Positions 1 to 64,000 of a DNA stretch of 64,000 nt are shown in pieces. The notes beneath the pieces were generated by a model. It was not told the origin of the DNA. It did not search any database and worked only from the letters and a program-made list of their open reading frames with translations. The stretch covers positions 3,720,001-3,784,000 of the forward strand of contig JBLDXI010000015.1 in assembly GCA_047495785.1 (NCBI GenBank), given 5' to 3'. Source of the stretch: Lepidodermella squamata. Taxonomy: Eukaryota > Animalia > Gastrotricha. Position 1 is the stretch's first letter. Each line of letters starts with the position of its first letter. Position numbers and translations under genes: made by a program.

Positions 1-2200
1 CACACGGCTGAGAGACATGTACTTCAAAACCTGCTTTTTCTTTTGGAAAGAAAACAGGAGAACCGCAACCAAATGGTAGACGGTGCAGCCGAAGCACAGC
101 CACGTCAGGTATTTAACGTATTCGCTTAGTAAAATCCTTGTTTTAGTTTTCGGAACCAAATCTAACACGGCGGACTGGGTAACTGTCAGGGTTAGCAGAA
201 TAGTCACAGAGAAGCAAGACCTATCAGCGAGCTGAGGTGGCATCAAGAATGCGGTCAGGTCCAATATCCCCAAGACAAAAGTCGGCACCATCAAGTTGTT
301 GAAATAATAGTCGGGAATACGAGAAAGGGTTACAGTGAATCTAGCGACGGAAACATCCGCTCCTCGGAAACGAGTCTGGTCCAAGGTCTGGTTTTTGAAT
401 ACGAACCGCCACTCCGTTGTCTCATCCGCCTCTGACCAAAGGAATTGAGGATTAGTGAAAAGAAGCAAGTCAGTCGACCGTTGTAGGGTGAACGTCAACT
501 CGCAATTTTGCGTGTCGAATGGAAAGTTACTTAGCTCAAGTTGACATGTCGATGAGTAGAGGCCCTCTGATGTCCAAATGAACTCAAACGTACGATTGCC
601 TTTTGGATTGCCGACATTTTTCATTGAGACTGTCAGATCATCGCTGAAGTACCCGCCACCTCTGTATATGTCTGACGAAGCACTGCTGACATATCGAAGC
701 CCAGGTACCCAAATGTCTTGACGGGAGGAGACATAGACCAAGTCGTAGGCGGTTGTCGGAATCACGTCCGAACTACTCTCTGGGCACGTTGAAACCTGCC
801 ACTTGAGAAGAATAATCCCAAGAACGTTCATCGCTTCATTCACAGTATCGATTTCAGCTAGTCGATGTATCTGGAATGCGATCAAGATCGGGATTGGTTT
901 ATCGTAGACAGGAGGGGCGATTCTCAGGGCTTGGAAATCGCTGCATCTCGTCATGACATTTTCGGTCGTTTCTTTAGCGGGCGAAGTTTGCTTCGGGTAG
1001 CATTTTGGAATCAAGTCTTCTATGACTTTTGGCGGTTTGGTGTTCTCACATCCTTCCAGAGTAAGAACGGGCCGGGTAGTAGTTGGTGTCGACGCGGTTG
1101 TAGTTGTTGTCGTTGTTGTTGTCGTAGTTGTCGATGTTGTCGTAGCTTTCATAAAAAGAAGTATCTCATATTTATTAGTAATTTCTCCGCTGTTGTTTAG
1201 CTTACGAGAGATGCATGTAATAGCTACCGCCATTTCGACATGAAGCTTGCAGGTGTCATGATTGGGGGAGTAATTTCCGCATGTTGCGATATCCGGTTCG
1301 TTCCCAGTAGAACACACGACGTCATCGAGCAAGACAACAGGCTTATCCATGCGGCTTGGAGCAAGACTGTTATCAATAGGTACACCATCACTGCGAATAA
1401 AATCAAATTATTAGAAAATTTCTTGAACACAAATTGAGAATATACGGATATCCGAGCGCTTTGCATACTGCTTTAGCTGCCTTGTCATTGAAGTTCGGAT
1501 TATCGTTGCAAATTACACCCCAAATCCTGTCACTAGCAAGATAGTATTCGAGAATTCCTGAAGACCCATTGCCGTATATACGGTACTTTGAGCTTGGATT
1601 TCCTGTGAAGAATACTTGATATCTTACACCTCTAACTTCTTTTCGCAATACCTTGTTCGCAGGGAGGAGCATCCCCGCAGCAAACGGCAGCCACTTGATT
1701 GACTGTGCTGCAGTATAGGTAGCCGGTAATTTTATCCCCTGCGCAGGTAGCAATGTCCGCTTCGCTTCCAGTTTGACAAATCACGTCATTCAGCATAAAT
1801 GGCAGAGGTGATGTCGGTCTATCAACCCAAGCGTACTTGTTCAGCAAACTTCTTCCAGTGCTGTAAAACGGAAGTTCTTTTAATTCTACCATGATGAATT
1901 AATGGCAACTATAATCTCACGAGTGCCCAAGAGCTCGACAGGCTGCCTTGGCAGCTAAATCGTTGAAGTTCGGATTATCGTCACAAATGTATGTCCATCT
2001 ATTATTCGGGGTGTCGTAGTACTCGAGGAGGCCGAAATTTTGGCCACCTGTTATCCGATACAATGGTGAGGCTGCGTCTCCTCCTGTTTCATAAATATGC
2101 GTTCATTTGCACATTAAGAATTTAGATTTTGCTTCTCATCCTCACCTGTCGATAAGTAAGCAATACATAGAATCAATAGCATCACGAAACATTTAAGCAT
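1..2200 (-). CDS. SRCR-SRCR-polyThr-Cys-loop ligand-gated ion channel fusion, copy 1 (multi-exon; 3' end runs off the window)
   Basis: Signal-peptide exon MLKCFVMLLILCIAYLSTG (ATG 2200). SRCR exons read YRITGGQNFGLLEYY..RWTYICDDNPNF.. and YRIYGNGSSGILEYY..WGVICNDNPNFNDKAAKAVCKALGY. Phase-1 intron 1146-1205 joins ..TCIS to PTTTST.. and then to an open channel exon nearly identical to 6632-7854, including the Cys-loop CQLELSNFPFDTQNC. Confidence 0.85.
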
Positions 2201-3706
2201 CTCGACTTGACGTATATATTTGAACAAAAAAACCAAAGGTAAAGCACGGGTGCTGGATTCGACTGAAGTGAGAAGTTCGATGATCAGGAAGAAGGAAATT
2301 AACATCAGGATGGCTTTGCTCGATATCTGTATCAAATACTGCATCCTCGCTGCTGAAGGATTATTTTTTTCCAATATTTTTCGCAATGTTTACTGTCTAT
2401 TTTAAGCGAATGGAAAAATATTAAATTTATCTGTCGCAGAATTTGAAAAAACTAATTTGAGTGAAGATTCTCGAAGGCCATAGAATATAAATGGCTGCGT
2501 CCTTAAAGGGACATTCCGATCCCGTGGTTTTGTTGTTTTGTCGTCACTGTGACAGCTTCCAAGCTTCAAACCTATCAGATAGGGTTATGGTGCTTTCACT
2601 AATGCGTCCGATGAGCGTCCGACGTTTTCGGCGGCCGAAGTTTAGTAATAGGCGCCCAAAGCAGCGTAATAAGGGAATACTCTATGGCAAACCATGGAGA
2701 AATATAATTCCCACATGGTTGGTTATTTTGTGCTTCAATGGAAAATGTGTATCCGCCCGGTGTTTCCGCACGCTCACGCGTTAACGGTGGATCTTTTATT
2801 TTTAATTTCTGTTAAAATCCAAATCACTGAATTACTGGACGAAATAGACTCCATTAAGGGATTGGACTAGCAAAGCAAAAATTTGAAGCAAAGAAAGCAT
2901 TTTAATCCATTTTTATTGAACGCTTAAACTGTGAGAGATGAGCTTAAAAACAATCAAAAGTCAGTTCTGGATATTTGACATGCACCGTGCAGTTATTTAC
3001 TTAATAACTGGCGTCGACCGTGAACTGGCGTGATTCAAACCGCTTCATCAAGCTGGTCAGGATCATAGCCCAGCATTCTCTATCTCCATGCGAAAATTTG
3101 TTAAAATCGGCGACCTTTCAACTAAAAAATTCGTTGAAAATGAGCTATTTTTGTACATTTTTTCGCTGAAATTTTTCAGCTTTAGAAGGGTGCCAAGGCT
3201 TAGCCGATGCATATATCGGCCTAACCTTTTGCAGTTTAGAAGTTCAAGACCAGGTCTATTCATCAAAAAGTGGAGAGTCAGATTTGAAGTAGTTCAGCCG
3301 GAGAAAAGTTTTGCCGAAATGTTGTGGTTTAGCCCGAGAAAAGTGCGCAAAAAAATTACGCGCATTTTGTGACAAGATCCGGCCTAAAAAAACCGCTTCG
3401 AAATTAATGTTTGAAGTTTCCAGCGTGAGTTTCGTCTCTTGTACCGTAATCCGGTACAACTTTGAACAAGTTTTTTTCGGGAATTTTCAAGGAAGAGACT
3501 GTGGGGGCTGTGTTGAGGAAACTTGCTAGATCTCAACGAGACCTCTATTCTGTAAAATTCCCAAGCTGTAGATCCCCATGGTTTCAGAGAAAAGCTGATT
3601 TGCGTGAAATGTTCAAATAGTTGTACCTGTTCAAAGCGCTGTGAAATCTCGTTTCTGCCCTCAACACCTTTAAGATTTCCTTAATTCCCCCCCCCCCCCC
3701 CCCCCC

Positions 3707-6186
3707 CACTCTTAGCCATATCACGGGTAAAGTGTAAAGAAAAATCACGCATCACGCAGGCGTGACGGCTAGAAACGGCATTGAGCCGTGGTTACTCGTT
3801 ACTTGTCACGTATTTTGGCGACTAAAATTGTCTATTCTCAGCTATCCGTTGCAAGCCGTCATATTTCTTTACAATCGAACGGCTTGTCTACGCATCACGG
3901 GTAAAAGGAGCGTTACTTGCCGTTAGAAGCCGTCTCTATCCGTTGCTTGCTATTTTCCAAAATCACGGCTACAAAACGCGTTACTTGCCGTCACTCATAA
4001 TTTATTATTCGTTACATAGCGTGAGCAAGCCATTAGAAGGCGTTACGGGCTAATATTATCCATATAGGGTACCAATCCACCTTGAAACCTGGTGCCAAGA
4101 CTGCTACCCGCTGACCTTGAGACATGAAAGTCGAAACTTCCAAGTCTCAGAAGTAACAGGTAGCAGCCCTGAAACCAGATTTCAAGGAGATTGGTACCCT
4201 ATATGGATAATATTAGCCCGAAACGCCTTCTAATGGCTTGCTCACGTAGAATTGACAAGACATTTTCAACATAATTAGAGTAATTTAGACATTTGAGAAA
4301 GAGTCATCTTAGCACAACATCAAGCACAAACAGCACAACATCAAAAGTTAGACTTAACTTGTCATAATTTGGTTCACGTAGAAACACCGCCTTGACCTCG
4401 CCCAGCACCAAGACCAGAGCCACCGCCGCCCGCCTCCTCTGCCATGACGTCTTGTTTAGGACGACTCGGCCGGGTCGGACCAGTTGTCACTAAAAATAAG
4501 TATTTAAATATTTATTTAATTTCGGAAGAGTTGTCGCTGTACGAGTTGACATTTCACCAATATTTTAGCTATACTCCGGGCCAGTATTAGTTCCATACGG
4601 CCCCCAAGCGTCAGTTGCGCAATTGGAGGGTAAACGCTCTAAATTCGTTTGCTCTAATTTCGTTTGCTCTTATTTCGTTGCTCAAAAGCCCTTGCTCAAT
4701 TTTCGTTGCTCAGTTTTCGTTTGCTCAATTGACATAGAACTACACAAAGAACAAAATGAAAAATAATATTTTAAACGTAAATGCGATACTTTTGAAATAT
4801 ATTTTTAAAATTGAACCATTCAAGGAAATATTCATGGAAATATGAATACTTCTATTTTGAAAATGTTGAAAATTTGGTAAACCTTATTATTACAAAAACT
4901 AGTGAAAATTATTGAAAATTCAAATTGCAACCTTTCCTTCAAGTAAAGGCCTCGACGTCAATTGGCTAGGCCCGGCCTGACTTGCTTCCGGAATCGGAGG
5001 CTGGTTTGACGCCGGCTGCAGAATTGGTAGATGAGACGGCTCTTGAGACGGCGCTTGAGGTGGAAGTTTGATACGGTCCGAGGCTTGAAGTGAGTGACCC
5101 AGCAGGTTGTAGTTGGGAACAGCCATTGCTTGGCCCTTTGGGTTGTAGTTGATAGGTGCCACCACCTGGCCATGCGGGTTGCCGTAATTTTGAACAGCCA
5201 TAAACTGAATCTGAGTAGTTGATTCATGAGCAAGCATCGCCTGTTGCCCATGCCCAATGTAACCCACGTCGATTGACGCGCGCCATACAGCCCACTCGAT
5301 CCATGCGCGTGATCGCCGGAGAACGACGGCATCAACGGTTGTTGAAATGACTGGGCTGCTCATTTGACTGCCCTGAATTCGCTTGCAGCTACACATTTAT
5401 AAACTATATTTTTATAAAACACATTATCAGATAAATTACCTGAGGAGTGTTAGACATCCCAAGCAGAAGAGAAATGATGTTGATAATTCGAATAAATCAA
5501 GAAATGAATTCAAACCTTTTTCAAACTCAAATTGTTTGATGAGACGACACTTTGACGCTCTAAAAACGTTGGGCAAAACTTGAAGTTAGCTCATTACTGA
5601 GACGTAATTAGCCTGCTATAGTTAACGAGGCAGTCATTACGAGCAATCAATACAACTCAATCGACCAAATGAAACGCAATGATAAAAATGATTTAGAAAT
5701 TTCAACTCCAACGGAGTCAAGAGTCAAGTCATCAAAAAACAAACTTCTCGAAAAATTGAAGTTTTATTTGTGTATGAAAACAAGTCAAATGAATGAAGGC
5801 AGTGTGTCTTGCCTTATCAGGTTACGCAACATGTGGTGTAAATTAGCTTTCGTGACGCGTTGATGACAGATAAATAAGGTTTTGCCGTTTTTTTCCGTCG
5901 CTCGTCACGCAGACAGTAATTTTGCTGTTATATCGCATAAAAAAGCCGTGACAAATGCCGTAGACATGCCGTTACGCATTTTTTGGGCGACGGGGCTGTC
6001 GGGCCTAAGGGACTTTGTGATGGCTGGAGACGGCTAGTAACAGCAGTTGACGGCTAGTGGGTCGCCGACCTGAAAAAAAATCCACGGCTAATCACGGCTA
6101 AATCACGGCTAAACCCGTTACAAGCCGTTACATGCCGTAGGATTGTTAAAGGAGAGGTGTCGCAAGCCGTGATTTGGCTCAGTGTG
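3707..6186. mobile_element. Non-autonomous CAC-terminated (CMC/EnSpm-like) DNA transposon
   Basis: Imperfect 20-bp TIRs: CACTCTTAGCCATATCACGG (3707-3726) and CCGTGATTTGGCTCAGTGTG (6167-6186). Many subterminal ACGGCT/AGCCGT repeats at both ends. C-runs on both flanks are compatible with a short TSD. No transposase ORF. Confidence 0.65.
4020..4246. repeat. ~227-bp near-perfect palindrome/foldback inside the CMC-like element
   Basis: CGTGAGCAAGCCATTAGAAGGCG..TAATATTATCCATATAGGGTACCAATC.. is mirrored by ..GATTGGTACCCTATATGGATAATATTAG..CGCCTTCTAATGGCTTGCTCACG. Confidence 0.85.
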
Positions 6187-6631
6187 CCCCGTTCTGGAAC
6201 CCCGAGCGAGTTTGGCGCAGCCAAACGAATCGAGGGGTTTCAGACTACGTTCTCTATGAGGGATGTAACCCCATGGGGACCAAATGGTTTGTTGATGAAT
6301 CGAAAACCAAGTAAAAAATGTTCGATTATTTACTTTCCAAGCGTCACAAGAAATCCAAATTGTAGATGTTTATCAAAAATAAACTAGACCCCAGTAGTTT
6401 CTACATTATTTCACAAACAAAATCACGAAGTTACGCGTGCCAAGGTACAATACAACAAATTAATAGAAGATTCTTTGCCATAGCACTTTTACAGATTCAA
6501 ACACTATTCTGCGAATCCACCGAAATACCAATTAATCAAGCTTTCAAACGACAAGCAAATGGTACCGGGGCACCATATTATTTACATTGTCAACTGTCAA
6601 GAAGTTTACATCTACGAGAATGGACGATCAT

Positions 6632-8893
6632 TCAAATCAGCTTTGCCATTGACGCGATGTAAACATGAATTGCAATAAAACCCGCAATACCAAGAGCGAG
6701 TAGTGCCAAATCGAGCAGACGGCTGATAGACATGTACTTCAAAACCTGCTTTTTCTTATGGAAAGAGAATAGGAGAACCGCAACCAAATGGTAGACGGTG
6801 CAGCCGAAACACAGCCACGTCAGATATTTAACGTATTCGCTGAGTAAAATCCGTGTTTTAGTTTTCGGAACCAGATCCAACACGTCAGATTGGGTAACTG
6901 TCAGGGTTAGCAGAATAGTCACAGAGAAGCAAGACCTATCAGCGAGTTGAGGTGGCATCAAGAAGGCGGTCAGATCCAATATCCCCAAGACAAAAGTCGG
7001 AACCATCAAGTTGTTGAAATAATAGTCGGGAATGCGAGAAAGGGTTACAGTGAATCTGACAACGGAAACATCCGCTCCTCGGAAACGAGTCTGGTCCAAG
7101 GTCTGGTTTTTCGATACGAACCGCCACTCCGTTGTCTCATCCGCCTCTGACCATAGAAACTGGGGATTTGTGAAAACAAGCAAATCAGTCGAACGTTGTA
7201 GGGTGAACGTCAACTCGCAATTCTGCGTGTCGAATGGAAAGTTACTTAGCTCAAGTTGACAGGTCGATGAGTAGAGGCCCTCTGATGTCCAAATGAATTC
7301 GAACGTGCGATTGCCTTTTGGATTGCCGACATTTTTCATTGAGACTGTCAGATCATCGCCGAAGTTCCCGCCAATTCTGTATATGTCTGACGATGCACTG
7401 CTGACATATCGCAGCCCAGGCACCCAAATGTCTTGACGGGAGGAGACATAGACCAGATCGTAGGCAGTCGTCGGAATCACGTCCGAACTACTCTCTGGGC
7501 ATGTTGACACCTGCCACTTGAGAAGAATAATCCCAAGAACGTTCATCGCTTCATTTACAGTGTCGATTCCAGCTAGGCGATGGATCTGAAATGCGATCAG
7601 GATCGGGATGGGTTTGTCGTAGACAGGAGGGGCGATTCTCAGGGCTTGGAAATCGCTGCATCTCGTCATGACGTTTTCGCTCGTTTCCTTAGCGGGTGAA
7701 GTTTGCTTCGGGTAGCATTTCGGAATCAAGTCTTCTATGCGTTTTGGTGGATTCTTATCTTCACATCCTTCCAGTGTAAGAACAGGCCTGGTGGTAGTTG
7801 GGGTCGACGTAGTCGTCGTAGTTGTCGAAGTGGTTGTAGTTGTTGTCGTCGTAGCTTTCATAAAAGAAAAATCATCTCATATGAAATTCTCCGGTGCTGT
7901 TCAACTTACGCGGGATGCAATTTACAGCTGCAGCCAAGTCCACACGAGTCTGGCAGACGGGGTGATTGGGAGAGGGATTGCCGCATAATGTGATATCCTC
8001 TACGTTCTCTGCAGGGCATACAACATTATCGTACAAGTAAACGGCCTTGTTCATGCGGGCTGTAGGGAGATTGTTTGCCATTGCAGTACCACCACTGCGA
8101 AAATACAAAATATATACATCCTCACGGACAAAATTTGTTAAAAAATTACATGTATCCAAGCGATTTGCATGCAGCTTGTGCGGCATTGTCATTAAAGTTC
8201 GGATCATCGTTGCAAATCAAACCCCAAATCCTGTCAGCAGCTCGATAGTATTCGAGAATTCCTGAAGACCCATTGCCATAAATACGGTACTTGTTGATTG
8301 GGGTTCCTGTGGAGAATTATATGATCCTAGAAGGCTTTACCATATCACAGGGTGTACCTTGTTCGCAGGGATGATCGTTGCCGCAGCAAACCGCGGCTGC
8401 TTGGTCTATATTGCTGCAAGCTAGCGCACCGTTCTTGTTCGCCCACGGTCCACAAGTTGCTATATCCGTTTCTTTGCCAGTTTGGCAAAGGATATCATTC
8501 AGCAAAAACGGTTTATCAACCACTGCTGGTCTATCAACCCATGCGTACTTGTTCAGCAAAGTCTTTCCAGTTCTGTGAAAAGCCATTTATCTATATCTTA
8601 ATGGAAATTTCAACGATATTTTTACGTGTATCCAAGTGATCGACAAGCCGCTTCGGAAGCTAAATCGTTGAAGTTAAAATTGTCGTCACAAACGTAGGTC
8701 CATCTATTATTAGGTGTGTCGTAGTACTCGAGAAGGCCGAAATTTTGGCCACCTGTTATTCGATACAATGGTGAGGCCGCATTCCCTCCTGTCAGGAAGA
8801 TTTCTCATCAAAGATTCACTTATTAATTGTTTTCTTACCGATGGATAAATGGGCAACAGATAGAATTAATATTTCGAAGTCTAACTTGGCCAT
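6632..8893 (-). CDS. SRCR-SRCR-polyThr-Cys-loop ligand-gated ion channel fusion, copy 2 (complete, 6 exons)
   Basis: Exon 1 (8893-8839) MAKLDFEILILSVAHLSIG is a signal peptide. Four exons encode two SRCR domains (WTYVCDDNFNF..AACRSLGY; WGLICNDDPNF..AACKSLGY). Phase-1 intron 7855-7909 leads to the terminal exon 7854-6632: poly-Thr, IWVP, Cys-loop CQLELSNFPFDTQNC, EW, SRIPDYYFNNLMVP (M1), DRSCFSVTILLTLTV (M2), then M3 and M4. Confidence 0.9.
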
Positions 8894-9449
8894 GCTAAAG
8901 CTCCAAATGCAATTCGATCGAACAAAAAAAGCAATTTTTTAAATTTTCTGGCAGCTCATGTGAGGAGCAATCGGCAAACCGGAAATGCGAACAGCAGCGA
9001 GAAGATATTTCACAGTTATCGCCATCAAATATTAAATTTTCACGTCTGGTTAGATTGTAAGATAAATATTTCACCTTCGGAATAATCTCTCTTTGTTTAC
9101 CATTCAGGCGAAAATGAAATTATTGCAACTTTGACTTATTGAATCGTCTCGAAATAAATTTATTTTAGACTTATTTATAGAATTTCGATCTCGTTACCTT
9201 TTTTATGGCCATAAGTATTGCTAGTGTCATTGATCAAATCTGTACTTACAAGGACGGTGCAGTTAAATAGGCATTGAATGAAGCATTGAAATCTGCCAAA
9301 ATAATTTATTAACGTATTTATCACGTGAAAAACTTGAATAGAGTCATAAAAAGCGCCGCCGACGCACTCGTTTTTCCGAGAACTGGAAACGGCCATGAAA
9401 AGGCAGAAAATTTCGAGAACTGCTGGTTGTACGCAACACGCAGCTGATA

Positions 9450-11059
9450 ATGTCAAAAGACCCAGAGCGTTTCCCAAGCGGCCTTGTTATTATATTCATT
9501 TGCTTCCTGTTCGGGACAATCGCACTGATCTCCCAAATTCTGCCATTTAGTCTAAAAAATGATATTTTCAGCGGCAGTCGTACTTCGTTTCGGACGCAAA
9601 ATTCATCTTCCTTAAAGGATGCTGGAAAAGCGGAGTTTAGGTTCAAGCCGATCGGGTACTCGACCTACGACTTCACAATGCAGGGTATTCATTACGCGGA
9701 AAGTATTTGTGCAGGCGACGCATTTTTGGACTACGAGTCCGAGGCCGAAGTAACGTCATCAGTGCTATTCGAATTCTCGCCTTTGGTCAACGATCACGTG
9801 ATGCTGATGTTTGCCGACCATGTCCGCAATGAAACTTGGCTCGATAACGCGCACACATTCCCCATGCAAATCAGCTGTCATCCGGACGGAGCTTACCTCA
9901 CCTGTGCACTTCGAACTTGGCTGAGATTAACGCAGTGGGTTGGGTCGGTCTTTCCGGTTCGTAATCGTTTCCAAGACAGTTCGATGTATGTCCTGCAGCT
10001 GGACAGCGATTTGAAACCGGTTAGGAAATCCAAGCACTTTCTCGGGATCCCGACACCGGTTCAAGATTCTGAATATACTGGCCCAGAAGATCCGAGAATT
10101 GTCGCGATTAATGGATCGCTTTACATGAATTTCCTTATTGGTTACAACTATGGAATGGGAACAGGGACGAAAAGGTAGGTCGAAAAGGCGAATAACTTAT
10201 TGAAAATAATATCCTAAAATATTAGGCGGCAATTTCTATGGTCATTGGACGAAAGCGTTCTATACACTATTCGAGCGGATAATCTGAGAGACAGGCCGTC
10301 AGAAAAAAATTGGGCACCATGGGTCACCGAAAATAACGTTCTTCGCTTTGTCTACCAATTTCTACCGGTAATGAGAGTGATGGAATGCGATTTTTTACCA
10401 GAATTACCCGAACAATCTCGAGCTGTACATTGCAAATTCATCGCCGGCGATACTGGACAGATTGAGACTGCCGGATTTGTGCTACGAGGGGGTTCGCCTA
10501 TTGTTCATTACAAGGACGAATATTACATAACGCTGACGCATTCTGTATCACATTCAGGTGGCAGAAGTATGTTTCACCATTTCGATTGAGAGTCTTCTAT
10601 AAAAATGACGTTTGTTTAGAATATGCTGCTCAAATTACCCTGATGAACATGAAAGACTTTCGGGTTGTTTTCATCTCATCGCCAATCTTGATCAACCCAG
10701 ACATAATGCGAAGTACAAAAACGACAGATCCTGGTATAGTCAGACCGTTTCTATATGCTCGAAGCATTTTCCTGGAATCCAAGGACAGCTTGGTCATGAG
10801 TGCAGGCTTAAATGACAACCACAGCTTCCTCATCAGATTGCAGGGATTCTCTCTTCTCTTGGGTATGAAATTTATAAAATCATTTTTATCGAAAATTAAA
10901 GTTTGTTTATTTCAAGAAAATGCAATGATTATCGATCGAAATGTCTCGGCTTGTAGAGAAAAGCTGGAGTTGGCGGCGAATGCGTTTGAGACTGCGTTGA
11001 CAAGAGTTAACGACAATATCTTGGATAATTTATTTCCTTTAAATGCTCCTCCAGCTTGA
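9450..11059 (+). CDS. Type II membrane GT91/BMT-like (GH130-fold propeller) protein, paralog 1 (4 exons)
   Basis: N-terminal TM anchor; motifs GPEDPRIVAINGSLYMNF, EKNWAPW and LRGGSP. Short introns at ~10175-10225, ~10568-10618 and ~10863-10916. Ends NAPPA*. Confidence 0.75.
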
Positions 11060-12739
11060 ATGTCTTTCAAAATAAAGCTCGAACAAAAAGAATATCAGAT
11101 TTTCTTGCCTTTGGTAAGGAAATAAAATAATAATGTCGAATTATCGAGTTTCATTTGAAAATCGACCTAACCGATTCAATAAACGGCCGATTGAGATATT
11201 TTGCACCCGGATCGGATAGCCGTAGTGCAGGCTTGCTAGGAGGGTGTCTGAAATGAGAGGGAAACATTAGGACAGGATCAATAGGGTGGATGCAACAGAC
11301 AAACCTTATACGAGCGTTTCAGGACCGCCGTCCCAATTCAGAAAACCAAGCCAAATCATATTTTTCGGACAGGCTTCTTCATAAAAGTTCCTGTGTCCAG
11401 TCCCCAGCGCTTAGCCGTGAGAGAGGCACATTCTAAAATAAAATCAAGGTTATAGAAATTTCATAGAATTCCGAATTGATTAGAATTATTATTCGAATTT
11501 ATGCTGATGGCGGAATATCTCCAGGTCAGTCTCCAGTTCATTTTGGCCACGATAAACCAAGTGTCGAAGTCGTTCGACGAGTTTAGGAAGACTCAAAATA
11601 GTAAGCAGGTTAGATCTGAGGAATTGTTGACCTTAATTGCCATTGTTTAGTGGCTGCGGAAAGTTTTCATTATAATCTTCAAAAGTCATGGATAACGACG
11701 AGCCATGCCAATGTCGGCTAGGGAGGCGAGCGATGAAGACACCGGCAATGATGACTTCAACGACTTCGATCTACCTGATATTCCCCCTACTATCAAGAAT
11801 CCGTTTGTTTCAAGCCAGAAGCCGTTCCAGCAAAAATCGTCTTATCTCTGACTCAACAGCCTGGTACTTCGGCTAGCTCGGTTCAAACCGGAGCCAGTAA
11901 TGACGTCAGATAAAAGAGCAAAATATTTGGCCGATGAAACCCGCCTGTTTCGAGAAATTTGTTCGCCGTTCCTGCAATGGTCAAGAAGTCCGCGAAAAAA
12001 TCGATCAGCTATCAGTAACTTCACTCACTCGGTTGCTAGATACATTTTCCAAGCTGCGCCTTCAACACGAAACATTCTACAACAAAGCACAGCTGCTTTT
12101 CCTCCAAGCGCTGCAGTAATGTTGCAATGTTGCAACTGCAGGCCAACGACTCATTCAACGAGCGATGTAGCCAGCATACCGACCCGCCTTGCTAGCGCAA
12201 TTGGACATTTCCGAAGAATTTCAACAAACTCTGCGTGGATCAACGTTTCTAAAGTTTGCCTAGGGTTCGACTCGGGATAATTCAACGAGATTCGCAATAC
12301 TCTCAACCGAACAAAACTTACTCTATTGGGTACTTCTAGTTCTACAGATAGCTCCAGCGGTTCTAGGAGTCAAGCATCTCGCCGCCACGTGGCCGCCACA
12401 TGGTACCCGCAGCAGTGGCTAATGTCGCCCTGGCAACAGCCACCATGGAGAAATCACGCCATGGCCGGCCGTCTGCAGCCGGGGGAAGCCATCGCATCAT
12501 CAAACCATGCCTCAACCTAAGCCACTAGCTACAAACCCAATTCCGACCACAACTGCCACCACTGGAACAACACAGGTGGACGATAAAATTATCATTTAAA
12601 ATCCACCAAAAGATGATAATTGATAATTCCCAAAATTATGATTTTATTTCTGAATTTCTCTGGCATTTTTCCACTCAATTACTTCCCCTAATAATCATGA
12701 AATAGACCCTGAGTTTGCGTTGCGAATGAGGAGATCGAC

Positions 12740-12876
12740 AAGAACTTCAAAGCACTAATGAAAGGACGAAACAAATGGGATTGCCTGATCTTAGAAATGT
12801 TGGCAATTAGGAAGATAAAGCCTAATATGAATAAGCAAACGAATTCCATCAAGGCCAAGCAGTTTACAGAGCCCAT
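12740..12876 (+). mobile_element. Relic GIY-YIG endonuclease C-terminus (Penelope-like retroelement type)
   Basis: FKALMKGRNKWDCLILEMLAIRKIKPNMNKQTNSIKAKQF matches the recalled C-terminal pattern DCLIxEMLxIxxxKPxLNxQxDSIxAKLF of PLE-associated GIY-YIG domains. No intact RT nearby. Confidence 0.55.
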
Positions 12877-13390
12877 TTTTCATGAAAAATGCAAGCGGAC
12901 AATAAGCAGAAAAATTAGTCGAAAAAATTATCTCGTTTTTCAGTTTTCATAATCAATTTAAAAATATCCGCATATTTCATAATCAATTAATATAATTAAA
13001 ATTAAGATTTTAATTATGATTTTACGCATAAACTATTCAACTTCATCTCCCTGAGCTGCGTTTTTCAAAAAAACTGAGTTAAACACAGTTTTCACCTAAA
13101 CACGTGACACTTAATCACAGAAAAAAGAGCCATGAACAATCAACCACTTTAGGCGAGTCTCGAGATGCCTAAAGTGGACGAGGGCCACGAGCCGCTGTCT
13201 TAGGGTTGAACAATGGTATCATGTGCCAACGAGTCCCTTCATCGGCTCGGGTAAGACACTGCGAAATGTCCGAGTTTACGAAATATAGCAGCAAATTGCG
13301 TAATTCATTCAATAAAAGGCGAGGAACGATGAAATAAAAAAATCATTCAGCGCTCATTTTTTCGACTTTTCAATATTTGATTCGATTTGC

Positions 13391-14804
13391 ATGAACAGCC
13401 GAAAGTCAAGTTCTACTTCGGCTATTTGGCGCCCTTACGACCCGGAGCCGCCGACGAAAATGCCGCCACCTCCGCCACCCCCACCACTGGTCAATGAAAC
13501 TGGTCGGTCGCGCGGTCAACCACAGGCCGCGAATAGGCTGCCGCCACCCTTGCCACTCACACCACTGGTCAGGAGCACGACTACAGTGATTCACCCGCAG
13601 CCGCAAACTGGTTCTATTTCAGGTCATCAACAACAGCAGCGAAAACCGGCCGAAAAACCGCTGAGCAAAGCCCAGGAAGAACGTCTCAAAAAATTCACTG
13701 CGATTGTTCCGACGGAGCCTGCTACAGCAGCGAAGAAGAAGAAGGAAACTTCTATCTCGCATGGTAACATCACCTGGGAGGGCGAAGTCGAAGAAGCTTT
13801 CGTTGACGTTCTGGAGGAGTTTTATCCTCAACTCATGTCGTCGACGCAGAAGCGTGTCGATATTTACACGGAAATGTCGTCCCGGCTTGACGAATCGCTG
13901 TTGTTTCTTCCCGGCCAGCTTACCGCCGACGTCGTAAAAGCTCACTATGAATACCGTTTTTCCGAGGTGAAAAAGCTTGAAGATTCTTTGAAAAAAACGG
14001 CGCCGGCGCTGTTTACATGTGAGTAATTTTTTTATTTGCTGATTTAAATATTTTCAAAAATCATGGAAGACTTTTGTTTTTGATTTCGATTCGAGTTAAA
14101 ATTAAATCATCGTAAAATTAAAATTATGAATAAAACCCGAGAACCTAAATTTAGAAAATTAGAAAATTTGTGAACAATTTTTAATCTTAATTTTTTGAAA
14201 ATTTTAAATTTAGTTTTTTGAAAATTTTATATTCAATATTTTGAAAACTAAATTTTAGAAATTAAAAATTGACAATTTTCTATTATTTTCGAAATTCACA
14301 AAATTAACGAAAAATTAACGAAATTTTCATTTTTTTTATAGAATTCAAATGCAACAATATTTTTTAATTAAATTATTCCATATTAATTTTTTTTATTTCA
14401 GCTCCCCTACTACCGAGCGCCTGCGCCAACTATTTCGACACGACCCCCGGATCAACCCGATTACGATGGTTTCGACAATCGGTGGCTTGGAAGAACGGTC
14501 GTCTAGCCAGGAAGAAGAGGAGGAGGAGTTCGATGGCATTTATGGCGATGCTCTGCCGGCCGAGTTGAAGTGGACGAGTGTGAAGAAAACCATCGCTAAA
14601 TACAAAGCACATCGTGCTGAAAATCGAGACGCTGAGCCCAGTTCGTCTAAAACTCGGTCCTGTTCGACGGGCAAAAGCCGAGGCTACAGCCGTAGGAATC
14701 GGAAAGCGGATATGGTCGAAGCTTTTGAAACGCAAATGGAGCTGAATCGTGTTTTTATGGACAAAAAAATTGATCAACTAAGCCGCCTTCCTAAACCGAA
14801 TTAA
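13391..14804 (+). CDS. Harbinger accessory Myb/SANT-like DNA-binding protein (2 exons, intron ~14019-14401)
   Basis: Pro-rich N-terminus, then ITWEGEVEEAFVDVLEEF..KRVDIYTEMSSRL..TADVVKAHYEY (trihelix-like spacing), and an acidic/basic C-terminus. Lies inside the Harbinger TIRs. Confidence 0.7.
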
Positions 14805-14989
14805 CAATTTTTCTCTTATTTCATATTTTCAAGTGATTTTTAAGGAAACTATTAAAAAATATTAAAAAACTAAAGATTTCCCTTCTATTCTTAATTTAGA
14901 TAAATAAAAATGAATCATCTTCTCGAGTTGTTTACATTGCGAATTTCCTGTTGTTAGATTTGAATTGGTTTTTCATCATCCTTTTTTGG

Positions 14990-16115
14990 ATGACTGACGA
15001 ATTTGATGAGCGGCGTTCGCATGAAAAAGTCGGAAATTTTTACACGGAAATAATTCCATTGATGCATCCTGATTATTTTAAACGCACCTTTCGCCTATCA
15101 AAAGAAATGGTTTACAATCTTACTGAATGTCTTGTGGATCGAGGTGTTTTACGGGACCCTGATGAGATGGATCCCACTCAAGGACCAGCCATTTACCCGC
15201 CTGATATGTGGGTGCTAGTTGCGCTTTATTACCTGGGTGGCCAAGAGCCTTATTTTCGAATCGCTACTCTGTTTGGAATTGCACCTTCTACGGCACTCAA
15301 AATGGTTAGGACCGTGAGCCGAGGTATAGCAGAAAATCAGCGATACTTTATTCAGTGGCCAAACGCCGAGCAATGCGTTGAGAATGAATTGCGATTTCGA
15401 AATCGACATGGCTTTCCAGGGGTAATTCAAACCTAAATTTGGAGCTTAGTTTGATTCTTTTTAATTTAAGGTGGTTGGAATAATAGATGGAACTCATATT
15501 CCGATATCTGCCCCAACTGAGAGTCCCAACACCTACATCAATCGCAAAATGTTTTTCAGCGTAATTTTGCAAGCAGTCGTAGACTCTCAGGGCAAATTTA
15601 TCGATGTTGCATGTGGCTGGCCGGGTGCGACCAATGATCGAGGAGCTTTTAATACTTCGCATTTTTTTCACAACATCACCGCGAGACGAGCTGACTATTT
15701 ACCCGGTGGAAACTTCCATATTTTAGGTGACGGAGCCTACCCTCTACTTGAATGGCTGCTAATACCTTTTCGAAGAATTGACCTGGTTAATCCCTACTTG
15801 GCTAATAAGCGAAACTACAACCGTCGATTTTCTTCTACGCGAGTTGCCGTCGAACATTCATTCGGCTATTTGAAAGGACGATTCCGTCGATTTTTGGATT
15901 GTGCACATTTGCTCGATGTTCGATGGGCGCCGATTCACGTTGTCGCAGCCTGTTGTCTTCATAACTTATGCATTGACGACAGCGATGGTTTCGAATTCTT
16001 CGTTTTCGATCCTCACGCCGGCCTTGACCCGCAAAATTATGCCCATGCCTACAACCCCGATGGCGAAAACAAGCGGTTTAATATCGCACTCAACCTGCCT
16101 CCTGCCCAATTTTGA
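14990..16115 (+). CDS. Harbinger DDE transposase (DDE_Tnp_4/HARBI1-like); intron 15422-15470; start uncertain
   Basis: FKRTFRLSK, HTH (YFRIATLFGIAPSTA), GFPG|VVGIIDGTHIPI, YINRK, GWPGATND, LGDGAYPL, YNRRFSSTRVAVEHSFGYLKGRFR, CCLHN. No internal stops. Confidence 0.93.
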
Positions 16116-17740
16116 AAATAACTTATGAATTTTGAAAAATACCTTGATATACGAAAGCCCGTCACTTTTTTGCGCATAAAACTCAATAAAATCGGCCTGT
16201 TTGATAAAATCGAGAATTCGACGATGACGCAATTTCTCTTGCGCAATGTGGCCCTCGTTAAATTGACTGTAATTATGCGAAAAGAACATTGAAAAACGCA
16301 GCTCTGAAGATGATTTCTGTTAGAAATCGAAACGTCGGAAATAAACTGTTAGCGCTAAATTTCATCAATCGCTTGTACACCAAAAAACTGGTTATCAAAT
16401 GTAATTCATGAATTTTTTAGTATGTAAACGTGCCTCGCAATTCCAAAATTCAAGCAAATTAACCTGTTTCATTCAGCTCAGCTTCGCGGCCAGGTAAACA
16501 GCCACCAACGGTTCAGGTAAATGTGTCGCTATCCGAACGACAGAACACGCTTCGCTATTCGGCTTTTTGCCCCTGCCGCGCTGAGAGCCAGCGTCATCGA
16601 CGGAAGTTTTCATTTGATGCGTCAAAAAAGATTAACAGCAAAAATTAAAACTCAACACTGTATCGCGTTTCTCTGTTCTAAGTTTTCGAACTCATTTGAG
16701 ACTTGATCGAGCGTTGTTACGTCACAGCGACAGCTTGTGTGCTAACAATTCTTGAATTCTTGAAGCGACGTGATTCATAGTGAATTAATTAAAAAACGAT
16801 GAGCACCCCATCCTTATTTTGGCCTCTTTTTCGGTTTAAAAAAATTGAAATTGAAATGAATCCGAGCATAAATATATGTGAGAGCCGCAAAGAATCGAAC
16901 CCGAGGCGCCCGCAAACCATGTTTCTCGCGAAAAAGCAAAAAAGCAAAAAGCTACCTGTCTATTTTCTACCTGTAGCTCAAAACGTACGAATTCTACTAG
17001 GAAGAGGATTGCGCCATTCGAAAGAGCGGGGTCGAATACCCTGCCTGAGCATCGGTGACATTTTGAACTGATAATTTCGATGTTGCAAGATTCTTAAAGT
17101 TGAAACTTGAGCCGTTTTGTGGACATAACACTTTTTTCCGCGAGCACGACGAATCGGCAAAAACTGAAATTTAGACGAGTTTTTGGGCTAGCGAATGCCG
17201 GTATCCGCAAGTCCGGACGATGCTACCTTGTGATTTGTGATTTATGGCTAATTTATAGTCGCCATAGTCCGGAATTAGGGAACCGGGTGCCCTAATAATT
17301 TCGGCCACCTCATTCAGCCAAAATCTAGGGTATGACAGTTTAACAGCTACCGGCTACCTTCAAAAGTCCGCTTTTCCGACCATACCCCACTATTATGGTA
17401 ATTTTTTCAATTTTGGAATCGAATAAAATCGAATTCAGGGAATAATTTCGTTAATATGGTTGAAAGTTTTGGAATTTTAGGCTTGAGACTTGTTTACGTC
17501 ATTTTTGGGCTTCAATGTGACACTTGTCATGTATACCGTCTTTACCTTTGTTGTTAACTTCTATTCACGTTGAACCTTAAACTTAATTTAATAATGACTA
17601 GTGAATTACGTCTATGCGTAAAAAGCTTTTTATTTCCATATCCGTAACAAAACTTACAGCGCGAAGCTGCTGGAATCCGACTTTTTAAAGACACAGCCGA
17701 TTCGGAGAACTGATGCTGGTTTTTCGCATATTAGTTGAAA

Positions 17741-19338
17741 ATGTCGATTAAGTTCCTATCGCACTATTCAAACCGCCAGATTATTATTTTGATTTGCTTC
17801 CTGCTAGCAACCATCGCCTTGATCTCCCAAATTCTACTATTTAGTCAAAGAAATGAGATCATCAGCGATAGTCGAGCTTCGTTTCGAACACGAGACTCAT
17901 CTACCTTGAATGATGCAGAGTTCAAGTTCAAGCCGATTGGTCACTCACCCTACAACTTCACAATGCAAGGCATTCATTACGCGGCAAAAGTTTGTTCGGG
18001 CGAAGAATTGATAAAAAACGATTCCCAGGCCGAAGTAACGTCATCATTGCTATTCGAATTCTCGCCGTTGGTCAACGATCACGTGATGCAGATGTATGCC
18101 GACCATGTTCGAAATGAAACTTGGCTGCAAAATACGCGAACCTACCCGATGCAGATTAGCTGTCATCCGGACGGAGCTTATCTCACCTGCGCGATTCGAA
18201 TTTGGCTGAGATTAGACAAGTGGCGCGATTCGCCGGCTTCGGTCCGAAATCGATTTCAGGACAGTACGATGTACGTCATGCAGTTGGACAGTGATTTGAA
18301 ACTTGTTAAGAAATCCAACCACCTCCTCGGTATTCCAGCCCCGGTTCAGGATTTTCAATACACTGGCCCAGAAGATCCGAGAATTGTCGCGATTAATGGA
18401 TCACTTTACATGAATTTCCTGGCTGGCCACGTCTACGGAACTGAAAAGGTGACAAAAAGGTACGCCCAAAAAAATCACGCGGTCGAATTTAATAAAATTT
18501 TGAAATATTAAGGCGGCAATTTTTATGGTCCATGGATGAAAACATTCTTTACACCATCCGAGCTGATAATCTGAGCGATAGGCCAGCAGAAAAAAATTGG
18601 GCACCGTGGGTCACCGAAAATAACGTTCTTCGTTTTGTCTACCAATTTCTGCCGGTAATGAGGGTGATGGAATGCGACTTTTTGCCAATATTGCCGAAGC
18701 AACCTCGAGCTGTTCATTGCAAATTCATCGCCGGCGATACTGGACAGGTTGAAACCACCGGATTGGTACTTCGAGGGGGCTCGCCTATCGTTCACTACAA
18801 GGATGAATATTACATAACCCTGACGCATTCGGTATCGCCTGTAATTAGCAAAAGTATGTTGCAAAGTCATCAGACTGAAATTTTACATAAAATTTTGTAT
18901 AGAATATGCTGCTCAAATTACCCTGATGAACATGAACGACTTTCGGGTCGTTTTCATCTCTTCGCCAATCTTGATAGACCCGGACATAATGCGAAATACG
19001 AAAACGACAGATCCTAATATTCTCCGACCTTTCCTATATGCTCGAAGCCTTTTCCTGGAATCCAAGGACAGTTTGGTCATGAGTGCAGGCCTAAATGACA
19101 ACCACAGCTTCCTCATCAGATTGCAAGGATTCGCTCCTCTTTTGGGTATGATATGATCCAGCCTTTGATTTCTTGAAATTTTATTTATTTTCAAGAAAAT
19201 GCAATGAAAATCGATCGCAACGTTTCTGCTTGTAAACGAAAGCTGGATTTGGCCGTGAATGAGTTTGAGCCGACGTTGATAAAAGTAAACAGCAATATCT
19301 TGGATAAATTATTTCCTGTGAATGCTCCGCCTGCTTGA
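17741..19338 (+). CDS. GT91/BMT-like propeller protein, paralog 2 (4 exons)
   Basis: Same TM anchor, GPEDPR, EKNWAPW and LRGGSP motifs and the same intron positions as paralog 1. Ends NAPPA*. Confidence 0.75.
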
Positions 19339-19644
19339 ATGTCTTTCAATGCAATAAAACTATAGCGAGAATTCTTTTTTACCTTAAATAGTCTTAAATA
19401 ACGAAAACAAATAAACGTTAAATGATTTAAATAATTTTTAATATTCAGAAAAATCACAAAATATCGCGTGAAAATTGGGCAACATTTTGGAAGAAAAATC
19501 ACTCGGCCGAATCAAGCAACATGTTGAAATCGCGACTTCTGATTGGACGTAATTAAAAGCAATATATTTGCAGCCTTCCGCCAGGCCGGTTTAAAAATTT
19601 TCCAATTTTTGTGGTTGGTTCCAAATAGGGGTCGTTTTGTAAAC

Positions 19645-20272
19645 GACATCACAACGAACACGCTGGTTATTTTTTCATGATTTTTTAACTCAATATGGAC
19701 CACAGAAATAAAAGAAAAATGATTTTTGCGATTGCAAATAAAATCAATTAACACCACTTGCAGAATCGAAATTGAAGCTGTTTTTCAGTGATCCGTGTAG
19801 ACCAGATCGAGCTCTACAATTTGTTACTTGGAGCGAACTTGGATAAATTTTTATCGATTTTCTGCTATTTTATAAAGGAATCGAGAGCATAATTGACATT
19901 TCTGTCCTTTTGAGATCCAGGTTTCGACTCCTTTCCAACCACAACATGTGCATGTGCTGTCACGTGCTGTCAACAAAGGTTCTGAATTGAATCCTCCACC
20001 AAGTCCATAGTTTTATAATAGATGAATCCATGTTCGATTTTCGAAAATGTCCAGAAACGCGATAAAAATTCATCCAAGTTCGCTCCAAGTATCAAATTGT
20101 AGAGCTCGATCTGGTCTACTCGGACCACTGAAAAACTGCTTCAATTTCGATTGAATTAGAGGTGTAAATATATTTTTATTGCATCAGCGAAACTCAATTT
20201 CTTCAATTTCAGTGGTTCATATTGCTCCTAAAATTTTGGAAAAATAACCAGCGTGTTCCTTGTGATGTCGCC
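19645..20272. mobile_element. Foldback/MITE with ~220-bp inverted arms
   Basis: GACATCACAACGAACACGCTGG..TAGACCAGATCGAGCTCTACAATTTGTTACTTGGAGCGAACTTGGAT is mirrored by ATCCAAGTTCGCTCCAAGTATCAAATTGTAGAGCTCGATCTGGTCTA..CCAGCGTGTTCCTTGTGATGTC. Confidence 0.75.
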
Positions 20273-21724
20273 TATCTGGAACCATCAACCTATCTGGAAA
20301 AAGAATCGAATATTTTGTTTACTTGGCCTCCAAGCCTCTGATGAATCAGCTGACCATCTGGCGCCCATGGCGTACACCCTTTTCCACGCGAGTGGGCGAT
20401 CTCTACTGTGACGAGAAGCAGCACTGCGATTCGTGTGATATCTAATTAGGCAGTATCTCGTGTTCGACATTGTTTTGTATCGCCAGTATTTAAGGCCGAA
20501 TTTCAAATGATCAATGTTCGGTTTATTAAATAAAGCTTTAGAGTATTGCCTAGCCACTTCCCTGACATATGCTTATATATGCCTTGAATTGTCTTGATTG
20601 GTGACAGCTGATTTTTCGATGAGCCCATTTCACGTTTCTCTCATAAAAAATGATTATATTATCATCGAATCGCACCTAATCGATCCTAGGTAGGTAGTTT
20701 TCGTATTTTTATGAAGATTTTATGATGATTTATGGTGAATTTTGTGCGCGACGCTTCGAGGAAAACTCTTTTCATCCGATCAATGTCTTAATTCTTCTGA
20801 CAACCAAAAATGTGACTAAAACCTGCCGACTTGCTTTTTCATATTTTCAAAACTTGCAGTAAGAAATTGACTATTCGGATCGCCATAAATCTTTCAGCAT
20901 GAAACTCTGCCGGGTCAGGGGCCAAAAAGACGGTGTTTTATGAGGAATAATTAATATCGAGTGAGGCCCTTAGATACCGTAGATTGACCAATCCTGGGAT
21001 GGCCTCGACGCTGTAAGCAGCTATTTTGCGTAGTGAAATGACTTTCTAAGCCATTTTTTGTTGTTCAAACCAGACCTATACTGGTAACCTGTTTTTCTAC
21101 TGGCCGGTGTTCCACCTCTAGCGCGGATTTGCTTCGAATATCGGGCGTGATTCGCAGTTCTGCCTTGATAAACTCTAATACGAAAGCGTTCTCAGCATGC
21201 CAATGGTAGAGCCGCAGATGTTTTATGGCCGGTGGAAGCGTCGAAAATAGACTTATTAATAGACATTTCCAATGGCGATTATGTATTTATGTATTTTTCA
21301 TTGGCAACAGGGCAACAGGGCAAACGTTCTATGAATTTCCAGGCGTTAAAATAGATCCAACGTAGCGCGTTATCTTGCTTTTAGAGTGCAGAGATCATTA
21401 TGTTTCTTCAACTATCAGCAAAAAACTCATTCATGAAATTACGTATTTACGCAAAGATCGGCTTTTTGCAGTGACCCCACGCGAAGTTGATCTCGAAAGA
21501 GAAGACGCCGAATAAATTTATCCGTTATTGTGTTTTCACTTATAATTTTTAAGATAGATAAAAATTTAATTTTTTAATTAAGAATTTTTCATCGTACATA
21601 AATTATATGTAGGTATATATTTATTTCAAACACGTGGATTTTTTACGCAGCTCCAAAAAATGGGAAGCTTCGAAGCCGCCGCCTTACGTTTCAGGCCTGA
21701 TGCTGGTTTTTCGCGTAGTTGAAA

Positions 21725-23338
21725 ATGTCGATCAAGTATCAAGTGTACTGTTCAAACCTTCAGATTATTGTTTTGATTTGCTTCCTGTTATCAGCCATCG
21801 GATTGATCTCCAAATTTGAGATACGTAATGAGATTTTCAGCGCCAGCCGAGCTTTCTTACGAACACAAGATTCATCTACCTTGAATGATACTGAAGCAGC
21901 AAGGTTTAGTTGCAAGCCGATCGGATACTCGGCCTACAACTTCACAATGCAAGGCCTTCACTATGCGGCAGGTGTTTGTGCAGGCGAGGCATTTCTAACC
22001 GAGTCCAAAGCCGCTGTAACGTCATCAGTGCTATTCGAATTCTCGCCTTTGGTCAACGATCACATAATGCTGATGTTTGCCGACCATGTTCGAAATGAAA
22101 CTTGGCTGCAAAATTCGCCTACATACCCTATGCAAATCAGCTGTCATCCGGACGGACCTTATCTCACCTGTGCACTTCGAACTTGGCTGAGATTTGACTT
22201 GTGGGGTAAGTCGGCTCAAAATCGATTCCAAGACAGCTTTATGTACACCTTGCAGCTGGACAGCGATTTGAAACCAGTTAGGAAATCCAGGGATCTTCTC
22301 GGAATTCCGACCGCGATTCAAGATATGTATTACACTGGACCGGAAGATCCGAGAATTGTCGCGATTAATGGATCGCTTTACATGAATTTCCTAATTGGCC
22401 ACAGCTATGGTATGGGACAAAACACGAAAAGGTGGGTTCAAAGCGCACTTATCCGTTGTTGAAATAACATCCGTAATGAATTAGGCGGCAATTTCTATGG
22501 TCCATGGATGAGAGCGTTCTTTACACTATTCGAGCGGATAATCTGAGAGACAGGCCGTCAGAAAAAAATTGGGCACCCTGGGTCACCGAAAACAACGCTC
22601 TACGTTTTGTCTACCAATTTCTACCGGTAATGAGAGTAATGGAATGCGATTTTTTACCAGAATTACCCGAACAATCTCGAGCTGTACATTGCAAATTCAT
22701 CGCCGGCGATCATGGGCAGATTGAAACTGCCGGATTCGTACTTCGTGGTGGCTCGCCTATTGTTCATTACAAGGACGAATATTACATAACGCTGACGCAT
22801 TCTGTATCAAAAGCGCAGAAACCTGGCATGGTGGCTGGTAGAAGTATGTTTCTAAATTTCGACGGGATTTCTTTAAAATAAACCGACCTTTGTTTAGAAT
22901 ATGCGGCTCAAATTACGCTGATGAACATGAAAGACTTTCGGGTTGTTTTCATCTCATCGCCAATCTTGATAGACCCAGACATAATGCGAAATACGAAAAC
23001 GACAGAATCAAATATTCTCCGACCTTTCCTATATGCTCGAAGCCTTTTCCTGGAATCTATGGACAATTTGGTCATGAGTGCAGGCCTGAATGACAACCAC
23101 AGCTTCCTCATCAGTTTGCAGGGATTCGCACCTCTCTTGGGTATGAAATTATACGGCAGTTGCCATGATCTAATTCAAATTTTTTTATTTTCAAGAAAAC
23201 GCGATGAAAATCGATCGCAACGTTTCTTCTTGCAAAAGAAAGCTGGATTCGGCTGCGAATCAGTTCGAGCCCGCGTTGGTAAGAGTCACTGACAACATAT
23301 TGGATAATTTATTTCCTGTGAATGCTCCTCCAGCTTGA
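21725..23338 (+). CDS. GT91/BMT-like propeller protein, paralog 3 (4 exons)
   Basis: Same motifs and intron positions as paralogs 1-2. Ends NAPPA*. Confidence 0.75.
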
Positions 23339-23555
23339 CAGCTTGATTTTCTTTTAAAATAAAGTTATTTGCGAGAACATTTTATGCTATTTATCAAAAT
23401 AATCTGAGTGCGATTCAAGTCCGCTGGTGAAAGACGCCTCAATGAAGTTGCGTCGCTTGCCTTTTCTTTTTGATTCGACTTTTTTGTGTGCCCAATATAT
23501 GTAGCATAATCTATGCATAAATTTATTCGCGCAACATGAACATTTTTATGATTTG

Positions 23556-25634
23556 ATGGTGGCCCTTCTTTCGGTTCGCTTCATCACTCGGAGAAAGTTT
23601 CAAGTGTTAGCATTCTGTGGTGGTATCGTACTACTCCTGTTGCTGAGTCACATGAGATTTAGTCTGCCTATTAAAGACATCCAGTCACCCAAGGTCGCGT
23701 CAATCACACTAGAGCCAAGCTGCCGAGACGCAGCATTTACTTTTCCGAAGAATGACAATCAATCGGCTTTTACCTTTGAAATGCATGGCGTCGGAATTTC
23801 CTCAAAAAATGACCCACAAATTTTCGAGCCATTGCGAGTTAAGACAACGATTATTCATCAATTCTCGCCACAAGTTGAAAGCATCGTCAGAGAAATGTTT
23901 CCTAGCCATGTTGTAGAAGACCCGAAGTTTCGAATTCACCCTTTCCAGGTGTCCTGCTATCCCGAGAGCGATAACTACCTCATTTGCGTAATTCGAGTGT
24001 GGCTACGTCTCGACCGGTTCCAACCTGTGTTCTGGCAAAGTCACGATCGTTACCAGGACAATTACTTGATAGCTCTAAAATTCGATAATCTTTTGAATTA
24101 CGTTCCTAAATCGGGCCAATTTATTGGAATGCCTTCGCCTGTTAACGATATGAGTTACTCTGGGCCTGAAGATCCACGAATGATTTGCATTAACGGCTCA
24201 CTTTTCGTCAATTTCGTCGAGGCCCACCGCTACCCTGACCAGCCAACTATGCTACGACGGCAATTTCTGTGGAATTTAGCCTCTCACTCTATGTTCGACA
24301 TTCACGTCGAGGAAAGTAGCGATTTCAAGCTTAAATTTGTCGAAAAAAATTGGTCGCCATGGACAATTAACGGTACCCTAAATTTTGTTCACGATTTCGA
24401 GGCTATGAGGCTCATCTCTTGCGGCACAAATGTCGGGAAAAATAAGCCGATCGAATGCGATATAATGAAAGCTGGTAGAAAATCTGGGGCTGAGATTTTA
24501 TTGAGGGGCGGATCGCCGATAGTTCAGTATTCAGGAGATTATTACCTCGCAGTGACTCATACTTGGCAACGTTCGAAGCACTTCGAAAAGCGCGGTAAGT
24601 TTCATTTTTTTTAATTTTATTGACACTGGAGCCAATTTCAGTCTATGCATCTCAACTCGCCTTGATTCACGAGCCATCGATGAAGCTGGTATTCGTTTCA
24701 TCTCCAATATTCATCGAGCCAAATACTATGAGTGAAACGCCAACGACAGACAGCAACATCCTTTGGCCTTTCATTTATGCGAGAAGCATTTTCGTTGAAA
24801 CGCGGGACAGTCTTGTTCTGGCCGTTGGACTCAACGATTTCTCCTGTTTTCTAGTCCGGTTGACAGGAATTGAGCCTATGCTAGGTAAAATGTTACCGTT
24901 AGCAAAGTGAAAAGTGGAGTTTGGCTAATTTTCTGTATTTTCCATCAAATATGGGAAAAGTGTGGTGACTTGAAGAAGGATGATTTTTTTTATTCCCAAA
25001 TGTTCTTACTCGTTTTTCTTGCGGGTTTTGAATTTTCAAACTTCAGACCTCTAGGAGGCTCCCATCCACCTCAAAAGTCGGGAGACCCCAAAGTGTCGCC
25101 GATAAGGCTCATCGATTTAGGTTGACGTGGAAGCACTAGCTTGATTTCATCAAAATATTTGAAAATCTAGCAAGATTCATTACCTCAGATTACCCAAAAA
25201 AATTTCAAATGCGCACAAGAAAATAATATCAAATTTATTGCGTGACGAATTATTAGTAATTGATGCAATAAAAACTATATTTTTTAAGCACGAATTTTTC
25301 GAAATTAGCATTTTTTACCCGTGAACTTTGAAGCCCATTTTCTCAGCAACCCCGATGACTATCACATATTTTTGATATCGCTCGACTCCTCGTTTATTGA
25401 TCTTGAAATCTCACGATGTAGAAAAATTTCGCCAAACCCCACTTTTCACTTGTTAACGGTCATTTAATTTTGAATTTGTTTCCAATCTGAATTTTTTATT
25501 TAGGTAACGCGATAAGTTCTCACGAATCTAGTTTCAAGGTCGATGACAGCCTTAACCTCAACGAGTGGCTTGAAACCAAAAATTTGGAAATGATTGAAAA
25601 ATTATTCAATAAAAGCCCGCCTGAAGCTGAGTAA
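23556..25634 (+). CDS. GT91/BMT-like propeller protein, divergent paralog 4 (3 exons)
   Basis: TM anchor; SGPEDPRMICINGSLFVNF, VEKNWSPW, LRGGSP. Introns at ~24595-24640 and ~24885-25503. Last exon GNAISS..KSPPEAE*. Confidence 0.72.
24895..25460. mobile_element. MITE family A, copy 1 (in the last intron of paralog 4)
   Basis: TIRs ACCGTTAGCAAAGTGAAAAGTGG / CCACTTTTCACTTGTTAACGGT. An inverted second copy lies at 44510-45079. Confidence 0.8.
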
Positions 25635-25808
25635 GAGTCCAGCTTTATTCTTCTTTGTATCAGAAAATAAATTAAATTGCAATAAATTATTTTTCGCTTA
25701 CATTATATTGCTTTGCATACTATAATATTCATCTGTGAGCATTTTCAATATGAAAATAAAATAACAGGAAAAAAATAATTTAAAATGTAAAAAAAGATAT
25801 AACTGGAA

Positions 25809-28323
25809 TCAAACAGCGTGCTCGGCAACGTCGCCGTTTCGCTGTTGTTGGGTAGCCGTTTGATAAACGTCGCTTGAGTGGTAGTAATTGCTATTGCTCG
25901 GTGTATTAGCTAATGCAGTTGGTGCTGAAATTACGTAATCGCCTTCTTCTTCGTCTTCTTCAGTCGGCGAGTTGAGTTGTTGAGGCTGTGTTGATACTGA
26001 AGGCGAAGGCGGCACGTCCTGCCCAGATATCAGGTAATCGTCATCGCGAGTCAGCGCGATGTAATTTGCCTCGCCCGGTTTAGGTGCCTGCTCTCTGAGG
26101 TGGTGGAGAATTCCGACGAGTTCGCTGAATGAGGCGCGTTCGCCTGGTTCGTAGACCCAACAACGCCTCATGACCCCGTAAAGCGATTCAGGAATTTCGT
26201 TTGTCCGCTCGAGAAAATAGCCTCCAGACACTCGTTTAGCGACATTGTATGACTCCATATCGGAAAACGGGAAGCCGCCTTTGGTACACAGTTCCCAGAG
26301 CAAAATCCCGAAAGACCACTATAATTTCGATATTTTAATTAATTAATTAAAATGATTAATTAATTTGTCAACTTACAACGTCTGACTTGACAGTAAATTT
26401 TCCAGTGCGTAGGCTCTCAGGGGCCATCCACCTGACAGGTAACGGCCGGCTGGCTAGATCGTCGACCTGGTAATAATCGTCAGCGTCCTGCACGATGCGG
26501 CTCATGCCGAAATCTGCGACTTTGACCACGCGATGTGCGTCTAGCCTATATTTTTTATATCGATCAATTTTTGATCATCTCAATTAAAGCGAAATATTTT
26601 ACAGGCAATTTCTAGCGGCAAGATCACGGTGGACAAAGCCAAGGTTCGATAGGTATTGCATGCCCTCGGCCACTTGAAGAGCAAAGTTGATAATATCCAA
26701 TGTTCCAACTTCCTATAAATATTTTAAAAAGTGAATTTATTGAAAAATTTAAAATCTCAAATTTAAAATCTCAAAAATTGCAAATCTCAAATTTAAAATT
26801 TAAAATTCTAATTTTCAAAAATTCAAAATCTCAAATTTAAAATTTGAACAGTTTAAAATTTAAAATTTCGAAATTTCAAAAATTGTAAAATTTGCAAACC
26901 TCTTTGTTGTTCATGACGTAGTGCCGCAGGTCACTCTCTTCCATGAAAGGCACAACGATGGCAACTCGATTATCGACTGAGCTAATAAATATTCCATAGC
27001 ATTCCAACACATTTTTGTGTTTAAAATGGCACATCAACACGGCTTCACGCAAGAAATCACACAAATCGTTCATAGAACCGGTATCTAAAACAGGCGGAAA
27101 TTCATTTGAAAAGTCTCATTCTGGGACTGCTCTTACTTTTGAAAAACTTGACAGCGACTAGAAAACTGCGATCATCCTTCTGTAAGATGGCTCTGCGAAC
27201 TTCGCCCGAAAACCCAGAACCGATAAGACCGCCGAGGGACACGGATGACTCATCGATGCGCAACGGTTCCACCTCGGCGCGCAACTGGTCCGGCAAGTCG
27301 TCGAACCGCACAACAATATGCGGACACGGCACCATGTTAATATCACTTATTGTCGATTTTCGACGGCGCGACCGCCGGCGCTTCACCAGAATGCAGACAA
27401 CAACAGCGACTACGGCGCCCAGAACAACGGCTATAGGTAGGATGATGATAAGCGGCAGCAGCCTCTGAACTTGGGAAATAGCTTCGCTTTTCGGCCGCGT
27501 GGTATTTCGCCAAATCACAGCCTTGTTTAGGGTGACTACAACTTGGTAAGATGAATCACTCGCCAGGTTATTGTCAACGTCGGTGCGGCACTCGAGTAGC
27601 GTGTCATTCGATTTTTCCCAGTCGATTGCGCAGTCATAACCGCCCCAGGTTATGTTGTAGTATTCAACAATCAACTTTGGCGTCGTTGATACAGCTCGAA
27701 TGCACGTATCCTCCAAGTACCAAAGAGCTAGATGAGAGCCGCTGAACATTACAGTTCGCCTAGCGTTGTTCGAAACACTGCTAAATGACGGGCTTTTGTA
27801 GTAGTAGATTTTAGAGCCTTCGTTAGCCTTGATTTCTTTTTCATCAGCAAACAGCCTAATACAGCTGGTTACGTTGGTCACCAAACGAGACGAGGTATCG
27901 ACGACAAAATCACAAGCTGGAACTGGAACGAATTTAGTTTCAGGTGGCATCTCGGGTATAGTTTCCATTTTCGGAGCCTCGCAAAAGAATTCTTGCACGT
28001 CTCGCCTGCATGCCTGAAAAAATCATCAAAATTGAACAAAATATTCTAGCGATCTGCTGATTATAGAAAACTTTTTTCTCTGATTTTCTGAGCTGGGTCT
28101 CGTCCGCGTTTGGAACAAGTTGCTCCAGCTGAAGCCAAACTTTAACACTGTCTGGTAAAGCATCGCCCATGACAACGAAATTGATAATCATGGATCCGTC
28201 AAACGTCGTACGATCGGAACAACCTGATCTCAGTAAGGAATAGCTAACCGGTGCTGATTCTAAGGTGGCTGCTCTGGCGAGTGTTGCAAAGGTAAAGCCG
28301 AAAATGAGCGCAATCGCACTCAT
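25809..28323 (-). CDS. MET/RON-like receptor tyrosine kinase with a short IPT-like ectodomain (multi-exon)
   Basis: Signal peptide [46 protein letters not shown] followed by KRRR. Kinase motifs [73 protein letters not shown]. Confidence 0.9.
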
Positions 28324-29661
28324 TTTTGTTGCTAAAATATGGTATAATTTTTTGCTTCGCTCCGGCTTAACGACCAATCATTTAGCCAATGCTAACATTT
28401 GTTGAGAGCGTCATTTTAGCCGTACCATATTTTGTCTAAAATCGAATGAGATAATATTTCATGATATTATTGTTATTTAGAAACTCAGAGAAGAAAGGAC
28501 GGGGCAAGGATTTATGTTATTTTTCAACTAAATTTCACGAGTAGTTTTTACAGTAATATATTAGCAGGCTGTAGCAGCTAAAAACACGGCCGTGTACACT
28601 GCTGAAACGAGCGTATACGCGTATAACAGCTGCTAAATACCTGTACGCATGTGTACATGTAGAGGTTGTCATTATTTTTTAATAAGTAATGGCTTTGATT
28701 GTTGGTGAAACAATGAAGAACGAAATACATTTTTACTATTATACATGCCAGCATTAGGCTTATAATATTATACCTATGCCACCACCTGTATACGTGTAGG
28801 CTATGATGGACTTGCCGTACTTGCATGCGATTTTTTGCCGTGTATATGCCCCGGTTGACACACAGTTCAGCCCGCGTTTTACCTGAGTCTAAACGTATAT
28901 CATATATATTATATTGTCTTGTAGCGCGTTTTTCTCGGTTTCCTACACGCGGGGTGGAGTAGTAAAAACGTAGGTAGGTATAGTATGTTAACCGGTAAAT
29001 ATATATTGCGAGCGTACAGGACCGAAAATTATTGAGTAAACAGAATTATAAAAATGTTACCGATTTTCTGATGATGAAAACAAACCATGAATAATATACG
29101 CCGAACTTGGGATTAACACCAGCTTAAACTGAACTCGAGAGAAGTCTAACTATCTTGTATCGTATTTCAAATGTCCAAGCTTTTTAGAATTTGTGAAACT
29201 TCCAAATCCCATCCACCTTATTTCGGACTTAATTCGGACTGATACTGGTAGGTTAACAAACTTTTTGACACGTGCTTTGCCTCAAAAGATTCGCCCTGAA
29301 AACTTGCATATCCCAATGTTGATCACGGTAAAAATATACCTTCTCCTGCACAGGGTAACTGACTTGCCTAATTTCGGACACAATTTGGGTCATTTCGCAT
29401 TTCGGACTGCTCAGTGTGAATATACAGATTACTTAGGGTCAAAGTTCACATTAAAGCTAGGTAGAGTTACAATTTGTAAGCAGATTAAAAGGAAAAAATT
29501 GCATGTTGAGGGATGTGAACCCCCGATAGTGAATTGTGCTCCCAACACAGCTCAGTGCTGTTCTCACTGAGCCTTCACTGTTCCTAAATGGTTGGCGCTC
29601 AATGTTTTCCGCTTTTTTCCGGTAAAAATTACGATTTGTTGAAAATTTGGTCATTTTGGAC

Positions 29662-30228
29662 CAGAGATGGACGATGTAAAAACATTGCTGTAAAAACCTC
29701 ATGTAAAAACACGTTAAAACATGTATGTAAAAATCGATCAAAATATGAAATATGTAAAAACCTGTAAAAACCTCTGCCTGTAACAGTGCGTAACAAGCCA
29801 AATCTAAGTGATGTGCCAGATTTAAAAGATAATTTTTCAAATTTTAAGGTAACATGCAACTGTTAAACCAAGGCGATAGGTCACAAAGTTGTTTTTAATC
29901 CCGCGCCTCAGGATTAGGGATTAGGAGTAGGATTAGCGGTATTAGGAGCGGGACTGGCGCTGAGAGGCGGCGGACCTCATGCTGCTAAGAAAATCAGAGG
30001 TTAACAAGGACGAGAAAGAGCTCACTATCTTGTTTAAACTTTATCTACTCAAACTTACCAGGTAATTATGACCTATGATTATCGCGAAAGCCCTATTAGT
30101 TTTTACATATTTTTGATGTTTTTACATGTAAAAATCGACCACCTTTTTACATGTTTTAACGGCTTTTTACATGTTTTTACGTAAAAACATGGGAAAACTG
30201 ATGAACTACATGTAAATATCCATCCCTG
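29662..30228. mobile_element. Non-autonomous hAT element
   Basis: TIRs CAGAGATGGA / TCCATCCCTG; perfect 8-bp TSD TTTTGGAC (29654-29661, 30229-30236); subterminal ATGTAAAAA arrays in inverted orientation at the two ends. Confidence 0.88.
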
Positions 30229-30328
30229 TTTTGGACGGCAAAGGATGGCAAAGAAGATAGACCATTCTTTGTGTAGTTCTCCGTTTTTCTTGCGTTCAGG
30301 TTTCAGGTGCCATCAAACTAGATCAAAT

Positions 30329-31349
30329 CTATAGATCAAATAGATATCAAGATAAATATAGTTGACTAGATTTTTTACAATTTCCAAGAACATCATACAC
30401 CAAGAAGTTCATCATACATTTTTGCCATAAACCTAACCCAGTGGTTCTTAAACTTGTTCGAAGCTGTGCAAGAAAATTGGCACGCCAATGGTCTCGCGTG
30501 CCATTCGAACATCTTTCAGCAAATGCCTTAGAAATTTGAAAAAATTCCTTAGAAATCGCTGTGTTGCAGAATTGAGATTGGGCAGTGTTTTTGTTTAAGA
30601 CGGTTAGTTGTTGAATTGATTTTCTATCGTTTATCAAGACCAAAGACGCGACAAAATCTCATAATGCCAGGGTGCTATTCTGGAGAGGCCAGGGATAAAT
30701 AAACCTGTTTGGTGTATTGCCCAAATGATTAGTGATTTCAAACAAAAACGAGCGAAGGAAAACGAGGAAATTTTGAACAATTTCTACTAAAATACGCTCG
30801 AAAACCTCTGAAAATTGACGAAACAGTGGGCATTTAATTGTCCGGTCTGGCCGAGCTGGAGGGGAGGAATCCCCCTGATTGTCGAACCTTGCATTTTAAA
30901 GTTTTTCATAATGCATTCGTGAACGTAAGGTAAAAGTAATTCGAGCAAATGAAACGAGCGAATCGAGGACATTTTTAGGCATTTTCCACAAAAATACGCC
31001 CAAACACCTCTGAAAATGAGAACAAACAGATAATTCTTAACGCTTAAAGCACACGCAGTCAAAACCCTCTTCCAGAGAACGATATCACTTCGTTCTCTAT
31101 GCCCTCCGCGTGCCAGTGTTGGCACGCATGCCGATCAGTTTTTTTGAAATGCCACGATTGGCACACGTGCCAGGGTTTGAGAACCACTGACCTAACCGAC
31201 TTTTACGTACTGAAAATGTTAGACACAGGCTCTTAACCCTAGCTTGAATTTTGTGTGCAATAATGGCGTCGCTAATCGAAAAAAGGTTCTTGGAAATTGT
31301 AAAAAATCCAGCTAATATATTTATCTTTATATCTATTTGATCTATAGTT
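30329..31349. mobile_element. MITE with ~60-bp TIRs hosting a nested hAT element
   Basis: CTATAGATCAAATAGATATCAAGATAAATATA..TTTTTTACAATTTCCAAGAAC is mirrored by GTTCTTGGAAATTGTAAAAAA..TATATTTATCTTTATATCTATTTGATCTATAG. Confidence 0.7.
30439..31189. mobile_element. Non-autonomous hAT (Charlie-like) element
   Basis: TIRs CAGTGGTTCTTAAAC / GTTTGAGAACCACTG; perfect 8-bp TSD ACCTAACC (30431-30438, 31190-31197). Confidence 0.88.
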
Positions 31350-31577
31350 TTATATCTCAAAAATTTAAAATCTCGAATTTACGCCACTTGATTATTGGTG
31401 ATGATAAATGAGATATTGTTCCTGTCACTTGCCTCGCAAGCAAAAGGTTCATGGTTGTTGATTGTTGTGTTGGCCCTGGCGATGGTTTAAATAAACGGAA
31501 ACTAGTTGGCAGTCGCGCAAGGCGTCCGGTTAATTCGATCAGAAAAAAATAATGTACAAGCGCAAAAAAGTTGCAAT

Positions 31578-31651
31578 TGCCCCCTGTGAGGATCGAACTC
31601 ACGACCTCCAGATTATGAGACTGGCGCTCTAGCCAACTGAGCCAAGGAGGC
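31578..31651 (-). tRNA. tRNA-Met(CAT), elongator
   Basis: GCCTCCTTGGCTCAGTTGGCTAGAGCGCCAGTCTCATAATCTGGAGGTCGTGAGTTCGATCCTCACAGGGGGCA folds as a cloverleaf and is followed by an oligo-T terminator. Confidence 0.95.
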
Positions 31652-31721
31652 AGTTGTAATTGTTAATGAAACCATTTGTTACGGAATCGATTCATTTTAA
31701 TTTGAAAATTTTGAAAAATTC

Positions 31722-31795
31722 AGGTTCCGGCGGGGTTCGAACCCGCGACCTTCTGCGTGTAAAGCAGACGTGATGAACCACTACACAACGGAACC
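31722..31795 (-). tRNA. tRNA-Val(TAC)
   Basis: GGTTCCGTTGTGTAGTGGTTCATCACGTCTGCTTTACACGCAGAAGGTCGCGGGTTCGAACCCCGCCGGAACCT. Confidence 0.95.
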
Positions 31796-31974
31796 TGCCT
31801 GAATCCTCTAAACTTCCTGGAGCTTTGAACCAATTTCCAGTTTAAATATCTAAAAAGGTGCAATCTTCCAGCATATTTATTTTTTATAAAATTCGAGCTG
31901 GAATCACAAAGGGAATTATGCTAACACGAAGCAAAAACAGGCCCTAACATCGTACTTGGTAAAACCCAGAAACT

Positions 31975-32052
31975 CGACCTAACCCTAACCTGGATAACCC
32001 GGGCCCTAACCAAACCCTAACCCTAACCCGAACCCTGACACCTAACCCTAAC
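31975..32052. repeat. Degenerate (CCCTAA)n interstitial telomeric-type repeat
   Basis: Several CCTAAC/CCCTAA units; homologous to 42886-42990. Confidence 0.6.
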
Positions 32053-33334
32053 ATTTAAACCCAATTCCAAATCATCGTTTGAAAAACAATTTTATAAAAA
32101 ATAATATGAGCCATCACAATTGAAAGCCGTGGGTTAGGACATTTTTTTCGACTTTGAGTTGGCATCGGCTTCTTGCTCAGTTTTTCTTGCTCAGTTCTGC
32201 CTCAGTTTTCCACCCCTATTAAAAATTTTCGTAATTTCTGCTGCGGCGCGTAACATAGCAGCGTGGGTCCGAGTCAAAATGCGCAATATTGTTGTTCCTA
32301 CACCTACCAGAGCCTCGATCATGGGAAATTCTTTTCAAAATGAAACTTCCTTGAAAAGTTTTTGACGCGAGACTCCCTTATCTTGGGATCCTCAGATGTG
32401 AAGTCGTCATATCGAGGATGTTGGGTACGTATTTAAGGAGCTCATCAAAAACGTACTCGAGAAATTCACCGAATATCTACCAGTCAGCAACAAGCCCAGC
32501 CTCTAATTTCTCCTCCAGTTGGAATTTTCGCATGCATTGTAGCTTTGAAATGACTGAATTCCAGATTTCATCGAAGCCAGCATATCATTGAAAGTTTCAA
32601 AATCGGAGTGCTGAAACATGTTCTTCTTCTTTATCAAGAGTTCGATATTAAACGAGAAGTACAGTGCTGTATTACTCGCGTTACTGGTACGCTGGCGGCG
32701 ATGGCTGTGAATTGGAACGAGTAGGAGGAGTTTGGAGGATCGAGGTGACATCTGATCCACCGACAACAGCCGCAAATTAAAATGCAAATTAAATTAAATA
32801 AACACTTACCGTCATTTGGGGCCAAATCAACCTTTGGGGCTAATCGGCCAAAAATTGAGGTTTCCACATTTTTATCGGTGGCTCAAAAACTACAAGGTCA
32901 AACTTTACAAAATTTCACGGGGACAATTATCATCAAGCCTTCTACGCGCATGTAAATTTTTAGACATTTATGCCCCAAAATGAAGTCACAGCATGTTGTT
33001 GCGCAGAGGTGAGTTTAGGGAGGTAAAAATGACTCCTTTATAAATTGAATAACCTAGAGCCAATCACGAGGTTTGATTTTCAGATTAAATTTTCCCCTTC
33101 GACCATTTTCGTCGTAGATTACAGCAAAGAAAACGAGACCCTATGCGATGCACAGGTATGGCCAGGTAATCGAGGCCAAATAACCCCATGGAAAACTCAA
33201 TTACGGGGGCAAATTGGCCCACCTTACTCTTATGTAATGGGCTTTTAATATTAAGCGATTGTGAGGGTTGAATAGTCGAGTGGTTGTAATGCGCCATGAG
33301 AACATTTGTGATCTGATGAGCGATGGTTCGACTC

Positions 33335-34816
33335 TTCAGAAAGCAGCAGCATTTTCGGCGCCGATAACAAAGGCGATAGGTAGGTTGATGATAAGCGGCA
33401 GCAGCCTCTGAACCTCCGAGATGGCCTCTGTGGTGGGGCGGTGATCAATAAAACCCTGATTTTCGTAGCTCGATTTTTATTAATCTACTATTTAGGCCCT
33501 GAAAATATTATTACAGTAAGAATCACATCACAGATATTGCAATATTGCAAGCCAGACATCCTCTTACTACGGCCAGCAATAGCTTTAGATGACACTTGAA
33601 TGCTTGCGCTAAATATGCCTACTATATGCTATAATCATGAATATGATGCTTGCAAAGTTTTTTTTCAAGTTACCGTGTTCGTACCAACATGCGCAGCTAG
33701 ATAATATGCAGATTACAAATACAAGATGACGTACACAAGTAGGCTCTATTAAATTTCGGCTTAAATCAGAGGTCAAGTTAATTATATTATAACATACAGG
33801 CTGATATAGGCAAGGGCCTACTGATCAGCAGAGCAGCTTTGTCGTAATGTGATTGTAATATTGAGGTGGCTAATATTGAACGTTGAAGGTTTTATATTGA
33901 GAGGGCGCGGGTGGAAATAAATATATGAATGAACGTAGTAAGATAAACAATGACCAGCGGAGTAACCGCTACACCCTCGCTTTTCGGCCGCGTGGTATTT
34001 CGCCAAATCACAGCCTGGTTTAGGGTGACTACAACTTGGTAAGATGAATCACTACCCACTTCGTTGTTAACAGCTGTGCGGCACTGGAGTAGCGTGTCAT
34101 TCGATTTTTCCCAGTCGATTGCGCAGTCATAACCGCCCCAGGTTATGTTGTAGTATTCAACAATCAACTTTGGCGTCGTTGATACAGCTCGAATGCACGT
34201 ATCCTCCAAGTACCAAAGAGCTAGATGAGAGCCGCTGAACATTACAGTTCGCCTAGCGTTGTTCGAAACACTGCTAAATGACGGGCTTTTGTAGTAGTAG
34301 AATTTAGAGCCTGGGTAAGCCTTGATTTCTATTTCATCGGCAAACAGCCTAATACAGCTGGTTACGTTGGTCACCAAACGGGACGAGGTGCCGTTGACAT
34401 ATTCACAAGCTGGAACCGGAACGAAATTGGTTTCAGGTGACATCTCGGGTATAGTTTCCATTTTCGGAGCCTCACAAAAGAATTCTTGCCATTCTCGCCT
34501 GCATGCCTGTAAAAATCATGAACATTGAACAAAATGTTCCAGCAATCTGCTGATTATAGAAAACCTTTTTCTCAGATTTTCTGAGCTGGGCCTTGTCCGC
34601 GTTTGGAACAAGTTGCTCCAGTTGAAGCCAAAGTTTAACACTGTCTGGTAATTCATCGCCCATGACAATGAAACCAATTTCCATTGCTCCAGCAAAAGTG
34701 GAGCGATCGGAACAATCAGCTGTCCGTAAGGAATAGCTAACCAATGCTGGGTCTAAGGTGGCTGCTCTGGCGAGTGTTGCAAAGGTAAAGCCGAAAATTA
34801 GCGCAATCGCACTCAT
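33335..34816 (-). pseudogene. Partial duplicate of the MET-like RTK (ectodomain plus degenerate TM, no kinase), interrupted by a solo LTR
   Basis: 34816-33974 is highly similar to 28323-27485. After the insertion the frame resumes [29 protein letters not shown] (stop ~33335). No kinase exons are recognisable downstream. Confidence 0.7.
33429..33973. mobile_element. Solo LTR (545 bp)
   Basis: TG...CA termini with a short inverted repeat (TGTGGTGG / CCGCTACA); flanks GCCTC / CCCTC (TSD, 4 of 5 match). The empty site is present in the intact RTK (AGC GAA GCT ATT). Confidence 0.72.
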
Positions 34817-35968
34817 TTTTTTTGCTTAAATATGGTTATTATTGCTTTGCTCCGGCTTAAAATGACCAATCATTCAGCCATTGCTAACATTTGTTGAGGA
34901 GCTCATTCTAGCCGGGCCATATTTTGTCTAAAATCGAATGAGATAATATTTCATGATATTATTATTTAGAAACAAAGTGGAAAAAGAACGAGGCAAGGAT
35001 TCATTTTAATTTTGAACTAAATTTCACGAATAGTTTTTACAGTAATTCATTAGCAGGCTGTAGCAGCTAAAAACAACAGCCGTGTACACTGCTGAAAAGA
35101 GCGTATGCGCGTATAATAGTATATATTGGATTTTTTTGCCGATTTGCCGATATTTGCCGAGAGGCGTCCGGCTCGCTTAAGCGAGCCAGCCTCGAGTCCA
35201 ATATCGGTGTACTATAACGCTTTATGTTCAAGGCAAAAACACCCATTTTTGAACCCCCAAAAAAGTGACCTTCGGAGAAATCGCTATATGGCGTAAAAAC
35301 CGTCTATTTCCGTACGAAATCCTTTGAACTGGTTATAGTGAAAACCAATACCCATCGATTAGAATAAAAAAATCGGACTTCCATGATGAGCTATTTTGGG
35401 TATAGTGCGCGGAAAAACACTCTTGTTTTACATTTAAACATGTATGCGTGAGTTTCAAAAAGATCCGCCATAATGAAAATTTACGAAAATCGGCAAAAGA
35501 ATTAAAACTTCAAGTTTCCAATGTAGTAGGAGGCAATAAAATTGTTATTGTATCGATAATTTTTGTACCACCGGAAGATAACAGCTGCTAAATACCTGAC
35601 CGCTTGTGTACATGTAGAGGTTGTCATTATTTTTAATATAAGTATTGGCTTTGATTGTTGGTGAAATAATGAAGAACGAAATACATTTTTACTATTATAC
35701 CTGCCAGCATTAGGCTTATAATATTATACCTATGCCACCACCTGTATACGTGTAGGCTATGATGGACTTGCCGTACTTGCATGCGATTTTTTGCCGTGTA
35801 TGCCCCGGTTGACACACAGTTCAGCCCGCGTTTTACCTGAGTCTAAACGTATATCATATATGTTATATTGTCTTGTAGCTTGTAGCGCGTTTTTCTCGGT
35901 TTCCTACGCAGGGTGGAGTAGTAAAAACGTAGGTAGGTATAGTATGTTATTTCATTTCATTTCATTTA

Positions 35969-36907
35969 CCGTCAGTTGGGGCAATCTGGGTCATTGGGGC
36001 TATTCGGACGAATGTTCATGCAAACGGGAGAATGAGCATGGCTCCAAAACTACCCGGCCGTTAGCTATGAAATTTTGCACCGAGTTAGGTGGAAAGACGA
36101 CCCACATGCCATAAATATTTCATGACCTGAGAGTAAGTGGTTGTGAAGATATGGGCTTACCTTTCAGGTGTAAGTTTAACTCAGTTTAAGCACTGTTCTG
36201 CGTTGAATTACCTGGACCAGATGAGAATTTTGCTGGACCTGCGATCAATTTTTTCTGAATCTACAGATGATAAGGCACCCATGAAAATTTAAACCGCCCC
36301 GATCCGACTCATACTTTTGTCTAATTAATTGCGTCCTTTTAGCCCCACGGAAAAATGATGTCGTGGGGCTATTCGGTCTGCCATTTGAATATGCTAATGA
36401 ACTGCGTTGTTCAAACGTTCCTGGCTGATTAAAGCGGACTTTTACTTCATTTACAATTTAATTTTTGAATAAGCTGGAAAGACTGCAAAATACTAGTTTA
36501 CTGGCCTACGACATAGCCAATTACTTAATTACGACTATAATTGACAAATAATTCAACTAAAAATCAGTGTTTTAGCTTGCTCAAATTCTTGGGCATAAAA
36601 ATAATAATAAAAAAAATTTTGCGGAAAAAAATTGCTCCGCGGCGTGGACTCGAACCCTTGTTTCGTACTTTGCCATGCTTTTTAGAAGCATATCCAAAGC
36701 CACTCGACCACTGAACACAGCATATTAGCAATATTTGAATTGAATATTTATGTATAATTAATAGCCCCACACCTGTCCGAATAGCCCCATCCGTGGGGCT
36801 ATTCGGAATCCTGGTTCCATTGGAACCAGGATCTTCTGAAACGTGTAAAAATGCAAAAAAATCAGGGGGTAATTTTTTTTCGCCGTCCGGATAGCCCCAA
36901 CTGACGG
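35969..36907. mobile_element. Non-autonomous Tc1/mariner/pogo-type element
   Basis: TIRs CCGTCAGTTGGGGC(A/T)ATC; TA TSD on both sides; internal GGGGCTATTCGG repeats. Absent from the homologous RTK upstream region near 28990. Confidence 0.82.
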
Positions 36908-37948
36908 TATTTGTTTCTGCAGTTTCGCGTTGCGCGTGTACACAGAATTGATAAATCCTCATTGGCGCCTCACCGTCGATACGGAACATTTAGAAAAATT
37001 AGGCAACAAATTATGTAAAATATAGTTTTTAAAAACAGAAATGGAACGCGTATTTATAATATCAGAAGGTATTTTGTTCCAAATTTTGTATATTCTGTTT
37101 GAGATAGAAAATTTTTGAGCATCAGAGCGGCATTTCGAAGGAATCAGATTAATAAGTTAATCAGTTAACCGGTAAGTATATATTGCGAATGTGCAGGACC
37201 GAAAATTATTGAGTAAACAGAATTATAAAAATGTTACCGATTTTCTGATGATGAAAACAAACCATGAATAATGCGCCGAATTTGGGATTAGAACCAGTTT
37301 AAACTGAATTCGTGAAGTGTACGCTGGCCTTATTTCAGACAAAAACGTGTTTTTCGGGCTTCTTTTTTCGAGGTGAACGAATTTTTATACGCGATTTACG
37401 CCAAAAGATGCGCCTTGAAAAACTGCATATTCTAGTGTTAATCGCGGTATAAATATACTTAAACTTACTCATGTGTTCAAAGAAAACTGACTCGACTAAT
37501 TTCGGACATCTCAGTGTGAATATTTAGATTGGGGTCAAAGTTCACATTAAAGCGAGATAAAATTTATGAGCAGATTTAAAGAAAAATACCTAAAGAATGC
37601 GTGATGAGGGATTCGAACCCTCGATATTAAATTTTGCTCCCAGCGCAGCTTAGATATGGAGTTTAAAAAATGTCACGGTCAATTGGCATCTTTTTGAATT
37701 TTCCGTAGTTTGAGGCTGTCCGAAATTACCCGGGACAAAATTGTTTTCTAAAGCATTTCCTGATCAAAATGTTCGTTAAAAATTGCGGTGTTAACATAAC
37801 AGAATTACTAAATCGATGGTGCTCTATCTTTTCCGCTTCTCCCCACCAAAAAAACCTACTTGGTGAAAAGTTAGTAATTTTGGGTCACGGGACATGACTG
37901 CGAAGAAGTTGGACCATTCCTCGCATACTTATCCGTTATATTCTGCTT

Positions 37949-38171
37949 GAGTAAGAACCATACCTCACCTAGAAGGCTGAGATAACTTGGATTTGTCAAA
38001 TTTACCTCCTAAAACATGAAATTAGGGTTGGAAAGCTCGGGAAACCTAAAAGGTCTCGAACCTTATATTGAACTTTATTAGATCGAAAATTGGGAAAGAC
38101 TCCAGATTTTGCCAGCAAATTAGACAAGTCCGAGTCATCTCAGCCTTCTAGGTGAGTTGTGATTCTTACTC
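37949..38171. mobile_element. Foldback MITE
   Basis: GAGTAAGAACCA..CTCACCTAGAAGGCTGAGATAACTTGGATTTGTC is mirrored by GACAAGTCCGAGTCATCTCAGCCTTCTAGGTGAG..TTCTTACTC. Confidence 0.75.
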
Positions 38172-39408
38172 ACTTTTTCAAGCAGAAAATTAAGGTCAAA
38201 TCATTTCGAATATTACGTAACCGGAAAGCCGCTTAAGGACGAATATCCATACTCCGGTGCAAAAAACCAAATTCGATTTGATACCCATTCTTGGTACCCT
38301 TGGGGGTATGTTGGAATCTAGCTTAAACTTTCCGTATCTTTTCCTAAGTTAGGCTAAAACTTGAGCCGAGATCTTTCTAAAAATCCAATTACTCCGGGAC
38401 ACTTTTCTAGTGTTGTCCTATATAATTTCTAAAACCAATTGTTAAATCGTCCCTTTTTAATTTTCAATGTGTCATCTGCAAGAAGCAAGTGAGATTATAG
38501 AATATTATGGAACGATTGAGTTTTTCAGCAGCATTCTTCCGCGGTGTCAATATGAAAAAATAGCTAGGTAGATGGTAGATAAAAAAGTTGATAGGATTTC
38601 ATGGCTATCCAGTTGGCTATTTAATATTATTATTGTTATTAAATGATTCAGGAATTATACACGTTTAGAATCTCGACGGCCTACCGGAGGCAAGGCTGGA
38701 CGATCAGGACCGAGGACTATTTTCTTTGTAAATTATAGCTAGCCTTGAATTTTGATGAAAAGAATTTCCGCCAACGATGAGACGACTGAGTTATAATGGC
38801 TTCTCGCAAACACCGCCGAGGAGCCATGTCAACGAGGCAACGAGGCATTAATTATAAGAACATGAATCTCCATGCTTGAATTTGAATTTTAAAATCATTT
38901 CATCAGTAGATATGCCCTGGGAAAAAGGGACAACCCATAGTTACGAAACAGTGAGACGAGGCGGCCGCGTTGCTGCACCATGCCAATTCAGTTCGTCATT
39001 TCTAGTTCTCGCGAGAAGTATTTTTCAACTATCATGCGAATTGGCAAAAGTTCTCTCTGAATTTGCCATTGAGCTGGGGAGAATTCATGGCCACCTAGCT
39101 ATTATTGTTCAGGTGAATTAAGCTTCTGTTGAATTTTGAATTTTTTTGCACTATTCTTCTCAAAAAATGTAGCTGGGCATGAATGGCCTAAAATTCATGA
39201 AATCTGCAGCTGATCTGAAGCTGGTCTATTTTTGTGCCTCGAAGACGTACATAGGTAATCAGTATAATCGTAATCGGTTAGATATTAGTGAATACCGGTG
39301 CATCATGGCGAAATCCAGCGCTTCAGGAATTCGGTCAACTGGGCTGAAAACCCAATGAAAACCCACCTGATACCTTCCATTATGATTACGAAATATTGTT
39401 TATGTCGG

Positions 39409-39591
39409 TAGCGTCGTTGAATAACTCGGATTTAGGCTTGTTTACATCCGTTTGAAAGTGAGAGGTGACAAGTAAAAAGTATTTTTCACTTTTGCATCCT
39501 AATTCCCGTTGAAAACCCGCTTTTTTACTTGACACCTGTCGCCTTGAAATGGATGTAAACAAGCCTAAATCCGAGTTATTCAACGACGCTA
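39409..39591. mobile_element. Palindromic MITE
   Basis: TAGCGTCGTTGAATAACTCGGATTTAGGCTTGTTTACATCC is mirrored perfectly by GGATGTAAACAAGCCTAAATCCGAGTTATTCAACGACGCTA. Confidence 0.8.
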
Positions 39592-40532
39592 ACGATGTCT
39601 CTAAAATTCTTAACCTCATTTCTTACTTCAGCTCGAATGACCTGAGCGTAACAAAATAAACTGGGGCAATTTAATTTGATTTATAAATTGGCGTACGGGG
39701 CGGATTGGGCACAATAATATATAACAATTCAATGCCTGAAATAATAATTTTTCAGCGGTCCTGAGCGGGGAAAAATTAGTTCGCCAATTATATTGAAATA
39801 TTGTCATATTGAATAATAACTATTTTGCGATAAATTCAACGCAGAAAACGTTTATCATTGACCGATCGCAAACGAAATAGTCGGGACTGTCGAGAAATAT
39901 TGCGAGTAATATTACAGCCGAAAATTTAGATTTTTTACTGATAATATTGGAATGAAAATATCATAACGCACTTTCAAATTTTCGAAATTTTGAATTCCGC
40001 GCCATCCGCCGGTTGGGCCGTTATACCCGTTTTTTTGTAAACCTCCTCGTACATGGTTTGAAAAATTCTGAGTTTAAACCAGGTTTAGCGGTTAAATCCT
40101 CTAAAACCTGCTACTTTTCTCTCATTTGTAAATAGGTTTTTTAATCGAACATAGGAATTTTCTTCTATAGCTCCATTTTATATACGCGAACAATGGTGAG
40201 TCCCAATACGCAACAATGGTTGCTTTGGAAATGAGAGGAAAACTTAAACCTTAAACCTTAACCCAACATAAGGAAGGTTCCAACATACGCCCCCTTGTGT
40301 CTCATCTCAGCATTCAGTAGGGTGTCCAAAATTTCGTCGAATCCTGCGGCCTAATAACGGAAAATAGAGAACTCATTTGATGAAACTCATACCTAATATA
40401 TTCAAAATACAAGCACTTGGCAAAAATCGTCTTTATTTATTTCAGAGAAAAAGTAAATTTTGGCATCCGATCGAAAATTAGTATGGCGACATAACATGAT
40501 TTTGTTAATACTATTTGACAGATATTTGAGAT

Positions 40533-43500
40533 TCATGCAAAAAGGAGGAGGCTAAAAAATTTGGAGTATTGCGCCAACGAGCAGAACAAGCAAATGCCTA
40601 ACATACGGCTTTTCCGCGCCTCTTCATCGCCGAACATGGCTTTCACTAGATTTGACAGTTTGAACGGGTGCATTAAAATTCGCTTCGAGTCGTAGGCCTC
40701 CCACGGCGACAGCCGGCCCTCGCCTGTCGTCATCGTATTGTCACCGCTGTCGTCTATAAAACCGGTAGTCAGCGGGTCGAAGCACGAGAAAACTGTTGGG
40801 ACGGCGATTTCTTGGAACACCCTGTGACGAGACGCCAGTTCGAACATTGCGAGAGCTTCGGTGAAATCGTGTTTCGCGACGTAAAACATGTCTGAATAAC
40901 CGGTTAGAACTCGGAAAGAACCGCGGGCGCGTGTAGAAATTCGCTCCAAACAGCGCCCGTAAACATCGCTTGAACTGTTTGTGGCTTTATGCACCAGAGA
41001 CTGGATAAACAAAAAATAAGCTCGTCAAAAAGGGTAAAAAAAAACTGCAATTGCCCCCTGTGAGGATCGAACTCACGACCTCCAGATTATGAGACTGGCG
41101 CTCTAGCCAACTGAGCCAAGGAGGCAGTTGTAATTGCTAATGAAACCATTTTACAGAATTGATCAATTTAAATTTGAAAATTTTGAAAAAAATCAGGTTC
41201 CGGCGGGGTTCGAACCCGCGACCTTCTGCGTGTAAAGCAGACGTGATGAACCACTACACAACGGAACCTGCCTGAATCCTCTGACCTTTCTTGAGCTTCT
41301 AACCAATTTTCAAGTTTGAATATTTAAAAAAGGGTGCAACTTTTCATGCATATTACTTTATTGAATTCGAGCTGGAATCATTAGGAAAATTCCAGATGAC
41401 TAGATTTCTGTTAACTAGAAAAGACGGGCGCGCGTACCGCGCGCCTCGTAACATGTACGCTGCAATGCTTCCATGCCAAGGAACTTAATAATAAAGCGGA
41501 TTCGAAAATAACTTGAAACGAAACACATTAAAGCCAATGGATTGTTGGTACTTGTAAGACACCGTTCAGATGACGGTTCTAAACTTATGAATGTCACTCA
41601 AGTTACCCATTCTTCATTTCACATTACATTATCTCACTGAATAGAATTTATGCAAAGATATCGAAGATTGAATCTCATCGTCTTTAAACAGCTATCTCTC
41701 ACAGAACTAATGCAAAACTAATGATAAGCTCTCAGTGTCTATCGTCTATCAATTTGAACTGACATCTCCCTTCTCAGTGGACCTAAAATATTAAGCTTTA
41801 AGATATAAGTAAGAAATATCAAGTTAACATCCGACATCAGACATGAAAATCTGCTGCTTGACCATAAGACCTGCATGAGTTGGAGCTAAAGGCTAAAGCT
41901 CAGCTGATCTGTATGCTGAAAAGATGAGCCCGGCATGAATTTGAGCGATAGGTAGGTATCTTAATCACAATTTAGATCATTTGCTATAGATGATTCTAAC
42001 ATCCTAAAGATTCATATGCATCTCAGTATAGTATCTTTCCGGGGAAGATTAAGTTAACATGAGTCGATCATATCATCTATATCTGGGAGTTAAGATTGAG
42101 TAGGATTGAGACTTACAACTCCAGTCTCCATCTCAATGAAAAGAAGATGTTAGGATTTGAGATCCTACTACTATTATGCATCTTGATGTTGATGTTGTGC
42201 AATGATATACGACATTCATCTAAGTTAAGTAAGTTAAGTTGACTCCATTCATAGATCCATAGATCCTTACTCGACGTACTCTGAATGTGATCTGAGTGAG
42301 ATCTAACTTGAGATCAAAGTATGTTACTTAGCAACCATAGATCCATACTCAATGTTGATGTTGTGGATTGACATAGATCTACATTGAGATTGAGTTAAGT
42401 AGATCTACTTATTCTTAAGAATGAGGTAGGTTGAGGTTAAGCTCTAAGTTGATCTAACTGGAGATTAGACTTATATGTTAGTTAGCATCTATATATGTAA
42501 TGTTCATATACTCAAGCATTAACAGATCTCAGCGAAAGATGTATCTAAAGCAAATGAATGTCCTATTGATCGTGATTCACGAACATCTTTCAGTCAGACA
42601 CCGAACATCAATAAGCGCAGAAGTTAACTGCGCGCTGGTTAACTTGAAACTCGCGCGCCCCCTTAAAACCGCGTCAATTTAGTTTTCAACCTGAATTATT
42701 TAAAAATTTGATTGTTAGTAATTTTAAAGTAAAATAAAAATTATAGAATTATTTTTATTTAAAATTAACGCGTATTTAAAAAGTTTATCCGAGTTCTCTT
42801 ACGTTCTTTATGTTGTTAATATCAAGCAAAAACAGGCCCTAAAATCGTACTAAGTAAAATACCGAAACTCGACCAAAGCCTATCTCTAACCCTAACCCTA
42901 ACCCTAACCCTAACCCTAACCTTAACGATAAGGCCTAACCTAGCCCAAATCTGTACCCGAACCCGAACCCTGACACCTAAACCAAACCTCTAACTCCTAT
43001 TCCAAATCATTGTTTTAAAACAAAATTATATAAAAGAAATATTTATGAAAGGTTAAAAAACAAATTCGAGATGAAGATTGGGTTTTAATTCAATAATTAA
43101 TTCAATTTTCACTGTAGCTTGGAAAATAAAATGAACGAGGTTCCGGCGGGGTTCGAACCCGCGACCTTCTGCGTGTAAAGCAGACGTGATGAACCACTAC
43201 ACAACGGAACCTGCCTGGAACCTCTGACCTTTCTTGAGCTTTTAACCATCTTTCCAGTTTGATTATTCAAAAAAATTGGAGATGCCGGGGTTTGAACCCG
43301 GGACATCTTACATGCAAAGCAAGCGCTCTACCACTGAGCTACATCCCCAGACGATATCAGAGGCTTCAATTCAACAATTAATTCAAATTTCACCGTAGCT
43401 TGGAAAACAAATTGAACGAGGTTCCGGCGGGGTTCGAACCCGCGACCTTCTCCGTGTGAAGGAGACGTGATAACCACTACACTACGGAACCTGTCTCTAA

Positions 43501-45720
43501 TATTTGAATTTGATATTTAAATTATTATTCAAATTTGCCTCGAGAATTCCGAATGCTAATAGATTTTTTTCCAATACCGGATTGTGAACCTTAGAAAATA
43601 GACATTCATTTGTTTCAGTAAATTGTACACTTAAATCCCAGATTAAGGATGTCTGGAGTTCTAATTCCTATATTATGTAGCCATCCTAAGCTTGCCCTAG
43701 ACTTACGTGATAAAACGAGCTTGTCGGCTCGCGGTAGTTATCCGGCCAGTTCAGCCACGGATTAGGACTGTCGCATGTCGACGGCTCGGCGCCCGTGTCG
43801 CACGCGTTCAGTGTTTCCGTGTCGTAGACAAGTTTCGGAAACGGAAGTGAATAACTCGCCGACAAGTTGAATGCCGAGCTGCCAGCGCCAAGAATAACAT
43901 TCCAAAAGCTGAAAATTGCGTCATCCGCCAGCACGAACACACCGCTGGGGTCGATGCGCGGTCGCGATTTGCCAGCGCGCTCCACGGCCAGGTTGAAGCA
44001 GTAGTAATTGTTTTCGCCGTAGCCGTCGATGTGCGGCTTTTCATCTTGGAACGCGAGGTAGCGTCGGCTGAAGTACTCGCTGATCGACGCGTCGTGGAAA
44101 TAAGAATCGATTGATCGGCGAAATGCTGTCGAATTGAGCGACGGTCCGCAGTAATAAACATCGGCGAAAATTCGCCGATAAAATGCGTGAACCAGTGGCG
44201 CAACGTAATACGTTGATCGCCTACATAAAAAATGACAATCTTGATTTATTCTGAAACCATTAAAATTAAGGAGAATTTCGGAAAATCATAACAACAAGTG
44301 TAAAAAAGATGTTTTTAGCGAGAAAGTCGGCCTCTAATTCACCAATTTGCCAGCAAATAAAATATGAATTCAAGAAAATGCGAGCGATACCGTAGGGTTT
44401 CATGTTACTTAAGGAGGATGGGAGTATCTGAAAGGCTAAAGGTCTGAAATTTAAACAAAATTCAAAAGATACAAGAAAACGTGTTCTTGGCGGAGCAAAT
44501 CGTAATCTGACCGTTAGCAAGTGAAAAGTGGGGTTTGACAAAAATTTGGTCATCGGTCATCGTGAGATTTTGATGTCGCTTTCAAGATCAATTATAACGA
44601 GGAGTCGAACGATATTCGTAGTCATCAGGGTGTTGCGGAGAAAATGGGTTTCAAAGATTACCTGTGAAAATTGCTAATTTCGAAAAATTCGCGCTTAAAC
44701 ATTTCGTTTTTATTGCATCAATTAACAATTCGTCGCGCAATAAATTCTGATGATATTTTCTTAAGTGCAGTCGAGATTTTATGGGGTAATCTGAGGTGAG
44801 GAATCTTGCTAGATGTTCAAATATTTTGATGGAATCAAGGTAGCGCTTCCACGTTAACCTAGATCGATAAGCCTTCTCGGCGACACTTTGGGGTCTCCCG
44901 TCTTTTGAGGAGGAGGGGAGCCTCTTAGAGGTCTGATTTCAAAAATTCAAAACCTCAAGAAAAATTGATTAAGTACATCTAGGAATCCAAGAATCGTCCC
45001 AATTAAAGTCATCACTCTTTTTGCTATTTGCTGGAAAATACAGAAAATATGCCAAACCCATTTTTCACTTGTTAACGGTGTTTTTCGAAGTCAAAATTGA
45101 TAGAAATTTTTCGCAAAATTCAAAAATTCGCCAAATCGCACTTTTCGCTCGCTAAAGGTCATATTTAAACATTTGTGGATGCTGAAATTCACGCAGAAAT
45201 TTGAGCAGAAAATTGCACTGCTATTTCACCACGAAAAAAAAATCAACCTGGGAATATAATTGACATTTTACCTGTTGAATGTGATGACTAGGATTGCCGA
45301 TGTCCTCAATTTATGCAACCGTTGCAGCTCTTCGTCCGTCAAAGATTGTATAAATGGCGGCAAATGGCGTTGTTCAAATTTGCACGTCAAGTTCGTGCTG
45401 CACAGCTGATCGGAAACCATTCGATCCAGCTTCCTCATTATCGCATCATCTTCGGCTGACGGCAACAGGCGAGCTCGGTGAATAGTCGACCTGGACGATG
45501 ATGACGAGGAGACAATACCGCTTAACAACGCTGATTCAGCTTCAATTAAGGTGGACGCGCTGTTGTTGAACACTTCTGAAGAACTGATTTTAAGGAGGAT
45601 GAAAACTGAACCGCATAGCGATATTGCCAGCAGCGTTGCGATCGACATGAAGTAGAATCCAACGCCGACGAGCTCGAAAACTGGCCGATTTTGTAAATTC
45701 GCATAGTAATATAGCCGCAT
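40533..45720 (-). CDS. STELLO/DUF288-like type II membrane putative glycosyltransferase (exons ~45720-45271, ~44221-43707, 41000-40533)
   Basis: TM anchor, then ILVITFNR|RSTYYVAPLVHAFYRRIFADVYYCGP, GVFVLADDAIFSFWN, YSDMFYV, VFQEIAVPTVFSC, HPFKLS. Splice phases are consistent. The motif series matches the STELLO/DUF288 C-terminal domain. Confidence 0.8.
41052..41125 (-). tRNA. tRNA-Met(CAT), elongator (intronic)
   Basis: Identical to 31578-31651. Confidence 0.95.
41195..41268 (-). tRNA. tRNA-Val(TAC) (intronic)
   Basis: Identical to 31722-31795. Confidence 0.95.
41415..42700 (-). mobile_element. Non-autonomous Helitron-like insertion (5' boundary approximate)
   Basis: Minus-strand 3' end: GC-rich hairpin GGCGCGCG-GTA-CGCGCGCC, then ..TTTTCTAG|T. 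The segment is absent from the duplicated tRNA block at ~31905. Confidence 0.65.
42886..42921. repeat. Interstitial (CCCTAA/TTAGGG)~6 repeat
   Basis: CTAACCCTAACCCTAACCCTAACCCTAACCCTAACC. Confidence 0.85.
43138..43211 (-). tRNA. tRNA-Val(TAC) (intronic)
   Basis: Identical to the other Val(TAC) copies. Confidence 0.95.
43277..43348 (-). tRNA. tRNA-Ala(TGC) (intronic)
   Basis: GGGGATGTAGCTCAGTGGTAGAGCGCTTGCTTTGCATGTAAGATGTCCCGGGTTCAAACCCCGGCATCTCCA; G3:U70 pair present. Confidence 0.95.
43419..43491 (-). tRNA. tRNA-Val(CAC) (intronic)
   Basis: GGTTCCGTAGTGTAGTGGTTATCACGTCTCCTTCACACGGAGAAGGTCGCGGGTTCGAACCCCGCCGGAACCT. Confidence 0.95.
44510..45079. mobile_element. MITE family A, copy 2 (inverted; in the STELLO-like intron)
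   Basis: Same TIRs as 24895-25460, and the interior is its reverse complement. Confidence 0.8.
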
Positions 45721-46466
45721 TTTGTTCACCCTATAAGAAAAAATTACTGGATTGAAAAGTGTTGGGTGTGAGAATGAAACGCCTTAATTCGCGAGTCGGC
45801 GCGGCGTTTAAGAGGGTTTAATGCCTAGGTAAATACTCGCGCGTGTCTTGAGGCCAAAATAAGGGCCCTGTTGTATGTGGTTATGACTGCGAGTTGAAGT
45901 GAGATAGACACTTGATGGCGTGTCTGAGGTTTATATTCTTTCCTGTACTTCCTGCGGCTGTCACGCCGGGGCTCGTTACGCCGATGACGGATCGCAGCAG
46001 CAGCGTCCTATACGACACAATAAAACTTTTGGTTACGCCGCGCTGTTCGTTTGATGATGACGACAACGAAAAGTGAAAAGCCGCGCGTTGTCTCGCGTCG
46101 CAGCTCATCCGCTCTCTCTCGTTTTCGAGAACATTCTACTTTTGCGAGCGAGAGCGCGCAGACATTATTTGTTTGCTCGCAGAAAATACACGCGATGAGT
46201 AATTGAGGCGTTAAGATTTCACCACGCGGTCATCACGCAGTCGTATAACCCCGTCGTATAAAAAGCGGGACATATAGCCTCGCGCGCATTTTACAGGGTG
46301 GTCAAGACGATAAGCCTCTCGCTGTTATGTTATATTGTTCTCGAAACTTCTTCGCCGTTTCAAAACGCGGCTGAATGCTGACACGTTTCGTTTGTAAACG
46401 TATTCTCGAGTGGCCATAGCGCGCACGAGCGGGCCATGAAAGCTGTGCTGCTCCACGTCGATCAAA

Positions 46467-46497
46467 ACGAAGAACAAGAAGAAGAAGAAGAAGAAGA
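46467..46497. repeat. (GAA)n microsatellite
   Basis: GAAGAACAAGAAGAAGAAGAAGAAGAAGA. Confidence 0.7.
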
Positions 46498-47997
46498 CGG
46501 GGAGGAAAAATTTATTAGTCAGCGGGCTTTGTTTGTTTGTTGTTGTTCCTGCTGTGGCTGGCGCACGCTACTGTTGTTTTTACATCGCCCACCGGCGCCC
46601 CCCTGCCGCAATCACTGGTGACGTGTCGCAGCAATTATCACCGGGCGTAGTTGACACACCGGGCGCGGGCTCTTGAAAATCGAAATTGCATTCACGCGCC
46701 CCGCTTATATCGCAAATAATAATCAGTCATCAGTTACCAAAACGGGTAAACGCGATTTTGTGACACCTTATTTTGGACGTGATTGCGGGCCGTTGGCACC
46801 CTTATCGCTTGCAATCGGCAAATAAGTCCGCTGTTTACTCATTACGTTTTTCGTGGCCATAAAAAGCGTGATTACGAAAGATCTAAAAGCTTGGTACACA
46901 TTGTAGCTGCTGGGGGATAGCCATTAATCTTACGTGACACCCTATATGTTTCAGAGTAACATACACAGCGAGCAAGCATTTCTCAGGTCATCAGATTTTC
47001 CAGGCGACAGACACTGCAACCCCTTGTAAATTTATAATTTATACACAAGTGTCAATTGTCTTTCAACTCATTCGCGTGAGCGTGTGCGAAAATTAGGGGA
47101 CATTATTGTGTCTGCTGCTCAGACGATGGCATTATACCAGAGTTCTTTTCTTGGCGATGGAGACGTATCCGACTTGAAGCTCTCCAAAATCACTATCTGA
47201 CGGATGCTAGTTACGTACTGTAACGTGGTTTTATTTCGGACGAAGTAATTTCGGACACTTTTGGCTTTGAACATAGTACATTGTATGTATGAATATCGGT
47301 TAAAATAGTCCTGCACTTCTTCTTTCCAATGAAAAAATCGAATTAGTCTGCGAAGAATTGTTGAGGTTCGGGTTCGGTTGAAGTTGAAGTTCGGGGTCTG
47401 AAATTTAAAAAATATCCACTATTATTCATGCACTAAATATCCACTTTAGACTGAAGGAGCCTCAGTGAACGTTCATGAAGTCTTAAACAGCACCATGGTC
47501 CCAGACGTATCAACGGACCAAATTTTAGCGGACCAGTGTTTCGGACTAGATTGGAGGTGGGCCGTGTGGTTGCTAGCTTCCTACTAAGAAAAGGCCATCT
47601 ACAGGGTGGCCAAAAAACACCTGAGCTATTTTCCTTTCAAACATTTGATGCGCCACACCATGCCACACTTGGAACTTAAGTGTCACACTCTGGTTAGGAT
47701 GTAAGGGGTAATTAGTGTGGTCCGCCAAGTTGAACTCAGCGACGTTGTTCCCAATTAAAAATTCCTATAATTATATATTCTTGGCAAATCTATACCTGCT
47801 ATACCTAAACTTTCCTTAATAGGAAGGATTCGATGATAATAAAAAAATGATAAAACATCGGTAACGATCGGTAACATCGGAAGACTGCGATCAACATTTT
47901 TATTACATTGTTCGTCCTTTAATCTAAAATTCGACTTTAATATTCAAAAGCACACCGATTTTTCATCATGAGTAAAATTATTCATATATATTAGGCT

Positions 47998-50900
47998 TTA
48001 TAACGCTTCTGTTTCTGTGGTAGAATGGGCACCTTCAGTCGCCCGATGGTCAGCAAAAACATCCGGAGGAGGGCTTATCGAAACAGTCGTGACTTCTGGA
48101 ACGGCTGTTACTGGTAGATCATTGGCGTTATCAGTAATCGGTGGGACAACTGGCCTCGGCAGGGTGTCTATATGCGGAGATGGCGCCAACATCTCTTCTT
48201 CACCAGTTTTCTTCAACGGCGCTGAAACTGGTCGAGTTTTACCGCTAGATGAAGGCTTCTTTGCATTACCGTTTGCTTTGACGGAAGTAGATGGCGCCTT
48301 TTTCTGTTTCTTAGCCACGTTACCTTTGGGCAGAGGTGCTACAACAACCGGATCGCCACTTGAAGACAACGATTCTGAAACTGTAGTAACTGAGTTCGAA
48401 CTTCGCATATGCCCAGCTCCACGGCCTTGAGGAGGCCCAGCGTTTTGCAGGACTGGCCGAAACGATGCCCGGCGAAAAACTTGATTAATAGTTGAACGAT
48501 TAGGCCTGAAGCTGGCATGCCTTGCCGGGGTGTGAACCGCGCAAACGTGAACAAATAGTGCCATAATTGCAATCACGGCTATTCCGATCAGCATAACAGC
48601 CCACCAGTACTTCTCCACCCATTCGCGTATACTTGACATGGATGAGTCGGAGAAGGGCCCATCTTTCAGCCGAGATAGCGAAGCGTCGGTATTAGCTGAC
48701 CTGCATTTCCGAAAAACATCGCAGTAGCCGAGGTCGTTATCACACGGAGCTCCGGCCATTAGTTGAATAGGTTGGCCTTTGTTTGTCATGTTCAAAAAGG
48801 CTTTGAATCTCGGCTCGAAGTCTCGAACTTTCAGTATATTCAGGGAGTTGTGGCAGATTCCAGTATCTGGGGCGCGGCAAGCTAGGAAGCAAAGTTCGGA
48901 ACGGTTGACGTTTGACCCGTCGCCGACACGCTCTGGTTGGCACCCGGTATAGCTCAGGCCGCGAGTTTCATCGATTATCAATTCGCAGCTCGAAACTGAG
49001 CATTCACCTGATCGGCACATTTTCGTCATTTCGCCGCATAATTTACCATCGGGTTCCGGCGATCCTTTCGGGCAGGCTGCACCTTTCCCACTATAATAGA
49101 AAAAATTACGGGTTTTTTGAGTGTGAATTTGAGCGGAAACTTACTCGCAAGTTGCGCTTTTGAAGCAATCGCCAGCTTGTCGGCAAACGTACCGGCTCGC
49201 CTCGGTTCGAAATGAGCAAGTTCTAACGTCGCAACAGGCTCCGTTGCTCAAGCTGCACTGAACAGCTTTCGAGCTCACATTTCGGCCGCCAACTGTTTTT
49301 CGGAGTTTGCAACGCGCCATTGGGTTCGGGTCGTCGGCCGGACCGCAGCAGTTAGCATCTGGGCCGCAATCGTCGCCGAAACCACAGTCGCACTCTTCAC
49401 CAGGGTCGACAATGGAATTTCCGCAAAACTGAACCGAAGCTAATAAAAATTCGAACAATTTTAGAAATAGGTCTAAATAGTGATAAAAATAAAATTGGGG
49501 TTCCAGCACCAAATTTGAGTGACTAGGCGCTATCATTTCCTTAACGATTTCGGCCTTTTTTCTTGATATCAAGCGTGCCCCAGAGTTGCGCAACTATTCT
49601 TTGATTTGGCAGCTTTTTGTTTGAAATTCAACTCCTTTTATTGGATTAAAGAGACTGAAAGAATGTTCCATCTTTTAAAAGCGATTTAACCGAAGAAATT
49701 ATTTTTTTTACCGGAGAATAATTGGAAACCCCGAAACCCCGAAACCCCGAAAACCCGGAAACTGGTTCGGTAACTTTCGGTATTTTACCCCGTTATCCCC
49801 GGAATTTTTTAATTCCATTAACTAACATACTTGATGGCTATTCTCGTGATTTTTGAATTTTTCCTAAATTTTCTGGCCATGAGAAATGACTTCGTCTCTC
49901 ATTTTAGAGATTCTGAACCTTTTCCGTGCCCTTGCCTGCATTACTTAGGGGACACGCTGTAATTTAGTACTGGAACCCTAAAATTTTAACGTGTGCACAT
50001 ATGAAATTTCGGTAAAACAAACCTTTCAAGCAATTGAGCGAGGTTGGGTTGGTGATAATTTGCTTCAAATTTTTCGCTATCGAATCCCGGCTGCAGTAAC
50101 TGAACTTTTGATTATTCGGCTTTTCGCCCGTATTCGCTGATGAGTACATGATATAATTTCCCTGACTTCCACCCGGGTAGCATTGCGGATCTGCAATCTG
50201 ACCCTCCGCAGCCGTATTGTCGTGTTGAGCACCGAACGAGTGTCCCAACTCGTGGGCGAATGTTGTAGCTGAGACCAGCCTATTGACTATTTCGCCATAA
50301 TTTAATTGCGTGATAATACCGGCATTTAGCGACTGCAGCCCATAGCGGGTCGGGCCGAATCTGTCGCAAATACCGCCTCGTTGAATCATATCAGGGTAGT
50401 GGATCCAAGCCAGGCCGAGCACTCCGTTCGAAAAATCGCGAAGGGTGAATAAAAACGACACGCAATACAGGTCGTAATTAACGCGTGAAACCAGGTTCAA
50501 AAACGCAGTCGGGTCCAGGTTGGTAATTTGTTCCGCGGGGCGAACTTGGAAAGCTCGCGCGAATTCGGATTCTGTCTGGTAGATTTTCGTGCGAACTACC
50601 GCCATTTGAACGTTGCGATACGGCCCAGCTGTGATTCCATCAGCAGATGAAAAATTTGTGCTCAGATAAATAGCATTCGTAGTTCGAGTGACAAAATCAA
50701 GGTAGGACATAATATTAGCAACGGCCATGTTCTAAAAATAAATAAATAAATAAAAAAGGCCACCTTAATAAATAAAAAACTCACATCTGATTTCGTTTCT
50801 TGGTAAAATTTTTCATAAAGCAAATGATCGACTTGCATGAAGACCCCGCATACTTTTGGGACAGCTAAAGGATTGCTAATTAGCATCACAGGCTCAGATG

Positions 50901-51627
50901 AAGCTGGCGCCTCCCGACGATGCCGAGTATCTTCATGGATGTGATCTTTCAACTTCGAACTAATTCCTTCATGAGCCCAACCACAGGTTGAAGATTCATG
51001 GCTGACCTCGCGCCGTCTTCGATTACTCGCGACATTTACGTCAGAAGATCGATAAACAACAGATACACGGTCGGAATTCAGCGGTCTGAGTTTCGCGAAT
51101 TTTTCGGCATTTTCTATGACGTAACGCGTGCCGGCGACGTTGATTTCGCCCTGGAATCGGCCATCGATTATCGAGCCGTGAACGTCAGAATCTTTTTCGT
51201 AGCCGAGAACCTTTCCGGCGACTAAAATGTCCAGCAAATTGAAGTCGAAAACTTTCCGCGTATCGCCTATTTCAATCACATGATCGCTGGTAAATGAAGA
51301 AGTGTCCGGGTGGAGTAGTAAAGTAAAAGATCTAAAAAATTAGCTATAAATTAAAACCGAACAAAATTAAAATGAAACCAACTTATTGAAAGCACGAATT
51401 TCATGAATAATATCGCCGTTGTAATTTATCGACCTTCTCTGGCGAGAATTATGAGATTGGTCTGATAGCTCGTAGTATGATACAAAATCGTCGAGCCACT
51501 CGGCTGGAAAAAACACAAAATAATTATTCGTAATTTATTGTAAAAAATTATAATTTTTACCTGCAAAAATTGACGCCGGGATAAAATATATTAGAAAAAA
51601 TATCGAGGTTGTAGAAAAATGACGCAT
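47998..51627 (-). CDS. ADAM10: ADAM10/kuzbanian-like metalloprotease-disintegrin (multi-exon)
   Basis: Signal peptide MRHFSTTSIFFLIYFIPASIFA; prodomain with RRRR and RHRR furin sites; zinc motif HELGHSFGAQHD; Met-turn GNYIMY; disintegrin CGNSIVDPGEECDCG; GAPCDNDLGYCDVFRKCR; TM followed by CAVHTP. Confidence 0.92.
49497..49978. mobile_element. MITE in an ADAM10 intron
   Basis: Imperfect TIRs GGGTTCCAGCACCAAATT / AATTTAGTACTGGAACCC; internal GAAACCCC repeats. Confidence 0.55.
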
Positions 51628-53173
51628 CGTAATTGGCAAGCACGGTCGACCTATTAAAGACTCGAATTCAGCTTGTCAGCAGGCAATAAAATTCCATCTG
51701 CTTTGTTCGTGAAATTTTTCCTATAATTTAAAATGAAATTATTGAATCACTTGATGACCAGTCGTCGAAAAAACAGTGGGAGTACTCATAATATAATGAA
51801 GAAACACTTTGCACGCTACAGCAGGTATACTTAATAAGCTACAACACGTGCGGAAAAAATGCGTTTGTGTGTCTAGTGTTGATGAGAGTGGTTGGTAAAA
51901 AATCTTATAATGTTGCCATTGTAAATAATATCTTTTATAGTGAGGGCATGTTGAAAGTTGTAGTATACATGCGAGACGTCGGCTCAGAGTGGCGCATTTG
52001 TCGCGCGTTAAATGTGTTCGTTTTGACACAAGATTGTATAAAGGCTAAAGATACCTAACCAGACTACACACGTAGTGACACATTTACCTATGCCATTTTA
52101 CTGCATACTACGTGAGCATTCGGCAAAAATGCAGGTATACTATATGTGCTCAGATATTTTTTATAATAAATATTATCCGCATATTTGCATAGAAGCAGAA
52201 TGAAAAACAGGTGAAAGTGAAGTGCCTATTTAAAGGTTGTACCTTTCCGCTTGATATAAGCTGAGCTACTCTAGGCAAAAGAAAATATGAGTAATCGCAG
52301 CGGGTCCGTTTTTCGAAAAATAATAATTAAAATTATTCCAACACCGGTTTATGACAGGGTGCATCAAAGCGTGCCATGAATCAGGCTTGACGCCGCCTTT
52401 CATGCGTTGCTAATAAATTACCTGGACACACAAAACTGGCCTGTGGTGTGGTCGTCTAGCTATTCATTATGAGGTAAAGTGCGTCATCCGTTTTTTTATG
52501 TCGCTGAGTGTGCGCGCGTGTGCGGCTAATGTTCAAAAATACCTGGAGGAAAATCCGCTGAATGTAGAGTCGGCGCCATGATGGCACTCGAGTTTGGATG
52601 TCTCGACGTCGCAACAAAGGCGAAAAATGAGGCCGACGGGCCTCTTGTTCAACCGCGGAAACTGTGCTGCTATAAGATAACGTTAATATATAAAGTGGTG
52701 CCTCTCTTAGATGGCCGAAAAATAGAGCGCAATAATTTCATTACCGCATGTTACACAGGCGCTGGATACGCTGCGAGGACCACGACAACATCACAAAGAG
52801 CAGACATCATATCCTCCTCCTATGCCCCCGACCCAATCTTACGAGCTCGCTAAGTGTAGGAATGACCGCGAGTCGCTAGCATATATATTGTTTGTTATTA
52901 ATAGAGCCTCGTGAACAAATTGCCGTATTGCATGGTAATATAATAATGCCTCGCAATAATACAGCGATAAATAATGCAGTCGCAGGCACACAGCGGTCAC
53001 CCGGCGTCCATTTTTCATCGACGTTCTCCTCGGCTTTGTTTTCTCACACCACTGCAGCATAAACACCTAATCGTACAACAAGCGTCTTCCTCTCACCCGA
53101 TAAAAACTCGAGCAAAAAATAACAACGAGACTTATTTATTTTAAATGAAGTTATTGAACCTAGTTGAAGATTG

Positions 53174-53838
53174 TTATTCGTACAGGTTAGGATAGCGCAT
53201 CATATTTCGCATGAAAAAACCGCGCATCGTGCCGCCATCGGGAGCCTTATCCCCCGGTGTTTTCACAACGAAATGGTAACAAGTTTTCGCCCATCCTCCA
53301 GTCGGTATCGAGACAACTAGATCATATAAGCCTCTTGTTAGTTCAGTGTAGTACTTCAACGGTCTTTCAGCCATGAACAACTGGAAAAACAAAAGTAAAA
53401 AAAAAAAGATGACAAATTTGATCTTTTTTACATCTTCGTTATTCGCAAGTCGTCGAAGTTTGACCCAGATTCCGTTTGTGGTTTTCACGGACATAGTCAC
53501 GGCGATGTAGGAATCTACTTCAATTTCTATTCGATGTCTAAATTCTTGCAATAGCCATGTGTTTCCGTTGCCAGTCGCGTTGCAAACAGTCTCCGTAAAA
53601 CATCCGAATTGATTGTGCTGAAAATATCAACTAAATTTAGAAAATAGCTTGATTCGCTGAAGCATTGTTACCGGCAACAAAGGAGCAGTCGGAGTTGGCA
53701 CAAGAGCTGATAATATTACCTAATGGTTATTTTTCGTAATTAATTTCGAGTTCAACTCTTACCTTTTTTGGTTTGCGCCGATGTTTGATGAAAGAAAGCT
53801 GAGCCAGCAGCAAAAATTAACAATATTTGAATTGACAT
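53174..53838 (-). CDS. Small putative secreted protein, paralog B (multi-exon; 5' exon phases not resolved)
   Basis: Candidate signal peptide MSIQILLIFAAGSAFFHQTSA. Exons GCFTETVCNATGNGNTWLLQEFRHRI.. and LFMAERPLKYYTELTRGLYDLVVSIPTGGWAKTCY resemble 53917-54546. Confidence 0.5.
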
Positions 53839-53916
53839 AATTTATATGTCTAAAAAATATAAAATACTTCAATTCATAAGCTTTTACTGAGTTGAAATAA
53901 GAATCGTTTTATAATT

Positions 53917-54546
53917 TCATCGTTTCCCGGTTTGGGACATTCGCCGTGGGAATTTTCGCTCCTCGGCCATGACATCTTCGGGCATTCGCGATACCAGACT
54001 GAAACAGCATTTGACCGTATGACCAGGCGGAATGGACACCGTGATTTCATAGACGGCCGGCGCCAGCAATGTCCTATATTCCGTCGGCTTTCTAGCGACG
54101 AAGACGTCCTATACGAAAAATTGACAGTTTCAAAGGATCATATTTGCAATTTTATCACCTTTGCCAGGTTCGGGGCGTTTGTTGGAACTTGTTTCAAACG
54201 TGCATAAACGTTTTCAAGTGATGGCATTGCCATGAATTTCAGCGTGAAGTAGCTTCCGAGTTCAGATTCCTGTAAGCCCTGAAGTGAGTGAGTAAAATTC
54301 TGCAGCACCATATCATCTTTGTTATCGGCGGTGTCTGCGTCAAAAAATCAACATGAACAGATTCGCTTTATTAATTGAAATTTACCGATGAAGCAGTCAT
54401 CCTGAGTTTTCCTCTGAAATTTAATTATCAGATGGAGTTATAGATAGGGCAGTTACCGGACTTACGGGAGTGGCGATAGCCGAAACTAAGCTCAAGTATG
54501 TGAATAATACTGCGAATCCCACAGTTATCATCGTTCCGCGCGTCAT
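53917..54546 (-). CDS. Small putative secreted protein, paralog A (4 exons)
   Basis: Signal peptide MTRGTMITVGFAVLFTYLSLVSAIA; exons separated by ~50-nt GT-AG introns; DVFVARKPTEYRTLLAPAVYEITVSIPPGHTVKCCF. Confidence 0.6.
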
Positions 54547-54835
54547 TTTTGAATCTTCAAAAAAATTAAGACTCTGGTCTTATTCGCTTTATAACAAAAA
54601 GTTAGCGTTTTGCTCGTGCCTGTCTGCCAATTGTTTTTTCTGCCGCCATCACCTGGAGGCTCGAGCCGCAATATTTTTGCGGAGATTACGCGCAAAGCCA
54701 AAAACAAAGTGACAATAGTCCAAATATTTTTGCAAATACCACCGTGTTTTCTTAATTAAACAAGAGAAAAGTTGTTTCGTCAATCATTTTATTTCGCAGT
54801 TTTTAGAAAAAATATTTTTAATTAAACCACTCATT

Positions 54836-55372
54836 TCAAGACTTTTGTTGATTTTTCTGCTCTTGCTGTTCTTTGAGCTTGTGCGCTTTGTCTTCCTCAT
54901 CCAGCCGGCGCATGAAGTCTTCCGAGCGTTTGCGCCGCTTCAGCACAGAATCCGCTATTATTCCGACTCCAGTCCGGCGATATTCGGAGCGGCGTTGCAG
55001 GTACTCATCGGTGCATTTCGCGCGATACTCCTCGCTGGTATAATAACTATCCATACACGCCTTCATTTCGTTCGACTGCGGCCGGCAAGTCAAGAAAAAC
55101 GTGTACGAATTTTCAACAGCGCATTTGTTGAAAGCTGCGATGAAAAAAATCAATTATTAAGCTGGACTTTTCGTAATAATTTCACACCCACCGTCAATCA
55201 AATGTTTGCAATATTCTTTTTTCACATGTTCTTCCATGATTTTTGGAATTAAAATATCTTTCTCGACATTTCTCAGCGATCGGTCTTCAGGATCACCGAG
55301 GCCTAACGGACCGCCTCGTGTTGTAGCGGGTAGAACCGTGTAATTTTTCCAATGTTTATAAACTTCCTCCAT
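54836..55372 (-). CDS. CMC1: COX assembly mitochondrial protein (twin CX9C), 2 exons
   Basis: GPLGLGDPEDRSLRNVEKDILIPKIM..C-x9-C..C-x9-C..CTDEYLQRRSEYRRTG; one intron at ~55137-55191. Confidence 0.88.
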
Positions 55373-56043
55373 TTTAAACTCTAACTAAACACAAAAACAA
55401 ACACCTGATTGAAAAACTTTCTGATTTTTTTTAATATTTACAAAAACCTGTTGTGAACAACACGAACGAGCAAGAGACAATTCGCATGTAACAACAACAA
55501 TAAGTGTTACATGAGTACGATTAAATAATAATAATAATAGGTTAAATAATATATCGGCAATAGCTCTCAAGACGCAATTAATATAGCAAATACAAGAAGA
55601 GTCAGATGAAGGTTGTGAAGGCAGACATAAAACCGTTATAACACGCGGTTGAAGACACCCGCTAGTCATAAGCTAGTTACAATAGGTATGCTTCAACGGC
55701 TCATTTCGAAAACAAATAGTTGAGTCTCTAAATGGAAATACAATCGTAGTAAAAATGACTTGATTATTCGCGTCTATCAATGCCATCATCATACAGCCTT
55801 TCGCCGATCAAATTCTTTTCTTTAATTTATATCAACCTAAATTAACCAAACCCGGCGAAGAAGAAGAAATATAATATATGCGAAGGTACACTATAACAAT
55901 AAACTACGAAAAGCGCTTGTCGTTGACTGAAGTTCCAGTGATTTTTTATTCTTGTGCGTCTCAAGTGAAAATGCATCCAACAGTTTGATGATGAGAAGTT
56001 AGGACCGATCATGGCTGCGAGTTCCAAATCACAGTGCGCGCTC

Positions 56044-59000
56044 TCAGTAAGGTCTCGGCCGTCCATCGCCACGACCCCTGTAACACACAACAAATTATTC
56101 AAAATCTCAGTGGATTTTTAGGGTAGCTTACCGTCCGCGCATTGGGCCACCGCCGCCACCCCGAGGGCCTCCGCGATCACCCCCACGGTCGCCAAAACCA
56201 CCACGGCTGCCGCGAAAACCTGAGAAATCGGCTATTATAATCCGTTGAAAAATCAATTTCAAGCATTACCTCCTCGGCCTCCCCGGTCGCCGCCGCTGGG
56301 ATAGCCTCCACGATCGCCGCGGTCACCTCGTTGCTCGAAACCGCCACCTCCGCCGCCGCCCATTTCATCACCAACAACCTTGGCTGAGGGCGATTTCGGG
56401 GTCTTACACCGATTGCACTCGGTGCGAAATTTGAAGTTGTTATTGCCGCACTGTGTGCAAATCCAGTCGCCGGGTTTCATACCGCCAGGAGGCGCGCCGG
56501 GTCCGCCAGGTCCACTCGGTCCGCCTCGATCACCCCCACGACCGCGCGAGCCTCCCCGGGGTCCGCCGTAACCACCCCGGTCACCGCGATCACCATAGCC
56601 ACCTTAAAAAAGTATTGAAATTATTAACAAATTCTAGTCAAATTTGACGTGTTCTCACTCTCACCTGGACCGCCGCTACCACCACGACCCCCGCCGCCAT
56701 ACGGAGGAGGGCCTTGGTTGTAGTACGAGCCCGGTCCACCGGAGCCTGGGGGCGGCCCATAATTGCCAGGAGGGCCCCGAGATTGAGGCGGTCCGCCGTA
56801 GCCACCGCCATTGCCCTGCTGACCGCCGTAGTGACCACCGCCATAGCCACCCTGCGGGGGAGGGATCGGCCCAGGCGGGCCACCAGACGACTTGCTGCCC
56901 ATACCAGGCGCAGATCCATAGTCCTTCGGCTTACGAGCGCCTTCAACGTGCAGAGTCGAGCCACGGAGTTGAGTTCCATTCATCCATTGAACTGCGCATT
57001 GGGCTGAGCTGGTATTTTCGAAAACGATCAGAGCATCACCCTTAGCACGGCCTGTCTTCTTATCGCGGTAGATGGTGACTGCAGGTTGGCAGGTGACGGG
57101 GTCAAACTTGATGGTACCAGCTCGTGCGAAAAACTGGGCCAGTTCCACCTCTGTCGCATCGAGTGGGATGTTTGTGATGTAGACAGCTTCGTTATCGACG
57201 GGGTTGCCTTGCGGGGGACCAGACGAGCCGTTACCAGACTGTGAGCTGCCAGAAGCTGGTGGGACAGGAGCAGGCGCGGAACCTATTATTCATTCCGCGA
57301 ATAGAGAACACAGAATTAGCTGTGGTAAAACCTTTTACTAAACCCTTCGTTTACTCATCTAAAACACTCTCGTTTAACCCATATGGGACACACCCTTCAA
57401 GTATAGATCAATAACCATATAACAAGGTGGCGATAACTCCCAATTCTATCGAATTGAACCATTTAATACCGGAATATTTTTGTTTTGTATCCGTATGTTG
57501 TCGTGAACCCAGCGGTTTTTACAGTATATATCAGTGGAATTCGTGACCCAAATTGATTAAGGAGGATCATTTAATGAATACCCGGCGCACACGTGTTTAT
57601 TACTAGGCAATATGTTACTTGTTTCAACGTACCATAACTCGAACCACCAGAATAATTTGAAGCCGACGTCGCTCCGCTAAACACGTTGTCGAAGAAAATG
57701 AACACAAGTTGTTAATTTCGGACGAAACAGTCTCGATTCGGTGATAGGTAGTATTGTGTGTTATGACATGTGATTGCTTCACATTCCCTAAAACAAGTCC
57801 CCGCTGGCCTGCTTTTACTCATGGCCGCGATCTCTGGTCTTGAAAACACCTCACGTCAAGGCTAATTTCAGCTTTCAAAATATAAACAGTCATTTAAATA
57901 GGTAAATAACCAAAACCAAGCTGAGCTACCGCTTGTTATCAGATTTGCTGTGCTTTCCGTTAATTATGTGGTGTAACTTGGATAGATGAAAGCTTTCAAC
58001 ACAACATGTAAATTCAAGAAAAGGAGTCGAGAAAACCAAAATACACAGTCATCATGATACAAGTCACATTGCAGGTAGTTCCGTTTGATTCGAAACGGCA
58101 ATCCGATTGGTTACACGTAAGGCTGAAACGTTGTAATTAGACTCGATACTCCAAAACCTGGCTTTTGTATAGCAGTTTCGTAGTTCGTTGTTCAAAAAAA
58201 TAATTAGACAATCGGAAAATATATTACATGCATAATTGAAGAACATATTACATCCAAGTCGTTAAGCCTGTGCACTTGTACAACTAACTCTTCAGCTAAA
58301 CATCATTAAATTAAGAGATATGAGCCGAACATAAGAATTGTCAATGACGCATGTCTCGCCAATTATTATCCTGTCATGAAACTTAATCAATTAATCACAA
58401 GTTTACATAGATTATCAAACCGGTAAGCCCAAAGTCTATAGTGTAAACTTTGGACTGGGCTAACACACCAGGTTCTGGTGAAGTGAGGTTAATGTCATGT
58501 TGTTTTCTAGCTTCTAGCAAATACTTGGTTTTTAATAATGAAACATTAATTCTGCGGTTTCCTAATAAACTATACACATAATTTCAATAAAACCTCACTT
58601 CACTTAACGGGGTGCCGAACTCTAACGTTGATTCTTTTGAAACCGAAATAAACTATGACGCGATAAGTTGAGTTGTTAACATGCCAAAGATTGAAGCAAA
58701 ACAGCCAAGCGTCAACTGAATGTTGGGATCGTTAGGACAATATTTCATCTCTTTAAAACCATGAGGCAAAAGGATCATAAAAAATTGCTTTGCGGAAAAC
58801 CGAGGCAACATAAAAAACCGAGGTGTAGGAGATTTGAGCAAAGTTATACGTATAGCGCGCATCATATAGCGATAACTCCGGGAAAAATTTACACAAAGTA
58901 ACTGGAGTAACAACTAGAGCATATCGATATACCGAACAAACACAGTGCTAATCCAGATCCGTGATCGTAAAAATACTCAGAAAATAAAAATTACGTCAAT

Positions 59001-59418
59001 ACTCACCCATAAGAGCCATAACCACCCGCTGCACCAGATGGGGGACCCGATTGTGAGTAACTCTGAGAAGCCGGCGGCCTGGATGGCGGAGGAGCACTTC
59101 CGTAGCCTGCAAATACAATGAAGATTAACTCGGATAAAAACACCATTATTTATTCCTAGAAACATACTACCATAAATTGGTTGAGAAGACCCACCAGTTC
59201 CCGGAGCGCCGGATTGGTAGCCTGAAGAGGCATACTGCCCGCTAGAGCTGTAACCTCCAGCACCGCCAGCTGAGGGCTGAGGAGGCTGTTGGTAAGGATC
59301 GCTGCCCGCGCCAGCGTAATTATAGTAGCTGAAAAATTTACGACGATTAACATCCGATCACAAATAATGTTGAGTTGAATACTTACTTTGCGGGAGGAAC
59401 AGAGGCCCCAGCGTACAT
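56044..59418 (-). CDS. FET-family RNA-binding protein (FUS/EWSR1/TAF15/cabeza-like), multi-exon
   Basis: SYGQ-rich N-terminal exons (59418-59007); micro-exon 57676-57633; RRM AVYITNIP..IYRDKKTGRAKGDALIVF; RGG tracts; RanBP2 zinc finger GDWICTQCGNNNFKFRTECNRCKTPK; C-terminal PY-NLS (..GRPRPY*). Confidence 0.92.
57932..58063 (-). ncRNA. Candidate intronic box C/D snoRNA
   Basis: Sense strand reads CTTGTATC-ATGATGA (C box)...CTGA (D box)-TAACAAG, with a terminal CTTGT/ACAAG stem. About 130 nt, in a long intron of the FET gene. No target identified. Confidence 0.45.
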
Positions 59419-61233
59419 TTCCTGATTCAGCGATATTTTATGCTGGTATGTAAGAGAAAACCTAAATAAAGCGTAACATTAAGCATTGATAGCTAATCCC
59501 CATTTGGAAGAAACGTTCAACAACAAACGACAAGAGGTTTCATTAAAATGATACGTCGGAAATTACAAGAATATTTCATGGGGGACTTAGTTTCAAGTCC
59601 TACAATACCACTTGATAAAACAGTCAACATGACAGCAGAATTCTGTCTTTCGTCTTTCGGTACACTTCTCACATTGCATTTACCGCGGAAGGTCTGATAA
59701 TTCTGAAAAGTCGAAGCTCAGAGCTCGACCGATTTCGAGGGTTCCAAAAACGTGTTAATATAGCATTCAAACTAAGGGATTCAACCGAGAACTGAGGAAA
59801 AATTGAAATAGCAGACGAGACTAAAAACGTATTTTTGAGCCCAGCCGAGTGCCGAGGCCTCAAGCCTCGACCATACACCAAAGATAATTTCACAAAAAGT
59901 AGTTTTTGAAAAGAAGAGATTACGTGCTCTACATCTGGTTTTGGAAAAGAAGTTCAATCAAGCGCTGTAGCATCGCCAACAAAGCCCAAAGCCCAACAAA
60001 AATATCGCGCTAAGGGAAGTGAAACAAAACTCTTTTCAGCAGATTTTGTTGTTGAGCAAAAAAATTTGGAAAAAGGGTCAAGTTTATAGGAGAAAAACAA
60101 TTTAACAACGAAAAATTATATAAATTTATTTTTGAATAATAATTGATATCTGATATTTGTTTGATGTAGCCAAATTGCCGCATGTTATTATTTAGATAAT
60201 TTCTCGATTTGGATTCAGTTTCGGGTATTTCCGATTTCTCGGTTATGAGTAGAGGGCGGAATACCGATGAGGACATTGGGTTTGGGTTGAATGCAGTCTT
60301 ATGTAGTCATACATTATCAGTGAAAAGTTTTTCTTGGGTCCATCCCGCAGAAATCTGGAACGCGCTACCAACCGTGGCTATGACCTTTGACCAAAACGCG
60401 ACATTTTCAGAACTGCAGTGGCTGTGCCCCAGCCACAAGCGGAGGTGTGAAATGTAAGTGATCCTTTTGCCCAAAAAATATTAGTAATCGCTAAGCGCTG
60501 TATGCAATCCCTCAGCATGATTAGTTTTAGGTTTGAGCTCCTCATTAAAATCAAACTCTCATTTCTGCGAAAGCAGACTGGCCTCTGCATAATATCTTGT
60601 TGCCAGTTTTGGCACAATCGTTTGCCTGTTCACAGTTAGAGGAGGGGTTACTTTACAGCATCTCTATATGGGCGATTCATGAGGAAGTACAAAGCTATCA
60701 AGTTCATCTATAAGGTGAAGGCAATGAGGAAGGTGAAAAGGTAAAGATCGTTCGCGTTCCTAACTGCTGTTCACGGGGCGACTGTCCGCGGATACGGCGG
60801 CGCAGTTTCTAGGGTAACAAAAAAAATGGCAGGTAAACACATTTTATTCACACATGTTTACAATAAATTTTGGATGCTGGCTTATGAAAAATGATCACCA
60901 CAGCGATCACCTCCGCTTCATTTTTAAGCGGCTTTAGAATGTTATTATTTTGGAGTTTAATATAATATGTTGAACTAACAAGATTCTTCTGATGTGATAA
61001 TTGTCCGCTTTTGTCATATTTTATCGGCTGTAGTGCGATTGACCTGCGAATGTAAATGCGATAAGTTTTCATTTAAGAAACCACCTTCTACCGCGATAAG
61101 TATTTTTATTGTGCTCGAAAAATCATAAACCATTCATTAGAATGTCTTATAATGGGTCCCTGCTTGCGTTTTCGAACGATGAGTATCGATGAAACGAGCA
61201 TAGATACTATGTTCTTTGTCGAATTTCGAATTT

Positions 61234-63228
61234 TTAATTGAGTTTCTTCTTGCTAGGCAACTTGGGAAGGGTAGAATCCTCAATGTGCTTTTCCTCCTCC
61301 TTTGATTTAGGTGGCTCAGGATCCAACAGCATCTCGAGTTCCATTGACAGTTGAATCCAAGCATATGTACCCACAATGAAGACCAAGTAGGCTTGCACAG
61401 AATAGAAGTAGAAATTCCACAAGAAAAGACGTCCAACATCTCTGGTTGTTACTAAACAGGATGAAATGAAAACAGAATACAAAATTTGAATGCTTAGCTG
61501 TAGCAAGTAACACCCACCGAAGCAGAAGAAAGCTAGCCAAGACCAATGAACGTTGAATACGCAAACAAATGCTTTCATTCGGCGATAGTTTTCGGGTGAC
61601 ATTTTTTTAGTGAGTTCCATTTTGCTGCTAATTTTTGCCGCTGCAATCTCTGCAATCATTCCGAAGAAATTCATTGCCGCAAATGTCGTAGGACCAGACC
61701 CAAGCCCGTGCATAAGACCAATGAAGATAAACGTTACTGCTAACGAAATTATTCTTTGAATCAAAGCGTAACGTTTGCTGACAAAGGCCTCGGCAATGCG
61801 TAACGTGAAACGATACAAGTGATCTCGGATGAATTCATACAGCGAAGTATCGAAGCGTCGCCACATCACTATGATCGATAACAAGATATAATTGTCATAT
61901 GTCAAATTGGTAAACCAAAGCGCACACCTGTGTAGCGGTATACCTAAGCAACATATAGTAAAATAAATAAATGGAAATTAAAGTTGAGTTGAATAACTCA
62001 CTCGAGTGATAAAAATCGGAAGGTCCGGTAGAGTCATGCTGGTGTCAAGTAAAGTGATCAACCAAGGTCCTAAAGGCATTTAAGATTCGAGACTTGAAGG
62101 TTCTTAACTACGGAAATTTCACCTCCATAAATCACCATGTTCTTGGCTTGAAACCATTGACCCATAAGCCAACCCTGACCATATCGGGACCACACGTCAG
62201 ATTGCATATAGATGTCGGTATAGTAGGCCACGCCAAACATGAAGAACGCATGATGCATGAAAACAGCGACACAAAACCACACAGCTACGAAGAGCAATTG
62301 TTTTATGAATAAAACAGCGATCTGCCCTGGCGATTTAAGCAAGTCTGATCGCTTCTCCTCCTCTTCTTCCCCAGCATGTCGGATATCATTGAGTTGAAGA
62401 AACCGTTTGTAAGTAATGAAAGGAGCAAAAATGACGGGGAAGTAGAATACGTAAGCCATGAAATGCAAGAAACCAGTGTTGTAGCGAACGTTGAAATCAT
62501 TGTAGCTCACGATTTTCAGTATATACCAAACGATGAGCCAGATAAATAGAACTCTTGCTGTTTCCAATGAGTTGTAAGTCAGCATCGACCCATGAAGATG
62601 TTTATGTGCCCAAATTACCTCCGATACTGTGATTATCCAAGCTACCCAGATTCTGGGTATTTTTGAAAATATTGGCAAAGCCGGGGCTACTTTGTAGATC
62701 GCAACCCAATTGATTGCCGCTAAGCTCAACAACAGGGTTCCATAATAGCGACCACAGATGTAGCTTAGTCCAAGATATCCATAAATTGTTAAGAAGCTGA
62801 GTAGGGCTTTTTCGTGGCTCTCGGAGCCTGGGCGAATGATTAGTCCGAAAAACAGTTTCTTGAGAATGACGTGGACAAGGCCTAACGCCAAATAGTACGG
62901 CCCATGATGAAGAATGATCAAGATATCCGGATCAAATTTTTCCTACGAAAATGAGATATTATACAGTGTTTTAATGTTAAACTCTGTTTAGTCAACTCTG
63001 AATTGAAAATCTGGCAAGAAACCCGGTTGCAGCGCCCAATCTGTGAATCCTTTGTTGCTCTCAAGTGCTAATTCAGAAACATTAATTCAATTTTAAAATT
63101 AATTAGCAGAGCAAACGATGTAACTTACATCTACTGTAGTTGTAGAAGTGATAAGCCATTTTCGAAAACAAAGGCAGCCATATGCAGAAATACAGCAGAA
63201 GCTCGATTTTAGGGAGCTTCGCATGCAT
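61234..63228 (-). CDS. HHAT: MBOAT acyltransferase, hedgehog acyltransferase (HHAT/rasp)-like, multi-exon
   Basis: N-terminus LPKIELLLYF..HFYNYSR; YVFYFPVIFAPFITYKRF; GQWFQAKNMVIYG; MWRRFDTSLYEFIRDHLY; catalytic His in TFIFIGLMHG; many TM segments. Confidence 0.82.
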
Positions 63229-64000
63229 TTTTCAACTTTCCAGGCAATTCAAGAAGGTAGAGGTCTCGAATCTAGATAAAGGTTAAGCGCTAATTCGGCG
63301 CAGCAAATGCTTCTTAATCAAGTAGAAAGACTTGGCCGAATGCGCTACGACTTTTATTACCTTCAACGTATTGTGGCCAACACCGCTTGCGAATGTTGTC
63401 GACATAAAGCGAAGCCTGACGTGGAATGATAATAACGCAACAACAAAACCACGTCATTTATTAAAAAATATGTTGAATAGAACACGCACTACACAGTACT
63501 GCTTACATCGCTTAACAATGAAGTGGTGAACGCTCACCTAAAGGCCAGTTACGCTGAGTTGGTACCTGCTGCCGGCATCCTAACTAGCAAGTAGAAACAT
63601 TCGAAAGCGGCAGGTCCATTAACTGTTGGTAGCATCGTTGCCGCCGATGTCTACTTTGCGTCTTTCCTGTACTGCACGGGTAAATCTACGTAAAAGTGAA
63701 ACCGTCTTAATAGTTTTAGCATAATTAGCTTGTGAATGCTATTGGTTAAGTGTTATCAATTTAGCTGAACATGGTTGAGAGCGCGTGCTTATCCTTATGC
63801 CGCGATTTTATTGTGGATACGGAGGATTGTACGAAAAATCTAATCATCAGTATGTCTCATTAACAGCCAGGTCGAAGTCGAAGAGATGAGAGAAGTCTCG
63901 CGCGATCTTCGAAGTTGTTATTCCAGCGTCAATTAAATAACGGGGAGATCGCTAGCCGAATGGCGAGCTTTAATCAACGCGACAAGCCTGGCCCGGACAC

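Follow-up and report, generated by a model that had tools for sequence, protein, structure and literature searches.

The locus described here raises the question of whether the SRCR-like coding sequence that lies directly ahead of a Cys-loop channel in the gastrotrich Lepidodermella squamata forms one protein with that channel and, if so, what such heads might do for it. The mature chain of Cys-loop receptors, classically receptors for small-molecule neurotransmitters, begins with the ligand-binding domain. The SRCR-superfamily receptors DMBT1/SALSA, MARCO, SR-A, CD163, CD5L and TMPRSS2 act through endocytosis, proteolysis or agglutination, and to our knowledge none of them is joined to an ion channel. 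From the sequence of the window (64,000 nucleotides) gene A was rebuilt as six minus-strand exons, 8893-6632, which encode an uninterrupted product of 665 aa with the order signal peptide, two SRCR-like domains, a 25-residue Thr-rich stalk and a Cys-loop channel. Its features, and those of its tandem paralog gene B, are the following.

8839-8893, minus strand: gene A exon 1, start codon and signal peptide MAKLDFEILILSVAHLSIG; begins at the first in-frame ATG of the open frame and ends in phase 1
8626-8788, minus strand: gene A exon 2, encoding the N-terminal half of SRCR domain 1 (…RITGGQNFGLLEYYDTPNNRWTYVCDD…AACRSLGY); phase 2 at its 3' end; Pfam SRCR_2 E 4.6e-5, SRCR E 2e-3
8358-8572, minus strand: gene A exon 3, encoding the C-terminal half of SRCR domain 1, in which two extra Cys (CC…C) accompany the four spaced ones; phase 1 at its 3' end; assigned from a weak SR-A match and the Cys spacing
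8150-8306, minus strand: gene A exon 4, encoding the N-terminal half of SRCR domain 2; phase 2 at its 3' end, with LGY positioned as in exon 2; Pfam SRCR_2 E 2.5e-5
8095-8149, minus strand: gene A intron 4, 55 nt, GT-AG; the sole intron for which a spliced contig was seen
7910-8094, minus strand: gene A exon 5, encoding the C-terminal half of SRCR domain 2; phase 1 at its 3' end; assigned by position, Cys spacing and alignment with exon 3, with no sequence match of its own
7855-7909, minus strand: gene A intron 5, the head-to-channel junction, 55 nt, GT-AG, phase 1; retention would bring a stop
7784-7854, minus strand: Thr-rich stalk, P258-P282, 92% Thr/Ser/Pro
7682-7783, minus strand: family-specific segment ahead of the ligand-binding domain, with C289 and C305 (alignment A1)
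7034-7681, minus strand: Cys-loop receptor extracellular (ligand-binding) domain, from Pfam, AlphaFold and Foldseek; Cys-loop with FPFD at 7217-7261
6647-7027, minus strand: transmembrane domain M1-M4, from four model helices; M2 at 6872-6943 (…ADRSCFSVTILLTLTVTQSDVLD…), from the M2 alignment
6632-6634, minus strand: gene A stop codon, read from the sequence
1-2200, minus strand: gene B, tandem paralog, six exons (2200-2146, 2083-1921, 1860-1652, 1602-1446, 1390-1206, 1145-1) with the exon structure of gene A

The five introns of gene A (8838-8789, 8625-8573, 8357-8307, 8149-8095 and 7909-7855) are all GT-AG and 50-55 nt long, and the stalk and channel share exon 6 (7854-6632). Introns 1, 3 and 5 are in phase 1, so that each SRCR module is a symmetric 1-1 unit. 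The first-pass annotation had proposed that the signal peptide, SRCR1, SRCR2, stalk and channel lie in one spliced frame, and this was borne out by the stop-free 665-aa model; its phase-1 joining intron at 7855-7909 was likewise recovered, the junction reading ...NCIP-P-TTTT, while the length it gave for the stalk, about 20 residues, was corrected to 25. It had also stated that the channel ORF has no signal peptide of its own, and in agreement with this the first ATG belonging to the channel exon (7861) falls within intron 5 and gives MKATTTT..., which is not a signal peptide; a hydrophobic leader does open stand-alone relatives such as P0001. Since the head and channel exons of gene A are only 55 nt apart, there is no room for a promoter between them.

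Gene B is truncated by the start of the window, which leaves its last ~27 codons outside. Its first five exons measure 55/163/209/157/185 nt against 55/163/215/157/185 in gene A, with identical phases, and its leader, MLKCFVMLLILCIAYLSTG, is stronger than that of gene A. The claim that the paralog has the same junction (intron 1205-1146) holds; this intron is 60 nt long, in frame and stop-free, and the gene B junction can be read in frame even when unspliced. Nucleotide identity between the two genes was 83-85% in exons 2 and 4 (85% in exon 2), 66-69% in exons 3 and 5 and 47-65% in the introns. The head exons gave a dN/dS of 0.33 at a dS of 0.66, and are therefore coding and constrained. Overall the heads are 67% identical and the channel 95%, with a dN/dS of 0.09 for the ligand-binding domain and 0.08 for the transmembrane domain.

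The nearest relatives of the channel were found on metagenome (environmental) contigs, at 35-42% identity. Many of the 25 matches under 1e-30 carry 200-725 residues ahead of the channel part within one called ORF; these head-bearing relatives include P0011 (702 aa, channel from residue 301), P0012, P0014-P0017, P0019, P0020, P0022 and P0027. Their heads are Laminin_G_3/ConA-like, EGF or unassigned and are followed by Thr/Pro stalks, and no SRCR head was found among the environmental-contig relatives examined. At locus L003 a 56-nt phase-1 GT-AG intron (7994-8049), which has the same relative position as intron 5 of gene A, connects a LamG-like ORF that begins with a signal peptide to the stalk-channel ORF of the closest relative; introns, where relatives have them, are in phase 1 and precede the stalk exon. 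A weak SRCR-like match (E 0.05) at the same locus lies downstream of the channel gene, at a distance of 3.5 kb. Channels with SRCR heads cluster in the tree with the LamG-headed ones (support 95/91), and stand-alone members with no head (P0001 and P0013) also exist. The environmental-contig relatives (P0010/L003, P0011, P0014, P0016, P0027 and others) share with gene A the family Cys pair, the short M3-M4 loop and the Thr/Pro stalk, and differ from it in head type; they are nameless and have no literature. A scan of JGI metagenomes returned channels at 20-32% identity only, none with SRCR-like sequence nearby. Because relatives carry head, Thr/Pro stalk and channel in one ORF, the head-stalk-channel design is, judging from these sequences, a family trait, and the heads look exchanged at the phase-1 intron.

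Two sequencing runs bear on expression and splicing, namely X1, which is probably RNA from a related organism (its library type was guessed and its contigs are fragmentary), and X2, which is DNA-like. The contigs of X1 are confined to ~6500-8825 and cover head and channel exons; X2 also spans the flanks. In one X1 contig only TCA separates 8091 from 8150, which equals exact removal of intron 4 (8095-8149), and the single changed base of this contig matches the gene B sequence there. No spliced contig or read across the junction 7855-7909 was seen in X1 or X2. Loose ends at 7854 and 7815 occur in X1 and were rejected as signs of splicing, since they are present in the DNA-like X2 too and point to other genomic paralogs. 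Assembly artefacts probably account for many of the 'opposite strands' joints in X1.

With high probability, gene A is a single gene that encodes one fused SRCR-stalk-channel polypeptide. The architecture is well supported because the frame runs across five introns, the paralog has an identical exon structure, the heads are under purifying selection and relatives carry the same arrangement in a single ORF. If the locus instead gave two products, a small secreted SRCR protein and a separate channel that is merely adjacent, the junction splice would have no direct observation, as is the case, and depth could differ between the parts, as it does in X1, where it is greater over the channel exon than over the head exons. 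This depth gap is, however, expected, since sequence from several 95%-identical channel exons collects on this one and that of the diverged heads does not; furthermore, only 55-60 nt lie between the parts, the channel ORF alone has no signal peptide, the junction of gene B is open in frame even unspliced, both paralogs keep the phase-1/phase-1 match, and head and channel lie within one ORF in relatives, all of which makes two products very improbable. As for a pseudogene or an assembly artefact, a multi-copy channel region could confuse an assembler, and nothing more specific speaks for it. Both copies are intact, share the junction and evolve under constraint, and over 7946-8706 a DNA contig from an independent run agrees with the window at every position, so that this explanation has a negligible chance of being right.

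The identity of the heads was addressed with Pfam and PDB comparisons. The N-terminal halves of both SRCR-like domains matched SRCR_2/SRCR in Pfam at E 2.5e-5 to 2e-3 over profile positions 3-46, as did the N-terminal head halves of gene B; the scores lie below the Pfam cut-offs because only half-domains were submitted. In the PDB the N-terminal halves matched SRCR proteins exclusively (PIT54, CD163, TMPRSS2, MARCO, SR-A and CD5L), the best match of exon 4, E 1.2e-6, being again to SRCR proteins alone. Exon 3 gave a weak match to residues 77-116 (of 117) of the SR-A SRCR domain, in its C-terminal half (E 0.11), and beyond this the C-terminal halves gave no convincing match, either as single sequences against Pfam and the PDB or as a four-row profile against the PDB. 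Even so, a C-x(9-11)-C-x(9-11)-C-x(9-11)-C spacing is kept in these divergent halves. In the spliced protein (alignment A3) six group-A Cys, C…x14…C in the N-terminal half and C-x10/11-C-x9/12-C-x9/12-C in the C-terminal half, occur in both domains of both paralogs, a spacing that we take to be the canonical SRCR group A pattern. No lectin, pentaxin or LDLa match was obtained for the head of gene A in Pfam. It was reported that acidic residues of the DMBT1 D1019, D1020 and E1086 type are required for ligand binding in DMBT1, CD6 and CD163, and that the acidic cation-binding cluster of SRCR domains tolerates D/E/N/Q substitutions (PMC7043408). Mapped by eye, SRCR1 of gene A has D, D, N, D, D at the equivalents of DMBT1 D1019, D1020, D1058, D1059 and E1086, and SRCR2 has N, D, D, N at the cluster positions, the last position being uncertain. 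The heads share with the SRCR-superfamily receptors named above the N-half match and the six-Cys pattern, they may keep part of the acidic cluster (PMC7043408), and by sequence they are probably two group-A-type SRCR domains.

The Thr-rich stalk that follows is likely, from its composition, to be an O-glycosylated mucin-like spacer, and a similar stalk precedes the channel in relatives P0010, P0011, P0015, P0020 and P0022. Just downstream of the family-specific segment, among the first residues of the ligand-binding domain, lies the family-wide C324 (7660-7658); within the family clade of alignment A1, C94 was invariant and C41 nearly so. From this conservation we infer that the family-specific Cys may be paired as disulfides.

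In the channel part, the Pfam Neur_chan_LBD profile (PF02931) matched at E 2.5e-9 with 37.4 bits against a cut-off of 26, and Neur_chan_memb (PF02932) at E 0.02 with 15 bits, which is below its cut-off of 28. An AlphaFold model of the 382-aa channel piece (pLDDT 85, pTM 0.76) has a beta-sandwich of about ten strands and four helices (252-274, 280-303, 312-340 and 343-378 of the piece), and Foldseek matched it to GlyR, alpha-7 nAChR, GABA-A, ACR-23, ELIC and GLIC at E ~1e-20 and TM 0.72. The Cys-loop, C457-QLELSNFPFDTQN-C471, spans x13 with FPFD; the two Cys, as well as the Pro and the Asp, do not vary in alignment A1. Thus, as modelled, the protein is a member of the pentameric Cys-loop superfamily, with beta-sandwich, Cys-loop and four transmembrane helices all present and a pentamer predicted. 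In a protein search with the stalk excluded, and in an alignment-based search dominated by its fish 5-HT3A row, the best named relatives were cationic Cys-loop receptors (nAChR alpha-7/alpha-10-like and 5-HT3A, 19-31% identity). When aligned with these, the M2 pore lining reads …L-A-D(-1')-R(0')…, with Leu 9' and Asp 20', and the Pro-Ala-Arg anion motif is absent; Asp/Glu at -1', Leu 9' and an acidic 20' are conserved across the family. This pattern predicts cation selectivity, and a functional cation channel is moderately probable. Like nAChR and 5-HT3A, gene A has the same fold and the M2 acidic -1' and Leu 9'; unlike them it has extra N-terminal modules and lacks the aromatic agonist box, the loop-C Cys pair and a long M3-M4 loop, its own being very short. 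As read from alignment A1, the aromatic agonist-site residues (loop-B Trp, loop-C aromatic) and the loop-C Cys-Cys pair are not conserved. A label of acetylcholine or serotonin receptor is therefore not appropriate.

It had been supposed at first pass that no fusion of SRCR domains to a pentameric ligand-gated channel was known, and none was found in the literature or databases searched; nonetheless, Cys-loop chimeras with immune-type domains are already known from the American lobster. In the genome of that animal Polinski et al. (2021, Sci Adv, PMC8221624) described Cys-loop receptors fused to C-type lectin, pentaxin and LDLa domains as an expanded, lineage-specific family, for which pattern recognition coupled to ion flux was proposed, and the authors found no such chimeras outside crustaceans. 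Arthropod clusters with these lobster-type architectures were also found in the ESM Atlas. Like the lobster 'immune-LGIC', gene A is a predicted single chain in which an immune-type extracellular domain precedes the Cys-loop ligand-binding and transmembrane domains, both being known at the level of gene models. They differ in that the head of gene A is SRCR, a domain not mentioned in the text of the lobster paper, where the stalk, exon shuffling and head-versus-channel divergence are likewise not analysed (PMC8221624). Gene A therefore resembles the lobster family in design, by a likeness of description that does not imply common descent. What is new is the SRCR head; an immune-type head on a Cys-loop channel has already been reported for predicted proteins. 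In DeCLIC and other prokaryotic pLGICs an extra N-terminal extracellular module, comparable in this to the heads of gene A, modulates gating (PMC9897478). DeCLIC is bacterial, and its type of N-terminal domain is unrelated. It has no eukaryotic Cys-loop, and its N-terminal domains pack on the extracellular domain with no mucin stalk. Jaiteh et al. 2016 (PMC4795631) contains nothing on extra N-terminal domains.

Taken as a whole, these results are best explained, as we see it with moderate confidence, by a chimeric channel subunit with shuffled heads that serve as recognition modules acting on the channel. After cleavage of the signal peptide the mature chain would consist of two SRCR domains, an O-glycosylated stalk, a linker, the ligand-binding beta-sandwich and four transmembrane helices, and would belong to a family restricted to its lineage and following the plan 'variable head - mucin stalk - constant channel', whose heads would be swapped by exon shuffling at the phase-1 intron just ahead of the stalk-channel exon. 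Five subunits would display ten SRCR domains. These may serve for recognition and evolve fast, their ligands probably being polyanions or macromolecules that bind at a conserved acidic, cation-dependent site. Their occupancy might gate or modulate a channel that is otherwise invariant, and the whole would then be an ionotropic receptor of surface or chemosensory type. That binding to the heads does alter channel activity is put forward tentatively. The long flexible stalk makes a direct coupling of SRCR domains to ion flux less obvious, as 25 flexible residues plus a linker of ~50 residues are a poor lever for passing a binding event to the gate, and the near-identical ligand-binding domains of genes A and B are just as compatible with a small ligand shared by both, in which case the heads would have another task. 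The boldest version, in which a microbial, prey or surface polyanion, or force through a stiff glycosylated stalk, directly opens a cation pore and the tandem paralogs form a repertoire of detectors, is unlikely.

Less probable than recognition heads that act on the channel is a role in which the heads gather the channel at, fix it to or direct it towards matrix, cuticle, glycocalyx or a partner cell, or raise the concentration of a ligand nearby, the pore being opened through the channel's own extracellular domain by a small soluble ligand, an ion or pH. The separation of head from channel by the stalk and linker suits such a role, as does a ligand-binding domain that is 95% conserved between the paralogs at a dN/dS of 0.09, as if it had its own conserved ligand, and the head-less P0001 and P0013 suggest that the channel part presumably works alone. 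However, heads that evolve fast and belong to different folds swapped on close channels fit varied ligands better than a constant anchor, and the classic agonist-site residues are missing. It might also be argued from the transmembrane match under the Pfam cut-off, the minimal M3-M4 loop and the atypical agonist site that the fused protein does not conduct, and is a pentameric scaffold or an adhesion or scavenger receptor in which the Cys-loop body does no more than oligomerise the protein and anchor it in the membrane. Against this, the conserved pore-lining positions are typical of conducting cation channels, the transmembrane domain has a dN/dS of 0.08, and the bacterial GLIC and ELIC conduct despite minimal M3-M4 loops, so that a non-conducting protein appears quite improbable.

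The chimeric subunit that we favour would place gene A in a family in which interchangeable macromolecule-binding heads sit on a mucin stalk over a nearly constant channel. Together with the lobster chimeras, it suggests that the coupling of immune-type recognition to a fast channel arose repeatedly or spreads beyond the crustacean-only picture. The symmetric phase-1 modules and the shared intron before the stalk exon offer a concrete exon-shuffling mechanism by which the family may have diversified, and, as the ligand classes and the binding site of SRCR, a well-studied recognition fold, are known, the hypothesis is directly testable. Should ionotropic pattern recognition prove true, recognition would be turned into a millisecond electrical signal with no second messenger, and tandem paralogs with diverging heads on a homogenised channel would provide the animal with a repertoire of detectors.

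The first-pass annotation had proposed that scavenger receptor (SRCR) domains and a Cys-loop ion channel are joined in one spliced frame, in which the channel ORF has no signal peptide of its own. The gene in question, gene A, codes for a signal peptide, two SRCR-like domains (the head), a Thr-rich stalk and the channel, and has a tandem paralog, gene B.

Exons of gene A, rebuilt from raw sequence, and its paralog
8893-8839, minus strand, gene A exon 1
8788-8626, minus strand, gene A exon 2
8572-8358, minus strand, gene A exon 3
8306-8150, minus strand, gene A exon 4
8094-7910, minus strand, gene A exon 5
7854-6632, minus strand, gene A exon 6
2200-1, minus strand, gene B, truncated at the window start

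Both proposals were borne out. The five introns of gene A measure 50-55 nt, are bounded by GT-AG without exception, have 3' ends rich in pyrimidines and fall in phases 1, 2, 1, 2 and 1. The product is an unbroken frame of 665 codons that opens at the first ATG in frame and ends with the stop codon at 6632-6634. Given these phases and the size of the SRCR-like modules (378 and 342 nt), each module is a symmetric phase 1-1 unit, and a phase-2 intron splits both internally at the corresponding point, following LGY. Intron 5 (7909-7855), at which head and channel meet, is in phase 1 and gives the reading NCIP-P-TTTT, while the channel ORF read alone starts from an ATG inside this intron (MKATTTT…) and has no hydrophobic leader. 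The matching junction claimed for the paralog was also found, as gene B has identical phases, exons of 55/163/209/157/185 nt against 55/163/215/157/185 nt in gene A, and a head-channel intron of 60 nt that is in frame and free of stops, so that its second SRCR half and channel form one frame even if unspliced. Between the two genes lies a Pro/Gln-rich open frame of 158 aa (4920-5396, minus strand) without a Pfam match, and a divergent neighbour gene (9450-11059 and onward, plus strand) starts about 550 nt from the start codon of gene A.

Comparison of the two paralogs gave a dN/dS of 0.33 (dS 0.66) for the head exons and 0.09 (dS 0.26) for the channel, whose protein identity is 95%. Nucleotide identity was 83-85% in exons 2 and 4, 66-69% in exons 3 and 5, and 47-65% in introns, which together with the dN/dS indicates that the head exons are coding and under constraint. 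The smaller dS in the channel exon points to homogenisation by gene conversion, or to a later separate copying of the channel part.

Two sequencing runs were compared as contigs with the window. The probable RNA run, X1, is labelled 'RNA?', carries a different organism label and is mostly 90-99% identical to the window; it covers only ~6500-8825, head and channel exons alike, with zero coverage of the flanks. The second run, X2, behaves as DNA, with contigs of up to 130 kb that extend over introns and flanks and agree with the window at every base of 7946-8706. Splicing of gene A was seen in part: one X1 contig unites 8091 with 8150 via TCA, which corresponds to precise excision of intron 4 with a single base as in gene B, but none of the contigs of this related-organism run was spliced at the decisive junction, 7855-7909. 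Loose ends at 7854 and 7815 were rejected as splicing because they are present in X2 too and reflect other paralogs. The greater X1 depth on the channel exon is expected, since near-identical paralogs pile up there.

Elsewhere in the window, seven tRNA genes lie in three small minus-strand clusters (31577-31796, 41051-41269 and 43137-43491). A Met(CAT)-Val(TAC) pair is present in two copies of equal score, ~9.5 kb apart, suggesting a segmental duplication, and the third cluster consists of Val(TAC)-Ala(TGC)-Val(CAC). An Rfam match to the TwoAYGGAY RNA at 36713-36861 (minus strand; 44.6 against a gathering threshold of 43 bits, E 6e-4) is probably due to chance, as this RNA has been described in bacteria and metagenomes and the genome is that of an animal. 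An ADAM10-like gene at 47998-50728 (minus strand) comprises a reprolysin metalloprotease ORF (E 8.5e-25) followed by an ADAM10 Cys-rich ORF (E 9.4e-14), and a local GC peak at 56001-58000 (0.52 vs ~0.41 elsewhere) contains an ORF at 56624-57148 (minus strand).

When head exons were compared with databases one exon per query, the N-terminal half of each domain, in gene A as in the paralog, matched SRCR_2/SRCR (E 2.5e-5 to 2e-3), and the PDB matches of these halves were exclusively SRCR proteins, namely PIT54 (1e-6), CD163, TMPRSS2, MARCO, SR-A and CD5L. The C-terminal halves are divergent; one aligns weakly (E 0.11), in the right position, with that of the SR-A SRCR domain, and neither the remaining halves nor a profile of all four gave a meaningful match. 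The group-A spacing of four Cys is nonetheless kept, and the domains are probably SRCR. By eye, SRCR1 has acidic residues at the positions at which DMBT1, CD6 and CD163 bind cations and ligands (PMC7043408). The stalk between heads and channel (P258-P282) is 92% Thr/Ser/Pro.

A complete Cys-loop subunit, as had been claimed, is found in the last exon. It matches Neur_chan_LBD (E 2.5e-9, above the curated cut-off) and, weakly, Neur_chan_memb (E 0.02, below cut-off), and has a canonical Cys-loop (C457-x13-C471 around FPFD). Residues 284-665, modelled with AlphaFold from a family alignment of 21 rows, gave a confident structure (pLDDT 85, pTM 0.76) in which four long helices come after a beta-sandwich, with Foldseek neighbours (E ~1e-20, TM 0.72) among glycine, nicotinic, GABA-A, ACR-23, ELIC and GLIC structures. 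The M2 segment reads A-D(-1')-R(0')-SCFSVTILL(9')TLTVTQSDVLD(20'), a pattern typical of cation-selective Cys-loop members, and from this family knowledge the pore is predicted to be of the cationic type. An additional Cys pair (C324, C377) is common to the channel family, the M3-M4 loop has only ~10 residues, and an alignment read by eye showed no conservation of the classic aromatic agonist-site positions or the loop-C Cys pair. There is strong support for a Cys-loop subunit of the secretory pathway that has a single-pass head, four TM helices and such a pore.

When 1.8 billion representative proteins were searched exhaustively with HMMER, 25 proteins related to the channel fell under 1e-30, the nearest being 35-42% identical and every one looked up being an unnamed protein of an environmental assembly. 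Many have 200-725 residues ahead of the channel in the same called ORF, as in P0011 (702 aa, channel from residue 301, checked on two contigs); where assigned, these heads are Laminin_G_3/ConA-like or EGF, followed, as in gene A, by a Thr/Pro-rich stalk and the channel. Such relatives are the strongest outside evidence for one gene. The closest relative, P0010 (42% identity; L003:7270-9386, on an ENA metagenome contig), is a stalk-channel ORF directly downstream of a ConA/LamG-like ORF that carries a signal peptide, and a 56-nt phase-1 GT-AG intron (L003:7994-8049), placed as intron 5 is in gene A, unites both in frame; the environmental gene caller had divided this one head-stalk-channel gene into two proteins. 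In the tree, SRCR-headed channels cluster with LamG-headed ones (support 95/91). These single ORFs, the shared intron and the tree show head-stalk-channel to be a family design, in which exon shuffling has apparently swapped the heads. Stand-alone versions of the clade also exist, as another metagenome contig carries two headless members in tandem, 218 nt apart (L001:2843-5456), one with a signal peptide.

The observation of the first-pass annotation is confirmed, and its interpretation is supported in part. Apart from incidental Pfam lists, none of the papers searched combines SRCR with a Cys-loop channel or pLGIC, and the combination was absent from the nearest ESM Atlas models. However, the American lobster genome paper reports 66 Cys-loop receptors bearing domains of the C-type lectin, pentaxin and LDLa types, with high expression of some in brain and antennules (PMC8221624), and the ESM Atlas contains arthropod clusters uniting LDLa, pentaxin or lectin with Neur_chan_LBD. 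Among pLGICs with extra domains, bacterial DeCLIC is the only one whose structure has been solved (PMC9897478). A recognition head on a Cys-loop channel is thus already a published concept, with a predicted function. Unlike the lobster chimeras, gene A has an SRCR head, which the lobster paper does not mention; besides this type of head, the new elements are the mucin stalk, the logic of exon shuffling and the existence of relatives that belong to no named crustacean.

As to how the product works, it is possible that the heads gate or modulate the channel, and we propose this tentatively, since a long and probably flexible stalk and linker separate heads from channel, relatives without heads exist, and conservation is strong in the ligand-binding domain as well. 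These same features, which speak against direct gating, would suit heads that only anchor or target the channel, a reading that we consider slightly less probable. A non-conducting scaffold is improbable, and separate genes or an artefact, set against the single-ORF relatives, highly improbable.

With five subunits, ten SRCR domains would be on display, carried by stalks that are extended and O-glycosylated. Heads that diverge fast and are exchangeable, a near-constant channel and tandem arrays are as expected for a repertoire of receptors whose heads would recognise varied ligands and whose channel would serve as the common output.
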